Assembly (NCBI GenBank): GCA_903813345.2
Contig: CAIIXF020000001.1
Coordinates: forward strand, 14,322,001 to 14,386,000
From: Owenia fusiformis
Taxonomy: Eukaryota
Direction of reading: 5' to 3'
Length of the DNA stretch: 64,000 bases
Shown here: positions 1 to 64,000 of the stretch, piece by piece
Layout: each line of letters begins with the position of its first letter
Position numbering within the stretch: position 1 is the first letter of the stretch
Program-made: the position numbers and the translations under genes
Notes under the pieces: generated by a model
What the model was told of the DNA's origin: nothing
The model's database searches: none
What the model saw: only the letters and a program-made list of their open reading frames with translations

Positions 1-844
1 AAAACAGAGAATCTAATTCTTATGGCCTAACCATCATTACCCAAGATAAATTGCTAAGCTTTATCAATCATCATCATACTGAAACCCAAGAAAGTCATTG
101 ACCCAAATATAATTGATATAATTTAAGGTAGATTTATTAATATCAAAAAACAAAGACATTATGTTACTGAAGGGCATTCAATGTTTGCTATTATTACACA
201 CAAACTGACCTTCAAACCATCTTATTAAAGCTATCTATCTGAGTAAGCCTATCATCAAAGGGAGGAAAACTAGTAAAGCCAATCAGCTATATAAATCAAA
301 GGGCCATCTCTTTATTGTATCTTGCATTTTGGATCAAAATATCAATCATTTTTTATAATTCTGCAGAAATCAGATGAAACTTTGATCAACTGTGAATCTT
401 TAGTACATGAGAGACCAGGCCCTGGAAATATTTGTCTAGGAAAGTATGACAAGGCCTGTGAACTCAATTAACACCCTTTTACTTTTTTATGGCTAGATAT
501 GCCCGTCTATTTGATACTGTCTAAATTACAAGTTAATTCTTATTCAAAGCAGACCTCTGTAAAACAAAAGAACTATTATAGCAATGACAATAACAATAGC
601 ACTGAACTGAGGAAGAGAATTACATTAACCGATTATTTAGGTTTAAATTAATGTTTATGAACCTTACCATTTGCAATGCGGATCTGAGATCTTAGTCGAG
701 ATACTTATCAAGTGTATAATTAGAAAGTGGATCAAACTGATTGCCTTTTGTAAAGAAATGTCAAAGACAGCTACAGTTATGTCAATAAATTGCAGATCTA
801 GTTCCTACTTTTCAAAGTGCAGTTAACCCTATTTGAAGGTGGTA

Positions 845-1998
845 CAATATCACATTTAATCTATTATTAACCTGATATGTAATATCCCCAAATGCCAATA
901 CCAAATATCACATTTTAACCCATTAGAAACCTAATATGCATTGTTGTATCCCCAAATATCAATACTAAATATCACTACTAAATATATACCAAATATCACG
1001 TTTTAATCCATTATAAACCTAATATGCATTGTTATATCCCCATATATCAATACAAATATCACATTTTTAATCTATTACTAACCGGATATACATTTTAATA
1101 TTCCCAAATATCAATACTAAATATCACATTTAACCCATTAGAAACCTAATGTGCATTGTAATATCCCCAAATATCAATACCAAATATCACATTTTAATCC
1201 ATTACTAACCTAGTATGCATTGTTATATCCCCAAATATCAATAACAAATACCACATTTTAATCCATTAGAACCCTAATATACATTGTTGTTTCCCCAAAT
1301 ATCAATACCTAATATCATATTTTAATCCATTATTAACCTAATATGCATTGTAATATCCCCAAATATCAATACTAAATATCACATATTAATCCATTAATAA
1401 CCTGGTATGCATTGTTATATCCCCAAATATCAATACTAAATATCACATATCAATCCATTACTAACCTGATATGCATTGTTATATCCCCAAATATCAATAC
1501 TAAATATCACATATTAATCCATTACTAACCTGGTATGCATTGTTATATCCCCAAATATCAATACTAAATATCACATATTAATCTATTACTAACCTAATAT
1601 GCATTGTTGTATCCCCAAATATCAATAACAAATACCACATTTTAATCCATTACTAACCTAATATGCATTGTAATATCCCCAAATATCAATACTAAATATC
1701 ACATATTAATCCATTACTAACCTGGAATGCATTGTTATATCCCCAAATATCAATACTAAATATCACATATTAATCCATTACTAACCTGGTATGCATTGTT
1801 ATATCCCCAAATATCAATACTAAATATCACATATTAATCCATTACTAACCTGGTATGCATTGTTATATCCCCAAATATCAATACTAAATACCACATTTTA
1901 ATCCATTACTAACCTGATATGCATTGTTATATCCCCAAATATCAATACCAAATATAACATTTTAATCCATTACTAACCTGATATGCATTGTTGTATCC
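845..1998. repeat. 64-bp tandem array (about 18 copies) built from the last 21 nt of the exon, the donor site and 43 nt of intron
   Basis: Unit TAACCTGGTATGCATTGTTATATCCCCAAATATCAATACTAAATATCACATATTAATCCATTAC; TAACCT recurs at 1974, 1910, 1846, 1782, 1718, and so on. Confidence 0.97.
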
Positions 1999-2100
1999 AG
2001 GATGGTCCAAGTCATGGCAGATGGCGGAAGTTATGAGAATTAAGACATCTATATCATCTAAAATTGTTGGCAAATCAAGCAACCATGTCAATCCATACAT
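1978..2100 (-). CDS. PDE9A: PDE9-like exon (123 nt, phase 0-0): MYGLTWLLDLPTILDDIDVLILITSAICHDLDHPGYNNAYQ
   Basis: tatgttgcag|ATGTATGGA...TATCAG|gttagt. Contains the class I PDE signature HDLDHPGYNN. Confidence 0.97.
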
Positions 2101-5100
2101 CTGCAACATATAAATACATGTAAATAAGAAATAAAGCTTGCTGATACTCATCACATCTTTCTGATTTCAAACTAGCAATGGAAATATGGTAAACTGATAA
2201 AGGGCTTGGATCTCTCATATCGGAGATGCGTATCTCATATGTTTCATTAAAGTATAACAATACTTTTCATAATTTGATCTATTCATTTATTATATTTAGA
2301 TGACATTCCTAGTTTGGAGAGTAATGATTATTTTGAGGTATTAATACCGTAAAATTTTGCAAAATATTTTTCTTCGTAAACTCTCACTTCACAAAAATTA
2401 TGTTTCTAAACGAAATTGACCTAGATGAGGACATCAAAAAATTTAATACGGCACTCTGATTGGTCAATCAGGACAAGACTGTGAAAGTCATGGCTACTTG
2501 CACATCAGTAAGAATTAGATTCCAATATCCTTCAGATTTTGAGATAAGTAGAATTAATATTGGATAACAGGGCTTTAGATAAGAATTAACAAAATCCAGG
2601 GCTTCAATGATAGCCATAAAGGATGTCTCAATACAGTCTCTGAGCTACGTCACAACCTTGGAGTGGGACTCTGAATGATTTAAATCTAACACCAATGTGT
2701 CAAGACTGGCCTGCATTCAAATGTTTGAAAAAATACAAAATAATATATTGATTGTAAATTGTTCCTTGGCATAATTAGTGAAATATTTGTATGTCAGCTA
2801 GATGTTAACATAAATATAACATGAAATACATAGCTGTAAAGTGGAACAATACATGTCAATTGGTTGAATCCGTTCTAAGGACACTTACGTGAATAAGACA
2901 ACTTGAGTATACTTTACATCGATAACCTGTTGACATTCTGCGATGCTCAAGTCAAGCCATGCTGATCCTTACACAATTACTCTATCAAGTATTCAGGGAG
3001 GGACCTCCAGAAAAAAATTAGCACTCAACCTTTTCACAATTATTCATACATCAATCACCAAAAGTTGAAGGGGCACTTTGGTGTGATTTTGGAAAGTCTT
3101 TTACAACATGAAGTGACAATTGATGTGCCATACTGAGCTTTTACTCTTATGTCAAGCAAACTTAAGCATATATTGGGGTAAATTTATGTGACCCAATCTT
3201 GCCAATCTTGAAGCACACTTGACATGATTATATGCCAATCTTTTGTCAGTCTCTTGTGACCCCATGTGCAATTATCTCACTAACTCCACTGACCACATAT
3301 GACTGTATAGATCTTGCTCGCGGGCGAAATCATGTACAAAAATGCAGCCCAAATGAGGGAAGGAAGAGTCGGACTCTAGACAAGACTAAATCACTCCACT
3401 TTCTTTCTGATTTTTATAAAATTGGTTACCATGACATTCCCTGTCAAGCAAAGTATAAAAATGTGGATGGAATTGAGAGATTAAGATGGATATCTTAAAT
3501 GATGTAACAAAAATTAATTCAGGGACGTGCATCTAACTAACTTTCCACCAAATAAGTACAACCTAAATCCCCAATATATTCTAAGATAAGATGTCTCGTG
3601 CCTTTCTCCATGAGCCTGATTCAGTATTTCAAGATGTCACATAAGCTTTAGTTCTCTATGAGCCAGATTCAATACTTTTATTTGTAGTAGTCTTGCATTA
3701 AGCTCTTGTACCCAGATTCTCCCAAACATTCTCTGTAACGCATGTAAGGAAGAGAATGGGGGAATGGCCAGGAATGGCTCTACATGGGCTTGATTTAAGA
3801 CCACTGCTTGAAATGTTCTTTTTTTAATTATATACTTATAATGTAAAATGTTAAATTTCTACCCTTAGAAATGAAACATATTCTATTTTGAATAGCAATT
3901 TCTCAATGAAGCGAACAATTTAACATAGGTTTGCATAATTTTGTGTGGGATAAGCAAGATAAGATGTCCTGTAATACTGTACATGCACAAGGCAGTGACA
4001 TATAAAATAAGTAACCATAGATGTTTCTTAGAGATGCTATAAAAGGTTTTAACATTGCATCACAATGTGCGTCATTGAACCGTTTCACTGTTAGTATCAA
4101 TTACAAATTATAATATAAAAGGCAATCTTTTTAGGTAAGCTAAGATTCAAAAAACATTGATCTTCATTCACTCCCTCAGTATGATTTAGACTTTTGTGAG
4201 AACGACAAGATGTTGGAGGTTGGTAAACGTCCTAAATATATTTATTATTTTAGTATGCCTTTCCTCTTGTGCCATATGAATTCAAAGTGCTTTTAAAATA
4301 AATCAGCTGCTTTTCAAAAATTCAATTCAATTCACATATAAAATATTATTAACATTAACATACATTCATATCCTATCTGTGAAATAAGTATTAATTAAGG
4401 AGGGGAGAAAAGTGGTATTCCATAGGACAAAACCCATATCAGTGACCTCAGCATAAAGGGTCACAATCATCGATATCTCACACAAAACAATGAAGATTTA
4501 TATTGACGAATGACTATAAAATTATTGTTGATTTGCTTGGTAATTATCTTGATCAATCTCGATTTGAAAAATGTTTCTCCATAAGTACAAAGACTAACAA
4601 ATTAGGTGGAAATTCTACAGCCATAAAGTACCATAAAACATGAGTGAATCAGGCTATAATTTTCCGAGACTCTATGTATAAAGTGACACAGTACGTCATG
4701 CCTGTCTAACGGATAATTGCACCATGAATGCCAAGCTTAGCTTAACTCTTGCTTAAGCCATGGGAGAATATAGCTAATCCTAAAAGGGATGTTCACTTTT
4801 ATTGATATATGACAATTAGGGTAAAACTATATTTAGACTCACAAGTCTGACGTCATAAGGGTTTAAAGGTATAGACTATACAGATACTATTTTCAACTTT
4901 ACCGGATGTATTTTCGCATCAATCATTATGGATGGGTCATCTCTAAATCTAAATGGGTTAAAACTTAATCTAAATAGATGTGTCAAGATTCAGGAAATAC
5001 TGATTTCCCTATGGTCTTTGTAACTTTATATCCAGAGGCATTAACAGTTAGGTTATTTTTAAAATCTGAACCATAGACTTTTAAGACTTTAGAGAAGACA

Positions 5101-5203
5101 AATTATGACCCGAGACATTGTCTGAGGATTTAGCCAACCCTAAGACAATAACTAAAGGTTGAGATGACAAGACATTTACTGAGGGTTAGGGAAAGGAGAG
5201 TGG

Positions 5204-5414
5204 CCACGAAGCAGTGTTTGGAGTTGTGAAATGGTACTATCTTATACTCACCATTTGTGTGACCATGAAGCAGTGTTTGGAGTTGTGAAATGGTACTATC
5301 TTATACTCACCATTTGTGTGACCATGAAGCAGTGTTTGAAGTTGTGAAATGGTACTATCTTATACTCACCATTTGTGTGACCATGAAGCAGTGTTTGAAG
5401 TTGTGAAATGGTAC
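5204..5414. repeat. 59-bp tandem array (about 3.5 copies) built from the last 45 nt of the exon and 14 nt of intron
   Basis: Unit CCATGAAGCAGTGTTTGAAGTTGTGAAATGGTACTATCTTATACTCACCATTTGTGTGA; donor GT at 5369/5368, 5310/5309 and 5251/5250. Confidence 0.97.
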
Positions 5415-5465
5415 TTGGTTGTAACCTCTGTAAATTTCAAACAGCCATTGTTCTAACACTGAGAT
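5370..5465 (-). CDS. PDE9A: PDE9-like exon (96 nt, phase 0-0): ISVLEQWLFEIYRGYNQVPFHNFKHCFMVTQM
   Basis: ttatttcag|ATCTCAG...CAAATG|gtgagt. PFHNFxHCF motif of class I PDEs, PDE9 form. Not in the ORF track. Confidence 0.95.
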
Positions 5466-8302
5466 CTGAAATAATAAGAATCAATACCATATTCTAATAA
5501 CTTTTAATTGATTAATATAACATACTAGCAAACATTAAATCTAGGCCTGTGAAATTTAGCTTTAACATGACAAAATGTCACCACCTAGTTGCTCACAATA
5601 TTGTTACAGACAATGATCGCCAACTGCCAATCGCCAACCGCCATCACAAAAGATGGAGACCATAACAATATGTCACCACTTTTTTACAAATACATTTGTA
5701 TTATATAAAATTGCACATAGTATAACAACGATTGTAATTAAGTTGATACACTAAAAAGTATGAATCAATTGATTATACCAATCAATGTCAGACACATGGA
5801 CAAACATTATATCACATTTGCACTGATTGTTAATATTGACAGTCAACTTGATCAATAAATTTACATTTATTTTGGCATGATCGGTCAATAGAGACTTAAA
5901 CATTGATATCAAACTGTGGGTTAAACTTGCAGGGAATCTATAGTATGTATATCTATAGTACTATTATATATATTACATGTATGTATATCTAGCTAATGTT
6001 CAGGAAGCAATGTGTGTTGTATGTTGACATTCGGATGTTTCTTCCAATATCTCTGTTAAGTGATGTACTTTTAGAATAGCCAGGAAAGTTGTCCAAATCA
6101 ATTGTTCTTTGGGGCCTTTTACCTAAACATATAGCATCCATGTATCCTGATATTCTTTGAAAAACCTCAGTCTGTAATCATTCCATATAACGTCACCCAT
6201 TGGTGTCATTCTCATGTGTCATTCCCAACTTTATATTAAGATTTAACCACAAAATTACTTTGAATTGTAATACAAGAAAAAAATTGGTGATAAGGATGGC
6301 GCTTGACGCAGCTGTCTGGAGGCAACAAAGTACATGGTTATCTATTACCCAATAATAAGACTGATTATTGAGCCTTGTGTCTTTCGTTGCTTTTATAAAG
6401 AACCTGATTAAGCACCGTAGGAGCACAATGGTGATATCATAATACGGGGATTATATCTTATGACTCTACTGTTAGCAGTACTTGGCCTGGAGAATTGATT
6501 AACTTGAATCAAAAGGCTAGATCTGAATCTAGATGAAGGTCAAACTAAAATTGGTTAAAGTCAAACAGAAATTAGTTAAAGTGCCTGGGAAAATAGACTG
6601 CAAAACAAATTATAAAAGATAAAAAGCAATTTCCTAGTATAGTAGTCATTTAAGTTTAACCCTTCAATTGATTTCCCTCTATGTTTTTAACTAAGTGTTT
6701 ACTAGTTCATGACATGCCATCCAACAATCAGTGATCATTCTAATCCTTAAACAATATCAAACAAAAATAAATTTGCTTCGATTACAGTTATATGTTCTTA
6801 TCACACAATTTCAAGTGCTACGCCACAAGTTTCTCACATTCTGTTTTCAGTGTGGCAGTGGAATCTTTGTAAATGAGCGTAGTTGGTCCTCAGGCTCCGG
6901 AAACAAAAATTGAAGGTATAAAGGTATAATGCATCATTATTGTAGAAATTTTGTTAGATTAACGTGGTTTGAAAAATAAAAGTTAATAAAAGTTATAATG
7001 TAAGAAAAAACAAAACAAAAATGTTTTTTTTAGAAATAGAATAGTTTAAACTGGAATATTGACAAAATAGACTTTGTTACCCCAGTCAAAAGAAAACAAG
7101 TCCCATGCATTAAAGAACATCCAAACTGGATCACTTTCCCAAATCGCAATACGTAGGAACCCATCACCCACTACATGTAGGGTGATCTATTAATTGAAAG
7201 ATTTGTCTAACCTATACTCTAAGACTGTTTCAAATTGTATCCTCTAAAAGTTGAGCCTTGTCACAATTCCTTTAAAATGCTAATAATGAATGCAATTTTT
7301 CTAGTTATATATATTATACAATATGTGTCAAATTTTGCAAAATTAGTTTGGACAAAAAACATCATCATCAGTTGAACTCGGAGCCTGGAGACCGGCTACA
7401 CAATGGTTCCACTTCGACCTGGTATGTTTTGCAACTAGCAAATATTTTTCTATAAATGAACTGAAACGAGGCCATAATGTCTCACAAAGAGTGAATTCGT
7501 GTGAATTAAGCCAGAATAGAGGAAATTGTTCCCAAGATAATAATTGTAATATTGACCGCAAAAAAGTTCCAAGTTCGTCCCAGTATGCATTAAAATTTAA
7601 GAGAAAAGAAAATCGTATTACTAATTGACCTGTGTGTATACCTTTGAACAGTATGACAAATAATGATGATTTTCTTAGCCTCTTAAAGGAGTATGTATTA
7701 TTAAAAACATTGAAATAAATGCGAGGACTGCATTCTGATACTCATAGCATCTCTCTCTGTTGTATCTTCTCCATAAGATGTGGATTACTCGAAAAGAAAT
7801 TTAATGTGAAATAACCTAGTGAACAGCTCTAAAATCTGAATAACCCTTAAGTATATATAAGGTGAATGGATCCCAAATGAGAGTCAATACCATATACATG
7901 TACAGTATATATGACATTTTCAATAAGAGGATTATGAAAGACATAAACCTACAATTGGAAGTTTTCTATTACTATACAGTCAAAACAATCATATTGTATA
8001 AAAGAAAATTTAGATTTTCTTCACATTCAAATAATCTTCAATTCAAAATAAGATTTGGCTTGTCTCACATCTCTGCAAAATTTAATCAGTAAAGGCTGCA
8101 TTTGATCCAAGTTTAAAGGTTCCTTTGTAATCAACCATTGAGCATTGTTTCCCATTGGAATTATTTGGACATCTCTAATTCATATGAGCTTTTTTCTCTA
8201 TTCCCTCGATTCAATGAATATTTACTTGCTGTAGCAACAAAATCTAACACTTAGAATCTCTGATGTTGTAATGAGAAAGGAATCTTAATTAGAAAAGTGA
8301 AT

Positions 8303-8437
8303 ACAAGACATTAACATGTCACAACATGCCATTTTTACAGATGTCACATCATTTGTTAGACCCCAACCACCGAACACCAACTGCCGTCCACAAAAAGAGA
8401 CTATAACAATATGTCACCACTTGTGATGGTGACATAA
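8303..8437 (+). repeat. Representative of a 120-150 bp dispersed repeat (8 copies seen)
   Basis: Consensus GCATTAACATGACAAAATGTCAC...CCACAAAA...GAGACTATAACAATATGTCACCAC..GTGGTGACATAA; copies at about 5559, 8303, 11821, 13640, 22036, 24654, 37097, 60839. Confidence 0.75.
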
Positions 8438-8630
8438 TATCTTAGATCTTCAACTAATAAGATTCAACAGCAATCTTTGAGGAATGTTGATGCATATTTA
8501 AGCACAAACAAAGAGAACAAGCATTTGAAAGTCTCATAAGGCATTTTTTTAATGATTATTCATTCCTTTATTCCTTTGTATTCCTTTGAAGTTGAGAGGC
8601 ATTATACAACTTCTTTATAAACCTACTTAC

Positions 8631-8772
8631 CTCAATATTAAACTTGGCAATAAAGCCCAGATCTATATACATTTGTCGGAGAAGTATCAACATTTCGCTA
8701 TCGTCCCACTGCCAGTTGTCAAATGTAGGCTTCCTGAGATATTGTCGCACTTCGTCAGTTACTTGGACATGT
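8631..8772 (-). CDS. PDE9A: PDE9-like exon (142 nt, phase 2-0), start of catalytic region: HVQVTDEVRQYLRKPTFDNWQWDDSEMLILLRQMYIDLGFIAKFNIE
   Basis: gtgtttcag|ACATGTC...ATTGAG|gtaagt. The LRKPTFD-W-W---EML--L--MY-DLG pattern is characteristic of PDE9. Confidence 0.95.
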
Positions 8773-10575
8773 CTGAAACACACAATTTACACAACAAAAA
8801 TTAATTTAGCATACAATACCAATCCAGATGTTATTGGGCTTGATTTTTAGAACCTTTTGTTGGCTCTATATGAAGTGAATATCAGGACAGAATATGCAAA
8901 ATGTGAACACAGCCTATCAATTCTTTCTAGAATATTTCAAGTTGAAAAACAGCAAAATGCGATGAATATCAAAATTGTAAATTTAGATAGATTAATCGAT
9001 GGAAGTGGTGATCAACATCACAAAATACGGACTCACACTCAACATTTAATGAGAAGGATTAATTTTGAGATATCACAAAATGCAGACTCATTCAACATTT
9101 CATGAGTAAGTATCAATTTTGAAATTGTTATATCTGCTGAATGATATTTCATCAAATGCAGAACTTATCCTGCTATATGTGTTTATGAGGTTAGGGTGAC
9201 CATCTCTAGTTGAATAATGGGGGTAATTAATGATGTGGTACTTGTATAACCATAAAGTATTATGCTCATATCAATAACAATGAAAAGGAGGAGTTCATCA
9301 CTGTTCTCGGCTATACTGTTCAGTATAATGAAAAGCCCCTAGAAAACAAAGAGAGTGCTAATTTGAAGTATTGCACTTTGTAGGTGTCTTGCATTACACT
9401 GGTGTTATAGGATTTCTTTCATATATAATAATAAATATATTGAGTTTTTATTGCAGGTCTTACACCATTAACAGTAATGTAGAATATTATGAGAAAAAAG
9501 CTCAGCGAACGTATCTCTAAATGCTATATAGGGCTCTTATTTTAAAATGGTTGGTTAGAAATAAAATGTTATTCAGCCATCAGAGATTTATAAGAGCCAT
9601 TATATTCTGAATTAAAGAATAAAAGTCTTCCATGATATATTAAATACTTTGACTAAATATGCACTTAAGATGTCTATTTGCATTAAATTAAGACAAATAG
9701 TCAATGATTGCACATTAATGGGATTTGCACTATACCCTAGAGATGTATGAAATCATTGTTTATAGACAAAAAATGTTGATAGATAAGTTTGTACATCGTA
9801 CTGTGTAATAGCATTGACGGAATAAAATATGATGCCGTTCTTAGTATAGTGATAGGTACTTCGCTCTGTTTTATTCTGATTACCTAGCTTTTTAGATAGA
9901 TCCATAGAGAATATGTTTCACCTATTAATAAATAAAATAGAAATTTTTAACAAATGAGAACAGGTTGTCTGACAAGCATCAAATCAGTAAATTACTTATT
10001 TGATTCATGACAAGAATGATATGTAACAACTACAAAAACATATGTAAGTGATCAGGATAATTGCCGTTGCATGTAAAACATGGATGGAACAAACCATCGA
10101 TACACGATTCATACACGATTTACACGGTTCATTTTAGGAAGTCAAACCAGATTGTTATGATTGGTTTTTTGAAATCAATATGTTGGCCCAATTTCCATAC
10201 TACACAAACATGCAATCATCCACGAAGATCTGAATTTAATTACCATTTCAAACATCACAATAGAAAAAAAATCAGTGGGAGGATTCAATGTATAATGATG
10301 AAGCTTTTTAGGCTTCCAACCCACTCTTACATCTAGGCACGGAAAAAAACAGCTCAATTTGTAATAAGGAGAAACTGACTTATTAACCATCATCCAATAG
10401 TGTAATAATATATTTTGCCATATTTTAGCACAGTTGGGTGAACTCAACATCTTGTATTGTCATAAAGCTGTCAATCATTGCTCTGGGGACTTTAGCAATC
10501 CCAAGGAAGTCAGCAGTCTCATGATATAATGGTAAGGCTATGGAAAGTTTAATTATGATTTGAAATGATTTAGGC

Positions 10576-11312
10576 AAAGGAGTGGTATTGATATGGAGAA
10601 CTTTTTGGACACACGTTTCTCTTAGACCAGTCATAAAAAAATCTAAAAAATTTAACACATCGTCAATTTAATAGTCATCTTTTGAATGGTAACAATATAA
10701 TTTGAAAAATATATATATACTTTCATCTATATAGTTTTAGAAAACACATCAAACACTTGTTTTGTTCTTGGTATCATGCTTCCAGAGTGAAATAAAACAT
10801 CTTTCCGAACCTCATTGGAACAAAACGACATAAACACAATATGTTTAGGTCTCTAAATATTGTAATTGTACAAAGGAAATTTTGGTCGATTTTAAAAAAG
10901 TATCTTGTTAATGAAATAAAAGGCTTATCTTGATTTTTATCTTTTTTGGGGAGATTTTGTTTTAATATTTTGAATACTTTTTTAAAATCAACCAAAAATT
11001 CCTTTGTATAACTATAATATTGAGAGGTCTAAAGACATGTTGTATATGCTGTTTTGTTCCAACAAGGTTCAGAAAGACATTTTATTTCATTCTCAAGAAT
11101 TTGGAGAAAGGAGCAAAAACAATTGCACCAAAAAAACAAAAAATGTTAACAAAAACAGTTATATAAAATATTTCTAAATAATTTTCGCATTAAATTGTTG
11201 TCAATCAGTCAACATTACATAAAATACCGTGTTTTTTACAGAATGTTTTCAATGATTGGTTTAAGAGAAAAACATTGTTGAATTCAGTTCTCCATATCGA
11301 TACCAATCCTTT
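10576..11312. mobile_element. MITE, about 740 bp, copy 1
   Basis: Imperfect TIRs AAAGGAGTGGTATTGATATGGAGAACT / AGTTCTCCATATCGATACCAATCCTTT; internal inverted repeat about 10790-10905 vs 10973-11090; inverted sister copy at 15022-15757. Confidence 0.88.
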
Positions 11313-11887
11313 TCAGAAAACAAACGAAAATGTTAAGTGCCCATTATATTATACTTGTAATCGATTCAAATGACAATATAAACTTTAGAATTGTGATTTT
11401 AGATCATGTTATTTCAATCTGAGTTCTTAGATTGAAAACTACATAGCATCAGTATTGTCTTCATTAAAATGTTTAATACTCAATGGTGTGTCACTTAATC
11501 AATCACTCTTGTTTTTAAGTGTTATAAATTTTTTGTTTTTTAAATTTGTTTGGTTTTCATGCATCTCCCACCCTCCTAAGATTTGTCCCTTCATAGGGAC
11601 ATTAAACATACAATTACCTTGAATGGCCTAAGGGATGAAATACAGAGGGATCATGCAGACCCAAGTGAGATCATATTCTTAATGATGTACAAAGCATTGA
11701 ACTGAGTTAATTGAAAGGTGAAACAGATCAATCAGTGAAGTTTCTTTAGATATAAATGAACCTCTAACAAAGATGCATTTTTATCTGCTGTATAATATAA
11801 TTAATAATAATTAAAAACATGGCATTAACATGACAAAATGTCACTGGTAAATGGATGTTCAAAGTAAAAATTTAAAGTCAGACTAAA

Positions 11888-12125
11888 CCATCCTCCGATC
11901 ACAGGGCTTCAAAATCCAGAATATATTCCCTCTTTTTACCCCCTGCGATAAGCAGTTAGCATTTCCCCGATTAAGAACTCGCAATCTGATTGGCTACAGT
12001 AATCTTGTATAAGTCATTGCGCATAATAAGATCACGTGATTCAGTTTAATCGGGCGCTTCCAAATTGGTTATAGCAGGGGGGGAAGAAGGAGGTACGGAT
12101 TCTGGACACCTGCTTAGGAGGATGG
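11888..12125. mobile_element. Small MITE nested in another short repeat
   Basis: Ends CCATCCTCC...GGAGGATGG with further imperfect inverted matches (CCCCTGCGATAA / TTATAGCAGGGG); flanked by AAA on both sides. Confidence 0.6.
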
Positions 12126-15021
12126 AAAACAGTAATGAAGTTATTGCAAGTTGTAAGAATGTGTTACAGTCACTGAACACTGACTGCTGAATGGTTACAA
12201 AATGATACAAGATCACTTAGTTGTTGACATGGTAACATTTATTGGGAGATATGTGTTGGAACTAATACAATGATTATATTTTACAGTTAAAGTTTAAAGT
12301 CAGTCTGAACAGTACTTACTTTAATTAAGTTATAGGATTTGTATGAATTTGTTACGGATGCCGACTGCCATGCCGAACACCATCCACAAAAGTGAAAAAA
12401 ACAACAACATGGCATCACTTCTGGTGGTAACAAAAATCAAATTTATACAAAAGAAAACCTATAAACATACATAATTCATGAATTGTAGAAAATAACCATG
12501 CTTGATAAAATGTATAAACCATTTCTAAGCAATCAATTCCAAAATAGATACAAGAAACTCATCTATTAGAAATGCAATGGGGCATTCTATAACTAAATCA
12601 TGTAAGGATACATTAAATGGAGTTCCTCATTGATCATAGTAATCTCTACTATAAACCTACAGGATTAACTGGCCATTCCTTTATATAATGTCCACAGTCC
12701 ATCATTAGCCATAATTCCATTTTACCAAAAATATTTTTCGCAAGGAGGGATACAATGACATTTAAGATTTAGAATAAAAAATATTATATTTATATTTCAT
12801 CCCCAGCCACTCATAAAAATCATAATCCAATTAATATTTCATTATAAAACGGAAGCTATTTTTCAAATTCATAATTCCCCTGGCGAGCTTGATGCCATTG
12901 CGACACTTTGGGATTGATGACACTGTGGGAACGGATTCAATTTGAAAACTATATTCATTCTTGGTAGCTCTATCAGTACAAAAACTGGTCTTCCTAGAGG
13001 CCCAGTAATAATTTACAATTATTTACAATATGTACAATTATACAACATATAAGACAATTAATATATATGCATCTTCAAAAGTATGAACTTACACGAATAT
13101 AGAGGACAACTTATTAAGAGAATTTCCATGAATATAAAGAACAACTTATTTAAGAATGCATTTACATGAATTTTCACTTTAAGAACACAATCAATGTAAT
13201 GAGATGGAAAAGCCAAAGTGGGTTCTCAGGAGAGAGATTGAATAAGGTATCTACATGTATTCTAAGAAAACATTGAGTCATTTCCTGATGGAACAAGATA
13301 AAAACGTTTTGTCCCAATATAAATATATTTACCAGAAATACATAATGTAACATATGGTCTGTCTGGAATAATGCCTTCATATTAGAAATACATCTGACTG
13401 GTTCTTGACATCATGATAAACCATGACATCTCATTTCTTCTCAGCCCTGAGATGTTACGGGTGAAACAGAAAGATGCTATGAGTATCAGAATGGGTTCTT
13501 GACATTAGACAAGAAAGAGAATATGATGCTATTCTGTCAGGACTAATTTTATCATGGTAGGAAACTTGATGAAAACATTGTAACATGTTTATCCTTATAC
13601 TTCATTTCCTTATAACAAGAATTAAATGCTGGGACAAGGATAAACTTGCAAAATGTCACAACCTTCCATTTGTTAGAGACACCAACCGCCAAAGACCAAA
13701 TACCAACCACCAAATACCAAACACAATCCACATTATTGTGGTGGTGATATAAAATGCTGAAGATCTTTTGCAGAGTTAACTTAAACAAAACACTTTGTGA
13801 TATTGTAAACAAATTGTTACCTTACAATTGGTACGTGCAATTAGATTATACAAACTTTAGTATAATTGCCAAATGCAGACTGATACGTTAACAAACACAA
13901 TTTTGAAACAGTAAATCCATTTTGAAGTAAAATGCGAAAACATAAAAAATTGTACGTCTAGGTATTTTGTTTATTAATTTAAACTTTCATATTTTTTCAC
14001 GTAAATGAAGTATTCTACTCTGAGGAAGGGGCCAAATTCTAAATATACAAATTGAAATAAATTTCTTCAGAAATCGTGCTGAAGAAATAAGAGATAAGTA
14101 AACAATGCAAAAATACAGGAACAGCTCATAAATATACAGTACTTAAGACCCAAACCCTCATGGGAAATGTAATAATAACTATAACTTAATCATACATATT
14201 GTCTTGTCAAAATTGGTGTAAATTCTGCTGATAATGTATGGCTTTAGCAAACATCCAATTTTCTTAAATGAATTATTATCGAATGAATATTTAATAACTA
14301 AGATAGAAGTCAAAGTATGATATAACTAACTGGTTGAGAGCTTCTTGCTTCAGGAGACAATAGCTTTAGATGATATATGTGAAACAAGGCAGCAAACTAT
14401 CTGTGTGTTTATTGAAATGTTGCATGTTGTATCATCATAACATCTCAAAGATTGCACCATTCAGTCGGCTCGCATGGTGATTCCTTATTCCCATTCTGTC
14501 ATTCACAAGTTACCAACAATTTGGTATACTTTTCTTTTGACTGTAAACATCAATTGCAGGGTATATTGTTTGATTTTGATTTTGAAATACTATAAATTAC
14601 ACAGCCTTGTTTTGTTTATATTTTGATGACAAAAAGCTGATTTCTCAAAATTAAAGCAGAAATTGAAGCTAGGACCATTAGTACTCTAGTGTAAATTAAC
14701 AGTATTAAATCAGACCCTCTTAAAGTAGATATGAGCATCAGATGAATGGCAGTTTTAGTTTTAAAAAATATTAACGGATGCAAGACAGGACAGGTAAACA
14801 GAAAGACAGACGGATGGGCAGATGGATGAGTGGGTGATACAATAGTCTCACCATAGGGAAAAGACTTAATAAATTACAATTGGTTATCCTACTTACATAT
14901 GGAAATCAGACTAGAGAGTTATCTTGTAACATTCAGAATAAATTTATAAGATATTCCCAAATGATTTTGGTGTACATAACAATGTCATTGCCCATGAACA
15001 GAATGTCCTTATTAGACAAAC

Positions 15022-15757
15022 AAAGGAATGGTATCGATATGGAGAACTGAATTCAACGATGTTATTCTCTTAAACCAATCATTGAAAACATTCAGTAAAA
15101 AACATGGTATTTCATGTAATGTTGACTGATTGACAACAATTTAATGCGAACCAATTTAGAAATATTTTATATAACTGTTTTTGTTAACATTTTTTGTTTT
15201 TTTAGTGCAATTGTTTTTGCTCCTTTCTAACAATTCTTGAGAATGAAATAAAATGTCTTTCCGAACCTTGTTGGAACAAAATAGTATATACAACATGTTT
15301 TTAGACCTCTCAATATTATAGTTATACAAAGGAATTTTTGGTTCATTTGAAAAAAGTATTCAAAAATTAAAACAAAATCCCCCCAAGATAGATAAAAATC
15401 AAGATAAACCTTTTATACCATTAACAAGATACTTTTTTGAAATCAACCAAAATTTCCTTTGTACAATAATTATAATTATTACAATATTGAGAGACCTGAA
15501 CATGTTGTGTTTATGTCATTTTGTTCTAATGAGGTTCATTTCAATCTGGATATGATGATACCAAGAACAAAACAAGTGTTTGATGTGTTTTCTAAAACAA
15601 TATAGATGAAAGTATATATATATTCTTTTCAAATTATATTGTTACTATTCAAAAGATGACCATTAAATTGACGATGTATCAATTTTTTAGATTTTTTTTA
15701 TGACTGGTTTAAGAGAAACGTGTGTTCAAAAAGTTCTCCATATCAATCCACTCCTTT
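15022..15757. mobile_element. MITE, about 740 bp, copy 2 (inverted relative to copy 1)
   Basis: Reverse complement of 10576-11312 along its length; ends ...CTCCTTT followed by AA (TTAA-like, possibly Kolobok-type; inference). Confidence 0.88.
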
Positions 15758-17787
15758 AACGACTCTGTCATCTCTAAGGTTGGTCTGTCCTAACATTTCT
15801 TAACTTATGAACCTAATATAAAGTTGTGTCTTGTTAGGAGCACAATGACATTTTTTCATTTTATCTAGGCAATTTCTAAGCAAAAAGGTATGGTCACTTC
15901 GTCTTTTCAGACGGAAATCTAAATTCACATGAAGGAAGGGAGCAATTATCCAATACATCTTTCTCCAAAGTATGTTTCAAAATTTGTGGATATCCAAAGA
16001 TATATATGTACGAGGAAGAGCTAAGTTGCAAGAGACAAATAAATTAGAAATTTTTTATCTCTGATGAGAAAAGTAAATGTACAAGGAAGATTTAAGGTAC
16101 AACAGACAGACAAATAAATAAAAAAATGTTCAGATCTTGGTGACATAAATGGAACATTAGAGCAGAAAATAAACAAGTCAATATAATTGAATTATAGGTG
16201 AGAATTATTTTTCCCCAAAATACACAGTGACTTGAATATATGAAGTTTGTGACCTTAATATAATTACAAATACTGTATGATCTCAAAGTGGATATATTAA
16301 CATAGCTATCCAAGGTAAAAATACCCTTTTAAACATTTAATGTAGAATAACAAAAAATAATGCACAATTTCCATTTATAAATTCTGGTTTAACATTGCAT
16401 GGAATTAAGAAATATGTCATTAAAAATATGACACAGCTATCAACCAATCAAATTGCAAATCAAATGTGCAATAACATACATGTACTTTACTTTGGAAAAA
16501 GGCCTGTACCCACTGGACTCAAACACCAATTATACCAACATGAAAATCATGAAAAATTTGGTATTTTGACAGCCTTTAATCAAAGTTGTAAAAATTTGAA
16601 TTTTGTACCACAAAAGGAGAATTCTGGATTTGAGGTAGTTTAATAAAATGCTGAAAAAACCTTCAGAACTAACACAGATCTAATTTCCATGTTACCCTTA
16701 AAGCATTATTACTTCAGCTTCATGGAACAAGAAGCCTCAGATCACAGAGAATCAATAGTTAGCATGTTTTGACATTTCACATCTGAGATACCTCTCCAGT
16801 AAATAGTGTCAAAAATAGAAATCTAATTGCGGCACTGTATTGTATGTTTAATCAAGCATGTCTATATTTTGTATTCTACATTGTTGACAACTATGCATAC
16901 GTGTTCGTTGATATTTGCAAAGTGTATTAACATTTTTATGTTTTGTCATCTCCTAAAGCAGTGGTCCATTTGAAGTGTCTGGGCGAAATTAGGAAGCGTG
17001 AGATCACATTATCAGGCTTCTAATTTCACAGCACTTAAAAGCCATATCCGAATTGATGCAATAAAGCTCTTTTGAGGCATAAAGTGACACATTGCAAGAT
17101 GAATCTTTTTAATACATTATTACACAATAGTCTCAAATGAATTCCCTAGTCCATAAAATCCGATTGGATTTGGGGAAAGAAAGAGGACAATTATCCTAGC
17201 TGGTGGCTTAAAAACAACTTCAAATTAATGGCTGAGTAAATCTCAATTGCTCTTGGTACTTAATCATTAATTTCAACAGTTTCAGTACAAAGAATTCTAC
17301 TTCAAGATACTCTTCTAATTATGATATTAAAGTGCAATTCCATAAACAGTGGACAATAAACACTGGATAATAACAAGTTGTCAAATGACTGCTCCAAACA
17401 GATGACAATAAATACGAGAAAAGTTATGAAATCACAGTATGTACATGTATGTAATATCTATAAAAAACAACACATTCCGAATACTATTCTATCACTTCTA
17501 AAAGTGATTTTCTTTGATTAATCTAAAAACATGCACCACAGAAGAGAATGGATGGACATAGACTTGATGCAAAACAAACCATTGTATTCTTCTCTATTGG
17601 TTCTGACCAAATCATGAGTTCTATTGTCCTAAGGGAGGCGAGGCTCTGTCCACCAGATAAGGTATCATTGCCCACAAGATCTAACCAATAATGTTGGCCA
17701 ATAAGCTATTAGAAATACAAGAGCACATGCAGACTCAAAGCCTAAAATTACTTGGTTGAAAATGGATACGTCATTGTGTATACTTAC

Positions 17788-17933
17788 GTCATTTTTATAA
17801 ATTTTTCAAATACCCTTTTGTTCACTTCAGCACTGCGTCTCACAGCGCTGTTCTTTTTATTCCAGAATGGCTGCAGTGATGTTCCACTGGAGATGTCTTT
17901 GAATAGGCCTAGCCAGCTTAAATGTTCTACACT
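17788..17933 (-). CDS. PDE9A: PDE9-like exon (146 nt, phase 0-2): SVEHLSWLGLFKDISSGTSLQPFWNKKNSAVRRSAEVNKRVFEKFIKM(T)
   Basis: ttttttcag|AGTGTAGAA...ATGAC|gtaagt. Open frame; phase 2 end fits the next exon. Confidence 0.88.
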
Positions 17934-18363
17934 CTGAAAAAAAAGAACATCAGAATCATTTATCTATACTTATTAATATACATATGATTAATAAAGTACA
18001 TCTCCAAGTGCATTATTATATGAGAATACGGGAGATATGTTTGCAGGAATGATTCACATATTTAACATTCAACTCTTAAATTTAGTTTTTTTTAATTTAA
18101 AAGAATCTTTTGATTATTGGCTTTCTAGGTTCATATTGTTTGTTAGGTATTGTTTTTCTTTACATGTAGTTGGTGTTGTCTCTCATGTTTCACAATTAGT
18201 TATTTTTACTACAGGATTTTTTTTGATTGTGTCCTACCCTTTGCAATACTTTTCCTCTGTAGAATAGACTTCATCAATTGAGTGTAATAATTTGCAGTTA
18301 GAGGGTAGTAGCATAAGCTATTAGACTTGGGTTTCTGGGTCAAAATCAAATAAACAGCGATAC

Positions 18364-18466
18364 CTCTAATTTTTCCCTGAAGTGTTCTACTTTTTGTTTC
18401 ATATCGTATACAAGTTTTGGAGTCTCTCCACTGTCTGTAAGGATATTTCTCTCCAAATGCTGAAGT
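18364..18466 (-). CDS. PDE9A: PDE9-like exon (103 nt, phase 2-0): (R)LQHLERNILTDSGETPKLVYDMKQKVEHFREKLE, coiled-coil-like
   Basis: gatttcag|ACTTCAG...TTAGAG|gtatcg. Open frame; phases match both neighbours. Confidence 0.85.
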
Positions 18467-19616
18467 CTGAAATCATAGTAAAACATAATTATGCTCAGGT
18501 ATCCCTATTAACTCTTAGATTTCAAACAATTGTTCTACATGTTATCAAATGCATGGTACACTGCATTAGGCATGTATATTAGACACTCTTTATGCTGTTG
18601 ATTAGGAGGAATTTTAGGGGACTTCTTTTACTTTTTGTCAACACTTTATTTCTTTTTCTTTTCTTCAGTAATTTCTCTCCCTTCTTGCAGTTAGTTATCC
18701 AACATTTAGTCCTACAAGGTACCTCCATTGAACTTTCTAGGAAATTATTTATATTGAGGTCATGGTCAAAACAAAGCAGTCCAAAATGCCATTATTTCAA
18801 ATAATTCATTTGTATCTAAAATGAAAATAAGGATCCAAAATATAATTCCAAAGGTCAAAGATCAAGTGCCTTGTTGGGCTCCTGCAAAATGGCCTTGGTC
18901 CAATTTTAGTTCTGGTTAATGATTATTTTGGAAAGTGCTTCAGGTAAAATAATCCCATCAGCCCAATAGAGAATTATTATCAAAAACATTAACAGAATAA
19001 CAGACAATTAGCAAATAAGTTCTTTTGTATTACAAATCTTATTAAAGTTCTGATCATTTATTAATCATGAGTCTATTGAATATATTGTATAATTGTTTGT
19101 ATACCTTTCTGCCATTATTGATCCCCAATATGAGACTTCATTGGGTTTATGATTATTTGCAATGGTAATATACATCAAAGCCTCCTAATATTCTTAATTG
19201 GATCGTGTAATTATGCTATGATATTAAATTTTCAAGACTTGGGTATTGTCCAAGTTAGACCCTATTTTTATCTCAGGTAGTTGACTTATTTCAAGATTGT
19301 TTCCATTATTGCATCGAATGCCTTCAAAGAATTGGTGTAACATAGTAGCCAATAAAGGGGCAGATTTTTTCATGTAGGAAAACTCTTTGTATTGACTTCT
19401 TACAGAATCGTTAGGATACTTTATCTATTTTGCTCCCACTTTATGAATTTCCGAATCTGCTCCAGGGTTCTTGTTCTGGGCATCTTGCATCTCAGTGTCT
19501 TACAAAAGAAGTGCATTGAGAGTTCACAACAAAATCTGGGTCTCTATCGAATAATATCTTATATATCTGGGTTTGCTATATGTAAGGTTAAAGTTCTCAT
19601 GATATAACAGTATATA

Positions 19617-21159
19617 CAGGGTGGGCCAAAAAAAACCACCCCCCTAGCCAATATTTCTGATAAATATTCAATTTCTAACATGCACACCAACAATGATATA
19701 TCATTTTAAAGATAATTTAATTTGTAACAAAATGATTTATAATAGAACAATTTTCAACAACTCTGGCTCGAGATATAACCATTTATGTGACATGGGGGTC
19801 AAAAAACACCTTTTCAATTTTCGTCGATTTTGCAAACAATTGTCTATTTCTACCAAATTTTAGTAAATTACAACATTGTCATGAGTCTTTCATAATTAGA
19901 TATTATATATTGTTTTCATTCAGTTTTTGAACCTTGCATGCTCAATATACATGTGTATGCTTATAAAACTAATTCATTTCTTCTTCAGTCTGTCCAAATA
20001 TGGCTCAATAGACTCACCCCCTGACCCAACTTATGATTTGATTTCTCGCTTAAAACGCGAAATCCATTGGTATAATTGATGAACCTCTGCAGAAGTACCA
20101 TACAACACCTAATTATTCATTCTTTCAGTATGTCTACACCCCTGATAGGCTAGGGATCTCCATAGACCAACTGTTTTAAATGCCCCAAGTACTATACATG
20201 TAATCAAACGGCTATACTCTATATCAGTAAGCAAGAATAGTGACATTTGCCCTAAAAGGCTACTCAAATTGAGATGACATTTTTCTGAAAGGTAGGTGGT
20301 GTCCACTCAGTGTTTCCCAAAAAGGAAAGACCATACAGGCCCTGTTTTTTGAACCAGGAGCAAAAATATACTCTGAATGTTAATGACACGAGGTGGTAAA
20401 AAGGACTCCTCAAGAATATAAAAAACATGTGAAAGAAATTTCATTTTCTGATGGAACAATGCTCTATCACACAGGTCCAATGCTACCCTGGAGTTTTTGG
20501 AGATTTGAAATGTCACCATCTCTAGCCCAGAAAAATGGCTTACTGGCAGTCGAGTTGCCAATAATGTTGATTACCATATCTGGGAGCATCTAGAACGGTT
20601 GGTATTTAAATATACCCAGCCTATCAGGGATGTAGAGGAACTAAAAGAAAGAATAACTAGCAGTTGAATGGTACTTCCGCTTACATCCATCAATTATGCC
20701 ATCAACCAATGGCTTCCACGTCTTAAGCGAATAATCCAATCAGAGGATGGGTCCGGGGGTGGGTCTATTGAGCTATTTTTGGACAGACTGAAGAAGAAAT
20801 AAATTAGTTTTATAAGCATACACATGTATATTGAGCATGTGTGGTTCAAAAACTGAATGAAAACAAGATATAATAGCCAATTATGAAAGACTCATGACAA
20901 TGTTGTAATTTACTAAAATTTGGTAGAAATAAGCAATTGTTCGCAAAATCGACGAAAATTGAAAAGGTGTTTTTTGACCCCCATGTCACATAAATGGTCA
21001 TATTTCTATATGGGGTTGTTGAAAATGGTGCTATTATATATCATTTTGTTGCAAATTAAATTATCTTTAATATGATATATCATTGTTGGTGTGATTGTTA
21101 AAAAATAAATATTTATCAGGAATATTGGTTAGGGGGGTGGTTTTTTTTGGCCCACCCTG
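19617..21159 (+). mobile_element. Non-autonomous Tc1/mariner-superfamily element with very long inverted arms and a transposase remnant
   Basis: TA|CAGGGTGGGCCAAAAAAAACCACCCCCCTA...TAGGGGGGTGGTTTTTTTTGGCCCACCCTG|TA; arms about 550-600 bp; + strand remnant ISSPEKWLTGSRVANNVDYHIWEHLERLVFKYTQPIRDVEELKERIT near 20518-20660. Confidence 0.92.
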
Positions 21160-22227
21160 TATATGATATAACAGTATTCAGGGTTTCAACTTTAAAATTC
21201 CTCATTTACAGTAACGCCAGTCAATGATGAAAACAATTTATGATTACAACTTTTTAGCATTTTTATGTAACACCTTTATGATGTTTACGTGATACATAAA
21301 TTTTAAAATAATTACTAATTAAAAATGAATTATGCCGAGTCATTCAAACAAATCACATTCAGACAAAGCTCATTTTCATACAGTTATATAACTATGTCCC
21401 TTTGCAATGATTGTTCATGATCATCAGATTCTGCATTAGGGATGGTATCCCAATTATCAACAGCTGTGGAATAACAAAGTTAGTTCCATTGGGGGCAAAT
21501 GATGGTTTCATAACAGCGAAGTGTGGATTTTTTAATAATCAAGTGAAAGACAATTTAACATTTTAAAATTTTGTTAGATGGAGGCCAGGGGAGCATAACA
21601 AAATTAACTTCAGTTTTCTACAACTGTTGATAATTTGACACCATCGTTCACCTTAACAAAATCAATCAAAACTGACAAGAAAAGCCAGTGTAATACAAAT
21701 GACCCAGACAGATATAATTGGATTACACAAATCCTGACATAGACTGTGCCTAAATTGAATATATCTGGCAAACTTGAATTCTTATGAAAGATTTCAGAAA
21801 ATTTCTCCTTTTTATTCTAGCAAAGCATGATGTATATGTCTAATTCTTTTTCGATGGCAGAAAAAAGATGCTATGAGTGAAGGGTGAAATACAAGATCTG
21901 TAAGTTTGCTATTTCTTTCAGTTTAATTGCATTTATATGTACATGAGTAGACTTAAATTTCTGTTTTCTGTTTAAAATCTTTTTTTCTATGAATGAACCT
22001 TTCACTGTATTTTCTATTTTCCAATACAATACATAACAAGGCATCAGCATGCAAAATGTCACCACCTGACATTTGTCACAGAAATGTTGGAGACTATAAC
22101 AATATGGCTCCTATTGTGTTGGCCATAGCTCCACAAAATCGATACGGATAATCTACATCATACTGTTTATTCCTATATTTTATGCTTTTTCTCTTGTACA
22201 ATGTTTTATGGTCAATTTATGATAATA

Positions 22228-22465
22228 AGGGTTTTCTGAAGTGATTTAACTGGGTTGCCAAAAAAGTTTGTTTGGGGAAAAAATTATATAGGCTCATTCA
22301 GCGAGGGTGCATTGGCTTAACATGGGGTTGACTCTTCACTTAGCATCCGGATACCATCAAGTATGTCCCAATGCATGAATGGGGATACATATAGTTGCAT
22401 AATTAATTTTTTCCCCAAAGTTGATTTTTGGCAACTCAGCTAAATCATAAACTTCATAAACCCGT
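22228..22465. mobile_element. Short fold-back element/MITE
   Basis: GATTTAACTGGGTTGCCAAAAAAG...TTTGGGGAAAAAATTA vs TAATTTTTTCCCCAAAG...TTTTTGGCAACTCAGCTAAATC. Confidence 0.65.
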
Positions 22466-25304
22466 AACGATAGTGACTGCGCAGTAAAACATCATACTTT
22501 TAAACATTCATACATTCAGAAAATGACAAATGAACTATTAGGTATAATAGTGTTTTTAGTTTTTGCTACTTGTTTGTCTTGAATGATCATGCTATAAGTT
22601 CCTTGAGTGTATTCTATTTTGTTCAGGTCTGTTGTGATTCTGAGCCTACATTACTAAGAAATTCTGTAAACAAGTTGGTAATGCTAAGTAGTGTAAGAAA
22701 ATCAAATTTTCTTAACAGGAAAACTCTGATAAAACTGCTTGAATAACACTTACAGTTACTAATTAGTAATTTTGCAGTTTGATTACATTTGCGACAAACT
22801 AATGATATTTGATGTAATGAGTATTGGCTATTCTTCAATATGTATTATAATGACTTCAGTATGAATAAAATTTCTCTTGGTGTAAATGGTCTCGGATTGT
22901 TATATTGGTACTTGAATGGTGGGGAGGAAGGTTATTGGACAGTCTCGTGCCATGTTGGATTATGATTTGGGATAGTTGGGGTTTGTCTTCCTTATGACAG
23001 GTATACTCTTGGATGTTTTCTTTTTCTTAGTGTGTTTTGTGACCGTTTCTCATTGGCACTTGCACATACATATTTAGGACATTAATATGACATAAATGTA
23101 AGACAGAACGAAATGATGACTTCAGAGCAAGACATTAAATACAGGCATTTTGCACCTTTTTATCTTAATTATCACATTTCTGTCTACAGATAACATATAA
23201 TCATTCTTAACTATTTTTTTTTATAAATAATGACAATAAAATTAATAATAACAATACAACCAGAAACCAGAAGAGAAGTACAATCAAGTCAGCTAGTAAA
23301 CTGGTGTTGTCTAAAATACATCAACAGGTAGTGGCGAATAATTCTTCAAAGTAAATTGAAACCTTGAACATAAATAACATCTTGAACCACACATCTCATT
23401 CCGAGTAATTTTCTGTTGATGATACCCTTATAAATGTCCTGGAATGCTAAGAAGGAAACAATAAATTATTCCAATTCATATCAATTTATCATTTAGATCA
23501 CATTTGTGGTGATTATTAGATGATAAAACACATATATTTCTTCAACGTAAGTGCTGAACATACCATTCATCAAACTAATGTGTCTCTTACACTTAACAGA
23601 ATCTACATGGTAACTTCAAAAAGGATGTCTATCTAAAGCCAAATGTATGGTGAACACCTTTACTCAATCTACTTAAAAACAAATAATTTCTATAAAATGG
23701 TGAATCTATATCAAACATATTTGGAATTGTAAATCTTCCCAATTACCAAGAGTGAATTGATATTATATTCTAAAACAAACGGGAACTCATTCAACCTTAA
23801 TAAGAGTCCCTCATTTCCAATGATATAGTATTATTACTAATTTTGATATAAAATACTGCACTCTCAAATTCTCCTTATTAGATAACAAATCACCCAGTTA
23901 TGAAGAAACACTGAGGATGTAAATCAGAATTTATGAGTATGCATAGGCGTAACATATCTTTTACTATTATCAATGATGCAAATAGAACATCAGTAGGATG
24001 ATACATTTTCTGCTTTGAATGATACAGGGAAAGGGTCTGATGGAAGTTATTATTATGTAATCTTTTATAATACTCAAATAAGACATGTATCAAAGGATTC
24101 ATATCTTATCTCATAGAATTCGTAGAATTCCCTCAGCTCAAAGACATTCTGCTGAATATCTGTATGACTTTCACAAATTAAATATCACCTGGCCATGTGG
24201 GGAACTAGACACTGTACTAAGCAAACGTATAGGCAGGAAATATGCCTGGTCATTTTGCCCATAAGTACCCTTTATTCCATAAAAGGCATTTATCGATGCA
24301 TCCTTAACATATGAAATAAGTAGATGTGCTCGTATATTTTGAGTTCATTCAGACATACTGCTTGACCAAAACACTTATTGATTTTTCAGTCACCATCTGA
24401 GTGATTCCTATTTAATTACACATAGAGATCTTTTTCGTATTATTTGTAAATTAGTCATACTTAAGGAACCTGCTGTTTTCCAAGCAATTTGACTTTTAGA
24501 TTTCCATTTCTATTGTATCACTAATTTCCCTGTCATCCCTGACCATGAACATTATTGCATTAATAGGAATACTAACATGCACTTCTAGATTCCAAACCTT
24601 GGGGCATGGGATTGAAGGTAAGGTAGAGGAACGCCATCTATTAAAACATATAGACAAGGCACTATTTAACAAAATGTCACAACCTGCCATTTGTTACAGA
24701 CATTGAATGCCAACTACTTAATGTTTCCAACTGCTGAACACTGTCCACAAAAGATTTGGAGACTACAACCAGATATAACGATTTTTGGTTGTGACATAAA
24801 AATCTATATGAATTCACTGTATCAAGGCACTTTCCAAGAACTCTCCGTATACTGATGTTTACACAAAGAAAAAGTAAATACGTAACTCTGTTACGAAAGA
24901 AGTAAAGCACAGTTCAAGGATGTGACGAACAAAACACAATACTAACGATCCATTCACAAAACAGTGTGTTGATTACTTTCAATTAATTAAATGAGTTAAT
25001 GCTTGAATGATGCCCTGTGCATTGTTCTATACCCTCTTTGAAGTACATTCATGTTTAATCAATATAAAAGGTTCAGCTTAAAGGAATAGCTATATCAATA
25101 ACAATATTGATTTTTATATCTGTGATGTCACCTTCCTGTTCTTTCAATTAAGTTAGAACATTTACCTGTACCTGACCATTTACATGATCCAGGTGCAACA
25201 TACGTGCTGACACAAGGACAAGTTGCATGCCTAAGATGTAACATTTAGAGCTGACCCACCAGTTACAAAACCCAAGGTGTAACAAAGGACCATTACTATG
25301 ACCC

Positions 25305-25630
25305 TATATGTGACAAATGTGCTACGGGACCATTAAAATGACCTAATATGTGACAAAAGTGATCACCTAGAGTACCAATGATGTGACCTAATGTGTGACA
25401 AAAGTACTAACTTAAATGATCTTTAACATGACCTAATGTGTGACAAAAGTCCTAATAGCTTAGAGGACCAAGTACATGGCCCAGGATGTGACAAAAATCC
25501 TAACTTAGAGGACCAAGTACTTGATCCAGGATGTGACAAAAATCCTAACTTAGAGGACCAAGTACTTGACCCAGGATGTGACAAAAATCCTAACTCAGAG
25601 GACCAAGTACATGACCCAGGATGTGACATA
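25305..25630. repeat. 45-bp minisatellite (about 4 conserved plus about 3 diverged copies)
   Basis: Unit CCAGGATGTGACAAAAATCCTAACTTAGAGGACCAAGTACTTGAT. Confidence 0.9.
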
Positions 25631-26453
25631 AGTGCCGACCCTTTTAAGATGCAAAACAGATAAATAATATATATTCCATCACTGCACCTGTTTCAATATA
25701 TCCATTCCATGTTCTATGTGGGTCTACATGATGTTTATCATACAACTTCGAGCCATCAAAGTATCTGGTGCATTTAGTACTTGAGACTGCATACTGACAC
25801 TGAAATTATGAGCTCATTTGGATGGAATTATATCTATCATTGAAGGACACTCCCAATCCTACCTAAAATCCATGACTTTCTCCGCAAGGTAGCTACCTCT
25901 GTAAGGTAACATGGCATACAGAAAGTTCCCCCTGAATAGAAAGTCCTGGTGTTAGAGGTATCAAAAACTAATTTGTCACTTTCGCTCACTTATCGATACA
26001 TGATGATGTATTGCCTAAGACACTGGCACAGGCAATGATGCACCATTTCCTTCCTTCTCGAAAAATACATCAGAATGTATGTTTGCATAAGGTGATCATC
26101 CCCTGGTCTATTTCTTGATGTTGTATGAGAGGGAATTAGGGGGCATAACAAAGGGGCTCGGTGCAAGATTCAAAGAGTGTGCTTGATCCTACTTGCAAAC
26201 TCATTTATAGCTGTTTAGATGCATCATGATATATCAAATCCTCGTTTCCTTCTCTTTGAATGTGCCATTTACAAGCAGTATATAAAAGACAGATTGGTAA
26301 ATCAATTTATTTCTCTTATCACCCATTATAGTATGGAGAGTTTAACAGATGTGCTAACATACTGTACATGTAATGGCATAAAATGAATTAAATGAAAGGC
26401 ACAATTCCCATTTTTTGTTGAACAATTCTCAGTAAGATATTATTAAGACTTAC

Positions 26454-26505
26454 CTATTTTCTATTGCACCAATGTCAAAGCCCAACTGGGCAGCTATATT
26501 GGCAT
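26454..26505 (-). CDS. PDE9A: PDE9-like exon (52 nt, phase 1-2): (D)ANIAAQLGFDIGAIEN(R)
   Basis: tattttcag|ATGCCAAT...GAAAATAG|gtaagt. Bridges the phase-1 end of the 51.6-kb exon to the phase-2 start of the 18.4-kb exon. Not in the ORF track. Confidence 0.8.
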
Positions 26506-27435
26506 CTGAAAATACAGAGAAGAAAAACATGAAGAAATAGCAAAATATACATTCATAGGATGTAAGGATGTTGTTATACCCAGGGATGTTTTTTCTGATG
26601 CTTTGTTCTCAGATAGTTCATAATATTGACTTTCCCCATATAACGAGGGAAACCATATGGATATGGCAAAGGATGAGAAAACCTGAACAAAAATCAAATA
26701 CGAATAATACAAGGGGTTTTCATGTCCTATTTGTATAGTACTTTACCTCATCCATATGGTTTCCCTCTGCACCCTTAGTCAATGGTGACTTAAAATGTAT
26801 TGAATCTGCTCCATTCCATGGATATGTACTCATATACTATGATTCTTGAACATAAAATAATGGATCGGAGCAAATAAGACATATTTGATAGGACTAGGGG
26901 CATCATAGATTTCAATGGCATTCTCTTCAGTTTGAATCACAGATTGCTAAGAAAGAGATGCAATAAATTTGAAAATAGATACAGGGAGACAGTTTGAATA
27001 GTGACTTGGACAAATAAGTCATTCCACCATCAAATTCCATGGAAATGTATTGTTAATATGCTTGTGCAAAAGTAATGCAAATGTAAATGTGAAATTCATT
27101 AACCCTTATCGAGTACTCCAGATATCAATTACAAGGTCTCACAAATTGAAACTAACAGATGAGAAAATTTGGACCAACTGGCCTATAGATAATTATATCC
27201 TATTATATAATTCAATGCTACTCATTTACAAAATACTAGTGCACAATAGGGATAATAGAATCCTACAGACAGATTAGTGCATAATAATAAAAATTAGTGC
27301 ATTAAAATATATATTGTTACTAAAATATTATAAGAAGCAGGGTGTCAGAAAAACAAAAGGTATGAAACCATTCCTACTTAGTTTGTATCTCATTCCTTTA
27401 ATAAAGAGGTGTCATATGTAACATAATTGGCAACT

Positions 27436-27944
27436 CTGATCAACAGTGATCATAGAGTTGATCCATAGTGATCATATGGTTGATCAACAGTGATCATATA
27501 GTTGATCAAAAGGGATCTTATAGTTGATCAGCAGTGATCAAATAGTTGATCAACAGAAATCATAAAGCTGATCAACAGTGATCATAGAGCTGATCAACAG
27601 GGATCTTATAGTTGATCAGCAGTGATCAAATAATAGTTGATCAACAGAAATCATATAGTTGATCAACAGTGATCATATAGCTGATCAACAGTGATCATAT
27701 AGTTGATCAACAGTGATCATATAGTTGATCAACAGTGATCAAATAGTTGCTCAACAGTAATCATAGAGCTGATCAACAGGAATCATACAGTTGATCAACA
27801 ATGATCAAAACGTTGATCAACAGTGTTCATATAGCAGATCAACAGTGATCATATAGTTGATCAACAGTGTTCATATAGCTGATCAACAGTGATCATATGG
27901 TTGATCAAGTGATCATATAGTTGATACACAGTGATCATATAGTG
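27436..27944. repeat. 22-bp minisatellite (about 23 copies), GATC-rich
   Basis: Unit GATCAACAGTGATCATATAGTT. Confidence 0.95.
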
Positions 27945-28493
27945 AAGGTTTACTGCAGCAAGAAGCAAACAAAAGTGCTATGGATTACCTAACTGCAGAA
28001 TAAAAACAGATCATGCAGTATTAACTCACTTTAATGAATTACTAGGAAATCATACTTATTCGAATCCTAATTACGAGGAAATCAAACTTATTCCAAATTA
28101 CTCAGAAATTAAACTTATTGTGTCACATCGTCTCACTAAAAGAATATTTTTAATATTCCAACATATATTTCTTACATTTTTCTACGATGCATAAATAAAT
28201 GTTAGTGATCGTCATGTCTTTCACGTATATCCTATTTAATATACAATAGTTCCCATTTCTTCTAAACAAAAATCATTAATTAATCCCCCCCTATTGAAAA
28301 ACATAAACCATGACTATGTAACATTTATAAATGTAGATAACTGTAGAACTCAAAGCAACAGCTAAGATCAAGCAAAAGCAGTAAGCAACCCAGTATGCAA
28401 TATGCTACCTACAAAAAGTATAAATTAAAAACATGGTGTCAGACAGAAGCTGAGGGGGAAGTGCGAGGAAGAACAGAAGAAAATGTCACATAC

Positions 28494-28565
28494 TCTTTTT
28501 ATTACAAGAGCATTCCACTGGTAGCGCCACAACCTTGCCATTGTCATTGTTATTCTGCTCTTCCC
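28494..28565 (-). CDS. Candidate 72-nt cassette exon of the PDE9-like gene: (G/R)EEQNNNDNGKVVALPVECSCNKK(N)
   Basis: tgtttttttgcag|GGGAAGAG...AAAAAGA|gtatgt. Phase 1-1, open frame, purine-rich start. Confidence 0.55.
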
Positions 28566-29020
28566 CTGCAAAAAAACATATCGATTAAAGGGGGAGGAGT
28601 TAAGCTTGAAACCAAGGTACAAAATGCCATGTCGGTCTTGCTGTATACTTGTATATATACGAGAAACTAATTATGTGCGTTATAAAACTAATCAATCAAC
28701 CACTGGAAGTGTTTAACCAATCAGAATAAAGTGAGATCAAAGGGCATTAATTTTGATTATGAGCTGTAACTGTAATATTGTAGAAGTACAGTCCTAAAAT
28801 TACAATATTCATGCCAGAATTGGCAGAACTTTGTCGTACGGATTTCTGATTTCTACGATACCTCCAGAACAAGATTGATTAGATTATGCTGCACATTACT
28901 CCTGTTTACGTAAGGACTCAATCTGGTATATAGAGTTTTCAATTTGAATTCAAGAGGGTGGCATAATCTATGACGCAAGACCTGTATGACGTTTCTTAAC
29001 CAGCAAGGCTACTTACTTAC

Positions 29021-29044
29021 TTAACTCAAAACATCTCTGTAACT
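29021..29044 (-). CDS. Candidate 24-nt cassette microexon of the PDE9-like gene: (E)LQRCFEL(N/R)
   Basis: ctttattccttcttcag|AGTTACAGAGATGTTTTGAGTTAA|gtaagt. Phase 1-1, no stop in frame, lies in a phase-1 intron. Confidence 0.55.
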   Translation of the reverse strand, partial: SYRDVLS

Positions 29045-30071
29045 CTGAAGAAGGAATAAAGCTGAAATAGACTCAGTTGTAAAATAGCTTCAGGAAGAGA
29101 AAGATTTATTTGTGACAGATTAATGCCATTTAGACCCGAGAAAGGAGAAATAAATAGAACCTGGGAAGAATTCATTGTAGGTACAGTAATACTAAATAAG
29201 ATATCTTCATTAAATAGGGTGGGGATAGTTTATAGGCCTATGCTGTAGAAACAACATAATTAAGAGATTGTTTTCAAGATACGTCAACTCAATGTTCTGT
29301 CAAAAATATATTTAGTATTTGTATTTAAATGATGCTTCAAAGGATAACTTTACATTCATATTTCCGACGAATAATTTATGTTAGTATTTTTGAGCCACCA
29401 TTTTTTGCCTTTGTTGCTTTTTCTTCCTGGCCATGCCACTGATACAAGTTGAAAATCAAAATATATGCATGCATACTAAATGGAACTACCAAAAAGTGAT
29501 TGTGAACAAATAGACATATCATAAACCAAAGATTTCTTAAGTAGAAGACAACAACATTTTAAAATAAAACTAAGAGAACCCTCAAAGAATTCAAACCATT
29601 GTATTAAGAAAGTAGTTCACAGTATTTTAGAAAACAATGAGATAACAGACAAATAAATAAGACAAAGAATGCTGCAAGTTGTACGCCTAACTTAGTTTGT
29701 ATTCTAAATGCATAGTTTCATTTTCATTTCTTTATTTAGTAGGTGATTTGTTTATGTGTGCCCAGAATGGCAATCATCACAGATTGTTTTATAATGCCTG
29801 GCGACCAACGTTCCAATTGTATTTTGATTGTTAATTGTGATGCGGCAAGAATCATCACTGTGACTTGAATAAAGAGTTCCGTCCATTAATCGTAACGCTT
29901 AAATCCACAGTAAGAGTAGCACCTATTACATTAAACAATCCATCCATCTGAAACCTTTATAGCAAATAACTTGCAAAATCAGAAAAATCACAACTGACTT
30001 AAACATGTATGTAGGGGGCCTTTCCCTATATCTTATTTACACTTACAAAAATATACAATTGTATATGAAAT

Positions 30072-31113
30072 AAAACCAGAACAACGGCAACGCCAAAGCG
30101 TAGCGAATCCCATCGAACAGAAATGGCTGGCATTTTTACAAACGAAGCGCAAATATCATAAAACAACACACCAGAAAGGCCACCATTTTCAAAATGGTTG
30201 CTCACTAGCCAAGTTGTCATCAGGAGAAATAATATGCTTTTAAGTAGCCACCTCTAAAATTTTTGAAAAATCGCACACATGCTTGTTAAATAACACACAT
30301 AAAAATGGTGGCCATTTTTCAAAATGGCCGACTACTCCCTAAAGTTTTATTAGACAATGTGCCATGCTTAAAGTATTCACATATCAATTATGAACAAAAT
30401 CGCTCCACTACTTTTCGAGTTATAGTAAAATACGTTAAAATGGCGGCCATTTTTCAAAATTGTTTTCAAAATGGCCGCCTTCTACCAAAAGTGTCATAGG
30501 ACAGTGTGCCATGCTTATAGTATTCACATACCAAATATGAACAAAATCGCTCGACTACTTTTCGAGTTATTGTAAAATACGTTAAAATGGCGGCCATTTT
30601 GAAAAATGGCCACCTTCTTCCAAAAGTGTCTTTAGACAGTGTGCAATGCTTATAGTATCCACATACCAAATATGAACAAAATCGCTCCATTACTTTTTGA
30701 GTTACAGCAAAAATCGTAAAATGACGAGTAAAGGCCGCCATTTTTCAAGATGGCTGCCATGTGCTTCTTTAATATCTACATTTGTAGCATTATTAACGTC
30801 CTTTATAATTTTTTTACATTTAAAACATATTGCTATTACAGTTTACATATTGCACCTAAATTACTGTAAAATCTTCACTAAAATGGCCGCCATTTTGAAA
30901 TGAGCGGCCATTTTGAAAATCAGCTTTCGAGCAGAACTTCTAACCCCATAGGGTATATGTGTACAAAATATGAACAAAATCTGGCCAACCGTATTTGAGT
31001 TATTGCCCGGACGGACGGACGGACGGACAGACGGACGGACGTACGTACGTACGGACGGACGGACGGACGGAGGCGTTCCCTATATCCCTCCGAACTTCGT
31101 TCGATGGGATAAC
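30072..31113 (+). mobile_element. Helentron-associated-like (HINE/DINE-type) non-autonomous element
   Basis: Internal tandem core repeats of about 135-147 bp with AAAATGGCGGCCATTTT palindromes, (GGAC)n microsatellite at about 31009-31070, terminal hairpin TATCCCTCCGAACTTCGTTCGATGGGATA. Confidence 0.8.
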
Positions 31114-31121
31114 AAGCAAAT

Positions 31122-31297
31122 AAAACCTGTAAAAGTGGAACACCCCTGATAGTAGGACACCTTTGTTAGTAGAACACTTTTCAGAATCCCAAGACCAAAT
31201 AACTTATGTAAAATGAACCTCTATAAGTGGAACACCTCCAAACTGGAACACTTTTTAGAGGTACCAAAGGTGTTTTGCTTAGATAGATTTTTCTGTA
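31122..31297. mobile_element. Short pogo/Tigger-like MITE family (other fragments at about 40434-40610, 56623-56690, 59125-59215)
   Basis: Recurring ACCTGTAAAAGTGGAACACC motif or its reverse complement; CAGT/ACTG-like ends next to TA in some copies. Confidence 0.55.
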
Positions 31298-34200
31298 ATA
31301 TGATTGGCAGTTTTGTGCTCAGACATGAATTTCAGCAATCTATTTGATGAAGATATAAACAGATAATATGGAACTGGCTTAATTTTCTCAATTTTTTTTT
31401 CGTACACATACATCTAAAATACATAATGCAGAAATAATTACTGAAAACTTGAAAATGACACCAAAAGTAATTTGTGGAAATCAACAGTGAGGTTAAGTTT
31501 CATGTCTTTAAAAGAATTTGTATGTCAATGTGTAATATTAGGACCTTAAGGGATTACTGTACCTCTCTCGATTGTTTTTTCTAGGGACCTTATGAGAACT
31601 ATTTTCCTTATACCAATACACTCATATTAGAAAGAAAATATGAAGAGGAGAGCCAATCACTAGAAGACTTTACAAATTGGCATACAGGATCTCTTAAAAA
31701 CATGAAGCTGAACCTCCTTGATATGATCTCAATCTGACATAGGTGGCAGAGATGACCACACAACCTGAGGATGCATACATAAACAAATCTTTGCATGCTG
31801 ATTTGAATGAAACTTTCCACAGGCAACTGTACCATCTATTTGTTAAGTGTGCTGAAATGAATTGAATCGAAAGAAAAATGTTTTCTATGTTATCTTGCTA
31901 TTTACGGTTCTACAAATCCCTATTCACCCAATAACACTTCAAAGTTATCTATAAACGCTTGGATCTCACATATGTTCCGGAAAGGTGCAAACCAATTTTG
32001 TAATATAGGCAAAGTTATTTATAATGTTGCTTCGGTGTGTTAGAATTGTGTTTTCTGAGTTCAACCAATTACAACTGATGGCAAAACATTACATGTTTAG
32101 TTTATCATTAATTACTACCATATTTGGCACTATTTGTCCTCAGCGCCTAAAAAGGAATCAAATAGCATCTTATAGTAAGGAACCATGAACAAGGGACCTT
32201 AAACAGTGAGGGAAAATGAAGAGCCATGAGTGAGGAGGAAGGGAGCATTAACAGGAAGGCTAGAGAGGGGGTGGAAAGGAGAAGAAAGAGCATTAAAAAG
32301 GAGCTAGAGGGGCCATAAAAATCCTATCCATCTCCAAGGATGGCCATATTTTCTATAATGTTAACTTTAGATCCTGTTTAGCCCAGTCTTTATTTTAAAC
32401 AAAGCAAGATCTCCATCTCAAATGTACCTGTCTAGTTTGTCTACATCATAAGATCTTGGAGCACTCTGTCAAAATCTTAAAATTATCTCATCATCTGAGT
32501 CTTCTGAGATGAACTAAAGGAGTGCTATCAACTGAAGGAGTGCTATCACTAATGTTACCACATTCACTGGATCAGAATGAATGTATCCTCCTCTGTTACT
32601 GATTAAAACACAATTCATTGGAGTGATCAGATTTGTTCCGCTTCTCTATTCTGTTAAGCTAAGTTACTGCTCGGAATTTCAGATTAAAAGTATTCTCATT
32701 TAACATTAATCAAGGTGTTTCAAACTCCTGATAGTGGGATTGATAGCCTTCGTGAAGGTTCAACTCAACATGCCTATTGCCTTAAAACTAAGCTAAGTGC
32801 TGATTACATGTTTACAAGAGAGTAATTCTATCAGGAAAAACTTGAAAACCGATCATATTAAAGTGTTTTGAACAGAGATCAGAGAGTGTCTTACATTCAG
32901 TTTTGTGTGGGCTTACCATAAAACAGTTCAATTCAAGTGGGCAATTTTCACAAAGTTCACCATTTCTGGAATATTTTGTGTAATGATGAATTCACTATTT
33001 CAAATTTTAATTTATTGAAATTTATGGTCAAATTATTAATTTGCAACATGTAAGATTCGCAAATTGAACCATAATTGAATTTTAAACACTGCAAAATATA
33101 ACAAAGAAACTAACATGTTTTACAGTACATGTATTTTGTATTTTATTTAAATATGAAGTCATAATATTTTCAATTCACATAGGTCTGTTACTTGAGGCTC
33201 CAAGGCAAATTGAATCAATTGAATGCAGAGCTCAGTGAACAATAATGGTGCCAGGTTGTCAAGAAAATGCCTAAGGTTACTCTTTGTTTTTCTCAACTGT
33301 ATCAACAACTTCATCCAATCTGTCAAGATACTAGATACAACCCACTGTTTTTTTTTACAGAAACAGCTTTAATCATTTCTGGACATAAAGTCCGTACTGA
33401 GAGTGATATAGTGATAAAATTATTCTCACAAAGTGATTTTAGCTTATCATATATACATGTAGATGCTCATTAGAACATTACAAAAAAATACATGTATAAT
33501 CGATTTAGAAAATGATCTGAAAACACTAAGAAATGCTGAATCTTCTAAGCAAGTAGTTCAAAGCTGAAAGCATCAAAGTACAGCATCAATCCTGACTTGA
33601 ATCCTCATTATAACTTTATCCCACATGGGGCCAGACATATCAAAATCGCTGACAGCAAGCTTTCAACTACGATTATGGTATTATTGAAGTATGTATGAAC
33701 ATATCAGTAACAAATTGATTTTTCAGACTGGCTTTGTTTTTGTGCCTGAATAGCCAACTAGCTAGTAAAATACAATGTAATGAGAAAACATAGAAGTTTT
33801 TCATACTTAAATTCCAGTTCCTAAAAAGGGACGGCTTTGTCTTGTTTGGTGTAAATGTTGTCAGTTCAATGGATGGTATCGCCTTGTTTGATTTAGGAGT
33901 TAGCAGTTCGATAGATGGTTTTGTCATGTTTGATTTAAATCAAACATCAATGTGTAACATCAATCAACTAAGTAAGGCATCATGGAGGCATTTTGAAATA
34001 TTTCTTTTGCTTTTGGCAATCCTTTTGAAAAAGTGGCCATTTGATAAAAACAATTCTGCAACATCTATACTCAATAAATTTTGCCACTTTAGGTTTTATT
34101 AACAGGCTCGGGAAGATATAAAGTAAAGTAAAATCAAATCAAATTCAAGATTGGTGATTTGTGCATCTATTTGTTTCTGTATCTTCATCTAATATTTTGA

Positions 34201-34696
34201 TGCATTCCCTCACTTGACTTAAAGAAGATTACTTAAATATGCCAATTATCAAACACCATAAAACATAATCTTGGCTCAAAGGATTTCCTTCTGATCAACA
34301 GCAAGTCCCTGTCCTGATAAGTAGCAGAGAAAGATGCCATCAGTAGCATATTATTGCTAAGGATAAGTATAATTATACTAAAGAAACCTGATTATGCCCT
34401 TTATGCCTCAGATCAGAACAAGATAAAACTTGTATTTTGTTGCTTTTATTACTTAGGAATTCACCTGCAGATCCGGGAGAATCAGAAATGGTGATTGCAT
34501 TTTTACTAGATAAACATCTATTGAATATGAAATCGGAACTTAATCTATAAGAAACACAGAAAGGTGTCTTAGGTGACATCTCAAAATGCTCCCAATGAAG
34601 TATTATAGATTGATAAAGGAGTCCAAATCCCTACAACAGGTTTGAAAGACCTTTTGTTGACATTAACATGAAATTCATTTTCGAATCATTTTCTAT

Positions 34697-35098
34697 TTTT
34701 ACGAAGGCCCCCCACGAAGTGGGCGGAGCCATTCGTTCTATGGACCGACTGTCGACCAGTCACGTGACCAAAAGTCCGCCATTATTACCTTATATGGCAT
34801 ATCATCAAAGCAACGATCACGACGTCATATGTTGTGTTTGTGATGAAGATATGACGTAATATAACATAAATTATGACATCAGTTACTTATTGCCCTATCA
34901 ACTAAATAGACAAGAAAGCTAAACGTCACACATCACAGTGTTTATTATATTTTAATTTGTGACGTCATTAACATGTTACCTAGCAAACAGAAAACAAGCA
35001 GTAAAATGTAGTTTGTTCATTGTCTTTCTCTGTGGTATTTCCATAAAAAGTGGATCAATTTTGTCAAAATAGCATTATGGCCTTCGTATTTTTCTAGT
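34697..35098 (-). mobile_element. HINE-like element of a different family, opposite orientation
   Basis: Inverted ends TACGAAGGCC / GGCCTTCGTA; hairpin CCCCCCACGAAGTGGGCGG near the left end; right end TTTTTCTAGT. Confidence 0.6.
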
Positions 35099-37654
35099 GT
35101 CATTTTCACTTGATTTTCTTGTTTCAGATTTAAACTTTGATTGACCATTTACACTTTCATCATCTTTTGTGTTACAATAACATAACAGATCCGCACATAG
35201 CTAGCTTTTGCAAAGGGGTTAACTCCAAAAAATCAAGGGCAGGTTCACATTTGACAATTTTGGCCCTGAACTCACTTGAAAAGTGCATGAAACTCATAGA
35301 AGTGCTCTATGATCTATCACTTTGTTTAAATGGTAAATTATGGCTTTTCTGACCTAGCTTATCTGGACTAATGAAACAGCCATTAATAATATAAACTGAC
35401 AACTTGACACACAGATTTGTACCAGTTCTTTTTTAACCTTATAAACACTGGATTGTGATCTTGATTATGCTCTACCCTTTCCATTTGTTCAACTTTGTTT
35501 CTTAAAAAACGCTTCGTATTCACTCTTTCAGTTTACAATAAATCTCTTAACTCATTTAGTATATACGGGGCAGAGGGTAGTGTATAACTAGACTGCGTGC
35601 AGGGTAAATTCAGAATTCTGTCATAAATATATGTAAACCAAATGAATCTCATTGTTAGTATAAAAATATTTTAGAGACAACTTTCCAATGATGTATTAAA
35701 TTTGAAAGAAATGACCACAGAGGCTTCATCTCAGAATCATCAAGTGTCAATTATACAAAGCCAGTGACGAATAAATATTGACTCTGTGTTAAGTACAACC
35801 CACAGTGTCCAGTATTTGTATTCAATTCCAAAATATCATTTCGTATTTGTCGATCTGCATATGATGTTTACATATTGGAAAACGTTGGTACATTTGAGAT
35901 GATCGATCGATGCACAGAAGAAAGAAGGTGTGTATTTTACGTCAGTGTGACACTTAGGTATTAAGTTGATTTATTTGTGATTGTATCGCTGAGATTTGTA
36001 TTGATGGTGACATTGACACATTTCAGTTAAATGATCCTGTGAACCAAATACTTAGCCTAATCCACAATGCGTGGTGAACTGTCAAGTTAAATAACCTGAG
36101 GGTGAAAAAGATCTTTCTGAACACAACAGGCACGCAGCCAGTTTTTGCCAAGGAGGTCTAACATTTTAAAAAATTCTATGGGGTTCACTTTTGACAACTT
36201 CAGCCCTAAAATGACCAAAATCACTTGAAAAATAATCAGAATGGTGAACCCACCAACCCCCCTACCAAGGCTATGCACCTGCACAGTTTCGTTTTCTCTC
36301 CCATTTAACAGATCAAGATGAAGCCCAACCTGAGGAAAATGAGATGCATATACAAGCTTAATCTAATGGATGACCACTGATATGCTGGTATTTTGTAATT
36401 AAAAATAATACGATAATAACATTGCTGAATCAGTCCATTAATCATACTCAGCCATCATTCCCTTTATTCATAAATACCTTAAGACAAGTCAAGATAGCAT
36501 GAATGCTATTTGTACCTTAGCTAGAGTCACAGAAGCAGAAGTTCAATTAAATAAACACTATAAGTTGGAGGGACCTTGAATACCAAATGGGCTAACATTG
36601 TCAACCTTCAGTACGGTACAGCCTTGTTGAAAAGTAACAAATGCTTACTCAGTCCATGTATTGAATGCATCCTTTAATTTTCATCCTCTGAACACAGGCC
36701 TCCAGAACTCGTACCTTCTTCTTCCATAAGGAAGGAGCATAATGGATGATGTCTGGGGCACTGCATTCGGAAGATGTTAATAGTGTGAGGCAAGAAAAAT
36801 ATGACTCTAAATGGGTTTGGTTACTCATACAGATGGCAGATTAAGAGGGAATTGTTTGGAATTTCCTGTTCAAGAAGATTAATCAAAATTTCAGTGTTTT
36901 TGGTATAATCTTTGAGTTATTTGGAGTTATATTGAAATGAAAATGAAACAGTCGACCTCACGACATTTTAGGCCATTTTTGAGTCCTTAAGCACATTGGC
37001 TTGGAATGAAGTTAGCTATAAGAACATATCAATTATGGTCCGAATCATTTCATCAGACCTAATGAGATTGGCAAAACATGCTGATCCCAACTTCATAAGG
37101 CATTTGACATGACAAAATGTAAGTTATTGCAAATTGTTATACGCTGAACTCCAAACCCAAAAGACCATCTCATCCTCAAAAAAGTTGGAGACTAATAATG
37201 TTACCATTTGGTGACATAATGAAGACATTATAATTAGCAGAGGTACAGTTATGGTATTCCATGACAATATTTATCAGACTGGTCCATAGAGTTATAGGAT
37301 TATTTATGCTTGATTTAGACTTTCATCTATTGAGAGTCCTAAAATACTGTCTTTCAATGAGAATTGGTATTAAACATGAGAATGTACATGTCAGAATTAA
37401 TTTCACCAGATCTGGCAAAGTCTATTGATCCAAATTCATATTAGGGTCATAGTTTATAGGTTTATCTATTTTCTATTTATGATCTTGATTAGTAAATTTG
37501 GTCACTTCCAGCTGACTTGTCTATTCTAAAAAATATCAAAATGGCAAAAACAATATAGTTTACAGTCATCATCATCAAATTTTAGGAGACTTAAGAGTCG
37601 GAAGAAATCTCTCTTGGGAACATTGCAAATAAAACCCAACTTTTACTTTTAGGG

Positions 37655-37930
37655 ACTAATATAACAGCAACGCGTAGCAAATCAAAAGAACACTCATAGG
37701 GCGCCATTTTTCAAAACGGGCACTTGCTATAGTCAAACTGTGATTAGAGAGTAAAATGTGCTTCACACATAAAATTTCGGCAAAATCGCTCTGCTACTTT
37801 TCCAGTTATAGCAAAAATGTAAAATAACATACATAAAATGGCATTTTCCAGAATGGCTGCTCACTAGCCAAATTGTCATGAGAAACTATAATATATAATT
37901 GATCCACTATTTTTCGAGTTTTCAAAATGA
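37655..37930 (+). mobile_element. Degenerate fragment of the same HINE-like family
   Basis: CAGCAACGCGTAGCAAATC, CAAAATCGCTCTGCTACTTTTCCAGTTATAG and GCTCACTAGCCAA closely match segments of 30085-30425. Confidence 0.65.
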
Positions 37931-40900
37931 CAAACAGTCATACGCAAGGAGCCATTCTCTGAAACATCAACCCCCAAACATGAGTGACTGACAGACTAGA
38001 CTGAAGGTATTTCTGCACAGCGTAGTCCCATAACAGAATCTTTTGAATCTGAAAGTGCCAGAGTAAAAAGTTGCATTGAGATCCTATTTGTATCATTAAT
38101 ATCAAATCCATAACATATTCCAGATTAAAATCTTTACATAAATAAGTCAATTTGATTTTTATTGATAGTGACCCATTTAGCAAGAATCCCAGTTTTTAAA
38201 CCAGGATATCAACTAATCACTGATACATGGATTTGTACAAGGATGTCGGTTACATTCTCTAGGTTTACAGCTGATATTTTGAATCTGCATCAAATACTCT
38301 GTAAGATTATATTGAAAAACACTCAAGAATATAATTGCTTGAATATAAGTAGGTTTTCCTTAGTGCCTCATATCCTGATTGAGCTAGTTATTTATATAAA
38401 TAGAATCAAAACAGATCAGAAACAATTCATTTTTCGATCTGTGGATAATGATAATCTATAGTGACAATAGCATATGTGGAAGCTGCTAGGATTCAAGAGG
38501 CATTGACCTTTTCATAAGACAACAGACCAAGTCCTCGAAATAATTCCTCTCAATACTTCGTAGAACTACCTGGGTATTGATTGCTCCTAAAATGACTACC
38601 TTCTATAAGATGTAAACACTGACCCTTCTCATCAGACAACGGACCAAATGTTCAAGCAGGATACAATAATTTCTCACTCTCGCAATTAAGAAAACAAGTG
38701 CCTGGACATGGCTGCTGTAAGAATATTCCTCTGACCATCCAAACCCAATATCCTGTTGAGTACAGAGCTGATAGATCAATCAGTTGAGTAAATCATCTTA
38801 AATGTATTTCAATTTATTGAGCAATGTTAACATGAAAATGCCAGAAATCACCATTAGTGGAACAATGAAATTCAATTAAGTCCATTTATTTGGTTAGTTC
38901 CGACCATGTAACCTCTATTTCCCTCCTAATATTAGATATAAGTAAGATATGTTCTGCACTTAGCAGAAGTTCCGCCAAATATATATTTAGAAGTCTATCT
39001 GGTACCCGGACTAGTACACGAAATGGTATCTTTCTGATTTGTCTAATACTGTTCCCTCAGTAAATAAACAGGGGCTCATTACCAAAAACCGTCATCAAGT
39101 TGAGAATTTCTAAATCATTTTTTTTGTAGCCATGGATATAATGATGTCATAGGAAGAGAACACTCCAAGGCTCAGAAATTCTTAAACTTGATGAAAGTTT
39201 CAAGATACTGTAAATACTATGGTGATCAATAATTTTGCAACCACAGTCCCTGATGTGACTTGACTGACTGGTCTATTCAGAAAACTGACAAATTCAGATA
39301 TTGTACAAAATTAATATAGTGTCCATTCAGTGACAAAGACATAACTATCTGTTTTCAAATGTTCATAAAGGCTAATTATCTAAAAAGCATTAAAAGTAAA
39401 AATCAAATTTCTGCTTCTGCTTCCACTAAATCTGGACAACAGGTCAATTTCTATTCAACATACAAACAATTGATACAAAGTAAACCTCTTATTCTCAAAA
39501 TGGACACTCCTTTAACTTAAAAGATATCTGGCTTTGTCAATATTTTCTGGACAAACATAGAAAGCACGACCATGCAATAACTCCTCCATTTTGGTGTTGG
39601 ACTATGGTCAAAAGTTAAGCCAATCAGAGTCAATTGCTGTGGCTTTGATCGATCATTGATCACTGAGAATACAAATCAATGACCAATTTTGATATTATGT
39701 CTTCAACATTCATGGGCCAATCAGCAATGATAAGTCTCTCGTTTGTTGCATTATCTTGCACAAGAACAACAGCGTCCAACTTTGACAAAGATCCACCCCT
39801 CTCAAAAATGACTTACATTTCAGCAATTAAATTCAGCAAAGACTAAATTGACTCCATTCTAAACTTACATCACACGAAGGCCTTAACCCTTCAATAACAT
39901 CTATTAGACTCAGACAGGCATGATTAAATACACGCAAATATAGAACCTTAGCCTATATTAGATCAACAGATGTGCAAAAGTATACACTGATGCCTGGCAT
40001 AACATAATTATCTCAACTTTTAGAACAAATATACATTTATTTGGTTTTATTGGAAATTTGCAGAAATGGAATATCCAATAATTATTTTATTTTCATAATC
40101 CAGATCTAACATACATATTTTATGGCTACAATAAATATAGGTTGTGTTATATGTCTGAAAAAAAGTAAAGAGCAAGAATCTCAATATGCCCATTTAACAT
40201 AAGCTTTACATCTAATAAGAATTTTTGAAGGTACATGTACATCCAAAAGATATGAAACTATATATACATGTATAGGAAAAGAGACAAGATGTCAAACAAA
40301 ATCTGTTAATTTAGCCTCTGGACCGTAACTTCTATCTACTTCACCTCCTTGTAGAACCTATAGAAATAAATCCAGGCATTCAGGAGAAGTCTCAATCGTA
40401 CACTGGGCACAAAACTGCTGTTGAACGTGTGTACAGTAAAACAGCTCTAATTTGATCGATAATGGGTTGGGCCAAAGTGTTTGGATTAAAAGGTGTTCAA
40501 ATTTCAAGGTTTTTAAGGATGAGAGCCACTGTAAGTGAATAAAGAAAAAAAAGTGTTCACATTGAGAGGTGTTTGGATTAGAGAGGTGTTCACTTATACA
40601 GGTTTTGCCATAATACCTTGTAATACAAGGTTTCGGTTATGTACCTTTAAATGCAAGACAACGACACATCTCTGATGTTCAATGATCTGCTAAAGTAATC
40701 TTAGTCGAATTGAAGGTTGCCGTAATCACAATATTACACTAAGGCTTATTGATTGACACAAATACATGGTGTCCCGGAACTCAAGAGAATTTAGTTTTCT
40801 GATTATGTAATATGAATAAGATATTCAATTTATTTACATGGATGAGACTTAAATCAAGATTACAAATTTCTAGATAACTTGTGCATGGAATAATAAAGGT

Positions 40901-42404
40901 TCCTAACAGATGAAACATAACCCAATAGAATTTCCTTTGTACTCCACATTGAATGAAATCATTTTCAAAACTTTGAATTGCCATTGTTAAATTGATACAT
41001 GAACAATATTTAATAAAGAAATCCCTATTCAATTCTCCCCACCATAATAGTAGGATATACTTTACATTACAAAAAAATGTAAACATGATTTGATTTGTTA
41101 TCAGCAAGTCTCTTTCTTATACAAGATGTTTAAACAGTGAGGTAGAAAGCAATAAAAACAAGTGACAACATGCTTAGAAACACTATGCTATTCAAAAGTA
41201 TTGTTTTGATAACCTAACTAACATTTACACTGGCCTCAACCAACGTCTCATTTGTTGTCATATGTCAGTTGCAAAATAACTAGATGTGATGGATTATGGC
41301 TCAGAGAGTAATAATTTCAAGATAAGCACCGAAGTAAGATGTTATTTCAAAAAGTATTAGGTCAAAATAGTGAAGACTAACACATGTGAACCTACTTTTC
41401 ACTAGATGTTTGTATTATTTCATTGCCGTAGATTGTTTTTATGAATTTGAATACTAAAAGAGTACCTTCACTTCTACCGAAAGTATTCTTAATTAATACC
41501 TCCTTTATGTAACTCTTTGAACTTCAATTTTCATTTCAAAATGATCATATTATTTCTCTTTATGTATACAAGACAGAGTATAATAGCGCAGTGTAAGAGG
41601 TTACTTCGAACTGTGAAAGAATTAGAACTACCGTACAGTATGAACTATGAAGAACAATTTGCCTTACACACAAATACTTCATCGATTTGTAACTGCGCGT
41701 GCCATACTGACATACAGAGCATATGGTCTCATCTTCCCATATTTCATACCTTGAGTGTCTTTCTTAAGCTAAGAGGAAATAGTCCAATATGAGTCAAGTT
41801 CCAAGAGATACCTGGAGGATCATATTTAATACAACCTTTTCTCTTGCCTTTGATTCCCTTGAAAATGATTCTTTTGTCTGATGTATCGATTCTAAGAATT
41901 AATTCCCAGCTTAATTCCTTGTCTGAATGATCTTATACAAGAGACTTCGTTGTAGCGCATCTTTTTGTATGTTCTGCAATGATATAGCCTTGATGCAAGT
42001 CCACGCTATTTACTTTAGTGATAAGTTGATACAGACTAAGAAAGAGTAGCATAGATACTGTCTTTGAAGGATAATGGAAGGAAAGTAGAAACTGAAGAAA
42101 AATGTCCAGGGTATGTTTCATGAAAAGCTGAGTTGCTATATCTAGTTCTTGAGTATACTGATCAAAAATCATTAAAGTAAATGATAGAATCCAGGGAACA
42201 TCTATAATTTCAAGGCATTATAGAAACTCAATGCGAATTGTATATCAGCAGTTAATAGATACGATTCTATTATTATTTACTTCAATGATTTTGGATCAGG
42301 ATAGTCTAGAACTAGATATACATTTGTAGTTTGTACAGTATCTCCATTTCCACCAAAAGATGTCCCCGAATCTTGGAATGACTTGAGAAACATACAATAA
42401 ATAT

Positions 42405-42660
42405 TATGAAGAATATAAAGATGGCCAAATCTCAAAAGTGGGGAATAATATGGGAACTAAAAAGAATGACCAAGTCTCAATAATGGGAGAATGACATGAA
42501 GAATATAAAGTGTGAACAAATCTGAAGAATGGGAGAATGATATGAAGAATATAAAGTGTGAACAAATCTTATGAATGGGAGAATGATATGAAGAATATAA
42601 AGTGTGAACAAATCTCAAGAATGGGAGAATGGGAGAATACAGGAGAACTAATTATGAAGA
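42405..42660. repeat. About 46-bp purine-rich minisatellite (about 5 copies)
   Basis: Unit ATGAAGAATATAAAGTGTGAACAAATCTGAAGAATGGGAGAATGAT. Confidence 0.85.
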
Positions 42661-45175
42661 AGACCAAGGGAGTGAAGGAAATTGAAGAGCTCTCTTCATT
42701 TTGATTGATGTTATTTCCAATCTTAACAATCAACATTCTCTTGCAGAACACATCTATAAAGAACAAAAGTTTGAAAGTCAATATTTCAATATCAGGATAT
42801 AAGATTAATAGCAATGACCCGGTCAATGATCAAAATATATCAAAGTCAGGCAAAATGTCATAGTTTGAAACTCAAAACACACAAGAATTTTCACTTGCCA
42901 TGTTTTACAATCAAAAGTAATTGAAAGGAGGGAAATCTGTAAGGCAAATGTGATAATTATTGTTCTACCAAAATACAAATATCTTGGAAATAAAATACCT
43001 TATGGAATATGACTAAAAACAGAGATGCTTTATGGCCATACTACTAGCTACAAAGATTGAATATCAATTTGCCTTTTAGCGATATGCTTTTCTGAATCGA
43101 ATTAATTTCAATGTCAACACTTCTGCAAACACGAAGTTATCGATCATGTCAGCTGTAATCAATTAAAATGTAAATGATATTTTAAAGAACAATAAAGTAT
43201 GTTTTGCCTCAGATAGATGTGTCAAAAAGTAATTATATTTAGTATTTCTAAGTGCATACCAAGGCTTTATAGAATAAATGATGACATTTAGTATATAATC
43301 ATTTATCAAAAACAAAACATGTGAGTTTTAAGTCTCAAGTACTCGTGGTTTTCAATATCTGCGGTTTTCATGTAATCCCGGCATAGTACTACATGTAGAT
43401 GGCTAATATCAGGCATAAACTTATTTACAATGGATAATTTTCTGCTAGGCTTGCGATAAAGTAAATATATTTTCAGATTATCATCACTGATGAGGAAATG
43501 GATCTTTTTCCAATATTTGAATAAGTTCAAAAATATATGAGGCACAAGGATATTGTTTAAACAGTATTTGCAATTGGCCTTGGAAAGATCATACTTTGAA
43601 TACTTTAGGAGGTCAAAAAAGTTTGTAAACAAAATGACAGTTTTATCACTTTTCTCTAAGGCAGGTGTCCATACAGACAATAAACCACTGAATTTACAGG
43701 AGATAATCAATGGTTTGTTTTCATTTATCCCCAAGGTAACCATTTTTATCAATGATCAATCAATGTGTTCAAGGACACGATACTGTTTTTGGGAAATACT
43801 GGTGAAAAATCATGCTAGCAGGGTCTTTAGGGGATGTGCACAACGAGAAACACTATATAATAAACATCAATACGACGAGATAATAGATTTATTATCCAAA
43901 TTGAATAATAACTAATAAGATCAGTTACTGTTGAATAACATTCTGCCTGGGATTTGTTATTAATCATATAGAAGTCTTATCCGAACAGCTTACATGTACG
44001 TATTATCCGTTGCGGCGATTTACAATTTTACATATCTAATTAGCAAAGTAAATAAACATGCGTCGACGCAGTCGCAGTTGACTATGAAAAGCTCAATCAT
44101 CAATCTTATTTTTATTTTCTTGATTTAAAGATTTATTATGTTTAAAAAAGAAAATGTTTGATTTTTAAGTTCAACCTTTAATTCTTATTATCAAGAACGC
44201 GCATGCAAATTCGCCAACCATGTACATTGTTTGCAGTCTGAGCAATTTAATGTAAATCATTGTATATTTTTCGATATACTGTAATACTATTCATTATTTG
44301 TAAAATTGAACCGAGTATAATCTAAAATTAATCAGCTTTAAATACATTATATGTCATAAAAGTTGCCTTAAAACAATACAATTCGTGCGTTTGTAAATGC
44401 TCTAAAGCCCCGCTAGTATACGAACGAATCCTAAATAGAAATGAGTAAAATTCGTTCCCATTAGTGTGTACACGTTCTACACCGAGACTTCTCCTTTAAA
44501 TCAAATCAGTCCACTAGTATGAGTTTAGAATGGACAGAGGGACGGATGTCTTCATTCAATGGGATGATTAAGATATTTCAAAAGCAGTGTCATTCTTCTA
44601 TGCATACATCACTCCAATCATAACATAAAACAAGCTGTTTATTTTAAAACTATTCTTTACGAATTTATGATAAGTGTATAATGTTCAATCATACAAATCG
44701 CAGTCAGTGATTGTTCTCCACACTCACCCCTCCCCTTCCTGACATGAACTATTTTGTAAAACCATTGACAGTGTGGAAAGGATTCTTACACTCGAGTGTC
44801 AAGGGGGGGGGGGCAGTTACAGAAATATACAAGGCGATGGTTCAAATTGGACAATTTTCAAAACTGCTCAACATGGTGAAAACTTCACGTTTTTAAAGAA
44901 TGCTTGCCCGGCGAGTGGTTTGCTCTGGATTGCGAGAGAACAAAAACTTTGAGTTAGGATTTTTCCTAATACTATCTATACTAAACAACTTTTTAAACCG
45001 TCTCTGACTACATATCATGCCAATTAATACCATTATTGTGTTGACAGGATTAAATATGATATCTATGGAATTATAATTTAATGAACTCAATAGTCTAAAT
45101 GATAATAAGTTCATAATTTAGTCTTGGCTGACTAGTCTTGCATCATCAGAGTTGGATTGAAAATACCTCCCTAAA

Positions 45176-45460
45176 TCAAATATTTAAAATTTACAAATTT
45201 ACTAGTGTACGGGGTGGGGAAACAAGTCTCCATCCAACCACTAAAGTTTAAAAGGAAGACTATAGTGTCCCGTGAATTCATTATAATTATCTTAGACAAT
45301 AGTGAAGCGGTACAATCATTGGAGTGTTAATTAATCGGAATGCAAGTTTGATTTAAAATAACTCTTTTGGATCAAATATTTAAATTCTACTAGAATGCGG
45401 GGAGTGGAAACAAGTCTCCATTCAAGCACTAAATATCAAAAGAAAGATTTCAGTACCCAC
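45176..45460. repeat. Diverged direct repeat of about 90 bp, two copies about 195 bp apart
   Basis: TCAAATATTTAAA...GGAAACAAGTCTCCAT...CACTAAA at about 45176 and 45372. Confidence 0.7.
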
Positions 45461-47493
45461 TAACTTCACTCCCGGACTTCACTATTCACCACCACCTCTC
45501 CCCTTCCCCAAGTATCCCTTATGACCCCAGAATGTTCGTTTCTGTGCCCCCCCTGTCCATGGCCAAGTAATCTATGTGTATATTGGCTCCCTCCCAAAGG
45601 TGGGAAAACCAGATGCAGGCATAGACATTGACAAGGTGAGGGGATTTAAATATAAAAATAGTCTTGTTTTTGGCCCCGACTTATATATTTTGGCACTGTT
45701 TAACGAAGCCGGTTTAAGGAATGAGAGGCAGAAATAATTCCTAGAAATAAGATGGCCTAATCGCGATAGCCGCGACCCCTTTGTCTTTATCCTTCCACAA
45801 TCGGCAGATAAGAGTGGCTCTGGCATACCAGAATGAGATGGCCTGTCTTTACCGTAATCAAGATATGGTACCTAACCGCAGGTTAAGATTGTTAAAACGC
45901 TGAAAATAAAACTTGATTCCTCTCAATTTACATAAAAATGAAACAGATTAGATTCGAATCTCAGTCACACCAGCACCACTGGTCAAAGGAAGTACAAATA
46001 TCTATATTAATCAAATGTCTGAGAATTTGATAACTGTCTGGGATCCAATGTTAATTTTATTGAAGCAAACTAAGAAAAGATGAATTTTAAACGTTTAGAG
46101 GGAAAAGTCAAATATGCATTGATACCCTAAAAATAATTCATTAAAGTGTCGTACACATTTTATAACATTTATATAAATAAAACAAATAAAGCACAACCCT
46201 AATGCCCTATAATGAATTCATATCGGCGCTAAACGGCCCTTGCAATAAAAACGCATCGAAGCAGGGAATGCTTGGAAAATTCTTCCGAGACTGACTTTTG
46301 TTATTTCAAAATTGAAATATGCCTAATTTCTATGAACACGCGATCTTTTTCCCTGGGTTTTACTCTATTTTAGATTTACTAGAAAAATGTTTATATGATG
46401 ATTGCGTTTGCTTCTCACGAGTTCATTGAAACGTTCAGTCGTAAAACTTTAGAGATCAAAAGACTAATTAGGCACCTGATTGCGAAAATTTGATTGCATT
46501 TCGATCGCTGGGATTTTACAAACGTATTGTTTAAGTATCGATCGTGTTCTTGGGATCTTGATAACTTCCTATTTTAAGTTTTGGGTTGAAAGCAATGAGT
46601 ATGTCGGACTTTCTCAAGTCCACATAATGAAACAATATCCCTTTATATTAGTCCAATCGGAATTTGCATAAACATACCAGTTTTATATTGCAAAAAGAAC
46701 TGTAATTAATAGCCTACATAAAAGCATCATGATAAATAAAACATTAAAGCATATATAAAGCCTATTGTTATCGCACCCATCGCACCCCCCCCCCCCCCCT
46801 CCTGGCTACGCCTATGGATATTTTGGCAACTTTCACGTTTACCCCGCCCCCTAATAATTCTTGCGCCCCCTCTAAATATCAGACCCGTCAGGCGTTGAGG
46901 CATGGATCAGGATACCCTGACTCCCAAGCTGTGCGACTTCTGGTAACCGCTACACCTATATTCCCGGGGAAAACGCTTTTAGAAAAATTGTCAAATATGG
47001 TCGTGTGTGGGCGGAGGAGGAGGAGAGGGGTGCGTGCATTGTGTGCGACCCTTCATCAGTTGTGTACCTTATTTTTTGTATGAATTTCTTCCGAATAGTT
47101 ATGCTAGAGGGGTTCTGATATTTATTTCTGTTTTCAAATGAAATAATTTCACCCTTGCCCGACTGACTTGTAGATAATGCACGAATCAAATAGCATGGAG
47201 ATCAGATAATCAGATTGATTCGTATTTTCGCAATCAGATGAATTAACTTATTGTTTTCTTTGATCAAAAGGCGGTTTGAAGCTACTTTTACAGGATTTGT
47301 AAATTCGCAATCAGACTAGCTTATTTTAATATTTAGTCAGTGCAAGAGGAGGGGACTATAATGTAGAAAATTGTTTTGATTTCGACACTAACTGAATAAT
47401 TTATCACAATTGTTAAATAAACAAACAGAAACAAGTTTAAAAATGAGAATAGAGGCAAAAAAGTCTATACATAAAATGTAATTAAAACCCGGG

Positions 47494-48145
47494 AATTAAA
47501 AGCAATTTTAGACTGTTAGATGATCTCTTCTGTAATCAAGGTAGTGATGTTGGTACACTTCCGCCGTTAGAAAAACAAAGACTAAGACAAAGACTATAGC
47601 AATTAATCCTTTTGTAATCATTAAATGTTAGATTCTTATTATTTTGTTGGACAATGTTCAGACTTCTGACTAAGATTAAATCATTTATGTTTGTATTTAA
47701 AAATAGTATTTCAATCAGACAGACGTTCTAATGAGTTAGAAAAATACATTTGTCCATTTCCTCTCAAGAAGTTTTCAAAGGTAATCAAGTCGATTTGTTT
47801 GAGTGTTTAGCATTGTTTTTCATAACTTGACGCTTCCATGAACAGAATGACTTTGAAATGAGTTTTTATAATTTTAGCTTTTATACGGACATGCTTATTG
47901 TATATTTCTATATGAACGTTGTTATGTGATGTAACATCGCCCCCCCCCCCCCCCACCCCAATTACAGGTATACAAATTTAGGTCGGAATGCATTAACTTG
48001 CAATTAAAAGCAATTTTAGACTGTTAGATGATCTCTTATGTAATCTAGGTGATGTTGGTACACTTCCGCATTTAAGAAAACAAAGACTAAAACAAAGAGA
48101 ACTAAGCAATTAATCCTTTTGTTATCATTAAATGTTAGATTCTCA
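47494..48145. repeat. Direct repeat of about 145 bp (47494-47638 and 48002-48145)
   Basis: AATTAAAAGCAATTTTAGACTGTTAGATGATCTCTT...CATTAAATGTTAGATTCT in both copies. Confidence 0.9.
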
Positions 48146-48364
48146 TTTTTTCGTGGAAACTCCCATATTCATTCACATAATGTCTTACAGCTATTTCGCA
48201 AATGACATAATCCTAAACAACATAATATTGCAGAACTGAGCGAAAAGAAAGGTGGAACAAATCAGATTAAGATATTTTATTTTTGAAATGCACAAAGGGC
48301 AACAGTTGAAGAACAAAAGTTAAAGGCGTTGTGAAATAGATCGTGCTTTTATATGATCCCCTTC

Positions 48365-50005
48365 TATAGTACCCTACCCTTTGCATTTGTTCGACTTCAT
48401 TTCTCTAATGAGAGTTTCGTCTTCTCGTAGTTTATAATTAGACTCTGCACGCAGCGTAATAGTGCCCCTATTATCCATGTTCATGTTCTCATTTGATTTT
48501 TCATCAGTTATGACTTGGTAACATTTGCTCCGATTTTCATTACGGCGCCCGACCGATTGAGTATTTTGTTCAGAATTGAATACAATTTTGAACAAAATGC
48601 TCATCGGCCGGGCGCCGGTGCTGAAAATCTGAGCAAATGTGACCACGGCATTATAAAAGCATACTCTTTAATACACGAACAGATTCAAAATGGGACTTTA
48701 TCTATCAGAGAAATAAAAATGGAAAATTTGTATTCTGAAAATATTAACTGATGCATTGGAGTATTAAATATTAAGTTTTACAGTATGTACGCCAAATAAA
48801 TACTTTTATAGTTTTATGTGCATTCAAAGGACCCCGTTTGTAAAATTAATAGAAATGAATAGTTTTATTATCGGGAAAAACTGAGAAATATCTACCAGAT
48901 TCGCCAGAATAGTCATCATCATATCAGTGCGAAATATTAGCAATATTTATTTTCTATGCGATATACACCTGATATTGATAGCCTTCCACGATCATGGTCC
49001 GTTGACATCATCAACCTTGTGATTTGCCATAAGTGATTAACCAACATTTTTTAATTAAAAGTCGGGGTTGACGTTTCTTGACTTTTCACACTGTCATCAA
49101 AACAAAACATAATTTGAAAATAAAAGGCATAAAATAACCATTAAAAGTACATTTTTGAACAAAAGTATCAACTTATATTACACTGCACGCAAATACAAAG
49201 TGAAAAGAACGTGTTCCCGGAGATTGAAATACGGATCGGTAAGTCAACAAATCTAACTGTTAAATAAACAAGCTTAACCTATGTCTGCGATTGTTTGTCT
49301 GAGTGGCCAGATGTTATCCGTTTCGGATAATAAATTTCTGAGAATACTACTGATATCTAAAATACATCTTCCGTGATATTTTTCATAAAACAGGCATCTT
49401 AGCTGCAATTTTGAATAATAGCGTAATTCCTAGCACAATATAAATTAACCCGCCTCTGTTTAATTCAAATATGCATTACCCTTAAGATTTATATACTTAG
49501 ACACCTTTTCATTCTTGATTCGGATTTTTATCTTGTCTTCATCTAAATCTGTGGATTAATAACAGTTTTTAGTATACAAATTGAACATACAAAATGTAGC
49601 GTATTGATTACACGTTACAGTGGCGTAGCCAGCTTTCAGTGGGGGGGGGGGGGAAGGGGTGCGATCGTGGCATTAAAAATGTTTTTGAAGATTTGTTTTG
49701 AATTTTACAAAAATTGGTGCAACTTCGTTCAAAATCGAGCTAGAAGCTTCAAAAAAAGCATTTTAAGACTTTTCTCTTCTATCTAATGGTTCTATTTTCA
49801 TTGGTTATGGAGGGGGGGGGTGCGATCGCATCCCATCGCATCCCCCTGGCTACGCCTATGCGCTATATTAATATAACAAGGTTATCAATATCATGCCAAT
49901 AGTTACCCTGCGTGCAGAGTCTACATGTAGTTAAACTACAAGACGAAGACGAAGCTCTATTTTAAGAAGCGAAGTCAAACGAATGCAGAAGGTAGCCAAT
50001 AGTTA
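48365..50005. mobile_element. Non-autonomous TIR element, about 1.6 kb, with internal hairpin
   Basis: Imperfect TIRs of about 95 bp (core TAGACTCTGCACGCAGCGTAA 48439-48459 / TTACCCTGCGTGCAGAGTCTA 49903-49923); palindrome 48516-48645; related end at about 35470-35607. Confidence 0.7.
49618..49860. mobile_element. Small MITE nested in the 48.4-50.0 kb element
   Basis: CAGTGGCGTAGCCAG...CTGGCTACGCCTATG; matching 3' end also at about 46771-46817. Confidence 0.75.
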
Positions 50006-51555
50006 GATGGTTAACTAATATTAACACAAAATAATAATACACGATAATCAAAAAAATAAACCTCGGTATTCGGGCCTAAAATCCAAGGATACGTGTACCA
50101 TTACTTAAGTGTAAGCTGCAATACCATATCGGATACCTGTACCATTACTCAATAATAACCACTAGTAAGACCATAATACCAAGTTTAATAACCATCTTAT
50201 TGCAATTTATTCCATACGATTTTGTCTTGTGGTGGGTAGTTTTTGTTTGTTTGTTTACTTGTTTGTTTGTTTTGTTTTTTACATCGATTTAAACAGTTAT
50301 TTACTTATCATAACATAATCATGTTATTTTTGTTTTCATATTCTTGAAACAGATAAAGACAAGGTTCAAATTACTCTAGTTGCATTTAAGATGTCTTCAT
50401 ACATTACATATGTGTATAAGTCAAGAATATAGAATGGCCCATTGAAAATGTTATGATCAGCAAATACCTTTACATAAAGGTATGAGAAATACACAATAGC
50501 AAAAAGTCAAGTAATGCTTGTCAGTAGTGTTGGATAAATTTCAATCTTACAAATCAAATAAAATACAATACAAATACATTATGTTCATATTCTATAGAAA
50601 ATTCAAAGGAGAATGGCAATGTTGAAAACACTGACTTGGAAAGAAGAAAGGACACCTTTCAACATACATAATCTCATACCCAGGCTGGTAAACTAAACGA
50701 ACATGTTGAAGACAGGTAGCCAATACCTGTTGAAAGCAGCCAGTCATCTATTAAATACATTTCTTTTCAGCTCACACCATATAACAGAAAAAATTAGTAA
50801 ATATTTTTTTGGTTTCTATAGCAACCAAATTTTCCCACATCAGTCAAAGTTGTTCCCAGCGCTGTAAAATTCATTTAAACAAACTCCTAGGTTAATTTAA
50901 GAGTTGTAATGTTTGTTGGATAAATTGATGAAAATAATACCTATAAGATATCAATAAATCATTAGTTGAATAAAAACATCATAATTTAAAAAGACAATTA
51001 TTGTAAGTTTTCTCACGATCATGTTTCCAAGGTTTACTACGTCAACAAGATATATGATAACATAGTCAGATACAACACGTATGCTAAAATAGACTGTGTG
51101 GAAATAAATAAAGAATACTACAGAAAGGCCAATTATTTCTATTATCCTGTATGCATCTATACTGCAAAACATGTTTTTTTAATTCTTGCTAATAACTTTC
51201 AAAATTGTAAATTTTGCTGAGTAATGATTTCTACCATATTCACCCTAAACTTGTTGTACAACAACATGTTATTAAAAGACACATGTCTCCATTTAAGCAT
51301 CAAACACTTTTGGCTAAAACCTTGTGTAATACTTGCTCAATCAAATCTAAGAAACTGGACATAAAGTGAAGAAAGTACAGAAGATAAAGTAAACAACAAA
51401 GATGACAGCCTTTAGATAACAACAACAACAACAATTGTGATATAGGCATTCATTATAAAATAGAATCATAACAAAAAAATAATAAAATAAACCAAAATAA
51501 GGAACATGTGGTACTTGATTGTTAAACACAAGATTGATGGGTATACCTAACCTAC

Positions 51556-51705
51556 CTGTACAATGGGCAGCAACTACCTCTAGCTTATAGCGGGAATCTG
51601 GCGTGTTCTCTGTCAATTTAGGCGAGATATTGATAATGCTTCCTTTCCTGTTGTATAGCTTCAGTATGTCATTGGGACCTGCTTCAGCCGCAGCTCGGAA
51701 AATAT
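51556..51705 (-). CDS. PDE9A: PDE9-like phosphodiesterase, N-terminal exon (150 nt, phase 1-1): (D)IFRAAAEAGPNDILKLYNRKGSIINISPKLTENTPDSRYKLEVVAAHCT
   Basis: Minus strand tttccag|ATATTTTCC...TGTACAG|gtaggt. Open frame; resembles the PDE9 N-terminal region; phase fits exon 26505-26454. Confidence 0.85.
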
Positions 51706-53695
51706 CTGGAAACAAAACAATTTTATATCTATTAATCTTCATTAACATAAGGATTATCGAATAGTACATTGTTATATTGAGAAATGAGGGGCACATCTAC
51801 AAAAAAGTAGAAAATACCTACATTTTTATGTAACAATGAATAGCTATATGTTCGCTATATGTGTGCTGAACCCTGAGATCATAATCATGAAGAATATCAT
51901 TATTATCCTCGTAAGCTTGGGATAAACTTGGTGGTGTCTGAATAAGTGACATCAATCCCTTGTCTATACCCCCTCTCTCTTTTTACCATTGGTAGAAGCA
52001 AGTGAGAAGGCACAGAGTGAGGTGTGCAAAAATATTTTAGTCTTGTGATTTTTTCAGACTTGCCATGGTTTATCATGATGGCATATATATTGGATTTAGT
52101 ATTGGAAAAGCTGAATGAAGAATATGTGTTCTTAATGATAGTTTAACAAATTAACAATGACAGAAACCAGATAATACAGATATTACATTAATAGATTTTC
52201 TAACATTTGAGTGTAACGAATCAGTTTGAAAATTACTTTAAGTATTATGGAAGACGAATTGTTTACTGCGTAGCATTTTTATTAGGGTGATCGTAGGTGG
52301 TAAGTGAGTAGGGTATTCACGCTTGGAGTATTTCATATGGACATGTGAATTATGTATGTAATGTAAGGTCATTCTCGGTTTACACGCAAGCGAGGTATGA
52401 CAAAGTTACACAGGCAAATGTTTTTAGAAATTTCATATTCGTTAAATTTTCAAAATACCAAACATGGCATTGTTAAGAACAGGTGAATCGTTTATTGAAG
52501 TCCTCGTATGTAACTCTGCTTCAAATCGGATCACGGGGCCGACTTTAAAGTGTGCGCCCGACCCGGCTACGTATAGCACAGAGTTTATACTGGCGGATTA
52601 GACTAGTTCATTTTTTATATGTGTGTGAAAGCTTTCTCTTATTTGCGTTTTTTTCGTTTAGTACGGTTCTGTTATAATTGCCGAGGTCATATAACCGGGA
52701 TAAAACAATGATTATCGTTGACTGCCCACACACAAAACATACGTTGAGTGAACTACTAGTGTTATTACAAACAACAGACTTTAGAATTCAAAGCGTAGTG
52801 TGATAATAAGCTGTACACTACCACTGCTGCATGTACATATTACTAATTTACTAGGGCTCCCAAAGAGTGGATAGGGAGGTTGTGTTTGTCACTTTTAAAT
52901 TTTACATTTCAATTGTCATTTTACATGTCATAATTTGTTGGTTTCATTCGTTTAGCCAATCAAAACATTGTAAAACAATAAATCGTCTGTTACGTACAAT
53001 CAATTTTGTTCAGTTTTGATTAGTTGTCAGAATAAAGTTTCGTTCATCTGAATCCATGTATCAAAACAAAAAACCTATTTTCACTTCAAAATACTTCAGT
53101 GAGATGAAGGCTCGGAATTGCCACATGCAATAACTTATTGTCGTATTCGTTATTTTATCTTCTCGATAGTAGCATTTAGTCGCACATTTGATGCCAGGTC
53201 ACCTTGTCGCGTACCTCTTGGGGAACCCCACATTTATGTGTGTACTCATGGAAGTAAATTCCCCGGTGTAGCCGAGAGCCACAAACTTTTCAACAGGTTC
53301 GAAATGACCAATTTCTCTCATATATACTCTAAATATTTTATTGTTTAGCACCTACAAAGTATTGCTAATAACCATATGTAATTTCAATAAGGAAACTTAT
53401 CTGGCTACATGTAAATTCAATATCAACACTAGCTGTTCTCTCAACACGTCCTAGCTTACCTTGTGGTGACAAACCCTGGATTTTCGCTATTTATAGTTTA
53501 TCAACACCTGGACGCATGCGCATTTTATAGTTTATCGGGCACTTTAAGTTGAGTACCTCCTCCCTCCTTAAAAAAGGGGGTTAAGGTTGGGTCACCGGAA
53601 GTTGAGAGATTTTCAATTTAACTTCGTTTATTTCATGTAATAACACTTGTTTTATTTATATTAATTGTTACGAGCTTACCGTAAGTTCAGGAATG

Positions 53696-54480
53696 ACTAG
53701 AAAAACAGCAACTCCACGGAGTAGCAAATCCCACCGAACAAAACATATTATGCTTATTATAGCTAGTGCAAATGTTGAAATGTTTGTGCACTTTGTGATA
53801 GAAGCATGAAATTTGGCACAAAGTTAGTTTATACCATTGTGAACTAGGCATCATCATATGAAATTTGAACCAAATCCGTTCACTGGTATATGAGTTATCA
53901 AAGATTACGTTTTTTACGAAAATTGGCCGCCATCTTAAAATTCAGCCGCCATCTTGAAAATTATTTGTTGCACAGAGCTACTGTGTCCCTAGGCATAATC
54001 ATATAAAATTTCAACCAAATCTGTTCACTGGTATTTGAGTTATCAAAGATTACGTTTTTTACGAAAAATTGCCGCCATTTTAAAATTATGTGGCCATCTT
54101 GAAAAAATTTTGTCGAACATAGCCACTGTGTCCCTAAGCATCATCATATAAAATTTGAACCAAATCCATTCACTGGTATTTGAGTTATCAAAGATTACAT
54201 ATTTTTACGAAAAATGGCCGCCATTTTGAAATTAAGTGGCCATCTTGAAAATCTCTTTTTGTGCAAAACTCCTTTGTCCCTAGGCATCAGCATATAAAAT
54301 TTGAACCAAATCCGTCAACTTGTATTGGAGTTATCAACTATTACATTTTTTACGAAAAATGGTGGCCATTTTGAATTGAGCGGCCATATTGAAAATTCCT
54401 TCTCGAGCAGAGGTCCTACACTCATAAGGCATAATCCTATAAAATTTGAACCAAATCCGTCAACCGGAACTGATTCGGTT
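53696..54480 (+). mobile_element. Related HINE-like element, 3'-truncated, about 4-5 core repeats of about 145 bp
   Basis: 5' end CAGCAACTCCACGGAGTAGCAAATCCCACCGAACA resembles 30085-30119; TTTGAACCAAATCC recurs at about 53864, 54009, 54153, 54300, 54444. Confidence 0.78.
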
Positions 54481-55234
54481 GAAAAAGTACACTAACGCTG
54501 TCGGTCAGTTAGGCTACTACGCCTTTACTTATTACTCAGAACAGAATTTTATGATTTACTAATAGCCTTCATAGTGCCAAGCGAATATTACAGAATTTGA
54601 TATTGACACGATGCTGTCGGTCAGCAAAAATGTTGCTCAGAGTAACATTCAGATGTTGAGATTTGTGGAATGGAACGAGATGTATAGTTGCTTGATGTAA
54701 ATGGACTGATGAATAAATATCATACTCGCCCACAAGGCCATTACTATTTGAAAGTTAATTTAGTAGTTGTGTTCTATGTTCGTGGTAAACGTGGAGTTTA
54801 GTTTACTTAATAAGCATTCATAATATGAGAACATATTTCAATCATCAATATTCTAAATGAATGCTTTTAGTATAATTAATTAAATATATATTTTGTCATG
54901 ATGTGTATCCATCATTCCATGCAAAAAGAGTCCCACTGTTATACAAGAGTAAGTCGAAATTAATTAATAAAAAAAAAATACTGATTGTGTTATATAAAGC
55001 TAAAGAGTAAATCCATCAACAGCGTATATATAATGGAAATGATAACAATTTTATTTATCTATCCCTTAAATGCAAAAAAGTCATTCATTTTTTACTTTTC
55101 AAACAACCTTTTTTATTAAACTCCAAAAACATTGTCAATGATTAAAAACAACATATTTCTTATCATTGAATAATATATTGGTTTTTTTAGACAAAAATTA
55201 TCAAAATAATTAAGGATGCCCTCTAGATATTTCT

Positions 55235-55305
55235 ATTTCAATAGCTCAGTGGTAGAGCGCTCGCCTAGAAAACAAGGGGTCATGGGTTCGGTCCCTATTT
55301 GGGTA
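55235..55305 (+). other. tRNA-derived fragment (SINE head or pseudo-tRNA)
   Basis: A-box-like TAGCTCAGTGGTAGAGCG at 55242 and B-box-like GGTTCGGTCCC at about 55285; acceptor and anticodon stems do not pair well. Confidence 0.65.
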
Positions 55306-55638
55306 GACAGACTCTTTCATATAAGCCTTTAGCAAAAGATTTCATTCTGTGTTTTCATAACAATTTTCTTTTGACAAAACATTTTAAAATAATAAAGGAT
55401 GCCCTTTAGACAAAGTTGAAAATATTGACATTGACGCTTAATTTTTACTTTTAAAATATGAATTTTTTTATATACCATTTCTGTTTTTGTGAGGTAGAAG
55501 ACATTTAATACTCCAAGGTATGTTTTGGGTTGAAATTTGAATTTTATATGGGATCTAATAGAATAGAGAAGTCCTCAATCCACTTTTGTCAAAAATGATA
55601 CATCAGCAGATTAACTTGGTTTTTAAAGTTCTAATATT

Positions 55639-56486
55639 CACCCTATGCAGACAGAGCCTGTGGGAAATATTGGGTGCGGAGCAAATGAGCGGAGGGTGCG
55701 GAGCTAACGGTTATTTTTGAATTTAAATTTGGGATATTTCTGAAACTAAGCCGTTTTGGGACTTCAAATATACCAAGATATGTGTATTTGACACCAAAAT
55801 CAATACAATTGTGAAAATAGTAGCGCAATTCATTCTTTAGCGACGCAGTGTGCCTTAAACCTTTCCCAGACCTATATATTTTGAAATTATCCTTTTAATA
55901 CTGAGTCCCCAGCATTCATAAAAAATGGTGTTCAAGGTGCACTATCTATACAAATTATTTTTGCATCTTGGAAGCCAGGCAGTATCTGTGTGATTTTATA
56001 AAAATTCGGAAATGTTCTTCAGATATGAGCCCCTCTAAATATTGGGTGCGGAGCAGCTCCATAAACGTAGCTCCGCACCCAATATTAAGAGGGGCTCATA
56101 TCTGAAGAACATTTCCGAATTTTTATAAAATCACACAGATACTGCCTGGCTTCCAAGATGCAAAAATAATTTGCATGGGTAGTGTATCTTAAACACCATT
56201 TTTTATGAATGCTGGGGACGCAGTATTAAAAGGATAGTCTCAAAATATATAGGTCTGGGAAATGTTTAAGGCATACTGCGTCGCTATAAAATGAATTGCA
56301 CTACTATTTTCACAATTTTATTGATATTTGGTGTCAAATACACATATCTTGGTAGATTTGAAGTCCCAAAACGGCTTAGTTTCAGAAATATCCCAATTTT
56401 AAATTCAAAAATGACCGTTAGCTCCGCACCCTCCGCTCATTTGCGCCGCACCCAATATTTCCCACAGGCTCTGTCTGCATAGGGTG
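55639..56486. mobile_element. 848-bp palindromic (fold-back) non-autonomous transposon, Transib-like termini
   Basis: ATATT|CACCCTATGCAGACAGAGCCTGTGGG...CCCACAGGCTCTGTCTGCATAGGGTG|ATATT; arms 55639-56054 and 56070-56486, 15-nt spacer. Confidence 0.93.
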
Positions 56487-57371
56487 ATATTACTGTAATT
56501 ATTGTCTGCTATGATCTCGGTCAACTATATCTGAGAAAACATTCCAAACCTCAAGGGAACATCCTTATGTGAGATTAATTGCATAAAATAGTTATCATAT
56601 GCCTATTCACAATTTCAACCAACTGTAGAACCTGTGTAAGTGGAACACCCTTGGGACCACAAAAAAGTGTTCCAATTGCGAGGTGTTCCACAATGGGCAA
56701 TGGGCAAATGAACAAATGAACGCAGCATACAGATTTTGACAATGACAAGCCAAAAATAATTATACACATACATATTTTTATATTTAACATTTTCACAAAT
56801 AATCATTTTACCATTATCTGATTTTTTCGGGATTGAACTGCAATAATAAAGGCAATTGAATAAATAGAAAAATTTGCCAAATTTTATTGACCCACCCTGT
56901 ACATGGACAATATTCAAATTAAATAGAGACAATAACATATAATACATTTACATGTACATGTATGTTGTAAATTTTTCAATTACTCAAGCCTTATACAAAT
57001 ATTACATATTTTTTAGAAAGATTAAGATAGGTCTTCCCGGCCTCCACCAGGCCTCCAATATCATTTTGTAAGAAATTCTTTATCTTAGATTTCTCATCTC
57101 ATACGTAGACTGTATATTCGATTGGGTAATTGTGCCTAATTACCGATCAGTAATGCATCATATACTCGTAAACTGGCTGATTAGTGTAAAGGTCAGACTC
57201 GAGGACAACAATTATGACGTCAATAATGCGAGTGATCAACAGCAAGATCCAATTAATTGGCAACCTGAGAAGTAAATGGAGGAATTCCTTTCTTATTGTG
57301 ATGAACTATGATCTGCACCAGTTAGTAATTTAATATATAAGAAGTGTCCAATATCATAACTATGTGTCATA

Positions 57372-59008
57372 CACTGTTGCTCATAAATATGGAATATTAG
57401 ATTTGGCAACTCAGAATTCAAAGTTTGGAGTAAGAGAACATTTATTTGGAGTTGGCTCAGACATTTATTTTCTAGGCAAATCATAACCACATATTTCACC
57501 TACAAATCAACATTTTTTAGAGAAAAAATATTAACATTTAAGTTTAGAAAATTACTGTTACTTAAACAGGGGTACCCTAAGAATTTTTGCATTTTCAAAA
57601 CACCCCGATCCAAATCGTCATGTAAAACAGATCAAGCAAAATAAACATCTGGTCATGAAGATTGAAGTGTCCTCTATCCAATGATAGCACTAATATGTGT
57701 TATGTCCTCTTTGTGCTGCAATCAGAGCATCAACCCTACGGGACCAGTATTGAATGAAACATCTGACCTTTCAAAGTGAAATAGGGCCCCATTTCTCAAT
57801 CTGGGCAGTGCGTAACGTGTCTAAATTTTGAGGTGGGGGTCCAAGTCACAAATCTCATTACCAAGGTCGTCCCACATATGCTCTGCATTAGCCTGTTTGG
57901 CTGACTTTTGTGCCCATGGTAGCTGGTCCACATTGCCTGCCCTGATGTAATCCAACACGATGCCACTAGCATATGCAACAGCATGATCATTCTGCAGTTG
58001 AATGTTGCCCCAAAACACTCTGTTTACATGTGGTACTTGATGGAGGTCCAAAAGGTCAATTTACTCTAAAATTATGTTTGGGAATCACCAAGGGGGTGCA
58101 ATTTCTGTAGTACTGCTCCAAACAACCTCTGCAATACTGCTCCAAACATAAATAGGGTCGCCTTCATGGACTGCCACATCAGTAAGTGTCCTTATTGTCT
58201 CTTTCCCCTGGTCTACGACAGTAACGAACACAATTATCCACTTTGTGGAGGACACATCTTATTTCTTCACATGCTGTCATATGACACCAAAGATAAGGTC
58301 CAACGCTTTCCTGCCTATTGAAGGCACTTTTCTTTGTTAGGACCAGTCAGCTGTGGTCTCTTTAAAGGTCTCATGGCCTTGCATCTGATATAAAGAAATC
58401 ACTGGTTGTCTATAGCTCTGGAACACGGGTTTTGAGGTGAGACAGCCATTCATCTCATAGACTACTGGTTGACTTAAAGCGATGTTGATGACATAAATGC
58501 AGCAGGTGGTGGTCTTTTCTTACATTTTTCTCTCTAGGGCTACTATTGCTGTGACCTGGAGTCATATTCCAGTGCCTTTGGTACCACTGCAAAATTTTAG
58601 GGACTGTTCCTGACACACCCCTAGGGTCCTGGCAATGGCAGTTTGTGTCATGCCAGAGAGCGCCATCACTATGACCTGACATGCTCTTTTTCACTTATTC
58701 TATGGAGCATCCCTTCTAAAAACTTGTCCAACTCTAAATTAAATTTTTATAAAATGTGCACAATGATTACAACTAAGATTTGGACACCTCTTACAAGTTA
58801 CCATATCATGAGGTCATGGGGTCAACTGAGTGAATACAAGTTTAATCAACCATAAATGTTTTAACTTTTCATACCAATCAGTTTTATATGCAAAACTGAT
58901 AAGGGAATGAGAACACATTAAAATTTTTCATCAAAATGTTATAATTTTGTAGAAATTCCATTGAACAGTTCGTATCTATAAAATATTCCATATTTATGAG
59001 CAACAGTG
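57372..59008 (-). mobile_element. Full-length-size (1637 bp) fossil Tc1-like transposon
   Basis: TA|CACTGTTGCTCATAAATATGGAATATT...AATATTCCATATTTATGAGCAACAGTG|TA, 27-bp perfect TIR, TA TSD. Confidence 0.92.
57690..58690 (-). pseudogene. Decayed Tc1-type transposase
   Basis: LQNDHAVAYASGIVLDYIRAGNVDQLPWAQKSAKQANAEHMWDDLG (57821-58051) aligns by eye to the Tc1 consensus FQQDNARPH...LPWPAxSPDLNPIEHxWDxL; multiple stops/frameshifts; boundaries approximate. Confidence 0.8.
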
Positions 59009-60105
59009 TATGCAATTTGAATGAATCAAAATACGAAAAGGCCCAATTTTATAAATATTCTGATGAACTCTTGAATGGACATGAAAAATGATTGAAATGA
59101 TTGAAATTTTAAAAAAAACATAAGGACCTGTAAAGTGGAACACCCTTAGGACCATAAAAAGAATTTCCACTTGTGAGATGTTCCTCTAACAGAGATTTTC
59201 TACTTTTCTACTGTATTTGTAATTTAACAAAATATAGAAAATTCCGAAAAGAAAATGCCAGATTTGACATTAAAGGCAATGCCATAAAAATATATTTAAG
59301 ACAAGAATTAGTTTATGACTGAAATAAATTTCAAGGTCACATAAAAGAACTTCAGAAATCTTGATACCGCACAAAATTCTACAAAAATTGATCAAAGCTC
59401 TAGAATCGTCTATTATTGTGATAACAGAAAAGCAAATTGATATCACAATCACAGTTTAGATATAAAACTTTTTTTTAGGAAGTGTCCCCTATTTTACAAA
59501 AACAACCCTTTCACGGACTAATGAAATATGTGAAACAATTAATTAATTTTACATACTGTATTGTGTTTTTCTAACATTAATAGTATAGAGAATAGCAGCG
59601 TAACAAGGTTAATCATTCCATCTACAAAACGATCAATAAAACTTGCGATTTCCGATTTAAAAAACATGTTTGAAGATGAAATATATACTAATACTGCAGT
59701 GTTAATTGATACACTAAAGGATATCTGAGTGAAACCACTTCATTTATAGTGTTACATATACTTAAAAATGTACCAAGGACAGGGGCACTGGAGTTCAATT
59801 GCGACTTAAATGATTTTATTGCAGACCTAAAGAATTAAAAGAAAATAAAATTTATCTGAAGTATAATAAATGGCATTTTGAAATGAAGTTTTAGATAAAA
59901 GGTACAATGACCTACCATAGTGAAATCTATCCATCCCCTGTGGCTAAGCAAATTGAAGTAAATAACCAGGAACAGAAATCAAAGGGATTTTTATAAAAAG
60001 GTCACACACCTGAGGCGGGATTTAAACAGCTTTAATTCCTGAGGAAAATAAATATTCTTCCCTTGATACCTTCAATCATATAATCCCTCATGATAAAACT
60101 GCATA

Positions 60106-60500
60106 CAGGGTGTCCCAAAGAAAGTTACAAAATAAAACAGGACTAACTCTTTTTCTTTCATCAAAAGGGAGCTGAACTTTGGACATGATAAAGATATATC
60201 ACTATTCAATTTGCAGTCAAAAATTCATAGAAATTGTAAATTACTTACAGAGAAATTTTATATTTAAGTTGATATGCTCTTAATGATTTCCATCAGAGCT
60301 GAATGCAATTCCAAATATGGAAAAATGGGCGAGGGTATTATCAAATAAGTATTTCTCTATAACTAAAGTGACTTGGCGAAACTTTTAGATATTTATGATA
60401 ATTAAACTGTTTGTCAGATGAAAAAATTTAAAGAATATTCTTTCATCTACAGGGTTATTCCATTTTTTGTTTCAGGTACAATTTACTTTGAGACACCCTG
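60106..60500. mobile_element. Tc1/mariner-type MITE, about 395 bp
   Basis: TA|CAGGGTGTCCCAAAGAAA...TTTACTTTGAGACACCCTG; right-hand TA is not intact. Confidence 0.75.
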
Positions 60501-61602
60501 AATAATCCTCCCCTCTCTCTCCAGCTGAAGCCAAGCATTGAGTTAATAAGTGTCAGGATGTCTGAATCAATTCATAATCATATTTTATTGCATGTATACC
60601 CCTATCAATTTTGATCTCCCTGGAGATATTATCAGTTACATATTTCAGAATGTCTGACATCACATTTCATTATTATAGATGATAAATAAAACATGGGGAA
60701 AATTGGTATTTATTAATTGCATTCCAAGCATTGAATATAACATGTGCTAATCTGTTCTCAAAACATTGATATTCTAATTCAATCTCTTCAAATATATCTC
60801 TTAATAATTGAATTAGATGATAACAATAGTAAAAATATGGCATTAACATGATAAAATGTCAAGTTAAAATGACAAAATTAGGTAAGTTGTTACAAATGGT
60901 TACAAAAGTGTAACACATAGTTACAGACACAGACTGCTGAATGTAAGTCACAAAAATAGGAGCTAAAACAATGTCATCACCTCACTAAAATGAAACACAT
61001 TTGAAATATTGTCATTTTTATAACAAAGACTTCAAGTCAAAACTACAGGGGGTAACCTTATGATAAGATGTTGTAACTAAGACTAAAGACCTTCAGCAAT
61101 AATGTGTATTTCTTCAGAGAGTACTTCTTCATGTCAAAAATATATCTGAATACTCTAACGACCCATCAATAAGGGTTTTACTCTGAATTGTGAATTCCTA
61201 TGTATTGCCGAGGGGTATATTTCAAAAAGGAAAATTTCCAATATTTCATCCAGTAGAAGATGACTTTCTCCCCTATCTGACAGCTAGAACATGTCTGTGT
61301 GTCTACAACATATGCAGATGTAGAAATCCACCCCTATATTTTTCATCTAGTTGTCAATAATCAAGACTTTTATAGTACTTCTATCATTAAGATGTAAATT
61401 ATGCGAGCTTCTCCATTTCATTCTGACTGAATATCACCAGAAACCTAATTGCAATTAATACCTGAAATAAGGTGAAAATTTGCTGTAAATTACAAATAAG
61501 ATTGCAATTTTACTAACATTTTACTTATATTCATAATTAGCACTTGTCTAACAAAAGTATGTGTGTATGTATATTATAAGGTTGTTTATGCGCAATCAAG
61601 GT

Positions 61603-62125
61603 TTACAAGACAAGGTTACACTTGTACAGACAAGGTTGCACTTGAACAAAGAAGGTTGCATTTGTATAGACAAGGTTGCACTTGTACAGACAATTTAGCA
61701 CTTGAATAAAGAAGGTTGCATTTATATAGACGAGGCTGCGCTTGTACAAACAATATTGCACATGAATAAAGAAGGTTGTATTTGTATAGATAAAATTGCA
61801 CTTGCACAGACAATATTGCACTTGACAGAAAAGATTGCACTTAAACAAAGAAGACTGCATGTGTACAGACAAAATTGTACATGTACATTGTTGCACTGGT
61901 AACAATGAAGTACTTGAGAACCTAAGTTTGCACTTGAACAAGAAAAGTTGAATTTGTACAGACAAGGCAGCACATGCAGACATTATAGGGTTCACTTATA
62001 CAGACAAAGTTGCTAGTGTGCAAAGTTGCACTTGTACAAGGTTGCACTTATATAAATAAGGCTGCACTTACAGAAAAGGTTACACATTTATAAACAAGGT
62101 TATACTTATTAACTAGACAAGGCCA
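61603..62125. repeat. Degenerate minisatellite, about 20-bp unit (about 40-bp higher-order period)
   Basis: ACAAGGTTGCACTTGTACAG and variants. Confidence 0.9.
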
Positions 62126-63639
62126 CAACAGACAACTTGACACTTGCTCACATCAATCAGCAATGCTGTACAAGAAAACTCTTGATACCACCCAATAACA
62201 GCTTCTTTTGTTTATGTTTACAAAAAGGTAACATCTCTTTCTTCCAAGAAACATATCAGCTCTTACGCATGGCTGAAGCCCCACAAAAGAATGTAGAATA
62301 TATAGTTACACTGAAAAAATATACAATACTTGGGAAAACAAGCCCACAAGCAGAGATGGCCAAATTGCTAATCACCCATCTTCAAATGAATGAGCAGCAG
62401 AATATATCAGGTAAAACCACATAAATGCCTGAGTAAGGAATATAATCGTGAATTTCAACAGAAGTTATATTTTACGGGAATACATCAGGTGAGATCATTC
62501 ATCAAATGTATTGACGTAATGTCTTATTTCCTCGGCAGAAATCCTGTCAATTACGTACATGATAGACTCATATAAATATTCCAAGAAATATGACTATGAC
62601 ACATCACGTTTTCATCAATATACTGCAAAACTGAATTATGTGAAGCAAGTACCAACGTGTTGTTATATTCATCTTAATAAATCGCAGCTGAGTTTCTACC
62701 TTTGATTAGAGGCTCATCAATCTAAAGAGGAACATGGAGATACCTGAATTAAACAAGCCATGTGTCTTATCTGATTACCTGAGTCATTGTTTTTTGAACT
62801 GAATTGTTTATACACTTTCTCACAAGGATTTTCTCATCAACAATTCAACATTATATACCCACTTTAAGTTGTGGATCTCTATGCACTGTTGCAAGAGTGG
62901 CAACATATATATGTGGGAAATAAATATGGAGTCCCTGACAAATATGAAGGATGAAAAAAGAAACATGGGATATGAAATACTAACTTCTATGTCCTCCCTC
63001 TTTATCTTTGTAAATGGTATTTGGGGATATTTGTGGCTTGCTCTATTCACCAATATATCTTTAGTTTGGATATCAGCTACTTAAAAAGAAAAAATATTAG
63101 AAAAACAGCTATTCTAATTAATGAGCTAAAAATGCTTTCAAGCAAGTTTATGTTTTTATACCTTGATAGATGACATTAATTAAATGATCAAAGATGGAAT
63201 ATTATCATATCATAATCATGGGAGATTAGGTAAAGTTACAGTCTAATGAAGAAATTCAAGAAGTTTTTCTTTGATAAATGTGTATTTATTCATCCAAAAT
63301 TCTTTTGAACGGCTAGTGACGGAGGAATTACCACACTCATATGTAGAATTCATTGATCTTAACTCTGCCAGGATATAATAGATTTCTTCAATCAAACCCT
63401 TAATGTATTTTCAACGATATATAACATGTTATGACGTCAGTTGCAGAAAAAATCTATAAAGAAAACCCCATGTGGGTGGACATGACCTGAATATTTACTC
63501 AATGAATGATCTAAATTCGCACCAGATATCTTACCAGATCTTTTCCAATGATGCAAAGATGATTTCTCAATTCTACATAATGTATTAAAGGTTAATGAGA
63601 ACACAGAATGAAATCCTGCACTAAATGCTGATATGAAAA

Positions 63640-63700
63640 AGTCCCTACGTGGGGACTGAACCCAGCACCCTTCTTCATCAGGGTGAGTGCATGCTCATTG
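63640..63700 (-). other. Degenerate tRNA-derived fragment
   Basis: Minus strand ...GGGTGCTGGGTTCAGTCCCCACGTAGGGAC resembles a T-arm/B-box and 3' end. Confidence 0.35.
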
Positions 63701-64000
63701 TTGAACAATATTTGTCAGGATAGTTATCTTCTGTATTTAGACTTAAAAACATTTCAGTAAAGGGAAATCATTTCTGCTGAAAAAATTGTTTGTTGTCACT
63801 CAAGATAAAGGATGACCAAAATAATTGTTACTCTCTAATTTTTGTAATTACTTTTTCAGTTGCAGTAGACTTCTCAACTTTTTAATGTAGATAGAGTGTT
63901 TAAAGGAGCAAACTGTGAGTGATATAGGAGTATCACTGTTCGCATAGGAGAACTTAGATTTAACATATGACTTTCAAAAATTTCAACATGATTAAGATTC

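What the first reader, a model, noticed from the sequence alone, without database searches (positions are those of the whole stretch)
845..5465. Same unusual event at two consecutive exons suggests a mechanism that amplifies exon/donor junctions
Seen: two unrelated sequences, both about 60-bp units (64 and 59), both straddling a 5' splice site, both extending only into the downstream intron and diverging away from the exon. Two of seven confident donors are affected and no acceptor is. Inference: either a mutational process targeted to donor junctions (e.g. transcription- or splicing-coupled breaks with slippage repair), or a survival filter in which only arrays leaving the first donor intact are tolerated. 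Two cases cannot separate these, and I cannot confirm novelty without a literature search.
Basis: inference. Interest (0 to 1): 0.72.

Follow-up and report, generated by a model that had tools for sequence, protein, structure and literature searches.

The report
Splice-junction "mirage" repeats in worm PDE9
Two exon ends of a marine worm's PDE9 gene have been copied head to tail into the introns behind them; this repeat type is known from lancelets, sits on about 2% of sampled exon borders in this worm at both intron ends alike, and is likely a tolerated by-product whose copies were likely swapped in from the other parental chromosome.

Summary
Both arrays are real (59-bp and 64-bp units over the donors of consecutive exons of Owenia fusiformis PDE9). 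They are 'mirage' minisatellites, known from amphioxus and human F7; this scan has noted them often in this genome. The donor-targeting idea fails. In 806 introns of 34 other genes, 30 junction arrays split 14 donor : 16 acceptor, with units of 30-260 bp, and the intron-ward polarity is geometrically forced. A survival filter is shown: 0 arrays in 121 kb of exon, about 38 expected. Enrichment over random placement is modest (1.3-2.0-fold) and weakens without one gene. In CCT2, RNA uses the exon-proximal sites; PDE9 reads were too few. One clue was not found in my paper or scan searches: copies differ from their exon at 0.112 of silent sites but 0.016 of replacement sites (ratio 7.2, bootstrap 4.5-12.2; neutral at most about 3). 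Single-copy variants are neutral. The copies therefore look like working alleles, which points to exchange between homologues. A haplotype-mosaic assembly could contribute.

The parts
5370..5465 (-). PDE9 exon A (ISVLEQ...MVTQM); its last 45-46 nt seed array A
   Evidence: Matches Owenia PDE9 models P0004-6; boundaries also recovered with a limpet PDE9 as reference
5200..5415 (-). Array A: 59-bp unit = 45-46 nt exon tail + 13-14 nt intron head; real donor at 5369, identical decoy donors at 5310 and 5251, then a partial exon copy; using the first decoy gives a frameshift and a stop
2101..5369 (-). Intron between the two seeded exons (3269 bp); its acceptor carries no array
1978..2100 (-). PDE9 exon B (MYGL...HDLDHPGYNNAYQ, Pfam PF00233); its last 21 nt seed array B
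845..1998 (-). Array B: 64-bp unit = 21 nt exon tail + 43 nt intron head, about 18 units; real donor at 1977; decoys weaken distally; 12 of 14 aligned copies carry silent TAT for the exon's TAC; using the first decoy gives a frameshift and a stop
8631..8772 (-). Upstream PDE9 exon with no junction array

Best explanation
These are 'mirage' minisatellites: tandem copies of a 30-260 bp piece that straddles an exon border, which survive because the exon-proximal splice site is likely still the one used, and whose copies were likely drawn from, or refreshed by, the other allele. Steps: (1) a tandem duplication forms across a junction, donor or acceptor alike (shown in the sample); (2) duplications inside exons are removed and junction-spanning ones are tolerated (depletion shown, selection inferred); (3) the spliceosome uses the first donor or last acceptor, and most slips would be frameshift or stop products (shown for two CCT2 arrays, inferred for PDE9); (4) unequal exchange expands the array and distal copies decay (inferred; decay shown in array B); (5) exchange between homologues in a polymorphic genome supplies copies that differ from the cis exon like working alleles (signature shown, cause inferred). 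The modest excess at junctions may arise because such exchange starts in conserved exons (speculative).
For: 14 donor: 16 acceptor at 1612 junctions. 0 exon-internal arrays vs about 38 expected. 169 of 170 decoys keep GT/AG. First-decoy use gives a frameshift or stop in 33 of 38 arrays. CCT2 RNA: 294/206/152 reads leave at the first donor, with depth 0-6 over that array vs about 120-250 in flanking exon bins; the real acceptor joint has 210/110/109 reads. Nearest copy vs exon: silent 51/456, replacement 26/1678, ratio 7.2 (4.5-12.2) against a neutral ceiling of 2.0-3.1; 7.5 in the first set (35 arrays), 6.5 in a second set (10 arrays), 7.0 where decoy use is a dead end. Variants in one copy only are neutral (8:28); variants shared by some copies and absent from others are silent-rich (14:15, p 0.002-0.03). 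Intron-head divergence of 6.6% is near a rough allelic divergence of 2.8-4.7% from word sharing plus decay. At two silent CCT2 sites the RNA majority allele equals the copy, not the cis exon.
Against: PDE9 splicing itself was not seen (depth 1.5 or less, no splice joint). Enrichment is not significant with all periods pooled (p=0.09), or pooled without the richest gene (22 vs 20.3, p=0.38). The second set alone does not reach significance under the most generous null (p=0.10). The window's own two arrays show no silent bias: array A 0 silent: 1 replacement, array B 2: 6 distinct variants. The farthest copies give a ratio of only 2.2 (0.8-6.1). At a third CCT2 silent site the reads appear to follow the exon. 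In one search, 158/106/78 reads were placed on a joint at the outer decoy acceptor; I read them as ambiguous placements (longest short side 52-58 nt, inside the copied exon part of about 61 nt), not as proof of zero use. Silent diversity was not measured directly.
Confidence: 0.7

Rival explanations
1. Untargeted intra-chromatid slippage plus the survival filter only; the silent bias comes from later allelic conversion of the real exon or from a haplotype-mosaic assembly consensus.
For: Enrichment is small and fragile; the genome is rich in intronic arrays (183 in the 806 introns). A mosaic consensus would also make an exon differ from its copy at heterozygous, mostly silent sites, and fits the two CCT2 sites equally well.
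Against: Silent-rich variants also separate copies from each other (14:15), and for 9 silent vs 2 replacement majority variants the exon's base is still present in some copy. There is no excess of pairs without a silent difference (9 of 28; 7.0-11.6 expected for random alleles). A mosaic alone would need about twice the observed silent divergence as heterozygosity (inference).
Confidence: 0.22
2. A splicing- or transcription-coupled process targets 5' splice sites and amplifies units of about 60 bp.
For: 2 of 12 PDE9 donors and 0 of 12 acceptors; 3 of the 4 CCT2 arrays are at donors; highly expressed CCT genes seem array-rich (not quantified).
Against: 14:16 donor:acceptor; units 30-260 bp; site strength does not differ from other sites (donor p=0.10, acceptor p=0.97); intronic arrays do not hug junctions (16 vs 14.9 expected).
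Confidence: 0.04
3. The copies are functional (alternative splice sites, a regulated decay switch or a U1 sink) and are under direct selection.
For: Decoy GT/AG intact in 169 of 170; the copies look protein-constrained.
Against: The bias is the same where decoy use is a frameshift or stop (ratio 7.0); single-copy variants are neutral and include stops; no clear decoy use in CCT2; distal donors decay.
Confidence: 0.04

Closest known systems
Amphioxus 'mirage' minisatellites (Adh3, globins BflGb6 and BflGb9, troponin C, PGBD5). Seen: passages of PMC3087553 and PMC3902484. The original Adh3 paper was not held and is known to me only through these passages and recall.
   Same: Unit spans an exon-intron border; both 5' and 3' borders affected; many copies keep GT/AG; regular splicing reported intact; units of 10-160 bp; concerted evolution of inner copies.
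   Different: Here an annelid, with a measured frequency (1.9% of sampled junctions) and a null test. The passages read say the generating mechanism is unclear, and the word 'synonymous' does not occur in the main text of PMC3087553. Its supplements were not opened.
Human F7 intron 7 37-bp VNTR (PMC1557585; abstract and outline only)
   Same: The first unit spans the exon-intron border; identical downstream pseudo-donors stay silent; the most upstream donor is chosen.
   Different: A single human locus tested by mutagenesis; the abstract makes no genome-wide or allelic-origin claim.
Inter-allelic, meiotic mutation of human GC-rich minisatellites (recalled; search returned no paper)
   Same: Repeat units move between homologues.
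   Different: Recalled only and not about splice junctions; here the evidence is a codon-level signature, not direct mutant mapping.

Membership tests
mirage minisatellites | Tandem unit spans an exon-intron border | tested here: met
mirage minisatellites | Copies repeat the splice signal | tested here: met
   169 of 170 decoys keep GT/AG; window copies listed
mirage minisatellites | Both 5' and 3' borders can be copied | tested here: met
   14 donor, 16 acceptor in other genes; only donors in this window
mirage minisatellites | Regular splicing is undisturbed | tested here: inconclusive
   Met for two CCT2 arrays. For PDE9, database gene models use the first donors but reads were too few
mirage minisatellites | Copy number differs between haplotypes | tested here: inconclusive
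   Run X2 holds the CCT2 105-bp unit at raised depth with a variant intron part; no count for the PDE9 arrays
mirage minisatellites | Somatic length instability | not testable with these tools
   needs small-pool PCR or single-molecule reads
F7-type donor VNTR | Pseudo-donors work if the first is lost, but do not compete with it | not testable with these tools
   needs a minigene; proximal decoys score the same as the real donor
   14 vs 16, p=0.86
   median 91 bp; 5 of 30 at 55-69 bp

The most novel reading that the evidence does not exclude
Mirages are scars of recombination between homologues. In a highly polymorphic genome, exchange starts in conserved exons and misaligns where homology drops at the intron, placing a piece of the other allele's exon behind the working one and topping it up repeatedly. 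Introns would then hold an archive of functional exon alleles that can flow back into the gene, and the long-unexplained mirages of lancelets and other polymorphic marine animals would have a testable cause.
Probability: 0.3. Interest if true: 0.62.

Novelty: new member of a known kind. Interest (0 to 1): 0.33.

Why it matters
As a locus it is ordinary: a known repeat class, common in this genome and already noted many times by the scan. What matters is the codon signature. The amphioxus paper calls the origin of mirages unclear. If the copies really carry other alleles, their origin becomes testable with phased reads, and it bears on intron gain, exon duplication and gene-model errors in polymorphic marine invertebrates. 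Such arrays are also natural tests of how a spliceosome chooses among many identical sites.

Tried and rejected
PDE9 read lay: three RNA runs and one DNA run gave too little depth, and the joint table was filled by a high-copy interspersed element; no verdict. No RNA holder was listed on record by the run search; this is not evidence. Kinase set (14 regions, 21 introns): too few confident introns, and one region was chosen because I had already seen a duplicate hit, so the set was left out of all rates. Other PDE genes (6 arrays in 43 introns) are reported apart because I had seen their arrays before fixing the introns; one 20-bp 'donor' call there was a mis-annotated boundary and was dropped. 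The subset at 90% identity or more (25 vs 9.6 expected) was rejected as the headline, because exon-derived copies start more alike than intronic ones. Minimum intron part as a filter signature: donors 1 vs 2.1 expected, acceptors 1 vs 4.2; too few to call. Selection for frame-breaking units: 14 of 38 are multiples of three, so none seen. Haplotig pairs for silent diversity: none usable. Assembly artefact as the source of the arrays themselves: unlikely, since copies carry structured variants and run X2 holds the CCT2 unit. Paper searches: searches returned nothing; some searches gave listings only, with no title or abstract start describing a genome-wide mirage survey; two searches returned only two relevant mirage papers.

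Full report
Locus. The window is G000:C1:14322001-14386000. The minus-strand gene is PDE9: exon 2100-1978 hits PF00233 and is 100% identical to proteins labelled Owenia fusiformis, with PDE9A-labelled relatives next. A spliced aligner I wrote recovered the exon borders from a limpet PDE9 and 12 introns from an Owenia model. Array A (5200-5415) repeats 45-46 nt of exon plus 13-14 nt of intron; array B (about 845-1998) repeats 21 plus 43 nt. The database models use the first donor of each. Use of the first decoy would shift the frame and meet a stop in both.

It is a known kind. I recalled the name 'mirage' and confirmed it in passages of PMC3087553 and PMC3902484: tandem copies of exon-intron borders, at 5' and 3' ends, with normal splicing and an unclear mechanism. 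The abstract of PMC1557585 describes the human F7 case, in which the most upstream of identical donors is chosen. Earlier notes of this scan report many mirages in this genome; they are unchecked notes and are not counted as support.

Enrichment test. I fetched 15 dynein heavy chain and 19 myosin gene regions, chosen by Pfam match and not by repeats, and kept 806 confident introns of 983 candidate calls, a figure that includes alternative calls of the same intron. Thirty arrays span a junction: 14 donors and 16 acceptors, 1.9% of 1612 junctions. A few more lay in introns that were not kept, so the rate may be low. Null: each array's unit placed uniformly over collapsed introns and junctions. 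All periods of 15 bp or more: 30 of 213 vs 23.6 expected (p=0.09). Periods of 30 or more (cut-off chosen after seeing the data): 30 of 112 vs 19.7 (p=0.007). Without arrays that match another gene region: 28 of 89 vs 14.1 (p=1e-4). Without the richest gene these become 22 vs 20.3, 22 vs 16.6 and 20 vs 11.6 (p=0.38, 0.09, 0.007). None of 101 arrays of period 15-29 spans a junction (3.9 expected). Rates differ between genes (p=0.01). No array lies inside 121 kb of exon, where about 38 would be expected; exons broken by a duplication could have escaped my models. Units run from 30 to 260 bp, median 91. So the filter is strong, the excess is small, and nothing is donor-specific. Polarity needs no mechanism: exon-X|I duplicated gives exon-X|I-X|I, and all extra copies are intronic if the first donor is used.

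Splicing. The PDE9 lay failed for depth. CCT2 has four arrays within 10 kb; half of that stretch was laid, leaving two arrays untested. At the 105-bp donor array, 294, 206 and 152 reads leave at the first donor, and depth over the array is 0-6 against about 120-250 in flanking exon bins. At the 96-bp acceptor array the real joint has 210, 110 and 109 reads with sides up to 75 nt. A joint at the outermost decoy has 158, 106 and 78 reads, but its longest short side is 52-58 nt, within the copied exon part of about 61 nt, and depth in that bin (31, 19, 14) fits such short overhangs. I read these as misplaced real-site reads; low-level decoy use is not excluded, and 36 joints were not shown.

The unexpected signal. 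Differences between an exon and its nearest intronic copy fall at codon positions 1, 2 and 3 as 9/535, 8/540 and 44/538. Scored as silent or replacement in 35 of 38 arrays (those under 85% identity dropped): 39/335 vs 19/1217. In a second set (10 informative of 14 tried; one not found, two not usable for frame, one without an alignable exon part): 12/121 vs 7/461 (p=0.10 alone under the most generous null). Together the ratio is 7.2 (bootstrap over arrays 4.5-12.2). A neutral copy beside an exon that changes only silently gives at most 2.0-3.1. The ratio is 13.8 for single extra copies, 10.4 for donors, 6.2 for acceptors, 7.0 where decoy use is a dead end, and only 2.2 for the farthest copies. 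In 15 arrays with 4 or more copies, single-copy variants are neutral (8:28), a built-in control, while variants shared by at least two and absent from at least two copies are 14:15. The window's own arrays are too short in exon part to show it: 0:1 and 2:6 distinct variants, though the silent ones in array B are shared by 12 and 6 of 14 copies.

Reading. A sequence differs from an exon mostly at silent sites if it was itself a working exon until recently, that is, another allele. Word sharing with DNA runs X2 and X3 (0.42, 0.40) implies roughly 2.8-4.7% allelic divergence (a rough figure), and intron heads differ by 6.6%. At two silent CCT2 sites the RNA majority allele matches the copy rather than the cis exon; at a third it appears to match the exon. 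Three routes fit: birth by misaligned exchange between homologues, later allelic conversion of the exon, or a haplotype-mosaic consensus. The lack of excess pairs without a silent difference (9 of 28 vs 7.0-11.6 expected) and the copy-versus-copy bias lean towards real and repeated exchange, but phased reads are needed. My searches for this signal (scan notes; papers; 'synonymous' in PMC3087553) found nothing. The library lacks most subscription papers, including the original Adh3 paper, and no supplements were read.

Verdict. Observation real; donor-targeting not supported; survival filter supported; class already known. The novelty is a new member of a known kind. Interest 0.33, carried by the allelic signature, not by the locus.

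Noticed in passing
P0001, P0002, P0003 (unnamed ENA ORFs): Read-through ORFs from other organisms repeat borders of the same PDE9 exon: P0002 has the exon tail three times in a 16-residue unit across the same donor; P0001 and P0003 repeat other parts. Suggests independent mirages at this exon elsewhere; protein level only.
   Followed up: partly
L291 (G000:C11:132801-142800): CCT2 near a chromosome tip carries four junction arrays (28, 53, 96 and 105-bp units); the 53-bp donor array is split by an insertion of about 0.9 kb.
   Followed up: partly
L225 (G000:C4:24494001-24504000): One 1694-bp myosin intron is almost filled by a donor array (83 bp x7.2) and an acceptor array (91 bp x11.8).
   Followed up: partly
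G000:C1:14311140-14315624 (just beyond the window's left end): PDE9 has two similar versions of the DISNEARPMEVAEPW exon; models P0004 and P0005 include both in tandem. Likely mutually exclusive exons. Similar exon pairs occur in other PDE genes.
   Followed up: no
G000:C9:37986009-37994334: About 12 tandem matches to the same N-terminal myosin head segment; possible cluster of alternative exons.
   Followed up: no
window 5561-5684 and 8397-8439: Short high-copy interspersed element (read depth above 100) ending in a GTCACCAC...GTGGTGAC hairpin; looks like a non-autonomous Helitron-type element (recalled, untested).
   Followed up: no
window 30302-31071 and 53844-54460: Dispersed satellite units of 145-147 bp, the first beside a (CGGA)n run; similar units recur in other fetched regions.
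   Followed up: no
L105-L110 (G000:C4:3070001-3130000): One dynein gene holds 8 of the 30 sampled junction arrays in 44 introns; local rates vary strongly.
   Followed up: yes

What the first reader, a model, noticed from the sequence alone, without database searches (positions are those of the whole stretch)
845..1998. Ladder of about 17 extra 5' splice sites: minisatellite seeded on the donor of the HD-motif exon
Seen: the 64-bp unit is the exon's last 21 nt (GGATACAACAATGCATATCAG, GYNNAYQ) plus GTTAGT and intron sequence. About 7-8 copies keep CAG|GTTA (e.g. near 1910, 1846, 1782, 1718, 1526, 1462, 1398); others carry TAG|GT. Copies next to the exon are most homogeneous and distal ones decay. 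Reading past the true donor gives VSNGLKCYIWY-stop. Established: competing donors with the same core sequence can be used, and a premature stop upstream of further junctions triggers NMD. Inference: array length could tune the fraction of productive PDE9 mRNA, or the spliceosome ignores near-identical decoys by position. Each unit also carries AG|GT, the substrate of the tandem-duplication model of intron gain.
Basis: partly seen in the sequence, partly recalled or inferred. Interest (0 to 1): 0.75.

Follow-up and report, generated by a model that had tools for sequence, protein, structure and literature searches.

The report
Splice-donor minisatellite in annelid PDE9
A 64-base piece covering the end of an exon and the start of its intron in a marine worm's PDE9 enzyme gene is repeated about 18 times, leaving a row of look-alike splice signals that are probably ignored, an arrangement already known from human and lancelet genes and common in this genome.

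Summary
A 64-bp minisatellite (window ~845-1998, minus strand) starts on the last 21 nt of the PDE9 HD exon and repeats its donor 17 times. Six copies have the identical 9-mer CAG|GTTAGT. Using any of them would add a stop 11 codons past the exon.

The architecture is published: human F7, CBS, 6-16, LMNB2 and PDGF, and amphioxus 'mirages'. In F7 only the first donor is used whatever the copy number. It is also common here: 15 of 202 sampled exons and the neighbouring PDE9 exon carry such arrays, and this scan reported the same kind at eight other loci of this genome.

Decoy donors vary as much as the rest of the unit. About 7 RNA reads reach the exon end and none shows in the array, which is too few to exclude minor leakage. 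Intron gain is unsupported: there is no pyrimidine tract and the intron is old.

Best reading: a neutral array with silent pseudo-donors. The one lead is genome-wide: such arrays look 2-3.6-fold more frequent than uniform seeding predicts, but the samples chosen afterwards give only 1.4-2.8-fold (P 0.02-0.28).

The parts
1978..2100 (-). 123-nt PDE9 coding exon carrying the HDLDHPG metal-binding motif
   Evidence: phmmer best hits PDE9A, E 1.7e-12, next family 2.7e-6; 100% identical to annotated annelid proteins P0004-P0006; acceptor and donor context
1972..1980 (-). Authentic 5' splice site CAG|GTTAGT (GT at 1977-1976) of a 6,635-nt phase-0 intron; the next exon lies outside the window, starting at G000:C1:14317342
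   Evidence: P0004-P0006 join ...NAYQ to INART...; boundaries
845..1998 (-). 64-bp minisatellite of about 18 units (21 nt exon end + 43 nt intron start); the first unit overlaps the exon; units decay towards the intron
1460..1916 (-). Six pseudo-donors with a 9-mer identical to the authentic one (last exon-like base 1914, 1850, 1786, 1722, 1530, 1466), interleaved with two TAG|GTTAGT copies (1658, 1594)
866..1404 (-). Nine more diverged pseudo-donors (1402, 1338, 1274, 1210, 1146, 1083, 1019, 931, 872)
1942..1944 (-). In-frame TGA, 11 codons past the authentic donor; it would be included in any mRNA spliced at a decoy
   Evidence: translation
5200..5415 (-). Second, independent donor-spanning array (59 bp x 3.7, 98% matches) on the preceding PDE9 exon (about 5465-5370, HNFKH motif)

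Best explanation
This is a selectively neutral boundary-spanning minisatellite (a 'mirage'). Step 1, inferred from anatomy: a 64-bp tandem duplication happened to straddle the exon end, so the first copy kept the exon and its donor intact and all extra copies fell into the intron. Step 2, inferred from the divergence gradient: slippage or unequal exchange expanded it, with the most recent turnover near the exon. Step 3, shown in human F7 and inferred here: the spliceosome, defining the exon from its upstream acceptor, takes the first suitable donor, so the pseudo-donors stay silent or nearly so. Step 4, established knowledge: any rare decoy product carries a stop 11 codons in and should be removed by NMD. 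The array is spliced out with the 6.6-kb intron and has no function.
For: The same architecture is published with only the authentic donor used in F7, LMNB2 and PDGF, and F7 choice was unchanged with 1-12 monomers (PMC1557585). Amphioxus mirages are reported not to disturb splicing (PMC3087553; PMC3902484). All 3 annotated proteins use the authentic donor. RNA depth is zero in L015 6681-7682 (window 681-1682) in 3 of 3 runs. Depth in the bin holding the exon end (0.47, 0, 0.31 over 334 nt, about 157, 0 and 104 bases) equals what about 4, 0 and 3 reads give on the exon's 39 nt alone (my arithmetic). Donor 9-mer columns have 0.78 variant alleles per column against 0.78 for the other 55 columns. 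Boundary-spanning arrays occur on 15 of 202 Pfam-matched exon segments (PDE 9 of 78, kinase 2 of 45, myosin 4 of 79) and make up 23 of 111 arrays in 445.6 kb. The adjacent PDE9 exon has one too.
Against: The RNA test is underpowered: about 7 reads at the exon end, no NMD block, and the PDE9 junction itself is not among the 15 joints shown (134 more were not shown). With 0 of about 7, decoy use up to roughly a third is not excluded. In human CBS and 6-16 the nearest two pseudo-donors are used, and here the nearest four are perfect 9-mer copies. The annotated proteins are gene models and show only the main product. Boundary arrays appear more frequent than a uniform-seeding null predicts, so 'happened to straddle' may understate a bias.
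Confidence: 0.76

Rival explanations
1. Leaky but unselected, as in CBS and 6-16: the nearest one or two pseudo-donors (1914, 1850) are used at a measurable level. This gives +64 or +128-nt mRNAs with a premature stop that NMD removes, slightly lowering PDE9 output without being a regulatory device.
For: Units 2-5 have a 9-mer identical to the authentic donor. CBS and 6-16 use two pseudo-sites besides the authentic one (PMC1557585 introduction). NMD would hide such products in ordinary RNA-seq (established knowledge).
Against: No RNA depth in or attributable to the array among about 7 reads. F7, LMNB2 and PDGF use only the first site.
Confidence: 0.17
2. One reading: copy number sets the fraction of productive PDE9 mRNA through decoy splicing and NMD, and this is selected.
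For: The anatomy permits it: every decoy product has a stop right after the HD motif. The best-preserved decoys lie nearest the exon.
Against: No excess conservation of donor columns. Under upstream-first selection, copy number beyond the second unit should not matter (F7 constructs). The same arrays sit on donors and acceptors of kinases, myosins and at least seven other PDE regions, which suggests a mutational habit and not gene-specific tuning. Copy-number variation was not shown here.
Confidence: 0.04
3. The AG|GT in each unit acts as a new acceptor, giving recursive splicing or the first stage of Rogers-type intron gain.
For: 15 of 17 decoys carry YAG|GT. Mirages have been proposed as a route to intron gain (PMC3087553).
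Against: The pyrimidine fraction before the decoy AG is 0.36-0.45 (17 of 17) against 0.52-0.76 at 10 real acceptors of the gene (some of those windows are offset by 1-3 nt). No exon sequence follows the AG, so splicing to it would only regenerate the donor. The intron position is shared with other animals (9 of 13 non-self records read AYQ|V).
Confidence: 0.02
4. Assembly artefact.
For: Tandem arrays can be mis-sized in assemblies, and no single read or contig spanning the array was seen.
Against: Units differ by 0-14 substitutions with a gradient. Contigs of a second DNA sample cover all array bins, and one breaks 30 nt inside unit 1, as expected for a repeat in a 31-mer graph (inference).
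Confidence: 0.01

Closest known systems
Human F7 IVS7 37-bp VNTR (Borensztajn et al. 2006, PMC1557585; read: abstract, introduction and passages of results, discussion and methods)
   Same: The first monomer spans the exon-intron boundary, the authentic donor is followed by identical pseudo-donors, and the array lies in the intron.
   Different: 64 bp x ~18 against 37 bp x 5-9; 21 nt of exon per unit against 4; copies here have diverged (6 of 17 identical); splicing and length polymorphism are tested in F7 and barely here.
Human CBS IVS13 (15-20 units), 6-16 intron 2 (25 pseudo-sites), LMNB2 (100 bp x 10-15), PDGF intron 4 (81 bp x 16-18); seen only as summarised in the introduction of PMC1557585
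   Same: Donor-side minisatellites of the same unit size and copy range; PDGF (81 bp x 16-18) is nearly the same scale.
   Different: CBS and 6-16 use the two nearest pseudo-donors. No such use was seen here, on very few reads.
Amphioxus 'mirages' in Adh3, globins BflGb6/BflGb9, troponin C and PGBD5 (PMC3087553 and PMC3902484, passages read; the Adh3 and troponin C papers were not read)
   Same: Invertebrate tandem duplications of 5' or 3' exon boundaries, units 10-160 bp, several per genome, edge units excluded from homogenisation, normal splicing retained.
   Different: An annelid, not a cephalochordate; more copies than the globin cases (3-6); here a sample gives a frequency (about 7% of exons), which those passages do not.
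Intron gain by tandem duplication of an AGGT site (Rogers model; PMC3265369 and PMC4974935 seen as search listing and abstract start only)
   Same: The duplicated unit contains AG|GT.
   Different: The AGGT is an existing donor, not an exonic proto-splice site; there is no acceptor context and no new intron results.

Membership tests
Boundary-spanning minisatellite ('mirage', F7-type) | Tandem array whose terminal unit spans an exon-intron boundary | tested here: met
   Unit 1 = last 21 nt of the exon + 43 nt of intron
Boundary-spanning minisatellite ('mirage', F7-type) | Splice signal reiterated in the intron | tested here: met
   17 copies, 6 with the identical 9-mer
Boundary-spanning minisatellite ('mirage', F7-type) | Unit of minisatellite size (10-160 bp in the published cases), locus-specific | tested here: met
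   64 bp; all 7 matches of a 201-nt query in the genome lie in this array (that search skips very common words)
Boundary-spanning minisatellite ('mirage', F7-type) | Length varies between alleles | tested here: inconclusive
   The second DNA sample covers the array only in short contigs; the tool states depth is no copy number
Boundary-spanning minisatellite ('mirage', F7-type) | The authentic site remains the main one used | tested here: inconclusive
   3 of 3 gene models use it; about 7 reads, none in the array; junction row not shown
Rogers-type intron gain / recursive splice site | The duplicated AG has acceptor context (pyrimidine tract) | tested here: not met
   Pyrimidine fraction 0.36-0.45 against 0.52-0.76
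Rogers-type intron gain / recursive splice site | The intron is new and lies between duplicated exonic AGGT sites | tested here: not met
   The same intron position is implied in 9 of 13 other-species records; the array is 1.15 kb of a 6.6-kb intron
Regulated unproductive splicing (AS-NMD) | The alternative event introduces a premature stop upstream of later junctions | tested here: met
   TGA at 1944-1942; at least 5 further coding exons follow
Regulated unproductive splicing (AS-NMD) | The unproductive isoform is made and rises on NMD inhibition | not testable with these tools
   No NMD-inhibited run among those listed; low depth
Regulated unproductive splicing (AS-NMD) | The alternative site is conserved | tested here: not met

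The most novel reading that the evidence does not exclude
In this annelid, splice junctions are preferred birthplaces or refuges of minisatellites. About 7% of coding exons carry a ladder of copies of their own donor or acceptor, 2-3.6 times more than uniform seeding predicts. That would imply a splicing- or exon-chromatin-linked duplication bias and thousands of natural F7-like experiments in one genome, enough to test position-based splice-site choice for both donors and acceptors from RNA-seq alone. The PDE9 array is one instance; the same exon end appears independently duplicated in three other animals' records.
Probability: 0.3. Interest if true: 0.55.

Novelty: new member of a known kind. 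Interest (0 to 1): 0.2.

Why it matters
The locus alone adds little: it is one more F7- or mirage-type array. Its value is as one of a large class in this genome. If the frequency seen in my sample holds genome-wide, this animal offers a large natural panel for asking how the spliceosome chooses among identical sites by position, and whether tandem duplications arise preferentially at exon edges. A side consequence (inference): 8 of 17 units carry TAG where the exon has its last codon CAG, so gene conversion from the array could create PDE9 null alleles.

Tried and rejected
RNA structure masking the decoys: window 1700-2100 (minus) folds worse than all 100 shuffles (z +3.0); rejected. Selection on decoy donors: none seen. 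Acceptor or recursive use: rejected on pyrimidine content. Direct junction count: attempted but defeated by low PDE9 expression and by interspersed repeats in the intron, which filled the shown tables. Only about 6-12% of each raw run was read, and the three RNA runs are one study. Point-coverage null: splice sites are covered by arrays less often than random intron bases (15 observed, 27.6 expected), so there is no excess by that measure. Enrichment over the seed null is not significant for kinases alone (2 against 0.8-1.1) and borderline at best for myosins alone (4 against 1.4-3.3; P 0.05-0.41). Dropping the PDE gene that prompted the survey gives 13 against 4.2-7.0 (P 0.0004-0.03). The first coding exon(s) of PDE9 (residues 1-29) were not located. 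Literature searches that found nothing: (0 papers). Searches listed no annelid report of such arrays (20 of 2,339 and 15 of 98 titles seen; the library lacks most subscription papers). PMC10078293 passages concern other mechanisms and were not used. Supplements were not opened for any paper.

Full report
Observation. Tandem Repeats Finder reports a 64-bp array (15.8 copies, 90% matches) at 986-1998 with a decayed continuation to about 845. On the minus strand there are 18 donor-like sites from 1978 to 872. The first is the real end of a 123-nt exon (2100-1978). Of the 17 extra copies, 6 have the identical 9-mer CAG|GTTAGT, 2 more keep CAG|GTTA, 7 have TAG|GT, 1 has CCG|GT and 1 has a shifted GT. 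The 9-mer occurs nowhere else in the window. Divergence from the consensus grows away from the exon (rho 0.79, P 1e-4). A 201-nt piece of the array matched only this locus in the 499.5-Mb genome (7 of 7 matches, a search that skips very common words).

The gene. The exon's best structural relatives are PDE9A chains (E 1.7e-12; next family 2.7e-6). It is 100% identical to three proteins named as Owenia fusiformis, on a contig of the same length as C1. Aligning these proteins to the window and 40 kb beyond placed 14 exons. All three proteins join ...NAYQ to INART..., the next exon lying 6,635 nt downstream, outside the window. Reading past the donor gives 11 residues and TGA (1944-1942), so every decoy product would lose most of the catalytic domain. 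In 9 of the 13 other-species records I fetched (of 102 hits) the frame runs off as AYQ|V, so the intron position is old.

Is it real in other DNA, and is it spliced? I laid three raw RNA runs (one study) and the contigs of one DNA run on L015, which is window -5999 to 4000. DNA run X2, a different sample from the best holder and visibly another allele, has depth in all array bins. Its exon contig ends at L015 7969, 30 nt inside unit 1, the break expected where a repeat begins in a 31-mer graph (inference). No record spans the array, so copy number is unknown. PDE9 is barely expressed in the RNA runs: depth on the next exon is 6-7, 0-1 and 2-3. RNA depth is zero over window 681-1682 in 3 of 3 runs. 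The bin with the exon end holds about 157, 0 and 104 bases, which about 4, 0 and 3 reads on the exon's 39 nt would explain (my arithmetic). The junction row itself was not among the joints shown. This is compatible with sole use of the first donor but excludes only heavy decoy use.

Signs of function. Donor columns vary as much as the rest of the unit (0.78 against 0.78 variant alleles per column), so there is neither preservation nor purge. The region is not unusually structured (z +3.0). The AG of each unit has no pyrimidine tract (0.36-0.45 against 0.52-0.76 at 10 real acceptors) and no exon sequence behind it, so acceptor use or intron gain is unsupported.

How ordinary is it here? The preceding PDE9 exon has its own donor array (59 bp x 3.7). 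A family search showed tandem hits in another PDE, which proved to be a 112 bp x 13 acceptor array. I then surveyed exon segments matched by Pfam profiles: 78 PDE hits outside PDE9 (of 96 rows, the rest being PDE9 or repeat copies), 45 of 144 kinase hits (short matches chosen by me) and 79 of 92 myosin hits (the cluster of duplicated exons at C9:37.986-37.994 Mb and one long match left out). That is 445.6 kb in all. Arrays of period 15 or more and score 80 or more were inspected by eye (the output was partly cut). Boundary-spanning arrays sat on 9, 2 and 4 hits, 15 of 202. Eight more sat on exons of the same genes that were not in the hit lists, making 23 of 111 arrays, both donors and acceptors.

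Enrichment. Against a null in which arrays seed uniformly and one unit must straddle the site, 15 were observed against 4.1-7.0 expected (ratio 2.2-3.6, P 3e-5 to 5e-3). Kinases and myosins alone, chosen after the idea, gave 6 against 2.1-4.4 (ratio 1.4-2.8, P 0.02-0.28). Against plain intron coverage there is a deficit (15 against 27.6). Exon ends were approximate and two boundaries per hit were assumed. Enrichment is therefore suggestive only; commonness is solid. Three unnamed records from other animals (P0001-P0003) show tandem copies over this same exon with different units, but that search kept only frames of 73 residues or more, which favours such cases.

Comparison. Borensztajn et al. 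2006 (PMC1557585; abstract, introduction and passages read) describe this arrangement in human F7. They show that only the most upstream functional donor is used with 1-12 monomers, and list LMNB2 and PDGF (authentic site only) and CBS and 6-16 (two nearest pseudo-sites also used). Ebner et al. 2010 (PMC3087553, passages) and the PGBD5 paper (PMC3902484, one passage) describe amphioxus 'mirages' at 5' and 3' boundaries that leave splicing intact. I took the mirage lead from earlier notes of this scan and checked it in those two papers. Those notes list eight other loci of this kind in the same genome; I did not re-examine them. My searches listed no annelid report. The array works like, and belongs to, this class; the two features left open are length polymorphism and exclusive use of the first donor.

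Verdict. A real new member of a known kind, most likely neutral with silent pseudo-donors (0.76), possibly slightly leaky (0.17), unlikely a tuned NMD dial (0.04). Interest 0.2. The genome-wide frequency and possible seeding bias is the only part that would merit a dedicated analysis.

Noticed in passing
window 5200-5415 (minus): The preceding PDE9 exon (HNFKH motif) has its own donor-spanning array, 59 bp x 3.7 with 98% matches, so two consecutive exons are each seeded.
   Followed up: partly
G000:C1, window-equivalent -6379 to -6483 and -10753 to -10857 (L008, L009): Two similar 105-nt exons encode the same active-site segment; P0006 uses one, while gene models P0004 and P0005 contain both. 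Already noted by the scan as e1-7275413.
   Followed up: no
L012 3743-5198: Another PDE paralogue has a 112 bp x 13 array over the acceptor and about the first 70 nt of its HD exon.
   Followed up: partly
L017, L027, L028, L030, L031, L032, L033, L036, L042, L052, L056, L074, L075, L076, L078, L082, L088, L090, L092: 22 further boundary-spanning arrays (periods 29-260 bp) on PDE, kinase and myosin exons. L032 has three donor-type arrays, one being a second copy (7220-7514) of the 59-bp array away from the matched exon; L090 has three on successive exons.
   Followed up: partly
P0001, P0002, P0003: Unnamed records of other animals show tandem copies over the same PDE9 exon, with units of about 53, 17 and about 40 residues, implying independent origins.
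   Followed up: no
L065 1496-1805: Two adjacent near-duplicate kinase exons of a GSK3-like gene (family name recalled), candidate mutually exclusive exons.
   Followed up: no
G000:C9:37986009-37994334 (minus): About twelve separate matches to the same part of the myosin head profile (positions about 18-84) in one gene region, a large cluster of duplicated exons.
   Followed up: no
window 30302-30918 and 53844-54460: Satellites of 145-147 bp with the AAAATGGCCGCC motif; similar units recur in L021, L085 and L095, suggesting a dispersed, probably transposon-borne family.
   Followed up: no
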